From contig NW_003314276.1 of assembly GCF_000143415.4 (NCBI RefSeq), positions 583,630-647,629 on the forward strand: a stretch of 64,000 nt of DNA, in the 5' to 3' direction. The DNA comes from Selaginella moellendorffii (lineage: Eukaryota; Plantae; Lycopodiophyta). Made by a program: the position numbers and the translations under genes. The notes below the pieces were generated by a model that saw only the letters and a list, made by a program, of their open reading frames with translations, was not told the origin of the DNA and ran no database searches. Shown here piece after piece: positions 1 through 64,000 of this stretch; within the stretch, counting starts at the first letter, position 1; each line of letters starts with the position of its first letter.

Positions 1-568
1 CAGCTGTGCACAGAGCTTCGAAGGTATGTTTTAATTCCTTGAGCCCCGGCGAGTGTTTACTCCTTTCCTTGCTTCTTCTTCTTTTTCAAGAGTGAGTTCG
101 ACACCATTTGCAAGGAGATGAAGGTAAGCTAGTAGCGTGCCTGCGGGTCTCTGATCAACTGTTTTGCGTTCCAGCTCAAATCTGTTCTTGCTGGCATTGA
201 CAAGAAAATTGCTCGTGCTGCCAAGAGGTACTCTACCGAGAGGGAGAGAGAGAGAGAGAGAGAGAAGAGAGATGGTAATTGCTGTTTCCAGGACAAGCGA
301 TGATCTAGGGGAGAAGAGATTTACACCTCCAAGTCTCATGGTTGTAAGTGGAGCGCTTGACGTGAAACAATCAGAAGTTGAAGAATTAAAGCGCCTTCTT
401 ATTGAGGTAGCATGGCCTTGTACCTGTGTGAGAACCAAAAGCACCGGCACTCTTGCAGGAAGAAGAGCACAAGTCTCAGCTGTGTGGCCGCATCGACGGT
501 ATGCGGGCTGAAATTGAAGCCATGGAAGGCGATGGTCTGCATGTTCCCGCGAATGTAAGTGATGCATA
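1..568 (+). CDS. 3' exons of an unidentified gene entering from the left
   Basis: Short GT-AG-bounded exons join to ...SEFDTICKEMK|LKSVLAGIDKKIARAAK|RTSDDLGEKRFTPPSLMVVSGALDVKQSEVEELKRLLIE|EEEHKSQLCGRID. The family is not recognised and the 3' end is uncertain. Confidence 0.45.
243..270. repeat. (GA)n microsatellite in an intron
   Basis: ggagagagagagagagagagagaagaga. Confidence 0.9.
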
Positions 569-739
569 ACATCCTGATTTCGAGTAATCTGTTTTGGATG
601 CAGTTGAGGCTACCTCTCTTGAGATCGTGAAGCCCTGAAGTGTATGTAGCGTAAAATCCTTCATTGCTCGTATTCTTTTTCATCTAGAAATACAAGTTTG
701 TGTACTGGCTGAAATCAGGTGAACTTGTGCGTTCTCCGT

Positions 740-2293
740 TCAGGAGGGCGATGGCGATGCGTGGGCAGACATGTCAACCGGGTACCTGTGCAGGCAATCC
801 AGCCAGGGGTTCCTGTACGGCTTGTCAAGGTTCCTGGTGGCCTTCCACACGACACTGTTGCACTTGAATCCAGAGCCAAAAGCTATCTGCCACACTCGGT
901 CGCCCCGCCTGATTCTCTCCTTGGCTTCGGAGTAGGCAAGCTCGTACCACAGCGAGCTGCTGGACGTGTTGCCAAACCGGTGGAGAGTCATCCTTGCAGG
1001 CTCCATATGCCAGCTTCCCAGCTGCAAGTTCTTCTGGATCTCGTCCAGGACGCCCCGACCTCCAGCATGGATGCAAAAGTGCTCGAATGCCAGCTTGAAG
1101 TCCGGAATGTAAGGCTTGACGTGCTTCATGTGGAGGATCCTTCGAGCCACGAGATGAGCCACGAAGATTGCCTGCTCCGAGATGGGAAGGACCAAGGGAC
1201 CCAAGGTGCTGATGTTGGTCTTGAGAGCTTCGCCGGCAACAGCCATGAGGTTCTTGGACAGCGATACCCCTCGCAAGCCGAGCTCGTCTTCCCTCTGCTC
1301 CACGCATCCAAACGACTTGTCGTCGGCCCCCTTGTGCGTCCTCACTGAATGAACCAGCTCGTACTTTGCACGGTGGCGGTCCCTTGTCCGGTTTGTGAGC
1401 AGAATTGCAGCGCCACCGATGCGAAACAAGCAGTTGGTGACGAGCATGGAGCGGTCGTTTCCCACGTACCAGTTCTGGGTGATGTTCTCGGTGCTGACGA
1501 TGAGCGCACACGAGTTGGGGTGAACTCGGAGCAGGTCCTTGGCGAGCTCGACGGAGATGAGGCCCGCACTGCATCCCATTCCGGCCAGGTTGAAGCTCTT
1601 GATGTTCCCGCGGAGCTTGTAGTGGTTGACGATCATAGCGGAGAGGGAGGGCGTTGGATTGAAGAGGCTGCAGTTGACGATGAGCATCCCAATGTCCTTG
1701 GGCTTGACGTGGGTCTTGTCCAGCACCTCGTCAATGGCTCCAAACATGACTTGCTCTGCCTCCCTTCTCGCCTGCCTCATACTCGGCTGGGTGCCAGGCT
1801 CGTCAAAAACAAATGCGGGCACGTACGTTTCGGGCCCCAGGCCCGAGCGCCACACCACCTTCTTCTGGAACTCGAGGCTGGCGTCGTTGAACTTGCCAGA
1901 CTTGGCAGCAAAGTCCTCAAGCACCTCCATGGAGCACTTGTACTTGTCGTCGGGCTTGTAGCAGGCGAAGTCCAGGAGGTAGACTCTTCGGGGGCGAGCC
2001 ATGAAGTAGACGGTGGCCAGGAAGACGAAGGCAGCGGAGCAGAAGAGCACGTTGATGAGGTTGAGGTGGAGGCTCTCCCACAGCAGCCATATGTGCTCTC
2101 GCCTCCCCACCCGTCCAATCTCGGCGGCGGCGGCCACCAAGAGTGGGAGCAAAGCCAGGTACATGAAATGCTTGAGCGCGTAGTGGTATCCCAGCTTGAC
2201 ATACTTGAGACTGACCGACTGCAAAAAGTCTGGGATCACCAAATGCTGCTGGATCCTGATTGCCACGCTCTTGCAACTATCATCGCCCGCCAT
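740..2293 (-). CDS. KCS: 3-ketoacyl-CoA synthase (very-long-chain fatty acid elongase), intronless
   Basis: 517-aa ORF with [17 protein letters not shown] (catalytic Cys), HFCIHAGG (His), FGNTSSSS (Asn) and [12 protein letters not shown]. Confidence 0.96.
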
Positions 2294-2846
2294 GCCTCGA
2301 CTCTCGGGGAGCTGCTAAGAACTTAGGGTGCTAGGAGCGGTGCACGGGAGGGAGCACGCCGCGCCGCGCAACCGCTGCTCTCAAGGGAGATCCGATTCTA
2401 TCCTCTATCACGCTCTAAGTGGAGCCGTCGTAGTCCTTCCCGTGACGAGGCCGGTGTTCGAGGGGATTCATATGCCTAGGGGCCTCAGCCAGTGGGGCGC
2501 GCCAGCCACTATATTTGTGCCCCTCCCGCCAAAACTCCGCCTCCCACTTGCTCGTTTCGTTTTCTAGTTAATCACAACAATTATGGCAGCAATGACGCCC
2601 GGCTGCCACGTTGACTTGGAGAAAAGATCACACCGCACGAGAGATTCCTGACACCCAGGTTTTATAGTGCATTGACCCCCACTGTTGACCAGGCCGCCCA
2701 TGTCAACAAGTCGTCTGGCTTGCTTTGCGCAATGCCTCTCACTCACTCAACTCGCCAAAACGGCTGGCCTTTGTTTTTTACCTCCCTTTATAAAGTCCCA
2801 GCCATCCATCGCATCCGTCATCAACACCGCCAGGCCCTTCGCCTGC

Positions 2847-4950
2847 CTACTCGCGCTTGGCCTCCTCCATGTCATTCAAAGCCTTCTCGGCCCTGTCCAC
2901 TGCGTCTTGCAGCTGGCTCTCGGGCGGAAGCAGCCCCAGGAATGGCAGCGGAAGTAGCGACGACAGGTTGGTCACCAGTACTAACACGGCCAGATTGTCA
3001 AAATTGTGGCTTGACACGCCCAATAACTGTGTCAAGCCCGCACCCATGAGCCCCCCAAGCACCCCCGCGCCATTGCTGATAGACATGAGCGTTGCAAACA
3101 GCGTGGCTTCTACACCTGGCGGGCATAACTTGGCTGCCAGAACCAAGACTGGCATGAAAGAAACCTGTGGTACAACCAACACACAAAGAGTTAGCTCTTT
3201 CCCTCGGCTGGCACACATACAACTGTATGTATTTATTATGCACCTGGCCAAGGACGGTGAGCACTAACGAGTCCCCCATGGAAAACCATTCATCGCTAAT
3301 GCCCAAACTGCGATTCCAACCGTTGACAAGCATCAACTGCAGGCGTGCACGTCCGTCATCATCCGTGAATTGAAAACGCAAATCTAGATTTCTAGTTATC
3401 ACCTGCGTGCAACCCAATCCAACCCCCAGTAGCGTGGTCCAAAAGAACATTCTCCTGAGAGGCACATGCTTCAGCAAGCTGTTGTATACGCCCACTCCAG
3501 CAAGAGAAGCCATCGCAGTTATGAGCCGCACCCGCCCAAGGAACTCCGGTCCAAAACCCAGCTTGTTTGTTCTGCAAAACACATTGGTTAAACTAGTCGA
3601 GCAACACAAGCAGCTTACGTGAAGTAGAACATGGCGGTGTCGGAAGATGGGGTGGCCTGCCACAGAAATATAAACAGCGTGGGGAGAAAGATTGTTGGCT
3701 CCCGAACAGTCCTCCACAAACGTAAGCTTTGCTTCTTCGCGGATTGGAAGACACCATCTGATCGAAAGTCCACTCTGAGATCGTCAGCGGTACCGGACGT
3801 TTGGATATTCCAAGCCGGCTCTTCCTGTACAAGCCCGGCAACGGCTGACGTGATAAGTGGAAGAAGAGATGTGACGCCGAAAACAAACCTGCCTCTTCGG
3901 GATCAGACTGGAACGTGAAGCATGCTTAACCGTACCTCACACCATAAGTCTGAACAAAATAGCCACTGAAGTATGCACTGATAATGCCCCCAGCTGCCGA
4001 AGATCCCCAGCAGAGCGACTGAAGCGATCCAGACGTATCTTGCGATTCACCCCGTGCCCTCTCAACAACCATTGAGTCGACCACCTTCAAATTAGCATAG
4101 TTAGTTCTTCTCCTTACAACATCTGAGGCGCTACTTACAACATCTGAGAAAGCCACGGATAGAGAACTAAGGAAAATCATGGCCACGGCACCATACTTAT
4201 CGGTTACAAGCGCGGACAACGATCCCCACGAAACCGCTCCAAGAAGTCCGCAAAGTACAAGATATGATCGCCGCCTGTAACCAAACAGAGGGAGCCCGTC
4301 GCTGGCACGAGGAAGCACTGAAAGAATTAGTACTGAAGCGAAGCTGGTGCGATGATGGATCCCGCAAACCTTATAAAGCCATAGAGAGGCTTGACGAGCC
4401 ACGGGAAAGCAGAGAATCCAGATAGAATAGCTGTCTGATCAACGAGGCGAGGTTAACGAAAAGGAAACAGGACTGGCGGACTAACCTCTGCTGGATCGAG
4501 ATGAAGATCATCCTTGAGGAAGAAACTGACAGCAAGCCTGGAAAGTCCGAGAATGCCTTGGACAAAGTAGACCATGGTTATGGCAACTATGTCTGGAGAG
4601 AATTCCACTCCTAGAATGTGCTGCGACGCCTTGGTCTTGACAAGAGCGCTCCAGCGCCTGATTTCGCTTCCTAAGGAGCTCATGGCTGGCGGCTGCTCGG
4701 GAATGGAAGCGTGGTTGCCTTCCTCCTCTGGGGACAAAGATTGGAGTGTAAACAAAGAAGCACACACACACGTACCACCGTTGACGTGTTGCATTTCGAT
4801 GGTCCGATGCTTGTGATGATCTTGCTCCATTCTCCTGGCTGCACATACGATGACCCGCTGTACTCTTGCCGGCCTAGCTCGCACTCTCCGCCATGGCCTC
4901 TCAACCCTAACCCTAGAGCAGTAGCTGGGCGTGGCTACCACGGCTGCCAT
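2847..4950 (-). CDS. Folate-biopterin transporter (BT1 family), probably plastidic, multi-exon
   Basis: Exons encode [54 protein letters not shown] and [20 protein letters not shown]. The ATG at 4950 is followed by an Arg/Ala-rich transit-like sequence. Confidence 0.92.
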
Positions 4951-5343
4951 AGCGCGCCAACACCTTGCGTTTTCGCGTTTTATGCGCCCAGGAATCGAGC
5001 CAGGGCTGTTCTTCCTTTTAAAAACACAACCTAAATAACCGCCAACCAGAGGTGGCCAAGGCCGAGGGGCCGGACATGGGAAGCGCGGTGGACAAGGCCG
5101 AGCGGGCAGCGGAGGTAGGGCATTGCGGAGGGGCTGGAGCGAGGCAAAGCGTCGGAGAAGTTGCTGGAAGAGGACAGCCGCTTCGCAAGGGTGGCTTGCA
5201 GCGAGATTGGATTGGACACGGTGCAGGCTGCCAACGACAAGGCGGCCAAAACGATAGCTTTTCTGGAGCATCAAACACACGGGCTTGAGCATCCATCAAC
5301 TCGGGCCTTCGTTTACATGCACAACTTCTTTTCAGTAGCATCT

Positions 5344-6188
5344 TCACTGAGGTCTGTCCACACCTTCTTTTGCGGTTCCGCCATCGCCCTCACTCTCCGC
5401 AGCAGCAGCAGCAGCAGCAGCGGCAGCAGCTTCCCTCTCGGCAAGCTTCCGGCGGGCCAACTTGATGCTACGGGGCACGTAGATCCTGGGCTTGCGGATG
5501 TTGCGCGGCGGCATGGTCCACGGAACCAGGGGCTTGTCATCAAACGGATGCCTCTCGTCCGCAAACACCCTCAGCTTGAGCATCCGCCTCTGCAGCAAAG
5601 CAACCAATCACACTCTGAGCGGGTGCAACAACAGTCCTTACTCGGTGCAGCCTGTTGCGCGGCATCATCCGGAAGACGGCCTTGCGCAGCGGCAGCGTGG
5701 GATCCCTCTCGATCATGTGGTTGAGCTTTATCTGCTTGAGGTGCCCAATGTAGCTGCCACAAGGGAAGACAAAAAGAAAAAAAGACTATACGGATGCCAA
5801 GGCGGGCAGCAGCGTTACCCGGTGTGCCAGTAGTAGACCTTGTTCTTGAGCTTCCAGCCGCCGGTGTAGGTGATGTGCTTGGCATTGATCACCACGCAGA
5901 TATCTCCCTCGTCCTTGTTGGGGCTGTAGGTTGGCTTGTCCTTGCCCATGAGCACAATGGCCAGCTTGCTCGCCAGCCTCCCTAACACCTGCAAGCCCTG
6001 ATCAAGCCATGCCAGAGAGACGAGAGACGAGACCAAAACCTCTTTCTTGGCATCGATCAAGAGCCACCTCCGGCCTTCGGTCACCTGGGGAATCAGCCCC
6101 GCCCGCAGTTTCTGCCACAAGCCCACCGCATTGCTGCTCGCGTTTTCCAATCAGCGCTTACCCGCCAGGCCGCAGCGGCTGCAGCCAT
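5344..6188 (-). CDS. RPL13: Organellar (likely mitochondrial) ribosomal protein uL13, multi-exon
   Basis: The first exon MAAAAAAWR (ATG 6188) splices to KLRAGL..RRWLLIDAKKE|VLGRLASKLAIVLMGKDKPTYSP..GDICVVINAKHI..YYWHTG. The last exon contains KLRVFADERHPF and a poly-Ala tail. Confidence 0.92.
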
Positions 6189-6208
6189 CCCCTCGCTAAA
6201 GCCCTAGC

Positions 6209-6214
6209 AAAACC

Positions 6215-6217
<3 letters not shown>
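6209..6217. promoter_or_regulatory. Telo box (AAACCCTA) upstream of RPL13, overlapping the peroxidase stop codon
   Basis: aaaacccta at 6209-6217, with a second gcccta at 6201. Telo boxes are a known element near start sites of plant ribosomal-protein genes. Confidence 0.7.
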
Positions 6218-7470
<1,253 letters not shown>

Positions 7471-7627
7471 CTAGTCCTCACTGAAATATCTAATCGAAGG
7501 TATGTCACAAAAGCCTACTCTGGCTGTTGTGGTGTTGCTCGTCTCTGTAACTGTGCAGCACAAAAGACCATTCAATAGTATGAGCAACTCTTTTCTGGCT
7601 AGAAACACAACAAACTCTCACTCTCTT

Positions 7628-9146
7628 CTACTTGAGCACAGTAATTTGAACTTTACACCTGCACGGGACTGCCTCGCAGATCCTGGTGGACACAACCTCA
7701 AGCTCGATGGTGCGACCTTTCAATGCAAACTTTTTCGTGCTCGACTTCCTGCCTTTTACCAGCCTAGCTCGACGACTCCAGCCTCTTGACACTTTACCTT
7801 CTCTCTTGCTAACAATCACCTTACCAGTGCCGCTCGCCTCGGCCCTTGCGAGCCTGAAAGTTCTCGAGCGCGACCCTGGCCGCCTTGAATCCTTGGCTGT
7901 AGCAGCCGTCGTCACCTGCTTTGTCACCAGCGCTGCGGAAACACTCGATGGCCTCGCCCTTGGATCGTCCTCTTTCTTCTGGCACTGCCTGAAAGCAGAT
8001 GTCTTGGCAGCTCCGCCTTGTCCCTCGATCAACCACCTAAAAGCTAGGAAAATGTAGCCTTGAACAAGATAGACAGATGGCTTACTTCTCCCACAGCTTC
8101 TTGCCCTGCTGGACGTGTCTGTCCATCTCGTCGCAGCACTGCACAAAACAACTCATGGAGTTATGAAGTTTCCTAAGCTAGAAAACAAACTTGTTCCCAG
8201 TGCTGCGTGCAAGGGGCGATCGTCAAATATCGCCAGCAGATGAAATTGTAAGACTCAACGTTGTGCTCCACCTGCACCGACGCGAAACAGATCGCAAGCC
8301 TTAGACAACGAGCAGAGTGTGTGTACCGGAAGGCCAATGCGTATCTTGAGCACAGTGTGCATGTGGTTCTCGTATGCTCGCTTGTAGTTCTCGACAATGC
8401 TCGATATACTGTAAGCTAAAAGCCAGTGTTTGAGGGAGAGCGATATTGAGCATCCTTACTTGTCGTAGTCGAACTCCTTGTTCATGAGGTCCGTCCGCCG
8501 GCTTATCCCAAAGGCGCCATACTTGTCCCCGTAGCGAACCAGTAAGACTATATGTTGGTGCACCTGTACTTTAGTATACATTCGACCATCAGTCTATCGG
8601 ATCCACGGAAGAGAGAAGCATTTTGTATGGCACCTTGTCGTCCTCTTGTGTCTTGAAACTCAAAGGGATGCGCTCAACATCCTGCATGCCTGCCTGCGCA
8701 CGAGTAAGGAAAAGCTGTCTGAGTTGCACCTGGCACAAGAACCTTACTGTGAGATACAGCGCGAGAAAAACTGCTTCCACGCACTTGATCGGTTGTGGTG
8801 AATAGATCATCTGAGAAACATACACGCGAGAAGCATACCCATGAGAACGATGTAGTTGCTTACCATCTTCGCAGTGTCCATGATGCGTGACAGTGGTCTG
8901 AACTTGTGAGAGTTGAAGCTGGTTGTCGGTGTTTGCTTGTACTCAAACGAATTTATGTACTGCAATCCGAACATCAGGCATCCATCCGTATTCGTCCTCG
9001 CATGACAAAATTCAAACACTTACGTGCTGGATCGCTTTGAGACGCGCTGGAGCAGGAAACTTGAAGAAATTATTGGGGAGCTGAGGCCTCTTAGCTGCTG
9101 TTGCCGAAGGATGAGCGCCAACTCCAGCTGCAATCGCGGCTTCCAT
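7628..9146 (-). CDS. VASH: Vasohibin-like tubulin tyrosine carboxypeptidase (transglutaminase-like cysteine protease), about 9 exons; 5' end may extend to about 9362
   Basis: The spliced product ARLKAIQHYINSFEYKQ..HKFRPLSRIMDTAKMMIYSPQPIKCVEAVFLALYLTAGMQDVERIPLSFKT..QHIVLLVRYGDKYGAFGISRRTDLMNK..HTVLKIRIGLPVEH..ICWR parallels human VASH1 (ERLEAVQRYI, PIKCLEAVILGIYLT, RHIVLG, YGALGMSRREDLM). Confidence 0.9.
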
Positions 9147-9635
9147 GCTGAGAGAAAAAAGCGCACTTTAGCTAGTCCGAAATACGGTATACTTGAGATG
9201 AGAGTTCGGCACCTGTCCATTCCTCGAAACCTTTGGCAACTACAGTCTGAGGTGTCCCATCCCTGAAAGCAGGCACTTTGCTTGAGTCACTATCATGAGG
9301 AGTAGCAACAACGAGGGCAAACGCATCGAAAACTCATCCACGACAGCATCTCTATAGAGCATACTCCAAACCACGGCCGCATTTCCAATGAACCAGCCGA
9401 GCAGCCGATATCGACACAAATGGAGGACCCCTTCTTGCTTACTTCCGTTATCTACACCATAGCCCGGACTAGACCAGAGAGAGCGGGAGAGAGGAACCTC
9501 TTGGGCGCCGGCACTCCACAGACGAGGACAGCCGTGGGATAAGTGGCTGGGGCCACGTGTCACGCTTGCGCGTAACAGATGACGCTTGATGCTTGCTGAC
9601 TCAACCAGATATAGATCCCCGGAGCATATTCCCAT

Positions 9636-10398
9636 TCAAACTTGAATGAGCCGCGAGCAAACGTCCCCGATGGAAACACCCGATTGCTTGTCGTCCCTCC
9701 GCTCTTCTCCGTGAATCGATGACGACCCCGCTGCGAAGGACTGGTGGGGATTGCAAATCACGAACGCGAGCTGGCCCTGCTCGTTGAAACCGGCGGAGCC
9801 GGATGCCCAGACCAGGCCATCCGTCTGGATCCTCAAGAACTTGTCCTCCTTCACCGTCACTCTCCCCTCTCCGAGCGCTGCACTGGACTTGGAGCCCATC
9901 TTGCTCCCCCTGGGATACCCCAGAATGTACACCTTAGAGCCCGCCTCCAGTGATTGCCTAGAGATCTTGGAGGCGTCGGACATGAGCGGCGACACGTCTG
10001 ATGTCGTGATGGGGTCGCAAGCGACGAGTGTCAGGTCCAAGTCCCTGTTGGTCACGAAGAATCTGCAAACAAAGATCATCATCTTCCCATTTATGAATTC
10101 GAACGGCATCGCACCTCTGAGGCCACAACTTGAGCTCGAGCGACGCGGCTGGAGGAGTACGGACGTTGACGGTTGCACCTTCCGCAGCCGCTGGATCCGG
10201 AAACGTAGAACTGGTTGTCAAGATGACATCCTTGCTGATGATAATCCCAAACCCATCGCTGCTGTCGACGCTAACCACGGAACTCCCCCTAGCGATCAAG
10301 CTCTTCTTGACTTCGTCTTCGTTGATCGGTGAGGGTGCCACGATCTCTCCGGCGGAAGCCGGCGGAACCACACAGCACAGCTTGTTCAGTGTGTCCAT
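9636..10398 (-). CDS. Plant trypsin-like-fold protein (At3g07210-like family), paralog A, 2 exons
   Basis: GFGIIISKDVILTT..PQR|FFVTNRDLDLTLVAC..KVYILGY..GEGRV..TDGLVWASGSAGFNEQGQLAFVICNP; intron 10063-10114. Confidence 0.75.
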
Positions 10399-10607
10399 CC
10401 GCAAGCACAACCGAATGGGAGGCGCTCGGCCTCACGTGAACGCGAAGCCTAACCGTCACCGTTGCTGCGCTGGAGCCACCTGAATCGTCCCTCGGCGGCT
10501 GGCGGTTAGAGGTGGTGTGATATGGCACCTGATCCAAGAGTCGCACCATCGTAGAAACAAAAAGAAAGACCAGACCAGGGACTCCAGCAAATGACACACC
10601 GATCACG

Positions 10608-12378
10608 ATGCGCATGAAGCTGCTGCCCAAGGGGATCAAAATCTTCTCCAAGAAACAAAGGCTAAAACTGCGTAACTTGTGTTGCTTCGCGCCATCCTCC
10701 TCCTGCAAAAAGGACGAGGGCGGTCGAAACGAAGAGCAGAACCAGGGTGGAAAACAGACTCCAGACAAATGCGACAAGCACGACAAGAAGCACACTAAGA
10801 AAGGCAAAGATGTTGTGCAGCCCGATACCTCTGTGAAGGGTGTAGTCGCAACAAAAAAGCCGTCCATTGTTCTGCTGAGCCACCTGAACAACGGGACCGA
10901 AGATGGCGAAGGAATTGGAGTCATTATACGAAAGAATGTCATACTCACCAGCCATGGAACCATACCCAGCGTCAGCAGTGCCAAAGAAGGCGAGATGGCC
11001 CTCAGCTACCCCGCCATGGGTTGCTGTCCCACGCAAACCACCTTGAAACAAAAGCTCCTGCCAAGCAAGTAAGGAAGCAAAATCCAAAATCCAAAATCAC
11101 TCACCTCTGTGCTTGCTTTGCAGATTTTTTATCACCAATCCTGCACTTGACATTACGGCTATTGCCTGTGACGACGTCTCTCCAGTAGTTCCACTCAACA
11201 TAGAACTCAGCCAAGGTAGAGGCCCAATAGGAGTCGATGCCAAGGTGTACATCCTGGGTGCACCTCAAGGGAGCAAGCCGTCGACTTCGAGGAACTTGAA
11301 AGTTGGCGAGGGGCGGGTAACCATGGAAGGAGACTCGATCGTCAAGTTCTCCACGGAGGGAGAAGCCTGGCTTTCTGGATCGGCCGGTTTCACCAGGCAA
11401 GGCCAGTTTGCGTTCATGGTGTGCCAGCCAAGAAGATTCAGCCGAGCTGCTTCGATGGAGAGCTTCACTTCTGCCGCATCGTCATCGTCACAACGAAGGA
11501 GCTCTGTGAAGCAGTCGAGTGTTGCCCTTCGCGAGATACTCCGCTGGTTGGAAGACGGTATGCCTTCTTCTAAATCTCCTATGGAACACCACCAGCAACA
11601 GGCTCACCACGATCGAGATCGTCTGCACCAGCATCTCCAACACAATCCAAAAAGTCCGCCACCCCTAGAACACGACATTGAGGTGCGGCTCTCAACTTCC
11701 CCTTGTTACCACCACCTTGAAAGTCCTAGAAGCTGTGCAAGCGCCGGGCTCAACCCGCGTCAACCTGGTATATCATATCCTGCCACTCCCAGCACCAAGT
11801 CCAGCCCTCGATGCAGTCCTAGGCGGAGAAGTCCAAATCCCAGAAGGCCAGGAGTCTCGTATTCAATATCGCCTTTAACATCTGCTCGAAGCCGGAGATC
11901 GAGCCAGACATCCAGTAGAAGAGGATCACCCTGCTATAGAATGTCACCTCCATGCTGCCTATCGTCAGGAAAGCGTTCTCCAATCCCACTTTCAAGCTGC
12001 TGCCTGGGTCGATCATACGAGGACAGTGACTGTGATCGGCAACGGGAGATTGACGACAAGTTCCAAGACTTTCTCGACAGCCCAGAGTTTGAGCCACCAC
12101 CTTGTCCATTATCTGGATCGTCTTCGGAAGAAGACGCATGTAGTGCTATGGTTTACTCGTCACCAAGAGGAAGACCCAGGTCTGTGGCGGCAACCAAAAA
12201 GCAAATCTTTAAGGGACCAGTTCACAGGCCGCTCAAAGTCAGAATGAGTACTGATGAATGCGGAGCGTCAGACGGTGAAGTGTACGTGGGTGTAGGCTAC
12301 ATGAAACATACACATGTTTCCAGGTGCAAGGCAAATCAGAAAGTCGGCCTACCTGGTTACACCGTATGGCACCACTAG
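10608..12378 (+). CDS. Plant trypsin-like-fold protein (At3g07210-like family), paralog B, 2 exons, with a long Ser/Pro/Arg-rich tail
   Basis: GIGVIIRKNVILTSHGTIPS..PSK|FFITNPALDITAIAC..KVYILG..VGEGRV..STEGEAWLSGSAGFTRQGQFAFMVCQP. Confidence 0.78.
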
Positions 12379-12505
12379 AAATGCTCGAGGTAGAACAAGG
12401 AAGAGAGAAACATTAATCAACACAAAATAAGCATGTACAGAAATAAATCTATCGTCACTCAACCGATACGTACAAGCAAACTTAGCTTCTCAGAATCTGT
12501 AGACA

Positions 12506-14045
12506 CTATGCCGGTTTGAGATACTTGTCCACATATCCCTGATCGAAAGACAAAAGAACACCACATAAGCTTCAGACAGCGATGTAGCATTGATTACCTG
12601 AACAAGTTTGGAGATTTTTGGACGAGAAAATTCGATGAAATGATCGACTTTCTCAGGAGTCTTTGGAATGTGATTACCTTCCAAAGTACCTACCACCTTG
12701 TCCACAGCCTTCTTTGCAATAGTCTTGTATACGTCTTTGCTCATTTTTCCTTCCTTCCACCTGGGTTGGAGACAGTCTTTGACACACTCAGTCACCGCTA
12801 CCCTCACTAGCATTGCGGCTTTACTGTCTTTGGCCTTCTTCTTCTTAGTCTTCTTTTGGCCGCTCTTTTCATCTGCCTCAGCGTCCAGGTCTGCATCAGG
12901 CTCGTCAGCGCTTTCTGCAATCTGTGGGGAATCCTTGTCCATCTCAGGCTCAGGCATCTTTGCGCCACTCGCGTCTTGATGCCCCTCATCATGTTTTGCA
13001 CCGGGCATATCGGGACTTATAGCCTCCATCAAAGGTTCCCCCAAGCTCATGGATGTAGTAATATGGTCTTGTTGCCGCGGTGGTGGAATAAAAGCGCCAA
13101 ATGGAGGAATAAATGGCGGCGGCGGCAGCGGGGGCGTTAGTTGATACTGGTACAGTGTGTTTTGTTCTGGAGGATGCACTGCTACTGCTGGTGGTGGTAT
13201 CCAAACTTGCTGTTGGGAGTCATTTACGCCCATGTAGCTGGTGCCTCCTCCGTAAGGTGGAGGCAAATGGTTAACTTGCCCGTTCTCTGGCATCATCGAG
13301 GTGTGTGTTTGTTCCTGCAGTCTAGGACCCTCGTCAAGCTTGCGAGCTCTCTCTCTTCCATGGTAATCCGCGGCATTTCTCCTCCCTTCGCCATCGTCGT
13401 GGATATACTTGCATGAAGATCCTTTGGTGCAGCTTCCTCGGGAATAGTCGTAGCATATCTGTCGGTTCCTCTCTACATTAGCCCTTGGATCGCCACGCTT
13501 GTGCGGCACGGGGCTCCTACTCCGGCTGCGACTTCTACGACTGCAACAACATTGGAGCATTTGAGTTGAGCAGGACCAGTAGCCTACGAGCTAGATACCT
13601 GTTCCTTCGGGGAGACCTGCTTCGGCTCCGGTTGTTTCTTCTACGTGGATCGGAGGAGGGACTTTGCCGCTTGCTCCTTTTGTGCGGCCTCTCACCGGCA
13701 TCAGAATCAGCGCCTTGTTTCAGGTCCGAAGTTCTAGCGGATTCCTCGGTTGGTTCCCGTCTTCTCCGGGCTCCTTCCCCGTTGCTGTTGTTTTGAGACG
13801 CTCCCATGTTTAGCTCGGCATCGGATCCATGGCTCGCTCTCGTGCGCTCCCGGTCGCTCTTGGGTCGCCTGCTATCTGGCAAATGCAAACACCAATGCCC
13901 GAGTTGCTGGCCGCGAAACCAAACAAGAAAAAAGAAAAGAAAACCTTTCCTTGGCGTGCTGCTGGCGGCACCTACATTCTCCGCTCCTAAAATCACCACT
14001 GATTCAGACAAAGCAGCGGCTGGTACGTGTGTTAGTACCTTCCAT
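12506..14045 (-). CDS. RS-rich CCCH zinc-finger protein with a C-terminal SRI-like domain (C3H38/55-like)
   Basis: RSRSRSP repeats, [19 protein letters not shown] and [30 protein letters not shown]. The last exon is [10 protein letters not shown]. The start ATG at 14045 is inferred from splice phase. Confidence 0.82.
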
Positions 14046-14181
14046 AGCGGCGGGGGCTTCAAGTCAGCCATGAGCCCATACGAGACAGCGTCGTCCCTCC
14101 CTTGGCACACCCGCCCTAACACCAATAAACTAGCAAAAGCCCTAAACTCTTCTAGGGCTTATAGCAGTGTTGTTTTGTCCC

Positions 14182-15713
14182 ATGGCGCCGCTGTCGGGAC
14201 ATGGCGCGCGCGTCCTCAGCATCCAATCCCACACCGTGCATGTAAGCGCTCAATATCTCACTGGATTGCAAGTGATCCCGAGCTTTTACTCTACTCGAGA
14301 CAGGGATACGTTGGAAATAAATCGGCGGTCTTTCCCTTGCAGCTCCTGGGATTCGATGTTGATCCGATCAACTCCGTACAGTTCTCCAATCACACGGGCA
14401 AGAGCAATGCGCTCCTCGCTTTTCTCGTTTTCTTTTCCCAGTTTGTTTAGCGTGCGCTCTCTAGAGGTGCAGGATATCCAGTGTGGCGCGGCCAAGTTTT
14501 GGACGGGGACCAGCTCTGGGCTCTCATCGAAGGACTAGAAGCGAATAACTTGCTCTTTTACACGCATCTCTTGACCGGTTAGCAACTCATCTCCTTCATT
14601 CTCCTCCTCACTCGTACGTACTCTTCTCAAGGCTACATCGGATCGGCTTCGTTCCTGAGAACCGTTCACAGGGTCATCGAGAAGCTGAGGTCCGTGAATC
14701 CCAATCTCGTTTACGGTAGGTATGTTTCCCTCCATTTTCTTACTATCTTTCTCATCACGCAATGCATGCAGTTTGTGATCCTGTCATGGGTGATGAAGGG
14801 AGGCTGTACGTCGCTCCTGAGCTAGTCCCGCTGTTTAGAGATCTGGTAACTTGTTGGTCTATCGTGCCCGGCGGCATTCTCATGTTTGAGATACTTTAGA
14901 TCGTTCCTGTAGCAACTATGCTGACACCGAACCAATTCGAAGCAGAGCGGCTGACTGGCCGCAGGTACATCGATGGTCCATTGTTCGTGTTGTAACCGCA
15001 ACTGTTTGAACAGCATACGTACGACACATGATGCGAGGCAAGCCTGCAGAGATCTCCATGGCGCCGGGCCGTCAAAGGTATTTCTTTTCTGAACTTTTCT
15101 ATCTTGCGGACCCGGTGATTGTGTACAGGTGGTGATCACCAGCATGGACGCGGACGAGAAGCTATTGCTTGTTGGAAGTCATAAGAAGGTTCGTGGTCTC
15201 TTCTCTTTGAGAGTGTTTTGAGATGCTGTGTTCACAGGGCGAGTCGTTCAGACAGTTTCAGATCTCCATACCGAAACTTCCCATGTACTTTACGGTAACC
15301 TTTTCTGGAGTGGCTTCTGCACGTTGGTTTTCATCACCCTACACTTTTGCAGGGGACGGGGGACCTGATGACCTCATTGCTTCTCGGCTGGAGCCATGTA
15401 AGTTTGAGACCGACGTTGTGCTTTCCTTGGCTGATTTTTTAAAGCAGAGATATCCGGATAGTCTTGAAACTGCAGCAGAGTTGGCTGTCTCGAGCCTCCA
15501 GGTGTGACTTGTGGTGTTATTTTTGTTCTTTCCTTGTGGGGAATGCTGCGTACTAATTAGCTTGTCCAACAGGCCGTTCTGCACAAAACTCTGTCTGTTT
15601 ACAAGGAGGAAGGCGTGCAAGTGAAGGCAAAGCAGCCGGAGCTGCAGCTAGTCCAGAGCCAAGAGGAAATCAAGTCACCTACAACCAGATTTGTTGCGGA
15701 AATTCTAGCATGA
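14182..15713 (+). CDS. SOS4: Pyridoxal kinase, multi-exon
   Basis: [11 protein letters not shown]|[53 protein letters not shown] and GTGDL; TGA at 15711-15713. Confidence 0.95.
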
Positions 15714-15755
15714 CCGGAACACGCAACAGCAAGCGCATTATAGCAAATAACAAGT

Positions 15756-16388
15756 TTACAAGCGAGCTTTGATCTTGGCAGCATCCGCTGAGGCACTACC
15801 ACTAGTGACATTCTCGTAGGCCTTTGAGTGATGGGTTTCAGGGACACGGCCTTCGGTATTCTCCAAAACAGTATGGTCTACTTCCTCTGCCACCTGATGC
15901 AGGAGTTTGCAAATCGTGTTGTCAGAATCTTACGTACCTGGCTGGCGTCTTTTGCAGGATTTGGGGGCATGATCGATTCTGCAATGCGGTCCTTGGTCTT
16001 TTGAACGGCACCCTTGGCGTTGTCGTAAGTGTGAGACACCTCCTTGATCAGGTTCTCCATGGACTTCCTCCCCGCCTCCACAGCTTCCACAGGTAGAGGA
16101 AGCACAGCGAGCTTCTCCATCACCGTGTCCCTCATCAGCACGAGAGCGGCTCTCACATCCGACGCCACCTCCTTGGAGGCTTGAATTACAGCAGTCCCTG
16201 GTGAGAAGCGCTGCTCAAAGCTGGAACAAGCGTCTCACGGAAACACACATACCACGCTTTGGGGGCGCGTAGAGCGATCCTTGCCCCACCGATTCGTCCA
16301 ATTCTTGGACACGAGCAACGTCCTTGAGCTGCTCTTGAGGTGCGTACAGCTTGCCCGTTCCCTCGAAATCCTTCTTCTTGGGCTCCAT
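15756..16388 (-). CDS. Uncharacterised 177-aa hydrophilic protein ending in a PTS1-like -ARL
   Basis: Three GT-AG exons (16388-16253, 16197-15938, 15893-15756) join in frame and end DAAKIKARL*. Confidence 0.65.
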
Positions 16389-16512
16389 TCTTTGCCTGTG
16401 TGTGTGGTTTGAGCACTTTATAAACACCATGACTAAACGTTTGCCATCTGGACGCTCGCATACATGCCAAGTGTCAATCCCTAGAATTATCATTTAGCTT
16501 CACTCAATTCAA

Positions 16513-17724
16513 TCAACACAGTAGACTATCAACGCGATCCCGGCCCAGCGATTTGTCGGCTTGACACAAATCTATATAGTCCGCGTAACTGGATTGCCTG
16601 TACATGGCTGGATGGCTAGAGCTGAGCAGCTCTTGCGCGGGGCAAATGCTCACGCCGGGAAGAGGAGAATAATTGACGACGATAGAGACGCGCTCCGAGT
16701 GCTCAAAGACGAGAGCCCTGTGCCCTTGGCTCTTGTATTTGCCATTGCTTATCACCTGACCCATTCACAGTTACAAGGGCTAAGCTAAGATATGAATCTT
16801 TCGTGTACTAGCTTGCCTGTGTGACATCGCCGATGTTGACAATGAGACCGTCGCGTACGGGCTTGACGGGCAGCCACAAGCCATTCTTGAGCACCTCGAG
16901 GCCTTCCTTTTCGCTCTCCTCGATCAGGATGGTGAAGGTGTCCATGTCTGAGTGGGCTCCCACGCCCAGGACTCGATCAGCAAAGGGGCACAAGGGATAC
17001 AAGTTAAGGCGAAGGCTCGCAACACTGTCCGCCAAAACTTCCTTGAAGTGATCGCGGGGCAAGCCGAGTGATTCAGAGAGATCGGCTGCTAGCTTCTGTG
17101 CGTACTCTCCGATCTGCTTTCCAGCTTCATCCACGTAGACCCTGTGCACAAGCAAATCGTCAACCTTGAATACACCATGCATTTTGAAGGACCTGAGCAA
17201 CTCGGGCTTGTCGGGCCACACCGTTTCCACATTGCGGGCCGATTCCGGGGACAGATACATGCACAGAGTGTCGACCCAATCGCTTGTTCCATCGGATGAC
17301 TTCCCGAAGGCACCATACCCGGCACTCTCTCCCGTCTTCCTCCTCCACTTCCGCTTCTCTTGAGACGGCATCACGTAGAACTCATACGCCAGCCTCCTCA
17401 AGTTTCGGACCACCTCCATGTCAACTCCGTGATTGACAACCTGCATGCGCACAGCTTGGTCAATTATCACAGTTCACAACCACAATCTTTATAGCAGACC
17501 TGAAAGAAGCCCCAATCCTGGCATGCCTCTTTGAGCTCCCTCAGCATTGTGCTCCTGTCGTGCAACATATCAATGACTGGGATCTCGAGGCCCAAGGTGG
17601 TGCAACGCCTGTCTCTGGGACCGTAGCCATCCGGCTGAACAAAGCGCTGCGGAACTGTTTTGGGACAGCTCTTCAGAAGCTCTTGGATCGCCTGCCCTTT
17701 CTCGTCTCCACTGCCTTCCTCCAT
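16513..17724 (-). CDS. 2-oxoglutarate/Fe(II)-dependent dioxygenase (DOXC), 4 exons
   Basis: IPVIDM, ACQDWGFFQ|VVNHGV, RLNLYPLCP, GAHSDM (HxD), SNGKYKSQGHRA (His) and ERVS (RxS). Confidence 0.94.
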
Positions 17725-18053
17725 CGCGTTGCGTGCTCCAGCGTTCTCGATCTGCAGGGGATTGTAAGGTGGCGCAATGCATATAGATGTCTGAGACTTG
17801 AGAAGGAAAACGAAGAGCTCAAGATATAACTCTCCAAGATGGCGGAGCAACTAACTGGTAGGTGGATGTTTGTTGAAATTGACATGGAGATTCCGAGAGC
17901 TGTGACCATGCTGTCACAAACACATATGAACCTCGCATTTGAAGTGATCTCACTCATCTCTATCCGATCCAATCCATTTTGACCAATCAAAGTCAAGCTG
18001 ACCGTGTGCTGACCATGTTCCCAACGATTTCGCACCTTGTCTGGAATTGATGG

Positions 18054-20366
18054 ATGCTACCACGGCGAGCGGTCGATGACCCACAGGTGACTGCGTTTGC
18101 GCGAGCTCTTGGCGCGTGTGCCACCTCCAGGAACCTCGCGCAGGGCAAGCGCGTCCATGCCAACATCCTGGGAAGCGAGCACCGGGAGGACAGGTTCCTC
18201 GGGAACCTCCTGGTTGACATGTATGCCAAGTGTGGCAGCGCCCAGGACGCGAGGCTGGCCTTCGACGGGATCGTCAGCAGAAACGTCTTCTCCTGGAACA
18301 TCCTGGTCGCGGCCTACGAGCAGAATGGACGAGCCCACGACTCGGCAGCTGCCTTCTCGCGGATGCCGCAGCACAACGTCGTCTCCTCGAATGTCATGCT
18401 CAAGATCCTGGCCCGCGAGCGAGACCTCGAGGGAGCGGCACGCACGTTTCTGTGGATGCCGGTGCGTGATGTTCTCTCCTGGAACACCATGATCCTTGCA
18501 CAGACCCAGGAGCTCCTAGAACCCGCGACACAGATGTTTGAGCGGATGCCGGCATGGAGCCTGGTCACCTGGAACACTATGCTCGCAGCACATTCCATAA
18601 GCGGGGATCTGGAAAGTGCCTACACCATCTTTGATTCGATGCCGCGGAGAGATGCCGTGTCGTACAACGCAATGCTCATGGTGTACGCCCACCACGGCAT
18701 GGTGGATGCAGCAAGGAGCATGTTTTTCAGGATGGAGCACAGGGACGTTATCTCGTGGACGTCTATGTTTCAGGCTTATGCCCAGAGCGGGCATCTTGTT
18801 GAGAGCCGCATTCTCTTTGAGAAATCTCCCCAGTGGGACGCTCCCTCTTGGAACTCGATTATCGTTGCTCATGCAAACAACGGGCATCTTCGTGAGGCGG
18901 TGGATCTGTTCGAGCGGATGCCGGAGCGGGATATCGTGGCTGCGACCATCATCGTCCAGGCATGCGTGCACAGCCGAGAACTTGACAAGGCCGTCCGGGT
19001 GTTTGTGACGATGTCGTATCGCAGCGTGACGACTTGGAACTCCATGATCCACGGCTACTTTCAGAATGGCCAGTACGAGGAGATGCTACAAACGCTGGAC
19101 AGGATGCCATGCTGGAATGTTGGGTCCTGGAACCCCACAATTGCGGCCTTTTCGCAGAGCAACCAGCTCCAGAAGGCTCGGGACATGTTCGACTCGATGC
19201 TGGAGCGGGATGTGGTGACGTGGAACTCCATGCTCACGGGTTTGTCTCAGAATGGTCACGTCCGGGAGGCCGTGACCATGTTTCAAGCGATGCCGCAGCG
19301 TGATGTCGTGTCGTGGAACGCAATGGTGGCAGCTTACGGCAAGAACGAGCAGCTCAAGTACGCCGAGTCCACATTCAAGCGTATGCCGCAGTGGGACTTG
19401 GTGTCGTGGAACTCGCGAATGGCGGCCTGCCTCGACAACTTCGACATGGAAGCGGCCAAGGAATCCTTCGACGCAATGCCCCAGCACACCGTTGTCTCCT
19501 TCACAGCGATGGTTCACGCGTTTGGACAAGCTGGTCGAGTGGACGAAGCCTGGACTGGTTTCTCCAAAATGCCGCAGCACAATCTCGTGTCCTGGAATGC
19601 CATGGTCGCTGCATTCGGTCAGAACCGCTATACCGATGAAGCTGCCGCTCTCTTCAGTGAGATGCCCGAGTGGAACCTCCTGTCGTGGAACCTGATGATC
19701 ACTGCTCTCGGGTCGACTGGATACCTCGTGGAAGCGAAGCGTTTACTGGATAGTATGCCCGAGGAGGATCTTCTAGCAAAGACTGCTTTGATTACAGCCT
19801 ATGGGTCATATGGCCGGGTGGTGGAAGCAAAGGTGTTGTTTGATACCACCACGCAACGGGATCTAGTGGTCTGGACGGCTATGCTCGAAGTTTATGCTCA
19901 CAATGGACACTGCTGCTCGGCTTTCGAGATCTTCCAGGACATGGATTGTGAGGGAGTGAAGCCCAATGAAGTGTCGGTGCTCTGCCTCCTCACTGGCTGC
20001 AGCCACAAAGGCATGGTGGACAGTGGCCGTTTTTATTTTATGGCTGCGTTGGAGAGCTATGGATTGAAACACACGATTCAGCATTTCCATTGCATGATAG
20101 ACATGCTGGGGCGTGCCAAGCGGCTGAACGAAGCAGAAGAGCTAGTTGAAACGATGCCATTTGTGGCTGATGACTGGGCTTGGGCCATTCTCCTGTCAGC
20201 TTGCAAAGTTCACGGAGATGTAGATCGTGGAAAGCGAGCTGCGAAGCGCGTAATGCAGCTAGAGTCCGGCAATGGAGCTTCCTACGTGCTTTTATCCAGC
20301 ATGTTTGCCGTCGAGGATGATTCTAAGACGGACGCAGCTACCGTTAAGCTGGATGCTTATGCTTAA
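18054..20366 (+). CDS. PLS-class PPR protein with E domain and no DYW
   Basis: 770-aa ORF of about 31-aa repeats (MPERDVVSWNAM) with C-terminal HFHCMIDMLGRA..MPF..WAILLSACKVHGD..YVLLSS. Confidence 0.95.
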   Translation: MLPRRAVDDPQVTAFARALGACATSRNLAQGKRVHANILGSEHREDRFLGNLLVDMYAKCGSAQDARLAFDGIVSRNVFSWNILVAAYEQNGRAHDSAAAFSRMPQHNVVSSNVMLKILARERDLEGAARTFLWMPVRDVLSWNTMILAQTQELLEPATQMFERMPAWSLVTWNTMLAAHSISGDLESAYTIFDSMPRRDAVSYNAMLMVYAHHGMVDAARSMFFRMEHRDVISWTSMFQAYAQSGHLVESRILFEKSPQWDAPSWNSIIVAHANNGHLREAVDLFERMPERDIVAATIIVQACVHSRELDKAVRVFVTMSYRSVTTWNSMIHGYFQNGQYEEMLQTLDRMPCWNVGSWNPTIAAFSQSNQLQKARDMFDSMLERDVVTWNSMLTGLSQNGHVREAVTMFQAMPQRDVVSWNAMVAAYGKNEQLKYAESTFKRMPQWDLVSWNSRMAACLDNFDMEAAKESFDAMPQHTVVSFTAMVHAFGQAGRVDEAWTGFSKMPQHNLVSWNAMVAAFGQNRYTDEAAALFSEMPEWNLLSWNLMITALGSTGYLVEAKRLLDSMPEEDLLAKTALITAYGSYGRVVEAKVLFDTTTQRDLVVWTAMLEVYAHNGHCCSAFEIFQDMDCEGVKPNEVSVLCLLTGCSHKGMVDSGRFYFMAALESYGLKHTIQHFHCMIDMLGRAKRLNEAEELVETMPFVADDWAWAILLSACKVHGDVDRGKRAAKRVMQLESGNGASYVLLSSMFAVEDDSKTDAATVKLDAYA

Positions 20367-20438
20367 CTTTGGAGCCATTGACTTACACCACTGGAAAGCG
20401 ATAAGGCAAGCGAGCAAGGAAGCAACATAAGAGAATCC

Positions 20439-21780
20439 ATGGTTGCATTCGCGTCTATTTCCTGGGCACGCTTAAAAGCTGGTCATATCCTTCCGGTGAG
20501 CTCCAGATTGAGGCAGAATTTGCTATCACCGGTGAAAGTAGCAGTACCAACAGTATGTATGGAGAAAGGCAACAAATCTATTTCCTTTGGAGACAAATTG
20601 CTCGACTACATCGAAGGTAAGGCTCTCTTACGTCCCGCGCTAACGTTGTTCAACTCATTGTTCCAGGAGGCCCGAAAATGAGGAAGTGGTATGGAGCACC
20701 AGATGTGCAATCTACCAAGTTTGCAGGTACGTGTGTGTTTTGATTGAGAAATGGATTATCTGACTTATATCGACAAGCAGAGGAGAAAAAAGAAGACGAT
20801 AACCAAGACGAAGAAGAAGAAGAAGAGGGAGGAGTTAGAGATGCTGTTCTTGTTACTGATGCAGACAGCGAGACTGGTCAGGTTGAGCAACTTCTTTTTT
20901 TCCTCGTGTTTCCTCTCTTTTTGATACCAAGAATTCTGGTTGCAGTTAGTGGTGCTGTCTCTCATTGTCCAACGCTGTCGAGTTCGGGTTCTAGTTCGCG
21001 ACGTGAAACTTGCCACCAATGCTTTTGGTTCCTATGTGGAGGTAAGAGATTTCTTTGGCAGTCTGATGCAAAAAGCCTATTTTGTAAAGCCCATCGTTGG
21101 CACTGTGAACGACAGGGGGAGTCTGATCAAAGCATGCAAGGAAGTGCGAGCCATTATATGCCCAAAGAAGGTAGTGTTTTCCTTTGCTCCTGTTACAATT
21201 TCTCCTTTTTCTTCTTTTATAGCTGGGAGCTCTGGCTGAGAATGACAAGAAGATGTTGAAAGGAGTGGAACACATTGTTTACGTCTCAGAGGTAACATAC
21301 ACTTCTATGCATGTTCATCTGTGATGATCGCCGTGCAGCTCGCAAGCTCCCGCGCAGCAAGAGGCCTCCAGTCACTGCTCCGGTCAGGATCAGCACAAGA
21401 CGCTCTCCGAGACGAAGCTGCTCTCGCAAAACTCGGTGTTCCATACACCATACTCCGGCCAGCGATGCTAAGAGACGAACCAGGCGGTGTCAGGGGTTTC
21501 AAGGTCAGGAGAGTTGATCAAGTGGAAGACAGCTCCGGGGTAAGCAGAAGCCATGTTTCCATCTCGCGCAAAACTCTTCTTCTCCCTCTGTAGATCGAAG
21601 GGATGATGAGCAGAGAAGACGCGGCACTCTTGTGTGTCAAAGCACTGGACGCAAGGCCCCAGCAAGCACTTGTTCTAGAGGTAAATCGCAACGTTTCCGG
21701 CATTTGTTCCAACGTCGCTCTCACAGATCGCCAACATTGATGCGCAAGCGAGAGATGTAGAGGCGGTATTCGGAGGTTGA
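20439..21780 (+). CDS. NAD(P)-binding Rossmann-fold protein (At1g72640-like), multi-exon
   Basis: FGDKLLDYIEG|GPKMRKWYGAPD, DAVLVTDADSETGQ, GVPYTILRPAMLRDEPGG and MSREDAALLCVKAL; TGA at 21778-21780. Confidence 0.82.
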
Positions 21781-21831
21781 GAACATCTTGTAAATGTCTA
21801 CAGTGTATCCAATTCTAGGGTTCTTGGGAGG

Positions 21832-23133
21832 ATGAAGGCGTCGGCCAAGCTGCGCGATGGGCAGGAGCCGCTGCTCCGAGCCAAGATCCCGCTCAACATC
21901 CTGGGGCTGCCAATCTGCTCGGGCGTGAGCATGGGCAGCAGCCAGGAGCTGGGGCTCCACGTCTCGACGCTGGTGGCGGCGGGGCCTTCATGCCGGGTAA
22001 CGTTTCTCCCCAACGATTCCCACGCGCCCGTGTGTGTGATGATCAAGGCAGGGTTTGGGCCCTGGGGATCTCCCGTGGGCTCCTGCCTCGCCATCTCCGC
22101 GCAGCTCAAGCTTCCAACTTGGAGCCAGCAGCGACCCTCCTTTTCCATTTCACTCAAGCCGCGCAATGGTGATTTCATGCTGCTCAAGAATGTGAGGGGA
22201 ATCGAGCTCAAGGGCCGCAAACCAAGCAAGGAAGAATCGCCGGACGAGGCGACTGCCTCGAATGGCGTGAGTGTTGCGGAGCTGGCCAAAGCATTTGACA
22301 AGGAGAAAACAAGCAGCACCAAGAATGTGAATGGCTGCTTGGAAGACGATGGCTGGGTGATCCCCGACGCTGGAACGATGACAAGAACACGAAGAAAAGG
22401 TTTCAGCACCACCCCGGCTGCCTTCAAGGGGTGGAGTGTAGCAGCGCACAGCAGCCTTCCCCTGGGGCAACGGGTGTACGCTGGAATAAGATGGCGAGTG
22501 GGAGTCCCTGGAGATTTGGTTGAGACTCTGGCCTCTAATCCTCACAAGCTCTGGTCACGATTGAGCTCCCCGGTTCTCAAGCTCGACAAGATCACCCTCT
22601 ACAGCATCGAGCCCAAGGACGATCAAGCGAAGCCCGACAGCATGAGTGATTCCATGGCAGCAGCTCAGCAAGCTTGGATGGAGGAGAACCAAGAGCTTAA
22701 CAAGGTCGCGGCCATGTGTTCTTCCATACGGAGGCAACTCCATCTGGTGTACAGCGAGAACCGAGTTCTGAGGAACACACTGGAGGAGATGCGAAGGAAC
22801 TTTAACAGCAGGGGAAGCACCCCCACGGAGATGCCATCTTCCATAGTCATGGACAAAGCTGTGCTACCATTGGCCGACTACGAGAACTTCCACAGGAGTC
22901 AGCAATCGCCAATCCCGGGGAAGAAGGAATTTGATGCCGATGCTACTGCTCCGGCCGCTGACAAGAATAGGGAGCAACAGAATCAATACCAGAGCAAACA
23001 ACACAAGCCACGGCCGCCGGATACTGCTGCTGTAGCTCCCGAGAAATCTGGCCCTCCGCCACCTCCCGCTCCTTCGGCGTCTGCAGTTGCCAAGGAGCTC
23101 AAAAAGGCAATCAATGCAAGCAAATCGACGTGA
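21832..23133 (+). CDS. OEP40-like chloroplast outer-envelope protein (At3g57990 family), intronless
   Basis: N-terminal MKASAKLRDGQEPLLRAKIPLNILGLP, then KAGFGPWGSP, FSISLKPRNGDF, RWRVGVP and LKLDKITL, a coiled coil, and terminal VAKELKKAI. Confidence 0.7.
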   Translation: MKASAKLRDGQEPLLRAKIPLNILGLPICSGVSMGSSQELGLHVSTLVAAGPSCRVTFLPNDSHAPVCVMIKAGFGPWGSPVGSCLAISAQLKLPTWSQQRPSFSISLKPRNGDFMLLKNVRGIELKGRKPSKEESPDEATASNGVSVAELAKAFDKEKTSSTKNVNGCLEDDGWVIPDAGTMTRTRRKGFSTTPAAFKGWSVAAHSSLPLGQRVYAGIRWRVGVPGDLVETLASNPHKLWSRLSSPVLKLDKITLYSIEPKDDQAKPDSMSDSMAAAQQAWMEENQELNKVAAMCSSIRRQLHLVYSENRVLRNTLEEMRRNFNSRGSTPTEMPSSIVMDKAVLPLADYENFHRSQQSPIPGKKEFDADATAPAADKNREQQNQYQSKQHKPRPPDTAAVAPEKSGPPPPPAPSASAVAKELKKAINASKST

Positions 23134-23381
23134 TTGCTTGTGTCATGATGTATATAGGAAAATGTAAAGTACGTTTTCTCAAATCAAGATGAACAGTCTA
23201 TTTACAATATTCAATCAAAGGAACTTCTCCAAACCAAAACTCTATAGGCCATTGCAAGCGTGCCACCTTCCAGATATACGTGCCAAACTGAGCTTGGTCC
23301 TACTGGTTAGCGTGAGGCCTCCGTAAAAGAATGAGTTTGTAAAAGTCCACCACCATGATCGTGATGGAAGAAAGACGGGCT

Positions 23382-24650
23382 CTACTGCTTGGTGTCCTTA
23401 AACCACCAGCTTGCTGGAACTCCAAGCTCTGCCTTGAGATAGTCCGATCTCTTGTTCACCAGTGCGATATCCCGGGTGCCCGAGACACTGAAGGGCTTGC
23501 TCGGCCCTTGGTAGCCATCAACCAGGTGAAGCAAGGCCTCCAAGTTGTGCAGATCGGTCAAGCCACCATCTTCCCTCAGAAACGGAGAGATGTCGCTGCT
23601 GAGCTCAAACTCGGTGCCAACATGGGTGTAGGCCCATGGGAACCTGTGGAAGATGAGCGAGCTGATATCACAGCTGTCCTCGTTGACAATCACCCCTGGA
23701 ACTTTGGGCACCAGGTCTGCGCCATTGCGTGTCTGGAGGACTTTGAGCCCGAGCTCGAGGCACCTGTTCTTGAAACCCCGGTTCCCAACTCGGGGTGCCG
23801 AGAATGTGAAGACGGACACCGGGGTATTGCTCCCGGGCAGCCCAAGCTCTGTCACGTCGTAGGCGCTGAGGAGTGCAAGCGCGCCACCCAGGCTGTGGCC
23901 CGTGAACGTCATACTCAGCTGCTCACCCTGGTAGAGCCCGACCAATCGCTTGATCTCCGAGTGGAGATGCTGCCTCGCGCTCATCCCGTCGTGATCGCCG
24001 GGGACTGGAGACGTGTAGATGCTGAGAAATCCCGTCTCCACTTTCACGCCTTTGGTGTTGTGATCCGTGGGGTCGAGCCCGGTGGGGCGGAGGAGATCCT
24101 TGAGGTTCTCGATCCACTCGAGCTGCGTCACCGTCCCGCGCCAGGCCACCACAATGTCGCGGCGTCCCAACCGTCGGATGGCCTCGTCCGACGTGGCAAC
24201 CGCCACGAAGCCCATCCAGTTGGTGTCCGACGTCCACGAGTCGTCGCCGGGTTGGGCGTTGGAATTGGAGCGCTTGAAGAAACTGGGCAAGCCCAGCTGC
24301 GATGTCGCGTAGAGATAGGCCGTGATTTCGTATCCCGTGCTTGGGAGTCCCACGGATTGGAGCAGCTCCTCCTTGGAGAACTTTGTGTCTCCACAGAATT
24401 CCGAGCCCTCGCTGTATTCGAAGCCGTCGTAGCAAACCTGCGCAAATTCACCGTATCGGATGATCTCCCGCCGGAGCCGATCGTCGATGGAGGCGTTGGC
24501 GGGCGGGAGGAGCGGACTCCAGTGGCATGCATCCCGCCAGCCTGACAGCTGCGTCTCCTCCAGCTCCACAACCCGCGCGCCATGACCATCTCCATCAGAT
24601 CTCTCCAACGTCCTTCTCTTGAATGACAGTGACAATGAAACTCGTGCCAT
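23382..24650 (-). CDS. Phospholipase A1 (DAD1-like lipase class 3), copy 1
   Basis: EIIRYGEFAQ, NWMGFVAV, RDIVVAWRGT, TGHSLGGALA (Ser), DLVPKVP (Asp) and HNLEALLH (His); ATG at 24650. Confidence 0.94.
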   Translation of the reverse strand: MARVSLSLSFKRRTLERSDGDGHGARVVELEETQLSGWRDACHWSPLLPPANASIDDRLRREIIRYGEFAQVCYDGFEYSEGSEFCGDTKFSKEELLQSVGLPSTGYEITAYLYATSQLGLPSFFKRSNSNAQPGDDSWTSDTNWMGFVAVATSDEAIRRLGRRDIVVAWRGTVTQLEWIENLKDLLRPTGLDPTDHNTKGVKVETGFLSIYTSPVPGDHDGMSARQHLHSEIKRLVGLYQGEQLSMTFTGHSLGGALALLSAYDVTELGLPGSNTPVSVFTFSAPRVGNRGFKNRCLELGLKVLQTRNGADLVPKVPGVIVNEDSCDISSLIFHRFPWAYTHVGTEFELSSDISPFLREDGGLTDLHNLEALLHLVDGYQGPSKPFSVSGTRDIALVNKRSDYLKAELGVPASWWFKDTKQ

Positions 24651-25124
24651 GATCTCGATGCTCGCTCCCGAGGCTTTGATGGGCTTGGAAATTGTTGATA
24701 CGCCTATCGATCGATCAGCTCCTCCTTGGCGAGTATGGTTGCAATGAATCAGATGATCGCTTTGTAAAGAACTTCTCCCCTTCTTGTTTCTCCCTTCGTG
24801 TAAATTGCTGCTGGAATGCTGAGATTGTGGCAGAGGATTTATAGCAGTATCGCTTTCAAAGTTTGCCACCGGGTCAAAAGAAGCATATACGAAATTCTCA
24901 CGTTGGTCTCTTCTCTTCTCGAATGGGAAACATAACAGTCAAAATTCAAACCACACCACCCCACAGGGTCAATCATATGGAAGGAGGTATTGCGTATTTG
25001 ATTAGAAGACTTTCACTGAACTTTCACTCTTCATTCTTATTTAGAGGGAATTATAAATTCAAGTGACATAATGAATTTTCATTACAAAGTTGAACATCAA
25101 TGTTGGTCAACACATTGCATATGA

Positions 25125-25245
25125 CACGGCAATAGTGTGGTGGCGCCACTCTATGGAGCCTTTCCTCAATCAAGACTCCAAGTGGTTCATCAAGGAGATG
25201 ATTAATTACATGGGGTTGGGATTTCCAATCAATGCTTGCCAGCTT
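25125..25245 (+). pseudogene. Inverted, decayed fragment of the RING gene C-terminus
   Basis: gtggcgccactctatggagcctttcctcaatcaagactcc..aaggagatgattaattac matches the VAPLLEPFLDRDSGRFVKEMIKY coding sequence at about 29010-29095, in the opposite orientation. Confidence 0.7.
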
Positions 25246-25407
25246 TGAATTTTGGAGAAGCTTTACAAAGCTCATGAAGATTGACATCAATTTAAGTATC
25301 TTTAGAGAGATGAATAGATTGAGTGAATCAACCAAGTGGTTGAAGACATGCTAAGATGCACTATGCATAAATAGAATAACTTTTTATTTTCTGTCAAGTT
25401 TTTCTAT

Positions 25408-25758
25408 AAGGGTGGGGTTCCATGTGTCCCCCACCTGGAAATTTTTTCACCCTGGAAAAAAAAACTTCCCCCTTCGAATATTTTAAGGTTACATGTAACC
25501 CACGTTTAAAATGTCATGTCATCAATATAGTTTTTGCCAACTCAGTTAAATTTGTTTTGTCTTTTTTAAGCAATGATTACTATTTTTATACGTGGTACTA
25601 TTTTATTGACTTGTTCTACCGGGTTTCAGGCACCGGGAGAAATTTTGGGGGGGGACATCAGGTTCCCCCAATTCCATTGCCACGTCACTGGTGGGGTACA
25701 TGAAACAAGGGGTTAAAAATTTTCCCCCTTGAAAAACTTCCCCCGGTACCCTGCCCTA
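25408..25758. mobile_element. Degenerate MITE-like element
   Basis: Imperfect inverted ends (aagggtggggttcc / ggtaccctgcccta) and inverted subterminal motifs (tgtcccccacctggaaatttt / gagaaattttggggggggaca). No clear target-site duplication. Confidence 0.35.
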
Positions 25759-26379
25759 ACAACAATTAGCATAGTGGCACTAAAATATAAGACACTTAAG
25801 TTTAGAGCCAAATTCCAAGCTAAATTCCAAGCCTATTATTCTATGAACAAAAGTTTAATATGCACTCAAAAAAACACCATTTCCTTATATTCAACTTTTG
25901 CATATAAAATAGTGTCAAATTGAGTTCAGAATAACATACCAATGGCCTAATGTGAGAAAATAGATACCCCATTAACTAAAGTAGCATGGAATTTGGGCAA
26001 GTTAGATGTAAAACAAGGAATGACACAGTTGAAAATTAATGTTCCAAATAATCACTTATATTTCCAACTATTATCTATACTATATTTAAAATCCCCCATA
26101 TTTGCTAAAAGGTGTTTTGACAAGGAATGAATCTCAAGTAAATTCCTATTAAATGTTTCAGGCTGAGGAAAAAAAGATGGAGCCAAGAAATGTGATCAGA
26201 CTGGAGGAAGGATTGTTATAACCCTGGGATTAATATTCATCTATATGGTTTAAGGATGATTAAGTTAAATTTAGTTAGTTTATTTTAACAAAGATTGACT
26301 AATCTAGAGCAGTGGCACAGGCAGTCCAGGGTGGTTATTTACTTTGCATCTGCATGTTAATTCTTCCCTACATTCAAAC

Positions 26380-27090
26380 AAGTCATCATGGTCCTAAGGC
26401 TCAATTTATGCAGGAGAGGATACATCAAATGTCATGGAAATAATATAAAATCTGGCAATAAATATCCTAAGCAAATCACATATCTACCGTAATTAATGAA
26501 GGCCACATTAAATTATTTTTCAAAAGTATGGTGGTCGACAAAAAGAAATGTCCATACTTTTTCAAGACTTTCTCTCCAGCTTAGGATAGGAAGGTGGTGG
26601 TGGTATATATGGACTTGAGCACTATTTATAAGCTAATATTGATAAATAAGCTACAAAACTAATGCACATCTTGTCTTTGGAGCACTCATCTTGGTTTAGT
26701 ATGATTAATTGATCATGCAAGTTGACTATTTTATTTTATTTTATTTTTTAAAATCATTTAGTGATGATAGAAACCAAAATGGAAGTAATTCTTATCACTA
26801 CTTGCATTCTAGATATTGCAACCTCAAGTGATCATCAAAAGAAATTGTTAAAACTTTTAAAACAAACTTTTATCCTAGTGCATGCAAGCTCCATTATCAT
26901 CAACTCTCAAAACCATTTGAATCATAGTCTTCCATTAGGATGAGCATTCAAGATTCTCCTGATATAAGATTCTAAAGGAAAATGTGGAATAAACTGATCT
27001 TGAATGGAAATCTTTATTCAAGTTTAAAGCATAATAATCTATATGTATAACTATTAGTTTTAATTATCCATGGTGGATTATTTTTATAAC
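26380..27090. repeat. AT-rich dispersed repeat, second copy at about 62570-63190
   Basis: Shared blocks include catcatggtcctaa(g/a)gctca and aaccatttgaatcatagtct..aaactgatcttga..aaagcataataatctat. Confidence 0.8.
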
Positions 27091-27319
27091 AAATAATATA
27101 TTTGATGATTGTAAAATAAAAAATGCAGTTGCAGGTTATGTTGTTTGCTCTGGTTTTGAATCAGCTGCTCTCTCTTTTCAAGTATTGCAAATATAATTTT
27201 CAAGTGACGCTTGGTTCATATCAACTAATAAAATTAAATCTGAAAACATACATGCTAATATTTATTAAAGTAAATTGAAGCTATGCATTAAATAATTTGC
27301 TGCAGGATTTTTTCTTAAT

Positions 27320-27545
27320 TACCAGATACTCCTGCTAGGTCCCAAGGAATCTATCCCTTGGCCACGGCCATGGATTGCTCACTGCAGCTGCATCATCAAT
27401 CTCCTCAGCTGCACCGCACTCCCTTGTGGCCAAGGAGCTCAAGAAGGGAAACAACGCAAGCAAATTGTTTGTGTCAAAGTTTTTCAAATCAAGATATTTA
27501 CCAGATTCAATCGAATGAACTAAGTTTCCCAAATCAAAACTCTAT
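27320..27545 (+). pseudogene. Fragment of the OEP40-like gene 3' end and 3' UTR
   Basis: gtggccaaggagctcaagaagggaaacaacgcaagcaaatt matches gttgccaaggagctcaaaaaggcaatcaatgcaagcaaat at about 23086-23125. Confidence 0.7.
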
Positions 27546-27614
27546 TGCAAGCGTGCCACCTTTCAGTTATACGTGTCAATCTGAGCTTGATCCTACGGAT
27601 CAGCTTGAGGCCGA

Positions 27615-28553
27615 GGCTTGGTGTCCTTAAACCACCAATTTGCTGGAACTCCAAGCTCTGCCGTGAGATAGTCCGATCTCTTGTTCACCAGTGCGATATT
27701 CCGGGTGCCCGAGACACTGAAGGGCTTGCTCGGCCCTTGGTAGCCATCAACCAGGTGAAGCAAGGCCTCCAAGTTGTGCAGATCGGTCAAGCCACCATCT
27801 TCCCTCAGAAACGGAGAGATGTCGCGGTGCCAACATGGGTGTAGGCCCATGGGAACCTGTGGAAGATGAGCGAGATGATATCACTGCTGTCCTCGTTGAC
27901 AATCACCCCTGGAACTTTGGGCCGTGGGGTCGACGGAGGAGATCCTTGAGGTTCCCGATCCACTCGAGCTGCGTCACCGTCCCGCGCCAGGCCACCACAA
28001 TGTCGCAGCGTCCCAACCGTCGGATGGCCTCGTCCGACGTGGCAACCGCCACGAAGCCCATCCAGTTGGTGTCCGACGTCCACGAGTCGTCGCCGGGTTG
28101 GGCGTTGGAATTGGAGCGCTTGAAGAAACTGGGCAAGCCCAGCTGCGATGTCGCGTAGAGATAGGCCGTGATTTCGTATCCCGTGCTTGGGAGTCCCACG
28201 GATTGGAGGAGCTCCTCCTTGGAGAACTTTGTGTCTCCACAGAATTCCGAGCCCTCGCTGTATTCGAAGCCGTCGAAGCAAGCCTCCGCGAATTCGCCGT
28301 ATCGGATGATCTCCCGCCGGAGCCGCTCGTCGATGGAGGCGTTGGCGGGCGGGAGGAGCGGACTCCAGTGGCATGCATCCCGCCAGCCTGAGCTCAGCAC
28401 CAGCTGCCTCTCCTCCAGCTCCACAACGCGCGCGCCATGACCATCTCCTTCAGATCTCTCCAACGTTCTTCTCTTGAATGAGAATGACAATGAATCTCCT
28501 TCTCTCTCCAACGTCCTTCTCTTGAATGACAGTGACAATGGAACTCGTGCCAT
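27615..28553 (-). pseudogene. PLA1 copy 2, pseudogene
   Basis: Near-identical to copy 1, but about 350 bp including the GHSLG motif is deleted at about 27922. Further small frameshifting deletions lie at about 27826 and 27933. Confidence 0.9.
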
Positions 28554-28882
28554 GATCTCGATGCTCGCTCCCGAGGCTTTGATGGGCTTGGACAATTGTT
28601 GATACGCCTATCGATCGATCAGCTCCTCCTTGGCGTGATCGCTTCCTAAAGAACTCTTGTTTCTCCCATCGTGTAGATTGCTGCTGGAATCCTGAGATTG
28701 TGGCAGAGGATTTATAGCAGTATCGCTTTCGAAGTTTGCATATACGAAAGCATATACGAAATTCTCGCGTTGATCTCCTCTCTTCTCGTCTCGAGTGGGA
28801 AACGTAACAGTCAAAATTCAACCAGGGTCAACCCTACGCAAGGCGGTATCGAGTCTTTGACCAGAAAACTTTCACTCAACTT

Positions 28883-29623
28883 TTACTCTTCATTCTCATC
28901 CGTCCAGTAAAGCAAACTAGTTGCGAGGTCGGGATCACTGTTCTCCTCCACCATCATCGCATCCTTTTCGTTTCCCTGGAGCTGGCGATCATAGGCGTCG
29001 ATTGGAAGTCCCGACGCCAGGTACTTGATCATCTCCTTGACGAACCGCCCGGAGTCTCGATCGAGGAAAGGCTCCAAGAGCGGCGCCACCACTCTCTCGC
29101 AATCCATGGCTGCCGCTGGGGATCGCGCCATGTCGCTCAGGTTCTTTCTCCCACTTGTCCTCAGCAGTCTCTCCAATGCCCCCTTGACGAGATGTGCCAC
29201 CAGCGTCACATCTCTGTCTAGCATCAGCGCTTGGACCTCCCTCACGATCCAATCCCACAGGTACTTGCTGCAATCCCTCCCCGTCCCAGCCGCCCTGACG
29301 ACATCCCCCTCGAATTCCTGGCTGTAGCGCTTGCGCCGCCACATCTGTGCCGGCGTGAGCGCGAGCTTGTGCGTGCTCCGATGGGGATGCACGAGACAGT
29401 GCCTGGAGAAGATACTCACCCCGTCCTCCATGGCCACGCCGTGGACGAGCGAATCATAACCTCCCTTGCAGATTGGGCATCGCAGGAATTCGCCGGTGGA
29501 AGAGTAGGCCAGCATCGCCTCCGACCACGTGAGAATGCAGGGGTAGCAGAAGCCATGGAAGCAGCCATCCACGAACGCGGGATCGCTGCGCTCGTCCGCC
29601 AAGCAAATCGCACAACCCACCAT
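28883..29623 (-). CDS. C3HC4 RING E3 ubiquitin ligase, TOPORS-like
   Basis: CAICL..CFHGFCYPCILTW..CPICK, WIVREVQAL and LEPFL..FVKEMIKYLASGLPIDAYD. A telo box (aaaccctaaa) lies just upstream at about 29638. Confidence 0.88.
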   Translation of the reverse strand: MVGCAICLADERSDPAFVDGCFHGFCYPCILTWSEAMLAYSSTGEFLRCPICKGGYDSLVHGVAMEDGVSIFSRHCLVHPHRSTHKLALTPAQMWRRKRYSQEFEGDVVRAAGTGRDCSKYLWDWIVREVQALMLDRDVTLVAHLVKGALERLLRTSGRKNLSDMARSPAAAMDCERVVAPLLEPFLDRDSGRFVKEMIKYLASGLPIDAYDRQLQGNEKDAMMVEENSDPDLATSLLYWTDENEE

Positions 29624-29853
29624 GTGCCCTAAAACTCAAAACCCTAAACGAAGCATATCCATTTTCAAAAAGCAAGGCGTCAATGGTTTCGCGAGCACGG
29701 CTTCTCGAAGACAAGCCAGGCCTTTTGCCTGGAAAATTCTCGCCCGGAAAGTCATCTTTGCTCATCAGTCTATATAGTCGCATCTAAAAGATGTAGAGAG
29801 TCCACTTCTAAGTAAGTGATCCAGAGCAAATTCCACACCGCATCTCGATCGCT

Positions 29854-30873
29854 ATGGCTGGCGGCGTGGAGATGTTTGAATTGGAGCTGGCAGCGGGGTT
29901 GGAGTCCCTGGCCATGGGCAACGGCAGCTACCTGAGCTTGGCATGGATCCAACAAGCGCTGGATCTGGTGAGTCACACACAGGGCGAGATGATGGCGCTG
30001 GTGCCCGATCACCTCCAGCAAGCCTTGCAGGATCGGGACGCCAATTGGCTGCGCGCGTGCGTGTGCGACACGGACAAACTCCTGGGCGTCTGTGACGTTC
30101 TGGTCAGGAGTATCGCCGACGTCCGCTACTACCAGATGTTTGTGCAGCTGGCCTTGCAATCGGTACAAAGCAGGAAGGCGATGCGCGCTCGGCAGCTCCT
30201 CGACAGCTGCATTCGCACGATGCCCCTCTTGTCCACCAGCAGCATCGTCGACAGCAACGAGACGAGCCGCCTCAGCTTGCAGAGGGCCAACCTCGAAAGG
30301 GGCATTCAAACTCTCCTGGCCATCTGGGAATTCGAAGCTGATGGTGGAAGAACAACACTACAGCTAGACCAGGAGGTCGAGGAGCTTGATGATGGTAGCC
30401 GGGTTTTCCTCTCCACTCTCCACGGCACCAGAAGCACATCCATCTTCGTGCTCCTGGTTCTCGCGGTCGCGCTCACCGTCCAGCCCAGGCTGCCAAGCAA
30501 GGAGCGGAGATCCCAGCCCCTCGGCATCCGCGCTAGCAAAGAACCCCTCTGGCTCGATCCGCTCGTGCGCCTGCTCAAGAGCGTCAAAGAGGAGATCAGC
30601 AGCCGGAACGAGCAGGCGCCATTCTCTTTCCTGTGCGAGCTCCAGAGTGTGGATCAATGGGTCCGACAGCTGCGCGCCCTCATTATCCACGGGGATCCGC
30701 AGGACGACCGCGCACTGGCGGACTGCGTCAAGGCGCTCAAGAACAGCGTGGATCAAGTGGAGTTGGCGTTGCCGCTCATCGAGGCGCAGGTGATTCAGAT
30801 CCGCAACATTATCACCTCGTGCCGCGCCATCGTGCTGCATCTCCTCCACAAGAGCAAGAAAAAGATGGTTTAA
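29854..30873 (+). CDS. BPS1/ROH1-like (DUF793-type) protein, intronless
   Basis: FELELAAGLESL..YLSLAWIQQALD..WLRACVCDTDKLLGVCDVL, with a helical C-terminus typical of BYPASS1 relatives. Confidence 0.72.
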   Translation: MAGGVEMFELELAAGLESLAMGNGSYLSLAWIQQALDLVSHTQGEMMALVPDHLQQALQDRDANWLRACVCDTDKLLGVCDVLVRSIADVRYYQMFVQLALQSVQSRKAMRARQLLDSCIRTMPLLSTSSIVDSNETSRLSLQRANLERGIQTLLAIWEFEADGGRTTLQLDQEVEELDDGSRVFLSTLHGTRSTSIFVLLVLAVALTVQPRLPSKERRSQPLGIRASKEPLWLDPLVRLLKSVKEEISSRNEQAPFSFLCELQSVDQWVRQLRALIIHGDPQDDRALADCVKALKNSVDQVELALPLIEAQVIQIRNIITSCRAIVLHLLHKSKKKMV

Positions 30874-30942
30874 AAGAGTTCTACAGAAAATGTGGTAGTT
30901 TCTCTGGGGAATCTCCTAGGAATATCCGTCCTGTTTCAAATT

Positions 30943-31370
30943 CTAGCAGTCGTATGATCCCGGTCCCGGATTTCCGTCGTCCTTGCGGTAACTGAATCGC
31001 TTCTCCGTGCCGAACTTAAAAGATGCCGCGGATGCCCTCCTGGAATTCGATTGGTGCCCCTGTGTTTGCATCGCGAGAAATCCCAGTTCAAAAAGGGATG
31101 GGAAAAAAACACACACACACACACAAGCCGCAGAGATCATCAGAGTCGTGGAAAACTTTTTTTCATGTTGTGTGCCGCTGGAAGTACCATGGATGATTCA
31201 GTCGAGCATGGGTCATCGCCCTTGGTGGTGCATTGCTGCTGCGGCGGCTGCTGCTGCTGCTGCTGCTGCTGCTTCTCCGCTGGTTTCTTGGGCGAGGACG
31301 GATTGTTCTTGGCGGCATTGCTCTTGGCGCCAGCTTTGCCCGTGGGAGACGGTGGCGATTTCTCGCTCAT
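30943..31370 (-). CDS. 99-aa microprotein with a polyQ tract and one STPG/SHIPPO-like motif, 2 exons
   Basis: Exon 1 (31370-31188) and exon 2 (31059-30943) join by GT-AG in frame: ..SSM|GHQSNSRRASAASFKFGTEKRFSYRKDDGNPGPGSYDC*. Confidence 0.62.
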
Positions 31371-31476
31371 TGCGCTGTTGTGGGCGTTGTTTTCCCGCGC
31401 TTTGGCAATAAGGTCGGACGCACCCCTTCGCTATAGCTAAAACATTTCTCACAAAGGGGTGTAGGGTTTAAAGAAG

Positions 31477-32523
31477 ATGCTTAATATTTTAGGTTCCAGC
31501 AGTTATGGCCGCTGCCTCTTGTCTGTGCAATGCGCCGGGGCTCGAGATCGCGCGGCGGCGGCGCCAGCGGCGGCCAAGCTCTTGCTTGTGACCGGCGCCG
31601 CAGCGGCATTCTGCTTGCTGGGCAATCCCCGCCCGGGCATTTGCGAGCTGCGATCGTCAATGCAAGCCTATTTTTAAGTGTGGATTATTTCAAGTAATCG
31701 ATCGATCTATTTTGCTTTGCAGCTGCTCGGTGGTGCCAGGTCGAGGCCGAGGTTACGAGTATCTGTATCCATCTTCTTGGAAGCGTGACAAGGTCAGAGG
31801 AATTGAGGTAGTGTTCTTTCTTTGCTTTTTCTCGTTCTTTTATCTAAATGGCCTTCTCTGTGTGGCCGCTGGCCGCTGGCAGCTTCTAGCGCATGATCCA
31901 GAGGCCAAGGAATTCAACTTGACAATTACGAGCGGACCAGCTCAATTTATAGTGCTGGGGTCACCAGAGGAGGTCTGAATAGTCCCACTAAATGGCGTCG
32001 CGTATAAGCTAATCTTCTGAGATCATTCATTCATGCCATTCCATCCCTCCAGGTTGGACGAGCACTACTCGCTCGCTACCAGACCGTGGCCGACGTGGAA
32101 AACGTGCTCCGTTTTCTATCAAGAGAAAAGTTTTTCTTTTTCTAAACGCGTGTTTTACAGGCGGAGCTCTTGAAGGTGGACTCTTTCCCAGATCGTGACA
32201 GTAGCAGGAGGTAATCTTAAATCCGGACACGGCATCCAAATCCTCTTTTGACTAAATCAGGAGCTATACGTTGGAGCTAAGGATTCTTGCGAACAATGAG
32301 TTACGACATTTCCTGTTTAAAATCCTCAAGACAGAGAGCAAGGTTGGTGTATGTATAGTATCTAGAGTTCTTTTTCTTTTCTGCTTTTTCTTTCCTTTCT
32401 TGATACTGAAGCGTTTCTATCTAGGTGTATACACTCGTTCTTCAAGTACCAGAAGGACAGTGGCCGGGCAGCGCGGACTGCGCACGGACGCTTTTAGACG
32501 GGCTGAGGGCTACCACAAATTGA
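31477..32523 (+). CDS. Divergent PsbP-domain (thylakoid lumen) protein, multi-exon
   Basis: Transit-like N-terminus, then exons GYEYLYPSSWKRDK, LTITSGPAQFIVLGSPEE, AELLKV, YTLELRI and VYTLVLQVPEGQWP. The first splice donor is unclear. Confidence 0.55.
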
Positions 32524-32680
32524 CACCTAGTCTAATCATACCCAGTCAAGTCGGTGGACTGCTACAATTGGACCGAACAATACAATGGTGCTCGTGCATA
32601 AAGGTAAAGATAAAAGTATAAGGATGCATGTCCTAATGGTGATTTGATTTAGTGCTGATCCGTTGTTGCCTTAAAAAGGT

Positions 32681-34369
32681 ATGGGAGACCTGAGATACTC
32701 TTTCGAGTCCCGAAACATGAAGTTCGAGCTCAGCTATCATAGCTTCCTGCTGGTTCTGCTCGTTGTGGTAGGGGTTTACACGGTTCTCACAATGAATGGA
32801 TCCACATCTTTCCAGCTGTATCGTCCCACTCCAGCTCCAGATTGCACAGGTGAAATCTCCAGAAGAGGGGGAATCAAGACAGAAACACCAATAGGAGGAT
32901 CGCTGTCAGCGGCAGAGAATCTGGAAGCAGCACCGGCAGCAGCAGGAGCGCTCCCCTTGAAGGCAAGAGCAACAGATAGTCCAAGTCCAAGAACAACGCT
33001 CGCAAACATAGTTTTCGGCCTTGCGGCAGGCTCCGAGGTTTGGGACAAGAGGAAAGGCTACATCCAGGCATGGTGGAGGCCGGAGATGCGAGGGGCGGTG
33101 TGGCTGGACAAGATGGTAGCCAGATCCAGCGAGGACAATTTGCCTCCGCTCATGGTGTCCGAGGACACCTCCCGGTTCAACTACACTTATTCGGGCCAAC
33201 CTCCGAGCAAGCGTCAGAAGCAGCAGCTTCGGATATGCCGGATTGCCGTGGAGATGTTCCGGTTGAGGCTTCCGGATGTGCACTGGTTTGTCGTCGGGGA
33301 CGATGACACAGTGTTTCTCGCCGAGAACGTGGCAAGAGTTCTGTCCAAGTATGATCACACCAAGTTTTACTACATTGGTGGCATCTCCGAGACGCACCGG
33401 CAGAACACCGTGGATGGCTGCTGCACGGGCAACATGGCCTACGGTGGTGCCGGCTACGCCATCAGCTATCCCCTGGTCGAGGAGCTGAGCGAGATTCTGG
33501 ACGAGTGCATGGAAAGGTACGCTGATCTCTACGGAGGGAGCTCCAGAATTCATGCGTGCTTGTTGGAGCTGGGAGTTCCACTGATCAAAGAGCCTGGCTT
33601 CCACCAGGTACGACTTTTTCCTGTGCTTTCTGGATCGGAAAAAGTGATTTTTCTTTCGTGGTTTCGCAGCTGGATATCAACGGAGACGCATCCGGCATCC
33701 TGGGTGCTCATCCCATTGCTCCGTTGCTCTCGCTGCACCACCTGGACCGGATCGATCCACTGTTTCCAGGGATGTCACGGCAGAAATCGGTGGAGCATCT
33801 GCTCCAGGCAGCAGGCGTCGATCCAGGCGGGGTGCTGCAGCAGGCGGTGTGCTACAGCAAGCAGCAGAGTTGGTCGATTCAAGTCTCATGGGGATGGGCT
33901 GTGCAAGTCACGCGACTTTTGCTTGCTCCACGAGTGCTCGAGAATCCACTAAGGACGTTCGCTGGCTGGGGAGTCCCGAGCCTGGACGAATCATTCGGCT
34001 TCAGGACAAGAGCGGTGCCAAGGGACTCGTGCGAGCGGCCAACCATGTTCTTCATGCACACCGTCGTGCCTCAGCGCAATGGACAGTCTTTCAGTAATTA
34101 CTCGAGGGGCGCTGCCAGCCAATGCAGGAGAAAGGACGCACTGTCCAAGATCAATTTGATCAGTGTCGAGAAACAAGCCGTGCACGACTCCTGGTACCAG
34201 GTAATGACAACTACTTTTTTTCTTCGATTGGATTTCAATCTGGATGGTTCTTTTTCTTTTGTCTCAGGCACCTCGGAGACAGTGCTGCAAGATCATCAAG
34301 TTGAGCAAGCACACACTAGAGCTGTCCATCAGGACATGCCAGAAAGGCGAGTTATCAGCCATCTTATAA
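32681..34369 (+). CDS. DUF604/Fringe-like glycosyltransferase, 3 exons
   Basis: N-terminal transmembrane anchor, IVFGLA..KRKGYIQAWWRP, WFVVGDDDT, MAYGGAGYAISYPL, EPGFHQ|LDI and PLLSLHHLD. The last exon is APRRQCC..AIL*. Confidence 0.92.
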
Positions 34370-34565
34370 CTAACTTGGAGAACGATTATATTAGCCTCCA
34401 AGCACAGACGCTACAGCCGGTAAGTTGGAACCTTTGAAGCTCACGAAAGAAAAGCTCTCACTTTTTTGTGTTCCATGTTCATGACCAGTGATACTTCTAC
34501 ACTGGTAAGAAAAAAGTTTTACATACACTTTTTCCTTTCCTGCGGCCTGATCCTCTCTTAGGCAG

Positions 34566-36431
34566 CTAGATTCTCGTCGTGGAAAGAGGAAGCCTGACGA
34601 AACGGCTCACAAAGAAATGCTTGAGTAACTTACTTGTCTGCACACTCAACTTGCGTTGTAAAAACTGCGCTCACTGGCCGATGATCCGAGATTCTGTACT
34701 CGGAGCGCAAGTAGGCGATCTGGTCGAGCCCCTTTCCCAGCCATAGAATGCGGTCACACCTGTACGAGAGAGAATCAATAGAAGTTATTTTTTAAGTTCT
34801 CTCCACTTAAACAATTGACATACCATGCAGGAACGCGTGTTCTTCCATTCGCAGACGCGCCGTTCATCGTATAGGCATCGGAATCGGGGATGTACTTGTA
34901 TGTTGGGGCGAATTTGATGTGTCCTTCTTTCCAGCCTTCGAAAACACGACCTTTTCCTTGCTGTGCTTTGAGCTGAAGAGGCAAACAGTCGTATAAGCTT
35001 AGCTATCAAAGTGTGAAGGTTTTTGGAGACTACCTGATCCTTCGCTAGAAGAGAAGAATAGTCCTGGTTTCCAATAAGTCGCATTGTCTCGTCGCTGGAG
35101 AGAGCAACCCGATAGTTGAGATCTCCAAGCCAGATTATCCTTCTGTGAATTAAAAACAGAGAAATAAGATTCAAGTCACGCCCACGTGAATGAGATTTGC
35201 TCTAAAATACTTACTCGTGCTCTAAAATAGTCTCGGGTAGAGTTTGCGAGACTCTGAGAGAACGTGGAAAGCTAGTCCTGCGCAAGATCTCCCTCACGTC
35301 CGTGTTTCTGCGCTTGTCATCTTCTTCTCTGTCTCCCGAAGTCAAATGTGAACAGATGAAGCAGAAGCTTGTTCGGTGGATGGACAAGCTCACCGAAATG
35401 GATCCCTGAGAGAAGGTACAACCAGCAAAGGTTGGCCACAGTTAAAAACGAGAAAGTCTTACCTTGTTTCCAAGGTAGCCAAAAATTCCACAACCAACGG
35501 AGGAAACCTTGACGTTGCTGACAACGTGACGAATCTCACGTCGGATCCAAACGCTGATAAAAAGTCCGACCATCTGTTTGCTCGCAATCCGGACATACTG
35601 TCCGGGAAACTTGCTGTCCTCGGAGAAATCTGGAGACATGAGCGGTGCGATGAGAGGCTGTTTCTCCCCAACGTAACCAAGTGTTGATGCTGTCTCCTCC
35701 TCTTGTGTCCATGATGCTCTCCTAGAGCCACGATTCAGAGTGTGCCGTATCAAAGTTTCCCATACTACAGCTGGAGTGTCATCCTCAACTCCAAACACAT
35801 TTGCAACATTTAGAGGCACAATCTCTTGGAAGCTGTGGGAATAACAAGCGTCAGGAGAAGGACAAAATAACGAGCTGGAAATACCCGAAGACGTAGATAT
35901 CGGCCGGTGTCTGGGAGCAGACCCAGCTACTTAAATCCAGAGACGATGGAGGAATCCGTCCGCCGACGTTCCAGGTTCCGGCGTGTATCCTAGCACAAGG
36001 TTTTCGAGAACTTTCAGGCAAAGACAAGAGAGAGCCCTCAAGGCGACTGGCTGATCAGTACCGGAAGTTTTGGAACGCGGTTGAAAGAGCTACCGGCGTT
36101 TGATAACTCCTGGAATATAATCCAACCCCAGATTCATCTATAACAAGAACGAAAAAAACATAACAAAGTCGTTTAGCAACGAGAGAAACAAACAAACAAG
36201 CAAATGGATTGATTATACCTTCACTCTCGCAGTCAGAGCATCGCCATTCATCCGCATTGAACTCATAGTCACAAGATCTCCATGGCAGAAGCTTCCTCAA
36301 GAAGTGGCAGCAGCCGAGGCAGTCGCAATTCCACAACCCAGCTGCCTGCAGGCAAGAAAAAGAGAGAACAAAAAGGCTCAGTTTAGGATCCAAAACTCTC
36401 CCAATAGCAAGCTTACCTCGCCGCTCTTCAT
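34566..36431 (-). CDS. Type I inositol polyphosphate 5-phosphatase, multi-exon
   Basis: GTWNVGG, DIYVFG|FQEIVPLN, SKQMVGLF, GYLGNK|GSISVS, CSHLTSG, WLGDLNYR, PTYKY, PAW|CDRILW and SDHRPV. The stop is at 34566 or 34630. Confidence 0.93.
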
Positions 36432-36777
36432 CTCACCGTTCCTGACCTAGTCTTACCATGGAAAGATCACAAAATCTTAGCACAAATCGACCCAAACCAT
36501 CAAGCCTCTCGAAGAAAACTGAAGCAATCAAAGAATGGGGGAAAAGGGAAAAACAAACCCGAGCTTATATACAACCTCCACGTGTACCATTTGAATAGCC
36601 ATGGCGGGTATTCCGTGCCAAAAAGGCCGCGGAAATATCACAAAAAGTATCACGAAACTCACCACTAAGAAATTCAAGCTTAGAGCCGCGGCCGGCCACG
36701 TCAAGCTCACAAATCTGCCTCCAAATCTCTTGTTGCGATCCAAATCGACTAATAAATCCTTACTTTTGCTGTTGCTG

Positions 36778-38647
36778 TTACTGTTGTTGTCGCCCAGCGA
36801 GCTTCGGGAAGGGGTCCTGCTTGCTCAGCACCACCACTCGGCTCTTGTGCGAAAAGTAGCCTTTCATCAGTGCCTTGTGGATCAGAATTGCCATGGAGCA
36901 TTCCACCTGGAGAGACTCAAGACCTTAGATTCAAGCACTGTCAATCAGTGGAGCTCACCTCGTCCATGTCCATGTCCACCTCGAGCCACTTCATAGCTTT
37001 TAGGATCACCTCCATCCTGACTTGGTGGGCGCGGCCAGGATCCCGCTGCTTTTGGATATTGTATCTGTAACAGTGGCACCAAGAAGCGTGAGACACGAGA
37101 GCGGTGGCTGCGGTGGCTGCGGTGGTGGCTTACACACATCTTTCTTAAAAGTCGTCTGTAGACATGGGATTCGAGCTTCTCCAGGACGAGATAGACACCC
37201 GATCTGAAAAAACTGAGAGGGGAAAGCGTAAGTTTTGTGTCGAAGCAGTACAGTGCCGTCTTACTTGTTCTCGTTAGCTTTCAAGGCACGTCGAAGTAAT
37301 CTGACGTCTCCTCGCTTCAGAGCTCGGACAACGTCAATATACTGCATAAAGGAAGAGTCAGGAAGAACAGTCGTTGCTACCACCTTGCTACCTCGGACAG
37401 GTTGTATTTTGTAAGCAAGCTCTCTTTTGGTAGCACCCCGAGTGCTAATCTCACGGGTACCAGGTACTTCAAAATCATCCTGCAAGCTACGTTACTACAA
37501 CGTCAAGTACGTCAACAACAGAACATACCTTATGTTCGCCTTCTTGAAAGGATCGCAGCGTTCCAAGGCATATGTGAGCTTTCGGTCGGCCTGAAATATC
37601 ATAACAAAGTAAGCGCGAGAAGAAAAGCTTTTCTGCACGATCACTTACTGCCGAGACGTTGTCGTTGAAAACCTCTAGACGGCCTGTATAATACATATAA
37701 GTCACCTTCATGGGAATAGAGTTAAGCACTTCTCATGGCTGTAAAAAGGCATTACGAGCATACCCGATCCTTGGCAGGAAAGTCTTCGAAGTCGAAAAAC
37801 CGAGATGTGTCAATACTCCTGATCACACTTCGGCACATATGGACTGTTCCCAGCTGAACAACGAAAAGGCCAGAATCGATCTGTCTGTACCAGCGACAAG
37901 ATCTTCCAAACCTTGAAGTAGATTTTGAATAGTTGGCACGTAACGTAGAGAGCACCGACGCGCTTGGGACCTTTTCCTTGAATGGCACCGAAAACCTTCA
38001 TAAGAAACGAGCCAGCACCCTTGAGCTTATCCGGTGCCTTCCCATTCATCGCCATTTCCCTGTCAGCCTGTGAAGAATGAAACTCGAGTTTTCAGAGGAG
38101 CGTGAAAGAACAAAAAGACAGTGAGAAAGATACCATCTCCCCGACAGTGCGAAGAGCGTAGACGATGACATGAAGCGCTTCCATCGCCCACGTTGATTCC
38201 CAGTTGCGATATTCTTGTAAGAAAGCACTATGGAGCAGTTGGTATCCAACAATCCATCAAAGATCAACATACTTTGCCGATTTCTCGAGGGAATTGTAGG
38301 CGTCCACATAGCGATTCTGATGGTAGCACTGCATTGCCCGCGTGTGATGGAGTAGCATTTCTCCCAGCGGTGCGTGCTTGTCTACCTGTTTCAAAATCCT
38401 CGCAGGATCCTGGCGGAAAAACCAGCTGAGAGAGATGCTCCTCGACTCAATGGCGACGCACCTTTGTGTGATCCAGGCAGGAAGACACCGTCTCCGCGTA
38501 GGAATTCGTGGCATTGATCGCCAGCGCCGCAGCAAATGCCGATCCATCCTGGCTAGCTAAAGAATCCGTGATGAGGCTCACATAATCCGCGAGCCTGCGA
38601 TCGACGAAGCCGCCGCTTCCCTCCATCGCCCCGCCCCGCCACTCCAT
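36778..38647 (-). CDS. EER5: PCI-domain protein THP1/PCID2 (TREX-2 subunit), multi-exon
   Basis: GKAPDKLKGAGSFLMKVF, QLFKIYFK|LGTVHMCRSVIRSI, VTYMYYTGRLEVFN and KGYFSHKSRVVVLSKQDPFP. Confidence 0.92.
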
Positions 38648-38762
38648 AGCTAGGGTTCTCACTAAATGAAATAAATATTTACAAAAGAGGAGGCAAGGGT
38701 TCGATTCCTCATAGACGATAGCAAAACAAGTTAGCCAATCTATCTTAATAGAATTCCTTCCA

Positions 38763-40051
38763 TCACTTCTTCCCAGGCCTTCCACCCTTCTTTGCACCGA
38801 CATCACCAGTCTGCTTACAAACAAAAAAGAAGAAAAAATATTCTTTTCTCGTCATTTCATGGAAAAGAAATTTAGAACCTACCTTCGTGCAAACGTAAAT
38901 GTAGTGTAAATTCGAGTCTAGAGCTGAGTGTGGCCCGATTGAGCCATCCTCGTTGATGGGAACTGGTTCTAAAAACTCCGGGGACGACACATCGTCAAAT
39001 TTCTGTGACCCGGGTCTGGCTGCAAGCAAAGGATTTTTGTGACTCTGTCAAGGAGTTATATACTCAAAGAGAAGTTTTGGAAGTAGATTTCTTACGAAGA
39101 ATGTGAAGTGTTATGTTCCAGTTCAATGCTGGAACCTGCAAGTGTGGCAATCGAACTCGAGGATCACCATATGTAACCTGGATAGCACAAGACACTAAAG
39201 TGTGAATCTCTTGTAGACATTGAAAGAGGAAAAGCTTACCAAGATGTATGAAGATCCTCCTCTCAAAACTCTGGTTGCATGCATGAAACAAAGTCAGCCT
39301 TGCACGAAAAGATGGAAGCTGACAGCCTCACCTTGAAACTTCTTCAAGCATTTTCGCAGCACTTATGGCTGCGCTAGTCCCACACTGGAATAGAGCAATA
39401 CACTTCAAACTCTCTCAAGAGAAATCACTAAGTTTCATGCTACTCACCAGGAGTGAATCCAGCATGCCTGCACAAAGAAGCCAAAAAACAAAAGGGGCAT
39501 TTTTATGCTAGCAACTATAAGCTTTGGGATGAACTCTAGTACCTTTGTCTAGAACAGCATCGAAAGATCCATCCTCGAATGTTGATAAATCCCGCACATC
39601 CATTGTCATATCTGTGTAGACCTTGCAAATAAGACATCCACCCAAAACTTTAAACGCCAAGCCAAGCCAGCCAAAGCAATTTCCCGACGAACGTACATTT
39701 AAGCTGGGGGACGTGCTGATACTTTTGATGCATTGCCTCGATCACGACCGTGGAGATGTCAATATTGACAATCTCTTGATAGCCATCGTTCACCATATCC
39801 TCGGAAATAGCTGCTCAATCGCAGTGATTTTCACAGTAAACATCCTGTAGAGCCGAAAATAGAGAAGGAAATCGCTCACCGGCATTCCCACAGCCGACCA
39901 TGAGGATCCGCGAAGTTTTTGGGACATATTTCTGGAGCAGCGCCGACAGACCTGCGTAGCGCTGGTACCAATCGAATGTGGAGGAATCGTTCTTGTAGCG
40001 ATTGTCCCAGTAGGACGCCTCGCCATACGCCTGTGGATTCCCTCGCGTCAT
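38763..40051 (-). CDS. SAM-dependent methyltransferase (EEF1AKMT4/ECE2-like), multi-exon
   Basis: AYGEASYWDNRY..FDWYQRY..RILMVGCGNA, FDAVLDK|GMLDSL, TYGDPRVRL and HYIYVCTK. Confidence 0.9.
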
Positions 40052-40253
40052 TCTTCCGCCTATCGCTCTCTCTTCCTCTCCCTCTGCCCTAATCCATCGC
40101 CCGGATCCAATCCAACCGCTTTGCGCCAATCCCAATTACTGATAATTAAAGCCTTGGATCCTGAGCCGCTTTGGAATGTGTGTTTGGGATCCGCGGTCCG
40201 GAGTTCCAATCCCCTAGCGCCAAAACAAAAGCCTTTACTTAAGTTAGAAGATG

Positions 40254-42377
40254 TCAAATTTTGAAAAGATTCCTGGGCTGGGCGGCAAAGATGTTCGCCA
40301 GGAGGGCGTACGATCGCAGGCTTTTAGGGTTCATGGCCAGGACCTTCTCTGCGGCGGATGCGCCGTGTTCTTCGTCACAGTGGATGCCAGATGATCCGAG
40401 CAAGCTCCCCCAGGCGCCGGGATCGGGCAGGAACGGCATGGAATCGATGAGCTCCTCGGCGTCTCGCAATCGCCCTGTTCGTCCGAGAAGATCCACGATG
40501 CACGCGTAGTGTTCTTGCACTGGCTGGATGCCGTGATCGGCAGCGATCGACAGGAAGTTCTCCCACGCTTGGCTCAAGAGGCCGTCGTGGCTGCACACAT
40601 GGAGAATGCTCATGAATGTGACCTCGTCCGGATCAACGCCCTCGAGCTTCATCGCGTGGAAGAGGCCGATTGCCTCGTTGGATTGCCCCTTGTAGGAGTA
40701 TGCCGCGATGATCGCGCTCCAAAGAACAGGATCTTGGGGCGAGGAAGGGATAGAAATCTCATCGAACAAGCGTCTGGCATCCGACACAAGCCCGTGCCGC
40801 GCAAATCCGGCAAGCATTGCAGTCCGCGGCAGCAGATCCTGGCTGGGCATTCCATCGAAAACCTTCTTGGCGTCGATAATCTCACCCTTGTCGACGAAAC
40901 CAGTGATCATCGCTGCGTGCGCGACTGAGTCCCGGGATGGAATCCTCTGGAACAGCACCTTGGCGAGATCCAGAGCCCCGGCCATGAAGCAGCACTGGAT
41001 CATCGCTGTCCAGGAAGCGATATTTCGAGCCGGCATCTCCTCGAACACTGATCTCGCCTCGTCGATGGATAATCTCGACTCCTGCGTGTAGATCGACAGC
41101 ATCAGATTGCGCGACACCAGACCCTGCCGTGGCATTCGCTGGATCGTGTTCTTGGCGTCGAGAACAAGCCCTCGCAGCGCAAATGCCCACGCCATGGCAT
41201 TCCACGCCGCCAGATTCCGGAATGGAATTCTATCGAACACTGCTTTTGCGTCGTCGATCTTTCCACGCAGAGAAAGAGCTCTGATCATAGCCGTGCACGA
41301 TTCCAAGCTGGGAAATTCCAGACGTTGAAAGATTCGTGTTGCCTCTACAAGGTTCCCTCTCTGGGCATGGGCGCAAAGGAGAGAATTCCAAGAGATGGAA
41401 TTGGGCATCTCCTCGATCAGCTCTCTAGCTCTCACCAGATCTCCACAGCGGCAATACGCAGCGATGATCGCATTGGAGCACACGGGATTTCGATCGGGAA
41501 TGTTCGCAAAGATCCTCTCCGATTCCTCTAGATTTCCAGCGCTGGAACTCGCCATGATCAGCGTCGCGCACACCACGGCATCGTGGCAAGGCATCAGCTC
41601 GAAGATTTCCATAGCCGCATCGATGGATTTGATCTGCGCGTAGCAGACAATCAGCGCGTTCCAGGACGCCCCGTTTCTCGCCGGCATCGCCAAGAACATC
41701 GCTTCCACTTGATCGAGATCTCCACTCTGAGCGTGCGCTGCAAGAACAACGTTCCAGGAAATCACATCGTGGCTCGGCATCCGCTGGAAGAGAGCCAGTG
41801 CCTCGTCGAGAAGATCTACACTCCAGACGAGCTCCTTGATCATCGTTGTCCACGCGATGACGCAGCGCTGATCCATTCTATCGAAGATTTCCCTGGCCTT
41901 GCACAAATCCCCGTTCTGGGCAAATGCCCCAATCATGGAGGTCATTGTCACAGCACTAGGGTTCTTCATCCGGTGGAACAAAGCGATCGCCTCACTCGGC
42001 AATCCCTGGCGGACGTAGGCGCTGATCATGGTGTTCCAGGAAGCAGTGGTTCGATCTGGCATCTCCGCGAAGAGATCTCGTGCGCTGCCCAGTTCTCCAT
42101 TCGTGGCAAATGCCTGGAGCATCATATTCCAGGAGAAAACATCCGGATGATCGATAGCGGTGAAGACAGCGAGTGCATCTTTGGTGCTCCCACACCTCCC
42201 ATACATTTGGATTGTGTGATTCATCACAAATGTGCTGGGGCGATGATCCAAATCCCGGATGCGCGAGTGGATTTGCTTCCCGCGAGAGAGATCCCGGCAG
42301 CACCGGAGTTGATGCACGAAATTCTCGGCCCTGGACACCGCTGGAGTGGGTAATCTCCCAGTTTTTGCGACGAACAT
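40254..42377 (-). CDS. PLS-class PPR protein with E domain and no DYW
   Basis: 707-aa ORF of short PPR repeats with HYACIVDLLGRTG..MPFLPD..WGSLL..YALLANIF. Confidence 0.95.
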   Translation of the reverse strand: MFVAKTGRLPTPAVSRAENFVHQLRCCRDLSRGKQIHSRIRDLDHRPSTFVMNHTIQMYGRCGSTKDALAVFTAIDHPDVFSWNMMLQAFATNGELGSARDLFAEMPDRTTASWNTMISAYVRQGLPSEAIALFHRMKNPSAVTMTSMIGAFAQNGDLCKAREIFDRMDQRCVIAWTTMIKELVWSVDLLDEALALFQRMPSHDVISWNVVLAAHAQSGDLDQVEAMFLAMPARNGASWNALIVCYAQIKSIDAAMEIFELMPCHDAVVCATLIMASSSAGNLEESERIFANIPDRNPVCSNAIIAAYCRCGDLVRARELIEEMPNSISWNSLLCAHAQRGNLVEATRIFQRLEFPSLESCTAMIRALSLRGKIDDAKAVFDRIPFRNLAAWNAMAWAFALRGLVLDAKNTIQRMPRQGLVSRNLMLSIYTQESRLSIDEARSVFEEMPARNIASWTAMIQCCFMAGALDLAKVLFQRIPSRDSVAHAAMITGFVDKGEIIDAKKVFDGMPSQDLLPRTAMLAGFARHGLVSDARRLFDEISIPSSPQDPVLWSAIIAAYSYKGQSNEAIGLFHAMKLEGVDPDEVTFMSILHVCSHDGLLSQAWENFLSIAADHGIQPVQEHYACIVDLLGRTGRLRDAEELIDSMPFLPDPGAWGSLLGSSGIHCDEEHGASAAEKVLAMNPKSLRSYALLANIFAAQPRNLFKI

Positions 42378-42422
42378 CGATGCGAATCATCCTTGTCGAG
42401 AGAACTTTCTTGAAAGAACAAG

Positions 42423-43835
42423 CTAGGGTTCTTGGGCCACTAGAAGTTTTTCAAGAGCGATGTCAAATGCGTCTGGATAGCCGTCGAGGCTGGATTTCGC
42501 GTAGATAATTCTGGGAATGATGCGCGCGACAGCGTCCTGCAGTGATCTCACCCGCGCCGCTGGGATTCTGGCGAGTTCTTGGATCACATCGATGCTCCCG
42601 TCGATGACGCTGTGATGCGGAAAGAAGATCGAGTAGGACTCTGGATCGCGTGGAAGATGCCACAGGTACTGTGTGTAGGCGGTGTGCTCGCTGAACACCA
42701 CGGGGATGCATCCAGCGACGAGGCCATCGAAGAAAGCCTTCCTGGTGGGGCTATCGCCGGGCGGCATCAGGCAGAAGACTGATCGCAAGGCGACGCAGGT
42801 GACAATCTCGGGATTTTCTTCGCAGTTGATTCTCTCGCAGCGCAGGATCGTGCACAATCTCTCGTGTCGCTGGCACTGTCTTCGTAGCGATCTTCTCATC
42901 GTCGCAGTGCTGCCGTTGCCATCGCGAAGAGCTCCAGCGAAGGACACCAGCAGGTCTCGCGACGATCCATTCACCACTGCCAGCCACTCGTCGATCTCCT
43001 GGCGCGAATCGGGATGGAATCCAGTCGGGTATGGCAGCGCCATCTGCGAGCTCCTCCACACGTCCCGCTCGATCAGCAGCTTGGTGGCGTTGTCCAGCTC
43101 CTGGATGGAGAGGAGGCTGCTTCCCCAGCTCTCGTGATTCTCCTCGCTGCGCCCAAAGTCCCACACGATCCGCCCAAGAACAAGTACGTGATCTCTGCCT
43201 CGCTTGCGATTCCAGTGACGATTTCCTTGCAGGTATCCCAGCAACCTCTGGCCGAGCTTGTCACGCATCTGGACTTGCTTGGTGAAGAGGTACTGCGACA
43301 CATCCAAGCCCGCGTAGTATGGAATGTAGAAGAGATTTGCGAGGTGGGGATCATCTGTGAGGCACTGGTACCGTCGAAAGCGCTCGTGGATCATGATCTC
43401 GAGAGCAAACTGGCCAGTTCTATACCACGAGGAAGCTGGGAGCAAGCGGCAGGATGAAACCAGCGTGGCCGTCTCCCCTGGGAATTGGAGTGAATCGAGA
43501 GCTCCCGAATCATTGGAAGTGGGAGGAGTGATAACTCTTGCCGGAAGGCCCAACCCGTGGTTGCCAAGACGATCGCACATCCAGGTGATTGGAGTTTGCG
43601 AGCTTCCACAGCATGCTCGCTCCAGGATTTGGCGGTTGAATTGGGGAGGCAATGGGTGGATGTAGACGCGCTTACCTTGGCAGTGATCACGCTGGAACAG
43701 GGGAAACGTTTTTCTTCCAAGAAATCTGGAAGAGAAGAGCCAGCGTCGATCGGATTGGAACTTCTTTTCTTGCGAGATCCAATTTGTGAGTAGCAGTAGC
43801 AGCATTACAGTAGCGATTGATGCGAGCTTCGCCAT
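42423..43835 (-). CDS. Xyloglucan galactosyltransferase-like GT47 (MUR3/XLT2 clade), intronless
   Basis: Type II anchor, VYIHPLPPQFN, WYRTGQFALE, FYIPYYAGLD, GRDHVLVLGRIVWDF, PYPTGFHP and FCLMPPGDSPTRKAFFD. Confidence 0.92.
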   Translation of the reverse strand: MAKLASIATVMLLLLLTNWISQEKKFQSDRRWLFSSRFLGRKTFPLFQRDHCQGKRVYIHPLPPQFNRQILERACCGSSQTPITWMCDRLGNHGLGLPARVITPPTSNDSGALDSLQFPGETATLVSSCRLLPASSWYRTGQFALEIMIHERFRRYQCLTDDPHLANLFYIPYYAGLDVSQYLFTKQVQMRDKLGQRLLGYLQGNRHWNRKRGRDHVLVLGRIVWDFGRSEENHESWGSSLLSIQELDNATKLLIERDVWRSSQMALPYPTGFHPDSRQEIDEWLAVVNGSSRDLLVSFAGALRDGNGSTATMRRSLRRQCQRHERLCTILRCERINCEENPEIVTCVALRSVFCLMPPGDSPTRKAFFDGLVAGCIPVVFSEHTAYTQYLWHLPRDPESYSIFFPHHSVIDGSIDVIQELARIPAARVRSLQDAVARIIPRIIYAKSSLDGYPDAFDIALEKLLVAQEP

Positions 43836-44031
43836 TTCTCTTGGAGTGGGAGCTATACACATACTTGACAATGGGAGGTATCTCCATGAAAAAGGGTGAT
43901 ACTTTGCTACAAAAGTTTCCAATGTAAAGAAGAACGATACTAGGACCAAAAGAGCATATTCTCTATTTTTAAAGTGAACGGTTGAGATTAACTCTGGTAT
44001 GTCAGCCCTAAATCCCTAGGCTTTAGGGTTT

Positions 44032-45218
44032 ATGGAGGTGAGGATCGTCCCAGGGCGGGGAAGGGGATTGTTCGCGCTGCGCGATCTTTCTGGCGGCCAC
44101 ATTGTTATTCGCGAATCGCCGCTGCTCGTCTATGGCGAGGCCGAGGCCGCTGGATCGTTCTGTGCCCACTGCATTCGTTGCGTTTCTTCCTCGTCCCCAG
44201 CGTGCGAATCGTGCTCAAAGGCGCGATTCTGCGACGAGCGATGCCGGGCAGCGGCGATAGCCTCGTCCCACACGCCGTGGATGTGCTCGGCGCTCCAGGA
44301 TGTGGCGAGGGCAGGGATAGGTCACGAGGCCGGGACGCAGGCAAGGTTTCTACTCGCCGCTGTGAGCCTCGCGGCTCGCAATGCGGAGGATTTTCAAAGG
44401 CTGCTGCTTCTGGATGGCCAGGCCAGCGTGTTCGCGAACGATCCAAGGCCCGCTGGAGTGGCTGAATTGGTCTTGGCATTGTTGAGGACGCACTGTTTCG
44501 AGCTAGCAAAAGGACTTTCCTTGGAGATGTTCTTGAATCTCCTGGCCAAGGACAAGATCAATGCCTTCGGTTTGATGGCTCCCAGCTCTGGGACTGCGCA
44601 GCGCAAGGTGAGAGCTTACGCTCGCTACGCGCAAGCGTCCATGCTCAACCACGACTGCCTCCCAAACGCTTGCAGGTCCGCAAGATTGATTTGAGTCCTT
44701 CGTTTCTTTCACTGATCTTTCACTGTTTACACAGATTCGAGTACTTGGACAAGCCTGGCGCATCCAACACCGATATCTACATTCGTCTCCTCCACGACGT
44801 GCCGCAAGGTAGCGAGATTTGCATCAGCTACTTCCCTGTGAATTGGAACTACAAGGAGCGGCGGGAGAGGCTGGTCGAGGACTATGGTTTCGAGTGTAAC
44901 TGCGAGAGATGCCGTGTGGAGCAGACTTGGAGCGATGGTGATGGTGAGGGAGACGAGGAAGAAGCCATGGAACACGACCAAACGGATGGAGATGGAGAGG
45001 ATGAAGAAGAAGAGATGGACAAAGATGGCGATGGCGATTTCCCTCACGCGATGTTCTTCGTCAAGTACTTGTGTCCCGAAGAGAGCTGCGGTGGAACGAT
45101 GGCGCCGCTGCCAGGCAATGCGAACCTCATGGAGTGTAATGTTTGTGGTCGCTTGAGAAGCGAGCAAGAGTTTATCGATGATCTAGAGCAGCACGGCACG
45201 GCACGGCACAGTGATTGA
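44032..45218 (+). CDS. ASHR2: SET/MYND histone lysine methyltransferase, 2 exons
   Basis: GRGRGLFA, a MYND cysteine cluster, NHDCLPNACR|FEY, SYFPVNW, YGFECNCERC and FPHAMFFVKYLC..CGGTMAPLP..MECNVCG. Confidence 0.9.
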
Positions 45219-45381
45219 CAAAACCTGGAAACATACGAGAATTTTATTCCATTGATTCAGTTCTCTCGAAAAAACTGACCAAGCTATAGTTATGGTTTGT
45301 CCCTCGAGCCAAAAGAAAATTAAAAAAAATCTCGAAAGATTACCGGTTAATCTCTTCGCAAAGCAATTCTTCGTCGCGATG

Positions 45382-46680
45382 TTACGTCGACATGATTGGA
45401 TCGTCCTTTTTCACCGACAGTCTCTCTGCAAAGATGAGAAGAAATCCATGAGTTTGAACGAGCAAAGCACGGGAAGACATACTCAAGTACTCGTAAGAGA
45501 TGATCATCGCTGATCCCCACAGAGTCATGCTCAGGAACCGCGGCACGAGGCCTCTGTAAAGTCCCTTCCAGCCATCATCTTGTAGAAGTTGTCTCGCAGT
45601 TCCTACGACTGTGGGATTTCCTTCGCTACTCAGAACCTGGAACAAGAGTAAAAGTTTCAGCCTTGGTTCTTTGGAACCAGCAGAGGTACCTGGAGACGTG
45701 TTTTTATAGTGTCAAATGGCGCAGTAAGCGCTGAAGCACACGCAGCAGCCACCAGGCCACCAGCAGCTTGCACCAAAACCATCTCGCTCTGGCTCGGGAT
45801 CTTGTGAGTTTCTTCTGTGTAGCCGAGAGCTCTGGTACAAACACTCACAGCCATGATAAGGCAGGCATACAAAAAAGCTTGTTACCTCCAAAACACGCGC
45901 TGGCTGGTGCCGTAAGAAGCCCACCACACACCGCTTGTTGGAGAGTACGTGATGACCGACATACCAAAGCCTCTGTAAAGTCCCCGGATGCCATCGGCCT
46001 TGACAATCTGGCGAACAGCATCGATGCCACCCGCGTACTTGGTTGATCCTGGAGTCCCTTGAACCATCAATCTTTGGCTCACCTGGAGAGAACGATGTAA
46101 GGTGTTACTTACGAACAAAAGAAACGAACGAAGAACAAGCAACGAAAGCTACTCACCACATCGAGCGGGACGAAGATGAACTGGGAGACGACTGAGGAGA
46201 GAAAGCCAGCAGCTCCATTCGCGATGGCGGCGGCGGTGGTGTCTGGAAAGTTGAGCTTGGACGTGAGGTTAAGCGCCGCGATCTTGGTCGTCTCGAGAGT
46301 TGTCAAGAACACCACTCTACTGGGAACAGTACCGGCAACGACGGTTCCAAATCCCCGGTAGAGTCCTCTCACTCCATCCGTGCTAAGAATCGATCTCACA
46401 ATGGCAGGAGCTTTCATATTCACCGCCTCCCCTCGCGCCACTTGCATTCTCGTCTTGACGACGGTGATTGGATAGAGCGCCGCCGACACGCCCGAGAAGA
46501 GGCCTGCCCCTACCAGATAGAATTTGGTTTTGTCAAGCCTACAAAAGAAATCGATCGATCTAAGGAAAATGCGAGGCGCTGCTAGCGATCTACAAAGCCA
46601 AGGGATTGCCGCGCTCACCTGTCCCAGTTGATCTCCGCTTGCGGCACTCCCGGCTTTTGCTGCGCGGCCATCGTTGCCAT
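45382..46680 (-). CDS. Mitochondrial carrier, SLC25A44-like, multi-exon
   Basis: EINWDR|LDKTKFYLVGAGLF, YPITVVKTRMQ, VPLDV|VSQRLMVQG, PFDTIKTRLQ and GWKGLYRGLVPRF. Confidence 0.93.
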
Positions 46681-46712
46681 AGACCTCACAAGAACCCTAA
46701 AATCAAAATATT

Positions 46713-47230
46713 TTAATACTCTCCATAGAACTCTTCTTCTTGCGGCTGCGCATAGAGTCCTCCCTCGCAATTTTCTTCTTCCAGATGCTCTTCCTCTTCT
46801 CCTTTTTCGTGCCCATCTTCTTGTCATCTTCGCGTCCATCGCCTTGATAATCCATGGGATTGATCGCAGTTCCATCTTCTTTTGTGTTCATCAAGTTCTC
46901 CTATTCGGATCAAACATTGACGAACTTGATCGAGAGGAATGCTTTCGCCGGCACTTGCAGTACATGTCGACTAGGGAGCTTGCGACGCAAAGGGCCAGCT
47001 CGTGGATCATCTCGGTCAAATAGCTTGTGCAGAACATCAAAGTTAACTCGTGATCCCAGTTTCTACACACAAACAAGCTTAAAGTTTTATCAATCGACAT
47101 AGCTCTCTCTCACCTTTGCTTCCAGCATCTGACGTGCTGCCTCTGCCGCGGGCTCTGCCGGAGGTTTCTTTTCAGCAACTTTTCTCGATTTTCTGGCCTG
47201 GACACATCCAAAGATGCTGGGTTTGAGGTG
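46713..47230 (-). pseudogene. BRF1 (TFIIIB subunit) 3' remnant
   Basis: KPPAEPAAEAARQMLEAK|KLGSRVNFDVLHKLFD and an acidic tail EEENCEGGLYAQPQEEEFYGEY*. The sequence contains frameshifts. Confidence 0.72.
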
Positions 47231-48799
47231 CAGTGGCAAACTCACATTCAAAAAGCCAAAGTCATTCGTGAAGCTGTTTACAACACTTTTCCAGACTTTG
47301 ACATGGTTGGTTTCAGAGATAAGAAGGTGAATAGGAGGAGCTGGTGCATGATTTGCTTCGTTCTCAGCAGCTGAGGCCGCTTGTTTTTGAAGAAGGCAAT
47401 GTGAAGCATAGATACGAGTGTCCAGAGACATTCATTCGCATTATAGTTGATGTGGTTTATGGCAGCAAAGGAGACTTTTAAAGGCTGTATCAAAGAAGCA
47501 TCCAGTTAGAAAGTATGAGGCAGAGCAGTCAATTGTAGACCTGTACACAGCTAAATTTCTAATCGATGGAACTTTAGCAATCAAACTTTTGAAGCCCACA
47601 TGTCATGGCTACGGTACTACGAGAAAGAAGGATATTTTTCGTGTTGGTAGTAGCATTGTTGAGGCTGTGGTTTAAGACAGGTGTCGTGCGTGCTCTAGTG
47701 GTTCGAATCACTCAACTCAGTGAAGAGGTACGCAACATCTAAATTAAAGGACTTATCACTTGAGGTAAATCAATTTCCTTTGATTTGTCTCTTGAATAGA
47801 AATGCTTTCTAATATTTCCTCTTTCATTTGGTTTTGATCAGAGCATAGTGAAATGGCTTGAGTATATGACTGAAGCATTTTGGGACATACAAAGTTCAAG
47901 AGAGCAGAGCTTCCAGAAAAAGGTATATTTGGACGCGGAGTTGACGAATACTCCGATGACAATCTTTATAAGCTTTTGATTTTTTATATTTTGATTGTTT
48001 TAGAACGCGTGTCATATTGCCACAGCAAATCTAGTTGGACATAGTGTAAGTACTTACATAGCATTATTTCACAAAATAAAGTTGGAAACTAATAGAAGAA
48101 GGTGTCAATATTTAAGTTTAGTTCTAATTATCTACTTATGAGAAATTCGAGATGTAAGTTGATCTTTACTTAAATTTCTATGTCTACTCAAAGTTTATTT
48201 TTACAACAGAATGTAAAGCCTAGCAAACACATCTCTTAGATGGATGCTGCTATACAGAAAAGAGATTAAGCACAAAAGGACAGTCTTAGAACTCTAAATC
48301 AAAAGGTTTGTTGAAGTTTCAGATTTGTTCTTATTATTGTTCTTCTAGCAGGTAGGAAAAAGAAGAACAGAGGCTATGGAGAATAGTGAAGAATGAAGAG
48401 TTTGCAGCCAATGTAACTTCAGGTGCAAAATCTGCAATAGAAAAAGCAGGAAAAATTGTGATATGGAAATTAAAGATTAACTTGTATGATCTATGTTCTT
48501 AGGTGGTTCCTAGTAATCAATATGAACTGCATCATAAGAAATCATCTATTCATTATGGATCCTAATGGAGGTTTGATTGGTCATGGAAGAGTGGTGCCAT
48601 GCTCAGCAAATTCCACTATTCACTGCCAAAATCTTAGGCCAATCCATTTAAGAATCAACATATGAAGCATTTTACTAACAGTTTAGTTCACACATGTTTG
48701 AAAAACTTATAGGAAACAGTTGGGTGATAAAGTACATATGCAAAGCAATCACTCTAGAAGTTCAATCTCAGGCATATATAACTTGCTTTTTATGACATA

Positions 48800-48955
48800 T
48801 ATAAAGTTCAATGAAACAGGTTGAAAAAAAAATTGATTGTAATGTTATTATTTATTCTTTAGCAAAGGAAAATTGGGTATAAAGTTCAATGAAACAGGTT
48901 GAAAAAAAATGATTGTAATGTTATTATTTATTCTTTAGGAAAGGAAAATTAGGTT
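48800..48955. repeat. Tandem duplication, about 78 bp x 2
   Basis: ataaagttcaatgaaacaggttgaaaaaaa..ttattctttag(c/g)aaaggaaaatt appears twice. Confidence 0.85.
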
Positions 48956-50089
48956 GTAATATGATCAATAACTTTTCAATCTCTTCAATCTTTGTTACCA
49001 TTTGACTACTAATACATGTTATGACTTAAGAGTTAAAAAATCTAATTCACTGCTTGGATTTTTTTGCAAGTAATTGTACCTTTTACAATTGTCCAAATTT
49101 CAACCACTTATGCTTAAGAGATGTACTGATAAGTCATAATATAATTAAAAAAACTAACCTTTAATTTGAATAACTTTCAATTTCATGGATTTGAAGCTAA
49201 TGAGGATAAAATTATTGGTTCTTGCTTTGCAAACATAAGTATATCTTTCACAGATGAATTTTGGTGTTGATGTTTTTATACATTAGTTTTTATATTGTTT
49301 AAAGTAAAGTTAGAGAAACACTGGTAGTCAATTGGATTGAAAAATGCCAAGTACTTGCTATTTGTGGAAGACACAAAAATAAATTATAATTTAAATAATG
49401 TCACTTCTATTTCAATGCAATTTCACATTTTTCATTATCTCAATTATTAAAATTATTCATTTATGTGATTTGTAAAAGTGAATTTTTAGCAATCATTAGA
49501 AAAAAACTTGAATCACTTAAACCATACACCACTATTTTTATATCTTCCTTGTCCAATCCTTAGTGAGGGTGAAAAGAAAAGGCATTTCAAATAAGATATT
49601 AACAATTAAAAAAACCCTTTAAAACAAAAATTTTTTCCTTAAAATTTTTAAAAGTGTAAAGTCCAACTCTACAATTACAATGCGTGTACTAATATTAGTG
49701 TAATGGATTTTGGTAGCCATCGAATTGATTTCAATTCAGACCACTTGCTCCTATATCAAATTGATACAAACTAAACTTTTAGGCTAATTAATATGCACAT
49801 TTTCTATATTCCCTTACTATATTCCATACACTCATATTTGTGGAGGTGAGGGGCACCTTTGATTGTCCTTGAAGAATGCTTGGATTTAGGATTTCAATTT
49901 AGATTTAACTTTTGTATTGTCTAGATCTAACTTTTTGCATTGTTTAGATCTCCTTTTCCTTTTAGCTTTTTTTTGCATTTATTTTCTTTTATTTTTTCCT
50001 TTTCATTCATCTTTATGGCAAATCAGCAATCTCCTCCTCTTTTGACTTTAAAGTAACAATTGGTATAATTGCTTGATGTTATGCGATTG

Positions 50090-50640
50090 CAATTAAACAA
50101 CCAAATTCAATTGATGGCGGCATTCATGACACGTGGTGCAATTCCTCCTGTTCTTGGTGCCAATCCTCATGTTCAACCAGAGTTCTTTCGCAGGAATTCT
50201 AGGGATGATGTGTACCATTAGTTCGATCACTTCACAATGATTGGGACATATTATTCTTGGGATGATGCTCAATGTTTGCGTGAGTTTCCCACATGTCTCA
50301 AAGGGACAGTGTTGCCATGGTACAATGGTCTGAGCGCAGCCATTCATGGGGATTGGAGTGTTCTCTTGGACGTCTTCAAACACGCATTTGAATATGTCAA
50401 TGATTGTGATGATGCCTTTTAATAATTGCATCATCTTTGTAAAGGGCCATCTAAGTTGGTGATGTAATTTGGCATTCATTTCTGAAGCCTCTTGCTTCGT
50501 GTGGAACCAAATATGTTAGAGCGGATCAAGATAGGAATGTTGTGGCTAGCACTTTATCAAGATTTTGTCAAAATTGTGCATGCACTTGCTCCTACCACCC
50601 TTAACAATGCTCTTCGCTTAGCATAACATTATGAGATGTC
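50090..50640 (+). mobile_element. Decayed Ty3/Gypsy gag fragment
   Basis: FDHFTMIGTYYSWDDAQCLREFPTCLKGTVLPWYNGL..DWSVLLDVFKHAF resembles retrotransposon gag; stop codons are present. Confidence 0.6.
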
Positions 50641-51254
50641 AATTTTTTCCACTTCTCGCTACATGTCCTTCAGCTCCACTTTCTGTGGGTGATAGTCCTG
50701 TTCTAATGGAGGTTGATGCTGCTACTGCTTGAGTCCAAGGACAAGGGCAAAGACGTGGTCGTGCTTGTGATGTTTGTTACTGGGCCACTCTCTTCTCATG
50801 TTTTTGATGAGTTTGTTATTTCAGCATCTATAAATTTTCTAGATGAGGATTCCTATTGGCGGTTACTATATTTGACATTCAGTGTTCACAAAGTGCAAAG
50901 CAAAATTTACCTTCTCTTGATAATGTTCGCAAGGCTCAAAAAATTGAGTCATGGATTCAAAGGCTTTAAAATGGGTTTGAAAATCTTACATCACTTATTA
51001 ATGGCTTGCTATTCTAGCATTTACATTTTTAATATCACTTTGAAAACAACCTTATTTATTTTGTGGGGATGGATGCTAATGATCATTTATAACTGGTGGT
51101 GCCTTCGCTATAGAAGACCATTAAAGTTCTTTTGTAGATGGGCCGGGATCTAGAGGAATGTCAAGACGAGGCATTGATAGATCTATAGGTGGTATTAATT
51201 GTTCTTAATCCCATAATTTCTAAGCATTTCTGCATAATTTCTACATTGGTCTAC

Positions 51255-52450
51255 AAAAGCTGCTGTGATGAGCTATTTTTTCTTTCTTGTAACTTGGGTC
51301 TTCACCAACTTGGGACTTGGAAGGAGAGTCCAATCCACCTATACTTCAACTAGCTGGTAAAAAACGTTTTGATGCTAAGCAAAGAAAGCTGAAGGAGTTT
51401 CACTCGGAAGACCCTAAAGAATTGTGTGTGCGTGATTAAGGAAAGGCTTTGAAGGTATTGAATCTCTATGTATTTAACCATGTGATCTACAGCTTGATGA
51501 GGACATCGACTTAGAAACCTTGGGCAACTCACATGCAGAAGAAACTTTGTCAGATCTCGACAATGAGGAGGTAAATAACATTCAACAGTCGTATCTCAAT
51601 TGAGTTCATGTCCTTTGCCTACAGAAGAATTCTTACTTGAACAACAATGAGGAAGTACGATTGAAAACTGTCATCTGGACGGAAATGAACAAGAATACCC
51701 TCAGGTGTTTGTCTAATACTTCAGCTGTCAGGTGTTTTAAAACTCACAGGAACTGGAAAGGAAGCAGCAATAATAGCTGCAAGTGAAGATGCACAGGGCA
51801 GAGTCCGCGGCAGAGGCAGCACGTCAGATGCTGGAAGTAAAGGTGAGAAAGAGTATGTAGATTGATAACATTTTGAAAGCTGCTAAAGATATGCTCGCTT
51901 ATTTATGTACATAAAGATCACGAGTTAACTTCGATGTTCTGGACAAGCTATTTGACGGAGAGATATGAGCGAAAGCATTCTTCTCGATCAAGTTCGTCAA
52001 TGTTTGATTCAAAAACAGGAGCTGTGGCTCTGTCAGAGATTTTCTCTGGAACTGGTCCGGAGGTTTATTTTCAGCAATTTTTCTCGATTTTTTTTGCCTG
52101 GACTTCGACTGGCGTGAGGAACAGGAATTGTTTCATTGAAGTGCACGAACCTTTTCGGAGCTTGCGACGGCGCAGCGGCGATGTCAGGGGCCGATGCCTC
52201 GTCCAGATGTCATTGAAGGCCGATCAAAGGAGAATCCGCAAGGATTGGTGGACATAAAATGATCTCTAAAACTCCCAGAAGATGGAAATGCGATCAATCT
52301 CACTGTTATGGACGAGAAGAAAGAAGTGGAATATCAATGCGATGGACAAGAAAATGGAAACGAAGGAGGAGAAGAGGAAGAGGAAGAAGAAGATTCGAGG
52401 GAGGACTCTATGCGCAAACGCAAGAAGAGTACTACGAAGAGTATTAAAAC
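51255..52450 (+). pseudogene. BRF1 pseudogene fragment (C-terminal half) with an internal inverted piece at about 52020-52220
   Basis: ETLSDLDNEE|..YLNNNEEVRLKTVIWTEMNK, AAEAARQMLEVK, RVNFDVLDKLFD and GGLYAQTQEEYYEEY*. Confidence 0.78.
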
Positions 52451-52639
52451 GATTATCACTCAGCCAGCTCTCTTCTTGTTAGGATCCTGGGTGGGAAAAA
52501 TCCCCCTTTCTAAGCGGGATTTTGTGAAAATCCCACTAGTGTTTTCCCTGTGAGTGTCTAGCGGGCGATGCAGTGTTGTTTCTGCTTGTGCGGTCTTTCT
52601 TTCAGTTTTTACCCACGATCATTATTTACAAGTTTAAGA

Positions 52640-53829
52640 GTGGCTGACCATGATCAAGACAGGCTCTCACGGCAGAAGAGCTCGTCCAGTCGATTTATTC
52701 TTAAATGTGAATGAAGCTCCACAGCCACGGATGGCTCAAAGGTGAGGGTTCGATTCCCCGATTTTTACTTTGGTTTCTGGCAAGGAAGACTTTCCAATTC
52801 TACTCCTGGAAGTCCGACCAAGATTCCCAAGCATGAGCAAGAACAAGCGCCGAGGCTAGAAGAACATCCCATGATGGCAAGGCCTGTCGATCCGAGTCTA
52901 TTTAGATAGTATGAGTTTTTCAGCTATTCTACTGTCTCGTGACTGACGTTGGCATTAAGCAATGGCTCCTTCGGACGGATAGATGATGCCATTGCGAATC
53001 CCGCGTTAAGAATTTCTGTCAGCATGAAGCGGGAGAATTTCTGTCAGCATGAAGCGGGATTGGATTCAGGTCAGCTCGATTACATTTTGAATTCGCTTCA
53101 CCAAGTGGAGTTTTGTTGCGGCTCAAATTCACGGTTTTGGTGATAAGACTGCACTTACTTTCGCTGCTTGATGCCTATGTCTGCATGCAGGTGAGTGTTG
53201 TCCATGTTTGCGCGGCAATATAGTAGAACAATCTAAATAACCGTCAAGCTTCCTGATTCTGTATTCCCAAACTCGACAAGTCTCTGCCATTTTAAATAAA
53301 AAACTTGTAGCCCGAGGAGTTCGAGGTTAAAGCAAAAAAGTTGGAACTTCAGGAGCCTGTTAATTTCAAAGGACATTTAGCCGAAATTCTTTGCGAACAT
53401 AAAGAACAAGGTGCGCCTCTGTGCAGAAGCTGCTTTGACAAGGCTTTTTTTTTTTTTTCCCCTACTCATCTGCTTTTCAGTTTATGAAAGGAAAGTATCT
53501 GGAAGGAGAGTCTGCATTTCAACGAGCCCAAAATTTTGATGCTGAAGGAGTACCCTGAAGAATCGCCTGTGCATGGTAAAGGAAAGGCTTCGAAGGTACT
53601 GCATCTCTTGTTTGCTTATGTATTTAACTATGTGATCAGTTAGCCATGTCCGAAAGTTTCTTGGAAGATTTTCAAAAAAGTACAATTCCGGAAACTCTGG
53701 GCAACTCAGGTGTGGAAGAAACTTTGTCGGACCTCGACGACGAGGAGGTAAATAACGTTCAACAGTTGTATCTCAAGTTCATGTCCTTTGCCTACAGATG
53801 AATGCTTACTTGAACAACACCAAAGAAGT
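52640..53829 (+). pseudogene. BRF1 pseudogene (cyclin-repeat to TBP-binding region), interrupted by a Copia element
   Basis: RLEEHPMMARPVDPSLF, ANPALRISVSMKRDWIQ (with a 25-bp duplication), EEFEVKAKKLE, ILCEHKEQG..LCRSCFD and ETLSDLDDEE|MNAYLNN. Confidence 0.78.
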
Positions 53830-55875
53830 TGATGAGAGAAGCCAGGCCTCACGGTCTAGCGCTCTATAGAGAATGAGAACACTCCCAGAACAATCCCCTG
53901 GGATGGATCTCACACAGGACGGGAAAGAAAACTAAGAAAGCCCTAAACTAAAGGAATGCGACTCAAGCCAGGTGGCTGTATGCCACGTGGCTCTAACACT
54001 GGTACACCTGGATCTTTATCACCAGCGTGACCATTCCCGCCCACCTAGCCGGAGCCCTGTGAGGACAGGTCACATATTCCAAGTGCTTCTCGATGTTTGG
54101 AGAAAATACTAGGTGGAAGAGCCTTAGTGAGCCTTAGTGAATATATCAATAACCTGGTCCTCAGTGCCACATGTCAGCTCTCCTCCCATCACTTGTTCTC
54201 TGATGTAGTGGTATTTTATTTGTATATGCTTTGTCCTGAGTGATATCTCGGATTCTCTGAAAGAGCAATTGCCGATTGATTGTCCGAGAGAATGACCGTG
54301 GGTCCTTGTTGCCGTAGCTGCATACTCGCTACAAGCTCACGAAGCCAGCTCGCCTCCTGTGCTGCTCCTGTCAAAGCTAGATACTCTCACAGCTTGCCGC
54401 TCTCCAAGTTACCACTCCATCACCAAGGAAAAAGCAATAGCCGGATGTAGACTTCCTGTCGTCTAAATCCCCTGCATAATCTGCATCGGCATAGCCTTCC
54501 AAAATAAATGCGTGACCAGAAACCTGCCGTTGATAGCTCAAGCCAAAATTAGCAGTGCCTCTGAGATAGCGCAAGATGCGCTTCACAGCTTGCCAATGTT
54601 GCCAGCCTGGATTCGCCATATGCTTAGCCACCTCTCCCACAGAATAAGCAATGTGGGTACAAACAGCCAAGTAGATTAAGCATCCAACGACCTGGCGATA
54701 TGGCAGAAGCTCCATCTGTTGCTTCTCAGCCTCACTAGGAGACATCTCAGCAGACAAATGAATACTTGCTTGCATTGGAGTAACAGAAGGTTCTCAAGCC
54801 CAAACCTGCGCAATACTTCCTCCACATAAGCTCGTTGTGAGACAAAATTGAAAGCTGAGCGTGGATCTTCCTCTGGTGCGGCACCACATTTTAAAAGTCG
54901 ACGCCGAAATGATGGTGACGATGAAAACTCTTCCGCTGCGGCTAATGGCTTGTCATGGATGACTCGAGGAGTAGAGGTGGATACCACAAGCCGTGTTCTT
55001 TGGCTCGATTTGGCAGCAACGAATCACTCAACTTTTGACCATGAGCTATTTTTGGAGATGAGGAAATGACCTGGCCAAGTGCGACTCACAGATAACAGCT
55101 TGGAGGAAGAAGACGATGCCATCCTGTCCTAGCGTCTATGGCACTGATCGTGCCAAAAAAATTTAACCTAATGCTCTGATACCATGATGAGAGAACGAGA
55201 AGCTTCCTTGAAGTTCATTGGACCGAATCTTGTAAATATCTTGATTTGAAAACTTACTTTACATTTTGCTATTCCATGACACAAACAATTTGCCTGCATT
55301 GTTTCCCTTCTTGAGCTCCTTGGCCACAAGGGTGTGCGGTGCAGCTGAGGAGATCGATGATGCAGCTGTAGTGAGCGATGTTTGGATGCATGGGGTTGGC
55401 CGATTCCTCGATGATAGCAGGAGTATCTGGCAGTTGCGGACTGTGTTGTTTGCTCTGGTTTTGAATTTGTTCAATACTTCCTAGTGCAATGTCGTGAGAA
55501 ACAAACAAGAGTTGTTTCGTGGAAATGCACAAACCTTTTGGAGCTCGCGACGGCAGCAGCACCAGCGATGTCAGCGGCGGATCCAGTTCCAGACGAAATT
55601 GCGGACAGAGCAGCAGCTTGTGAAGCTTTGCTTGCAGCTATTACTCCTTCCTTGCCTTCCAGTTGAGTTTTAAAATGTGCTGGCAGGACAAACGTGAGCT
55701 GCCTACCTGAAGGTCTTCTTTGTTCATTCCCGTCCAGGTGACAGTTTTCAATCGTACTTCTGTTAGAACGTGGCGTACAGCCACCTGGCTTTCTTAGTTT
55801 TCTTTCCCATCCTGTGTGAGATCCATCTTAGGGATTGTTCTATTCTCTATAGAGTGCTAGGCCGTGAGGCCTGGC
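53830..55875 (-). mobile_element. Internally deleted Ty1/Copia LTR retrotransposon with short LTRs; right LTR split by an inversion
   Basis: Left LTR TGATGAG..CTAACA at 53830-53998. RT/RNaseH remnant PYRQVVGCLIYLAV..GYADADYAGDLDDRKSTSGY. PBS TGGTATCAGAGC (reverse complement at 55173-55184). The right LTR is 55185-55195 plus inverted 55761-55875. TSD GAAGT. Confidence 0.9.
55196..55760 (-). pseudogene. Inverted chimeric BRF1/OEP40-like fragment
   Basis: Reverse complement of about 58848-59422. Confidence 0.8.
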
Positions 55876-55997
55876 AACCAACCTTTCAGATATACGTGCC
55901 AAACAGAGCTTGGTCCTACTGATTAGCGTGAGGCCTCCGTAAAAGAATGAGTTTGTAAAAGTCCACCACTGTGATTATGATGGAAGAAAGACGGGCT

Positions 55998-57323
55998 CTA
56001 CTGCTTGGTGTCCTTAAACCACCAGTTTGCTGGAACTCCAAGTTCTGCCTTGAGATAGTCCGATCTCTTGTTCACCAGCGCGATATCCCGGGTGCCTGAG
56101 ACACTGAAGGGCTTGCTCGGCCCTTGGTAGCCATCAACCAGGTGAAGCAAGGCCTCCAAGTTGTGCAGATCGGTCAAGCCACCATCTTCCCTCAGAAACG
56201 GAGAGATGTCGCTGCTGAGCTCAAACTCGGTGCCAACATGGGTGTAGGCCCATGGGAACCTGTGGAAGATGAGCGAGATGATGTCACAGCTGTCCTCGTT
56301 GACAATCACCCCTGGAACTTTGGGCACCAGGTCTGCGCCATTGCGTGTCTGGAGGACTTTGAGCCCGAGCTCGAGGCACCTGTTCTTGAAACCCCGGTTC
56401 CCAACTCGGGGTGCCGAGAACGTGAAGACGGACACCGGGGTATTGCTCCCGGGCAGCCCAAGCTCTGTCACGTCGTAGGCGCTGAGGAGTGCAAGCGCGC
56501 CACCCAGGCTGTGGCCCGTGAACGTCATACTCAGCTGCTCGCCCTGGTAGAGCCCGACCAATCGCTTGATCTCCGAGTGGAGCTGCTGCCTCGCGCTCAT
56601 CCCGGCCTGATCGCCGGGGACTGGAGACGTGTAGATGCTGAGAAATCCCGTCTCCACTTTCACGCCTTTGGTGTTGTGATCCGTGGGGTCGAGCCCGGTG
56701 GGGCGGAGGAGATCCTTGAGGTTCTCGATCCACTCGAGCTGCGTCACCGTCCCGCGCCAGGCCACCACAATGTCGCGGCGTCCCAACCGTCGGATGGCCT
56801 CGTCCGACGTGGCAACCGCCACGAAGCCCATCCAGTTGGTGTCCGACGTCCACGAGTCGTCGCCGGGTTGGGCGTTGGAATTGGAGCGCTTGAAGAAGCT
56901 GGGCAAGCCCAGCTGCGATGTTGCGTAGAGATAGGCCGTGATTTCGTATCCCGTGCTTGGGAGTCCCACGGATTGGAGGAGCTCCTCCTTGGAGAACTTT
57001 GTGTCTCCACAGAATTCCGAGCCCTCGCTGTATTCGAAGCCGTCGTAGCAAGCCTGCGCGAATTCGCCGTATCGGATGATCTCCCGCCGGAGCCGCTTGT
57101 CGATGGAGGCGTTGGCGGGCGGGAGGAGCGGACTCCAGTGGCATGCATCCCGCCAGCCTGGGGTCAGCACCAGCTGCGTCTCCTCCAGCTCCACAACGCG
57201 CGCGCCATGACCATCTCCTTCAGATCTCTCCAACGTTCTTCTCTTGAATGAGAATGACAATGAATCTCCTTCTCTCTCCAACGTCCTTCTCTTGAATGAC
57301 AGTGACAATGAAACTCGTTCCAT
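55998..57323 (-). CDS. Phospholipase A1 (DAD1-like), copy 3
   Basis: Intact ORF with the GHSLG/D/H triad. The ATG of MERVSLS is at about 57323. Confidence 0.92.
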   Translation of the reverse strand: MERVSLSLSFKRRTLEREGDSLSFSFKRRTLERSEGDGHGARVVELEETQLVLTPGWRDACHWSPLLPPANASIDKRLRREIIRYGEFAQACYDGFEYSEGSEFCGDTKFSKEELLQSVGLPSTGYEITAYLYATSQLGLPSFFKRSNSNAQPGDDSWTSDTNWMGFVAVATSDEAIRRLGRRDIVVAWRGTVTQLEWIENLKDLLRPTGLDPTDHNTKGVKVETGFLSIYTSPVPGDQAGMSARQQLHSEIKRLVGLYQGEQLSMTFTGHSLGGALALLSAYDVTELGLPGSNTPVSVFTFSAPRVGNRGFKNRCLELGLKVLQTRNGADLVPKVPGVIVNEDSCDIISLIFHRFPWAYTHVGTEFELSSDISPFLREDGGLTDLHNLEALLHLVDGYQGPSKPFSVSGTRDIALVNKRSDYLKAELGVPANWWFKDTKQ

Positions 57324-57684
57324 GATCTCGATGCTCGCTCTGATGGGCTTGGACAATTGTTGATACGCCTATCGATCGATCAGCTCGTCCTTGACGAGTA
57401 TGGTGTCAATGAATCAGATGATCGCTTCCTAAGGAACTTCTCCCCTTGTTGTTTCTCCCTTCGTGTAGATTGCTGGTGGAATGCTGAGATTGTGGCAGAG
57501 GATTTATAGCAGTATCGCTTTCGAAGTTTGCCACCGGGTCAAAAGCATATACGAAATTCTCGCGTTGATCTCTCCAATTTCTTCTCGAATGGGAAGCATA
57601 ATAGTCAAAGTTCAAACCACCAGGGTCAACTATAGACAAGGAGGTATCGCGTCTTTGACCAGCAGACTTTCACTGAACTTTCAC

Positions 57685-57905
57685 CTCTCATCCGTCCAGT
57701 AAAGCAACAAGTTGAGAGGTCGGGATCAGTGTTCTCCTCCTTTTCACCTGGTGATCAAAGGTTTAGATTGGAAGTCTTGACGCCAGGTTTCCTTGACGAA
57801 TTGCCCAGAGTCTCGATCAAGGAAAGGCTCCCAAGAGTGGCGCCATCACACTCTGGGGCCACCACACTCTTGGAATCCCTGGCTGCTGCTGGCGATCGGG
57901 CACAT
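57685..57905 (-). pseudogene. RING gene 3' fragment carried with PLA1 copy 3 (also at about 61270-61470 with copy 4)
   Basis: tccgtccagtaaagcaa..gaggtcgggatca..ttctcctcc matches 28899-28948. Confidence 0.8.
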
Positions 57906-58339
57906 GTGAACAATGAGATGGACACAGATGGATCCGACCTGGCAGGAAGAATGGATGCAGGGGCAAAAAAAGTGGTGGGGAAGAGGATTGGCTTGGAACG
58001 GTGCAACGCGCAATGATCAAATCACGGTGAGGGTTTTGACTCAGCCTGGGCTTATGCCCATTTTAGAACCGCTACAACGTTTCTAATATTTACTGGTTTG
58101 CTTAAAATGTAATTAGATATACTTATTAATATTAATATTTAATTAGATTAATCTTGTATTTATAATAATTTATGGTTTGCTTAAGCAAAAGTGAAATATA
58201 TTTAATTCTACCAAATAATTGTTATTCATTTAGATTAATCTTGCATTTATAATTTCCAAACATGTTTATAATTTATAACTTTCCTAAACTCTTTATAATT
58301 TATTTTTGGTGTGCTTAAGCAAACTTGTAGGGATATACC

Positions 58340-58740
58340 ACCACAGATCCAGCATCGAGCAGTAGTGTCTGGGCTGAGGCTTGAATCCACAGTCATTGCT
58401 CATCGAAACGAGAACTCGCGTCCCTTGCCTGCGTGGCTGCAAGCAACCAAAGCACTCACATACGCAACTTGGTCGGGGATCATCTCACGAAAGCGGTCAA
58501 TCGCTTGCATCGGAATGACTACATGCAGAGATCACTGATGTCCACGACACAACGTTCGATGGGAGAATGGTGCCAGGATGGAGTTCCAGGAAACGATGTT
58601 CCTCTCCCAGATGCCCTTGTTGGGCATTCCCCCAGCTCCATAGCTCGCACTCGGGCTCTTGACGCTGTGTTCCAGGTCACAAAGCTGGTGCACAACAACG
58701 AGGCCCAAGATGCTGCCAAGAGCCCGAGGTCTCCTCCATA
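58340..58740 (-). pseudogene. Decayed PPR fragment
   Basis: ERNIVSWNSIL, NVVSWTSVISA, PDQVAYVSALVACSHAG and KPQPRHYCSMLDL, spread across frameshifts. Confidence 0.75.
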
Positions 58741-58779
58741 AGCTGCTTCTTAGTTTTTAGTTTTAAGAAAATGGAGGCC

Positions 58780-59422
58780 TCGTTCAACAGTCGTATCTCA
58801 AGTTCATGTATTTTGCCTACAGATGAATGCTTACTTGAACAATGCCGCAATTGAAAACTGTCTTCTGGACGGAAATGAACAAAGGAGACCTTCAGGTAGG
58901 CAGCTCACGTTTGTCCTGCCAGCACATTTTCAAACTCAAAGCAATAGCTGCAAGCAAAAGTTGCACAAGCTGCTGCTCTGTCTGCAATTTCGTCTGGAAC
59001 TGGATCCGCCGCTGACATTTCTGCTGCTGCTGCTGCTGCAGCTGCTGTTGCGAGCTCCAAAAAGTTTGTGCATTTCCACGAAGCAACTCTTGTTTGTTCC
59101 TCACGCCATTGCACTAGGAAGTATTGAAATAAGGCTTGCAATACAAAGCAAATTCAAAACCAGAGCAAACAACACAGTCCGCAACTGCCAGATACTCCTG
59201 CTATCATCGAGGAATCGGCCAACCCCATGCATCCAAACATCGCTCACTACAGCTACATCATCGATCTCCTCAGCTGCACCGCACACCCTTGTGGCCAAGG
59301 AGCTCAAGAAGGGAAACAATGCAAGCAAATTGTTTGTGTCATGGAATAGCAAAATGTAAAGTAAGTTTTCAAATCAAGATATTTACAAGATTCGGTCCAA
59401 TGAACTTCAAGGAGGCTTCTCG
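58780..59422 (+). pseudogene. Chimeric BRF1 fragment fused to the OEP40-like 3' end
   Basis: MNAYLNN..LKTVFWTEMNK (BRF1), then ccagagcaaacaacaca.. and VAKELKK matching about 22988-23250. Confidence 0.78.
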
Positions 59423-59572
59423 AACCAAAACTCTATAGGCCATTGCAAGCGTGCCACCTTTCAGATATACGTGCCAAACAGAGCTTGGTCCTACTGATTA
59501 GCGTGAGGCCTCCGTAAGAGAATGAGTTTGTAAAAGTCCACCACCGTGATCGTGATGGAAGAAAGACGGGCT

Positions 59573-60898
59573 CTACTGCTTGGTGTCCTTAAACCACCAG
59601 TTTGCTGGAACTCCAAGCTCTGCCTTGAGATAGTCCGATCTCTTGTTCACCAGCGCGATATCCCGGGTGCCTGAGACACTGAAGGGCTTGCTCGGCCCTT
59701 GGTAGCCATCAACCAGGTGAAGCAAGGCCTCCAAGTTGTGCAGATCGGTCAAGCCACCATCTTCCCTCAGAAACGGAGAGATGTCGCTGCTGAGCTCAAA
59801 CTCGGTGCCAACATGGGTGTAGGCCCATGGGAACCTGTGGAAGATGAGCGAGATGATGTCACAGCTGTCCTCGTTGACAATCACCCCTGGAACTTTGGGC
59901 ACCAGGTCTGCGCCATTGCGTGTCTGGAGGACTTTGAGCCCGAGCTCGAGGCACCTGTTCTTGAAACCCCGGTTCCCAACTCGGGGTGCCGAGAACGTGA
60001 AGACGGACACCGGGGTATTGCTCCCGGGCAGCCCAAGCTCTGTCACGTCGTAGGCGCTGAGGAGTGCAAGCGCGCCACCCAGGCTGTGGCCCGTGAACGT
60101 CATACTCAGCTGCTCGCCCTGGTAGAGCCCGACCAATCGCTTGATCTCCGAGTGGAGCTGCTGCCTCGCGCTCATCCCGGCCTGATCGCCGGGGACTGGA
60201 GACGTGTAGATGCTGAGAAATCCCGTCTCCACTTTCACGCCTTTGGTGTTGTGATCCGTGGGGTCGAGCCCGGTGGGGCGGAGGAGATCCTTGAGGTTCT
60301 CGATCCACTCGAGCTGCGTCACCGTCCCGCGCCAGGCCACCACAATGTCGCGGCGTCCCAACCGTCGGATGGCCTCGTCCGACGTGGCAACCGCCACGAA
60401 GCCCATCCAGTTGGTGTCCGACGTCCACGAGTCGTCGCCGGGTTGGGCGTTGGAATTGGAGCGCTTGAAGAAGCTGGGCAAGCCCAGCTGCGATGTTGCG
60501 TAGAGATAGGCCGTGATTTCGTATCCCGTGCTTGGGAGTCCCACGGATTGGAGGAGCTCCTCCTTGGAGAACTTTGTGTCTCCACAGAATTCCGAGCCCT
60601 CGCTGTATTCGAAGCCGTCGTAGCAAGCCTGCGCGAATTCGCCGTATCGGATGATCTCCCGCCGGAGCCGCTTGTCGATGGAGGCGTTGGCGGGCGGGAG
60701 GAGCGGACTCCAGTGGCATGCATCCCGCCAGCCTGGGGTCAGCACCAGCTGCGTCTCCTCCAGCTCCACAACGCGCGCGCCATGACCATCTCCTTCAGAT
60801 CTCTCCAACGTTCTTCTCTTGAATGAGAATGACAATGAATCTCCTTCTCTCTCCAACGTTCTTCTCTTGAATGACAGTGAAAATGAAACTCGTTCCAT
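59573..60898 (-). CDS. Phospholipase A1 (DAD1-like), copy 4
   Basis: Intact ORF, 3575 bp from copy 3. The ORF track shows one amino-acid difference (SLS/SFS). Confidence 0.92.
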   Translation of the reverse strand: MERVSFSLSFKRRTLEREGDSLSFSFKRRTLERSEGDGHGARVVELEETQLVLTPGWRDACHWSPLLPPANASIDKRLRREIIRYGEFAQACYDGFEYSEGSEFCGDTKFSKEELLQSVGLPSTGYEITAYLYATSQLGLPSFFKRSNSNAQPGDDSWTSDTNWMGFVAVATSDEAIRRLGRRDIVVAWRGTVTQLEWIENLKDLLRPTGLDPTDHNTKGVKVETGFLSIYTSPVPGDQAGMSARQQLHSEIKRLVGLYQGEQLSMTFTGHSLGGALALLSAYDVTELGLPGSNTPVSVFTFSAPRVGNRGFKNRCLELGLKVLQTRNGADLVPKVPGVIVNEDSCDIISLIFHRFPWAYTHVGTEFELSSDISPFLREDGGLTDLHNLEALLHLVDGYQGPSKPFSVSGTRDIALVNKRSDYLKAELGVPANWWFKDTKQ

Positions 60899-61549
60899 GA
60901 TCTCGATGCTCGCTCTGATGGGCTTGGACAATTGTTGATACGCCTATCGATCGATCAGCTCCTCCTTGGCGAGTATGGTTGCAATGAATCAGATGATCGC
61001 TTCGTAAAAAACTTCTCCCCTTGTTGTTTCTCCCTTCGTGTAGATTGCTGGTGGAATGCTGAGATTGTGGCAGAGGATTTATAGCAGTATCGCTTTCGAA
61101 GTTTGCCACCGGGTCAAAAGCATATACGAAATTCTCGCGTTGATCTCTTCAATTTCTTCTCGAATGGGAAGCATAATAGTCAAAGTTCAAACCACCAGGG
61201 TCAGCCAAAGGAGCTATCGCGTCTTTGACCAGCAGACTTTCACTGAACTTTCACTCTTGACTCTCATCCCTTCAGTAAAGCAGTTGCGAGGTCGGGATCA
61301 CTGTTCTCCTCCTCACTTGGCGATCATAGGTGTAAATTGGAAGTCCCGACACCAGATACTTAATCATCTCCTTGACGAACAGCCTAGAGTCTTGATCAAG
61401 GAAAGGCTCCCAAGAGCAGCCCATCACACTCTAGGGCCACCACACTCTTGGAATCCTTGGCTGCTGCTAGTGATTATGGGTAGACAACAATGAGCCTGTA
61501 GAACAAAGTGAGGTGGCATATGTGGATGATGAGAAGGTGCATCGTTAAG

Positions 61550-63605
61550 CCAATTTTTATACTTCTTAATATTAATATTTAATTATATTAATTTTTATTT
61601 ATATTAATTTATTTTTTACATAAGCAAAAGTGAAATATATTAAGTTCTACAAAATAATTGTTATTCATTTAGATTAATCTTGTATCTAAACATATTTATA
61701 ATCTATAACTTTCCTAAACACTTTCTAGTATATTTTTGGTTTGCTTAAGGTGGTAGTGGATATACCTCGAATATACTTGGATATTCTAGATTATTTACTA
61801 TCTAACCATTACTCTTTTCTAACTCAATTACACTTTCAACCATTGTTTAACTGTAGGTACATGCATTCAATGGAGTATGTTGTGTCAGGAACAGCTGATG
61901 GAGTCATTTGCATCAATACTACAGCTCACACTGGACAATTGGGTTTAGTACAGCAGCAAAAGTAGTGGGAGGTATCAATGCGATTCAAGTTTCTCGTTTG
62001 ACATTCCTTTACAGGGTAATGTTCTTTGTATTTATAATTAAGAAACATGTTTATAATTTATAAACTTTCCTAAACATGTCTTAGTATATTCTAGTTTATT
62101 TTACCATTTAATGGTTAATATTCAATAAGATCAATCTTGTTTTTATAAATTATAAACATGTTTATAATTATAAACTTTCATTTGATTAATTAGAACTATT
62201 AAGTAAACCTGCAATGCACAGCAAATTAGTATTTATTTTACCATCTAATTTGATAAGATTAATTTTCAATTATAAATTGTAAAAATGTTTATAATTATTG
62301 ATCAAATGGATTATTCAATAATACTAAACAGGAATGAATTGTTTCAAGTTTCTTGTCTTTTTCAATGATCTCCACCTTGCTCCATTTTAGAATGAGGTAG
62401 AGGGCTATCTCTCTTTCCTTTACTTTGAAGCTCATGGTGAATAGCTTTCTTCTCTATAGCTAGAAAAAGTAATGAAGATCAAGTCATTAGTGTCTAAACC
62501 CAGACACTGTTATTAGTGTTTGTAAGTCTTCATTCAAAAGTGGGATTAGGATTGTGACTATGACTTTTATCATCATGGTCCTAAAGCTCATTCTGTGTGG
62601 GAGAGGACACACAAAATGTCATGGAAACAATACAGAATTTAGACAGTATTAAATGTCCAAACTTTTTGAAGGCTTTCCCTCTAGCTTGGGATGGAAAGGT
62701 GGTGATGGTATATATGGACTTTTGAGCACTATTTGTAGGCTGACATTGAGAAATAAGTTACAAGCATAACACACATTTCGTTTTTGCAATGCTCATCTTA
62801 GTTTGGTTTCGATTGATTGATCCCACCAATGAGTTTTTATTTTTTTTATTTATTTATTTCCTTTTCTTATCAGTTTCTGATGATAGAAACCGAAATGGCA
62901 TTCCAGACCTTGCAACAAAATCTTTTAGAACAAACTTTAAGGCTAGTACATGCAAGAGTAATTACAAGCAATAGAAGAGAAATCAGGTCTTCAAACCATT
63001 TGAATCATAGTCTTTCATTAGATTGAGCATTTAAGATTCTCCTGGATATAAGATTGTAAAGAAAAATGTGAAATAAACTGATCTTGACTGGAAATCTTTG
63101 TTTGAGTTTTAAAGCATAATAATCTATTGCTCAAACGACTATTTTAGATATGATAATGTTTTAATTATCCATGTTGGATTATTTTTATAAAAAATATATA
63201 AAAAACCATTTGAAAGAAAACCAAGATATGAGTTTTTGAACAAAATTTACAAAGAAACATATAAATATAACCTTTGTGATTTTTTTGGTTTGCTTAAGCA
63301 AACCTATAGAGGGACTGGGATGGTAATGGATAAATCTAGAATATGCTTGAATATTCTAGAATATTCTACCATCTAATGGTTGTTATTCATTTAGATTAAT
63401 TTTGTATTTATAATTTATAAACATGTTTATAATTTATAAACTTTCTTAAACCCTTTCTAGTATATTCATTTTATTCTATCATCTAATGGTTGATATGTAG
63501 ATTAATCTTTTGTTTATAAATTACAAACATGCTTATAATTATAAACTTATTTGATTAATTAGATTAATAAGTAAGAATAACACTACTATTAAGCAAACCA
63601 TACAA
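61550..63605. repeat. AT-rich repeat family with the GGTTTGCTTAAGCAAACC palindrome (also at 58085-58330)
   Basis: Recurrent ttattcatttagattaat and aaacatgtttataatttataaactttc blocks; perfect palindrome at 63288-63305. Confidence 0.65.
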
Positions 63606-64000
63606 TGTGTAGCAATTTATTTTAAGATTCAATTTCAAACTCATGTTATTGATGTGTTTATTTCAAGGGTTTATTACTAAGTTATTTTTGAATTAAGCTT
63701 TTATGAATGTTTTCTTCGTGTTTATAAAAGTGTTTATATTGCGCATTTTGATTACACGAGAAGAACTTAGATGCTTACTAGCAGCAGCTAGCAGCTCATA
63801 CAATACCTTGCCTAATGCATTGTAATCCAAAAAATGAAAATACCTCTAATGACTGTTGTAAATTCCAATCTAAGTTGTGTTTTCTTACAAAATCCCACCA
63901 GTGTTTCCGTTTGACACCTTTGTGTGAGCCCATTTGCCACAGCACCATGCTGCGTGCGTGTCCTTTTCGACCAGTTCTCCTCCCAGCTTTCAGGTAAAGT

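Follow-up and report, generated by a model that had tools for sequence, protein, structure and literature searches.

The 64,000-nt stretch of Selaginella moellendorffii DNA analysed here (hereafter the window) carries on its minus strand LOC9633452, a real vasohibin-type gene that has been inherited vertically in land plants. We lean towards a functional gene that makes its productive isoform as a minor product or only at a certain stage. The mRNA that assembles from public RNA data is frame-broken, and the active enzyme would, for that reason, come from such an isoform. The earlier note on this DNA had described the gene as hidden; it is in fact annotated in RefSeq, and since the vasohibin name stands in RefSeq and UniRef already, the identification as such is not new. 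What is new here is small: a frame-breaking majority splice at intron 5 and a basic tail that is in part isoform-specific.

Gene model, family and fold

The nine-exon, minus-strand model of the earlier note encodes 356 residues that equal residues 64-419 of RefSeq XP_002970819.2 (LOC9633452, S. moellendorffii), in which every exon peptide of the window is found in order. RefSeq names the products of the locus "uncharacterized protein isoform X1/X2" and "vasohibin-2 isoform X3/X4" (XP_024531399-401); isoform X2 lacks the exon with the catalytic Cys. A second scaffold, with models named "vasohibin-1 isoform X1/X2" and "vasohibin-2 isoform X3", represents the other haplotype, which differs at 7 coding-exon positions and has the same gene order (vasohibin, peroxidase, RPL13, BT1). 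A full-database HMMER search with exon 5 retrieved a near-identical 384-residue protein, and a cluster look-up identified this and seven other proteins as RefSeq/GenBank entries of S. moellendorffii. The genome also holds an old paralogue, XP_024525379.1 ("vasohibin-2-like"), on GL377570, whose Pfam Vasohibin domain is intact (152 bits). Searches with the window model were made exon by exon, and full-length analyses used the public RefSeq proteins that contain all of the exon peptides.

Membership in the vasohibin family, as the earlier note had proposed, is borne out by the Pfam Vasohibin profile (PF14822, cut-off 24 bits), which RefSeq isoform X3 matches with 190 bits (E 5e-56) over profile positions 49-243 of 245. 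Exons 2, 3, 5 and 6 each match the profile alone and do so collinearly (71-101, 103-123, 145-176 and 180-204), and exon 5 by itself scores 32 bits, above the cut-off. Against PDB sequences, exons 2, 3 and 5 found VASH1/VASH2 chains only, exon 5 corresponding to VASH1 203-229. The three catalytic positions that had been picked out by eye, Cys (codon 8781-8783), His (8552-8554) and Ser (8501-8503), align with VASH1 C169, H204 and S221, and this triad does not vary among 15 homologues from plants and algae. The HKFRP (K..R) and SRR patches are likewise conserved. In the same homologues Y111, K123, R125, K145 and R199 are invariant or nearly so; with a constant offset of 23 they equal VASH1 Y134, K146, R148, K168 and R222, which we take to line the pocket for the tubulin tail. 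At the position of VASH1 R203 the Selaginella protein has Gln.

An AlphaFold2 model of RefSeq isoform X3, built from a 97-sequence alignment, has pLDDT >90 for residues 80-290, with residues 1-77 and the tail disordered. A Foldseek search of the PDB gives VASH1/2-SVBP structures in all of the first 23 ranks (best E 4e-22); SVBP is the small vasohibin-binding protein, an animal cofactor. VIA-align places model residues 80-280 on VASH1 103-303 with Z 30-31 and an rmsd of 1.4-1.5 A over 199 residues, and the next family, CPR-C4, reaches Z 12.

All borders of the nine exons are GT-AG, the introns are 49-70 nt long, and the exons total 1071 nt, that is, 356 codons plus a stop. Exon 1 (9024-9147) carries the conserved start ATG at 9146 (MEAA...) and an RPQLPxNFFKFP motif common to ferns and the paralogue. 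Exon 2 (8864-8959), which aligns with VASH1 128-158, contains the HKFRP patch and is joined to exon 1 from 8959 to 9024 in the RNA contigs. Exon 3 (8748-8810) contains PIKC, with the Cys codon opposite VASH1 C169; exon 4 (8634-8693) has joints of 8693 to 8748 and of 8563 to 8634 and is present in the RefSeq isoforms; and exon 5 (8460-8563) holds the His codon and the Ser codon followed by RR. Intron 5 (8409-8459) leads to exon 6, which in its productive form spans 8327-8408 and covers profile positions 180-204. Exon 7 (8191-8271), with joints on both sides, has a conserved VEHN..CWR motif; exon 8 (8086-8138) encodes 17 residues and has joints of 8138 to 8191 and of 8036 to 8086; and exon 9 (7825-8036) encodes the end of the folded core together with a basic segment shared by the alternative C-termini. 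Seven of the eight introns of the model were confirmed by contigs, introns 1, 3, 4, 6, 7 and 8 by contig joints from four studies and intron 2 by loose contig ends at 8811 and 8864; the acceptor of intron 5 differs from that of the model in all four runs compared.

Upstream of exon 1, a 65-nt GT-AG intron (9148-9212, minus strand) is removed in runs X1, X4, X11 and X14 (joint of 9147 to 9213). It is preceded by a 5' exon (9213-9400) with its donor GT at 9212 and an in-frame ATG at 9220, which is either 5' UTR or the disputed RefSeq N-terminal extension. The upstream limit of this exon is uncertain, at about 9393-9486, with contig breaks or depth changes at 9364-9486. Compared with the nine-exon model, the RefSeq models of LOC9633452 add a 63-residue N-terminal extension, which we consider unreliable: the haplotypes differ in it, it is disordered in the structural model, and the splicing of its intron was not seen in the contigs.

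Splice forms of the transcript

Twenty runs, drawn from at least 8 studies and all of one organism, match the stretch with word shares of 0.52-0.59, as expected of a spliced transcript. We compared the contigs of four runs from four studies (X1, X4, X11 and X14) over 7000-9700. These contigs lack GT-AG introns and therefore derive from spliced RNA, the run type itself being a guess. In such contigs the majority path is kept and minority variants are dropped, and they carry no tissue, strand or ratio. Contigs that retain intron 2 are also present.

Intron 5 ends in two AG acceptors 7 nt apart, at 8417-8416 and 8410-8409 (...ttttAG cttacAG). The AG at 8410-8409 is the frame-keeping acceptor used in the RefSeq models and in the nine-exon model, and a gap-free run of the profile from exon 5 into exon 6 is obtained only with the resulting 51-nt intron. 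The contigs of all four runs instead join 8460 to 8415, skipping 44 nt at an unambiguous position, and the productive joint of 8460 to 8408 was not seen in them. Use of the AG at 8417-8416 starts exon 6 at 8415, lengthens it by 7 nt and loses the frame directly after ...FDYD, just past the catalytic Ser. The shifted frame runs through about 35 unrelated residues to a stop five codons into exon 7, which would cost the truncated product about 75 residues of the confidently modelled core: a helix, two strands and two helices in the AlphaFold2 model. By the usual rule, a premature stop of this kind makes an mRNA a target of nonsense-mediated decay. Run X14 carries the variants of the other haplotype and shows the same joint; the intron 5 sequence is identical between the haplotypes. 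At the matching phase-2 position of the paralogue there is only one, clean acceptor. The isoform that uses the 8415 acceptor is not among the RefSeq isoforms of LOC9633452.

The gene had been called intact in the earlier note, which had also named frame-breaking RNA junctions as evidence that would count against it. The genomic frame is indeed open, whereas the assembled mRNA of four studies is frame-broken at intron 5, the joint of 8460 to 8415 breaking the frame in 4 of 4 runs. The 8415 acceptor is thus dominant in these four data sets, which does not mean that the productive acceptor goes unused. A word-index search with a 157-residue partial protein, aimed at Logan ORFs that carry the exon 5/6 junction, found no Selaginella transcript ORFs. 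Short moss fragments that appeared in a representative search are genomic read-throughs of exon plus intron and are uninformative on splicing.

Evolutionary evidence says that the exons downstream of intron 5 have been translated. Compared with the old paralogue, exons 6-8 have a pN of 0.21 and a pS of 0.85 and exons 1-5 a pN of 0.23 and a pS of 0.83, with synonymous sites saturated. Constraint on exons 6-8 thus equals that on exons 1-5, so that a productive isoform has mattered in the course of evolution. Between the two haplotypes there are 5 synonymous and 2 non-synonymous changes, with neither a stop nor an indel in the coding exons. A regulatory use of the acceptor pair can be imagined, in which the vegetative sporophyte uses 8415 and makes decay-bound mRNA while 8408 is chosen in spermatogenesis; we consider this improbable. 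If it were true, a vascular plant would restrict tubulin detyrosination to its flagellated sperm.

The C-terminus varies as well. A GT-AG intron of 274 nt (7824-7551, minus strand) is spliced out in three of the four runs (joint of 7550 to 7825 in X1, X11 and X14), and unspliced contigs coexist with the spliced ones, one covering 7522-7854 and that of run X4 being contiguous over 7000-8034. The spliced form is RefSeq isoform X3, whose exon 10 has a coding part at 7471-7550 that ends ...RVGFCDIPSIRYFSED, with the stop at 7471-7473; the protein ends ...EASGT-VTETSNTTTARVGFCDIPSIRYFSED and contains an ...IPSIRYF... motif. The paralogue XP_024525379.1 ends ...RVGFHEIPSIRYFHD, and because it shares this ending the short C-terminus is conserved within Selaginella. 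The terminal exon of the nine-exon model (8036-7628, stop at 7628-7630) is that of RefSeq isoform X1, and the distal 65 Lys/Arg-rich residues are read only if the 274-nt intron is retained. Both forms have a basic segment with a net charge of +9 over 64 residues, to which isoform X1 alone adds a further +15 over 65 residues. The long Lys/Arg-rich tail proposed from the genomic sequence is therefore real in its basic segment, with its distal half specific to one isoform. In animals, VASH1/2 stay longer on microtubules owing to their positively charged C-terminal region (PMC9750192). By analogy the basic tail of the Selaginella protein may bind microtubules, an argument that applies fully only to isoform X1.

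Descent and proposed function

A word-index search with isoform X3 gave 95 matches at E <= 1e-5, all with PF14822. The plants named among them are the bryophytes Marchantia (where the protein is called "tubulinyl-Tyr carboxypeptidase"), Riccia, Ceratodon, Sphagnum and Physcomitrium and, among vascular plants, Selaginella (two loci with two haplotypes each) and the ferns Adiantum and Psilotum; the named algae are Klebsormidium, Trebouxia and Micromonas. Despite the many angiosperm proteomes at NCBI, there was no seed plant among the 95 matches, a check that did not extend to Ginkgo and cycads. This agrees with the expectation that vasohibin is not a standard flowering-plant gene. In a maximum-likelihood tree the land plants form one clade (100/100), Selaginella groups with ferns (95/92), the two Selaginella loci are sisters (99/97), and two Logan proteins fall inside the ferns. 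The paralogue has a branch length of 1.09, compared with 0.48 for the window locus. The tree follows the species tree, so the gene has descended vertically, and vasohibin appears to have been lost on the seed-plant stem or later. Contamination and horizontal transfer were considered as sources of the locus and ruled out, given that the tree follows the species phylogeny and that both haplotypes share the gene neighbourhood.

These results bear on what has been written about plants. A 2016 survey let vasohibins stop at bryophytes, "not in vascular plants", and reported none in seed plants (PMC4866520), and two plant papers state that plants have no vasohibin homologue (PMC11720312, from 2024; PMC13688044, from 2026). 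The window locus, its paralogue and the fern genes contradict all three accounts (PMC4866520; PMC11720312; PMC13688044): vascular plants did inherit vasohibin. In our literature search, no paper was found on vasohibin in lycophytes, ferns, Ginkgo or spermatozoids, and vasohibin is unmentioned in the supplements of a preprint on phylogenetic profiles of land-plant spermatogenesis. Detyrosinated tubulin has been studied in flowering plants, and we know of no enzyme established as responsible for it there. Marchantia, Physcomitrium, Ceratopteris and Selaginella would be tractable systems for the function that tubulin detyrosination has in plants, and the same systems would allow one to ask whether the loss of vasohibin tracks the loss of motile sperm.

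Based on this analysis we can outline what the gene may do. The productive mRNA would encode a Cys-His-Ser protease of the transglutaminase-like type that has the VASH1/2 fold and the residues of its substrate pocket; a short N-terminus precedes the core, and a disordered basic tail follows it. Going by its homologues, the enzyme would use core and basic tail to dock on microtubules, and it would remove the C-terminal Tyr from alpha-tubulin. The locus makes several mRNA forms, of which the assembled one is frame-broken past the catalytic Ser. The conserved triad and pocket, together with precedents outside animals, point to tubulin detyrosinase activity, and there may be a role in the spermatozoid.

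Some of the same data could be read as the mark of a locus that is largely unproductive, either on its way to becoming a pseudogene by way of a cryptic upstream acceptor or constitutively silenced by frame-breaking splicing and nonsense-mediated decay, with the paralogue XP_024525379.1 supplying the activity. This is the main rival to our reading. No intron-5 joint other than the frame-breaking one is seen in the four studies or on either allele, the paralogue combines a single clean acceptor with an intact 152-bit Pfam domain, and the locus yields odd forms such as the contigs retaining intron 2 and isoform X2 without the Cys exon. We nevertheless hold this reading to be unlikely: the exons downstream of intron 5 are unrelaxed relative to the paralogue, neither haplotype has a stop or indel in its coding exons (5 synonymous and 2 non-synonymous differences), the longer branch is the paralogue's (1.09 versus 0.48), and a minority productive isoform is compatible with the contigs. 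A functional gene whose productive isoform is scarce or restricted to a stage remains our preferred account.

How such a gene is used in the plant is a further matter. The enzyme could be dedicated to the flagellum, needed in the spermatozoid for axonemal and spline microtubules only, and have disappeared from seed plants together with motile sperm, as the earlier note had envisaged for a plant with flagellated sperm. A flagellate stage does occur in the lineages of all named relatives, the 95 matches include no seed plant, the 2016 survey also lacked a seed-plant vasohibin (PMC4866520), and Chlamydomonas VashL acts on axonemal doublets (PMC11770126). Yet the transcript is found at good k-mer depth in apparently ordinary RNA data of at least 8 studies, which are most unlikely all to have sampled sperm-bearing material (the tissue labels being hidden), and VASH of animals has a broad action on cytoplasmic microtubules. 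Nor is there a strict tie to flagella, since Drosophila and C. elegans are ciliated and lack VASH (PMC4866520). Dedication to the flagellum is thus possible in our view, if doubtful. Still another reading keeps the vasohibin-fold protease and changes its substrate to a plant protein other than alpha-tubulin. Gln stands in place of VASH1 R203, an N-terminal segment which in animals helps to enclose SVBP is missing, and no land-plant vasohibin has been assayed to date; against this, plants and algae have kept the triad and the Y/K/R pocket residues, and the members that have been assayed, from animals, trypanosomes and Chlamydomonas, all act on tubulin tails. We regard a different substrate as very improbable.

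Comparison with known vasohibins

Human VASH1 and VASH2, which are tubulinyl-Tyr carboxypeptidases in complex with SVBP, resemble the Selaginella protein in Pfam family, fold, triad positions and sequence (35-37% identity). The equivalents of K146, R148, K168, R222 and R223 of human VASH1 are conserved in Selaginella, and a disordered basic C-terminal tail is common to the human and plant proteins. However, the tail itself is unlike that of VASH1/2 and is alternatively spliced, R203 is changed to Gln, and residues 57-102 of VASH1 have no confident counterpart. The VASH1 core used in vitro comprises residues 57-307 and encloses SVBP (PMC9750192). In the animal type SVBP is an obligate cofactor, which the VASH core surrounds, its N-terminal segment included. 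Only 16 residues separate the conserved ATG of the Selaginella gene from the fold, too few for an equivalent of VASH1 57-102. The structural model thus hints at independence from SVBP, which the earlier note had raised as a possibility and which is plausible.

The bryophyte and fern genes, including Physcomitrium A0A7I4DR91 ('Vasohibin-like protein') and those of Marchantia, Adiantum and Psilotum, are orthologues with a core identity of 43-66%, and they have the N-terminal RPxLPxNF motif in common with Selaginella. The paralogue keeps the phase-2 intron after FD(Y)D, and genomic ORF fragments from mosses end at the same point. In transcript-derived proteins of bryophytes and ferns the exon 5/6 junction is in frame, unlike in the Selaginella contigs. 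Their tails are longer and unrelated, and the ...IPSIRYF... C-terminus is confined to the two Selaginella loci.

Finally, Chlamydomonas VashL and T. brucei VASH, both from unicellular flagellates, are likened to the Selaginella gene through published experiments and not through sequence. Mutants of Chlamydomonas VashL (Cre05.g241751) lose axonemal detyrosination and have disturbed intraflagellar transport (PMC11770126), and in T. brucei VASH is the sole tubulin carboxypeptidase (PMC12714142).

Neighbouring genes and possible read-through transcription

Upstream of the vasohibin gene (LOC9633452) and on the same, minus strand lies an open reading frame at 9639-10178 resembling a Trypsin_2 peptidase, with a score (27.3 bits) slightly below the cut-off of 27.6. 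Unbroken RNA contigs of 1.1-1.7 kb, covering 9213-9700, link this ORF to the vasohibin 5' exon, and because they run continuously from one gene into the other they suggest either read-through or overlapping UTRs. Contig depth changes in steps at 9364-9486, which suggests that two transcripts overlap.

On the downstream side, the neighbouring gene (6896-7437, minus strand) encodes a class III peroxidase (Pfam peroxidase, 80 bits). One contig from RNA run X4 extends without interruption from the vasohibin terminal exon (8034) past 7000 into the peroxidase gene. Vasohibin, peroxidase, RPL13 and BT1 follow one another in this order both in the window and in the scaffold region of the other haplotype. 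Elsewhere in the window, two blocks have a GC content lower than the overall 0.49: 48001-52000 (0.34) and 60001-64000 (0.39).

Transcript forms and haplotype differences

In RefSeq isoform X2 (XP_024531399.1), exon 3 (8748-8810), which carries the catalytic Cys, is replaced by a stretch of intron 3 (8694-8747) that arises from an alternative acceptor inside that intron and reads ...TAKM-VQLRQLFLTRAQ-AGMQD..., so that the predicted protein would not contain the catalytic Cys. The contigs of the four RNA runs did not include this isoform. Contigs of 97 nt (8797-8893) from runs X4 and X14 read directly across intron 2 (53 nt); they represent a frame-breaking form that retains this intron, and the transcript assembly is split at intron 2 because of them.

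The runs also differ from one another by 12-nt indels in the 5' region, with 12 nt missing in some runs at 9399 and GGGAGGGGCGGG inserted in some after 9520. These indels probably mark the two haplotypes.

The vasohibin paralogue

A paralogous vasohibin of 311 aa, XP_024525379.1, is encoded on GL377570.1 (positions 3001-4558 of the region retrieved). Its intron positions are identical to those of LOC9633452 and both proteins have the short ...IPSIRYF.. C-terminus. The paralogue is without the long basic tail, and its branch in the tree is longer.
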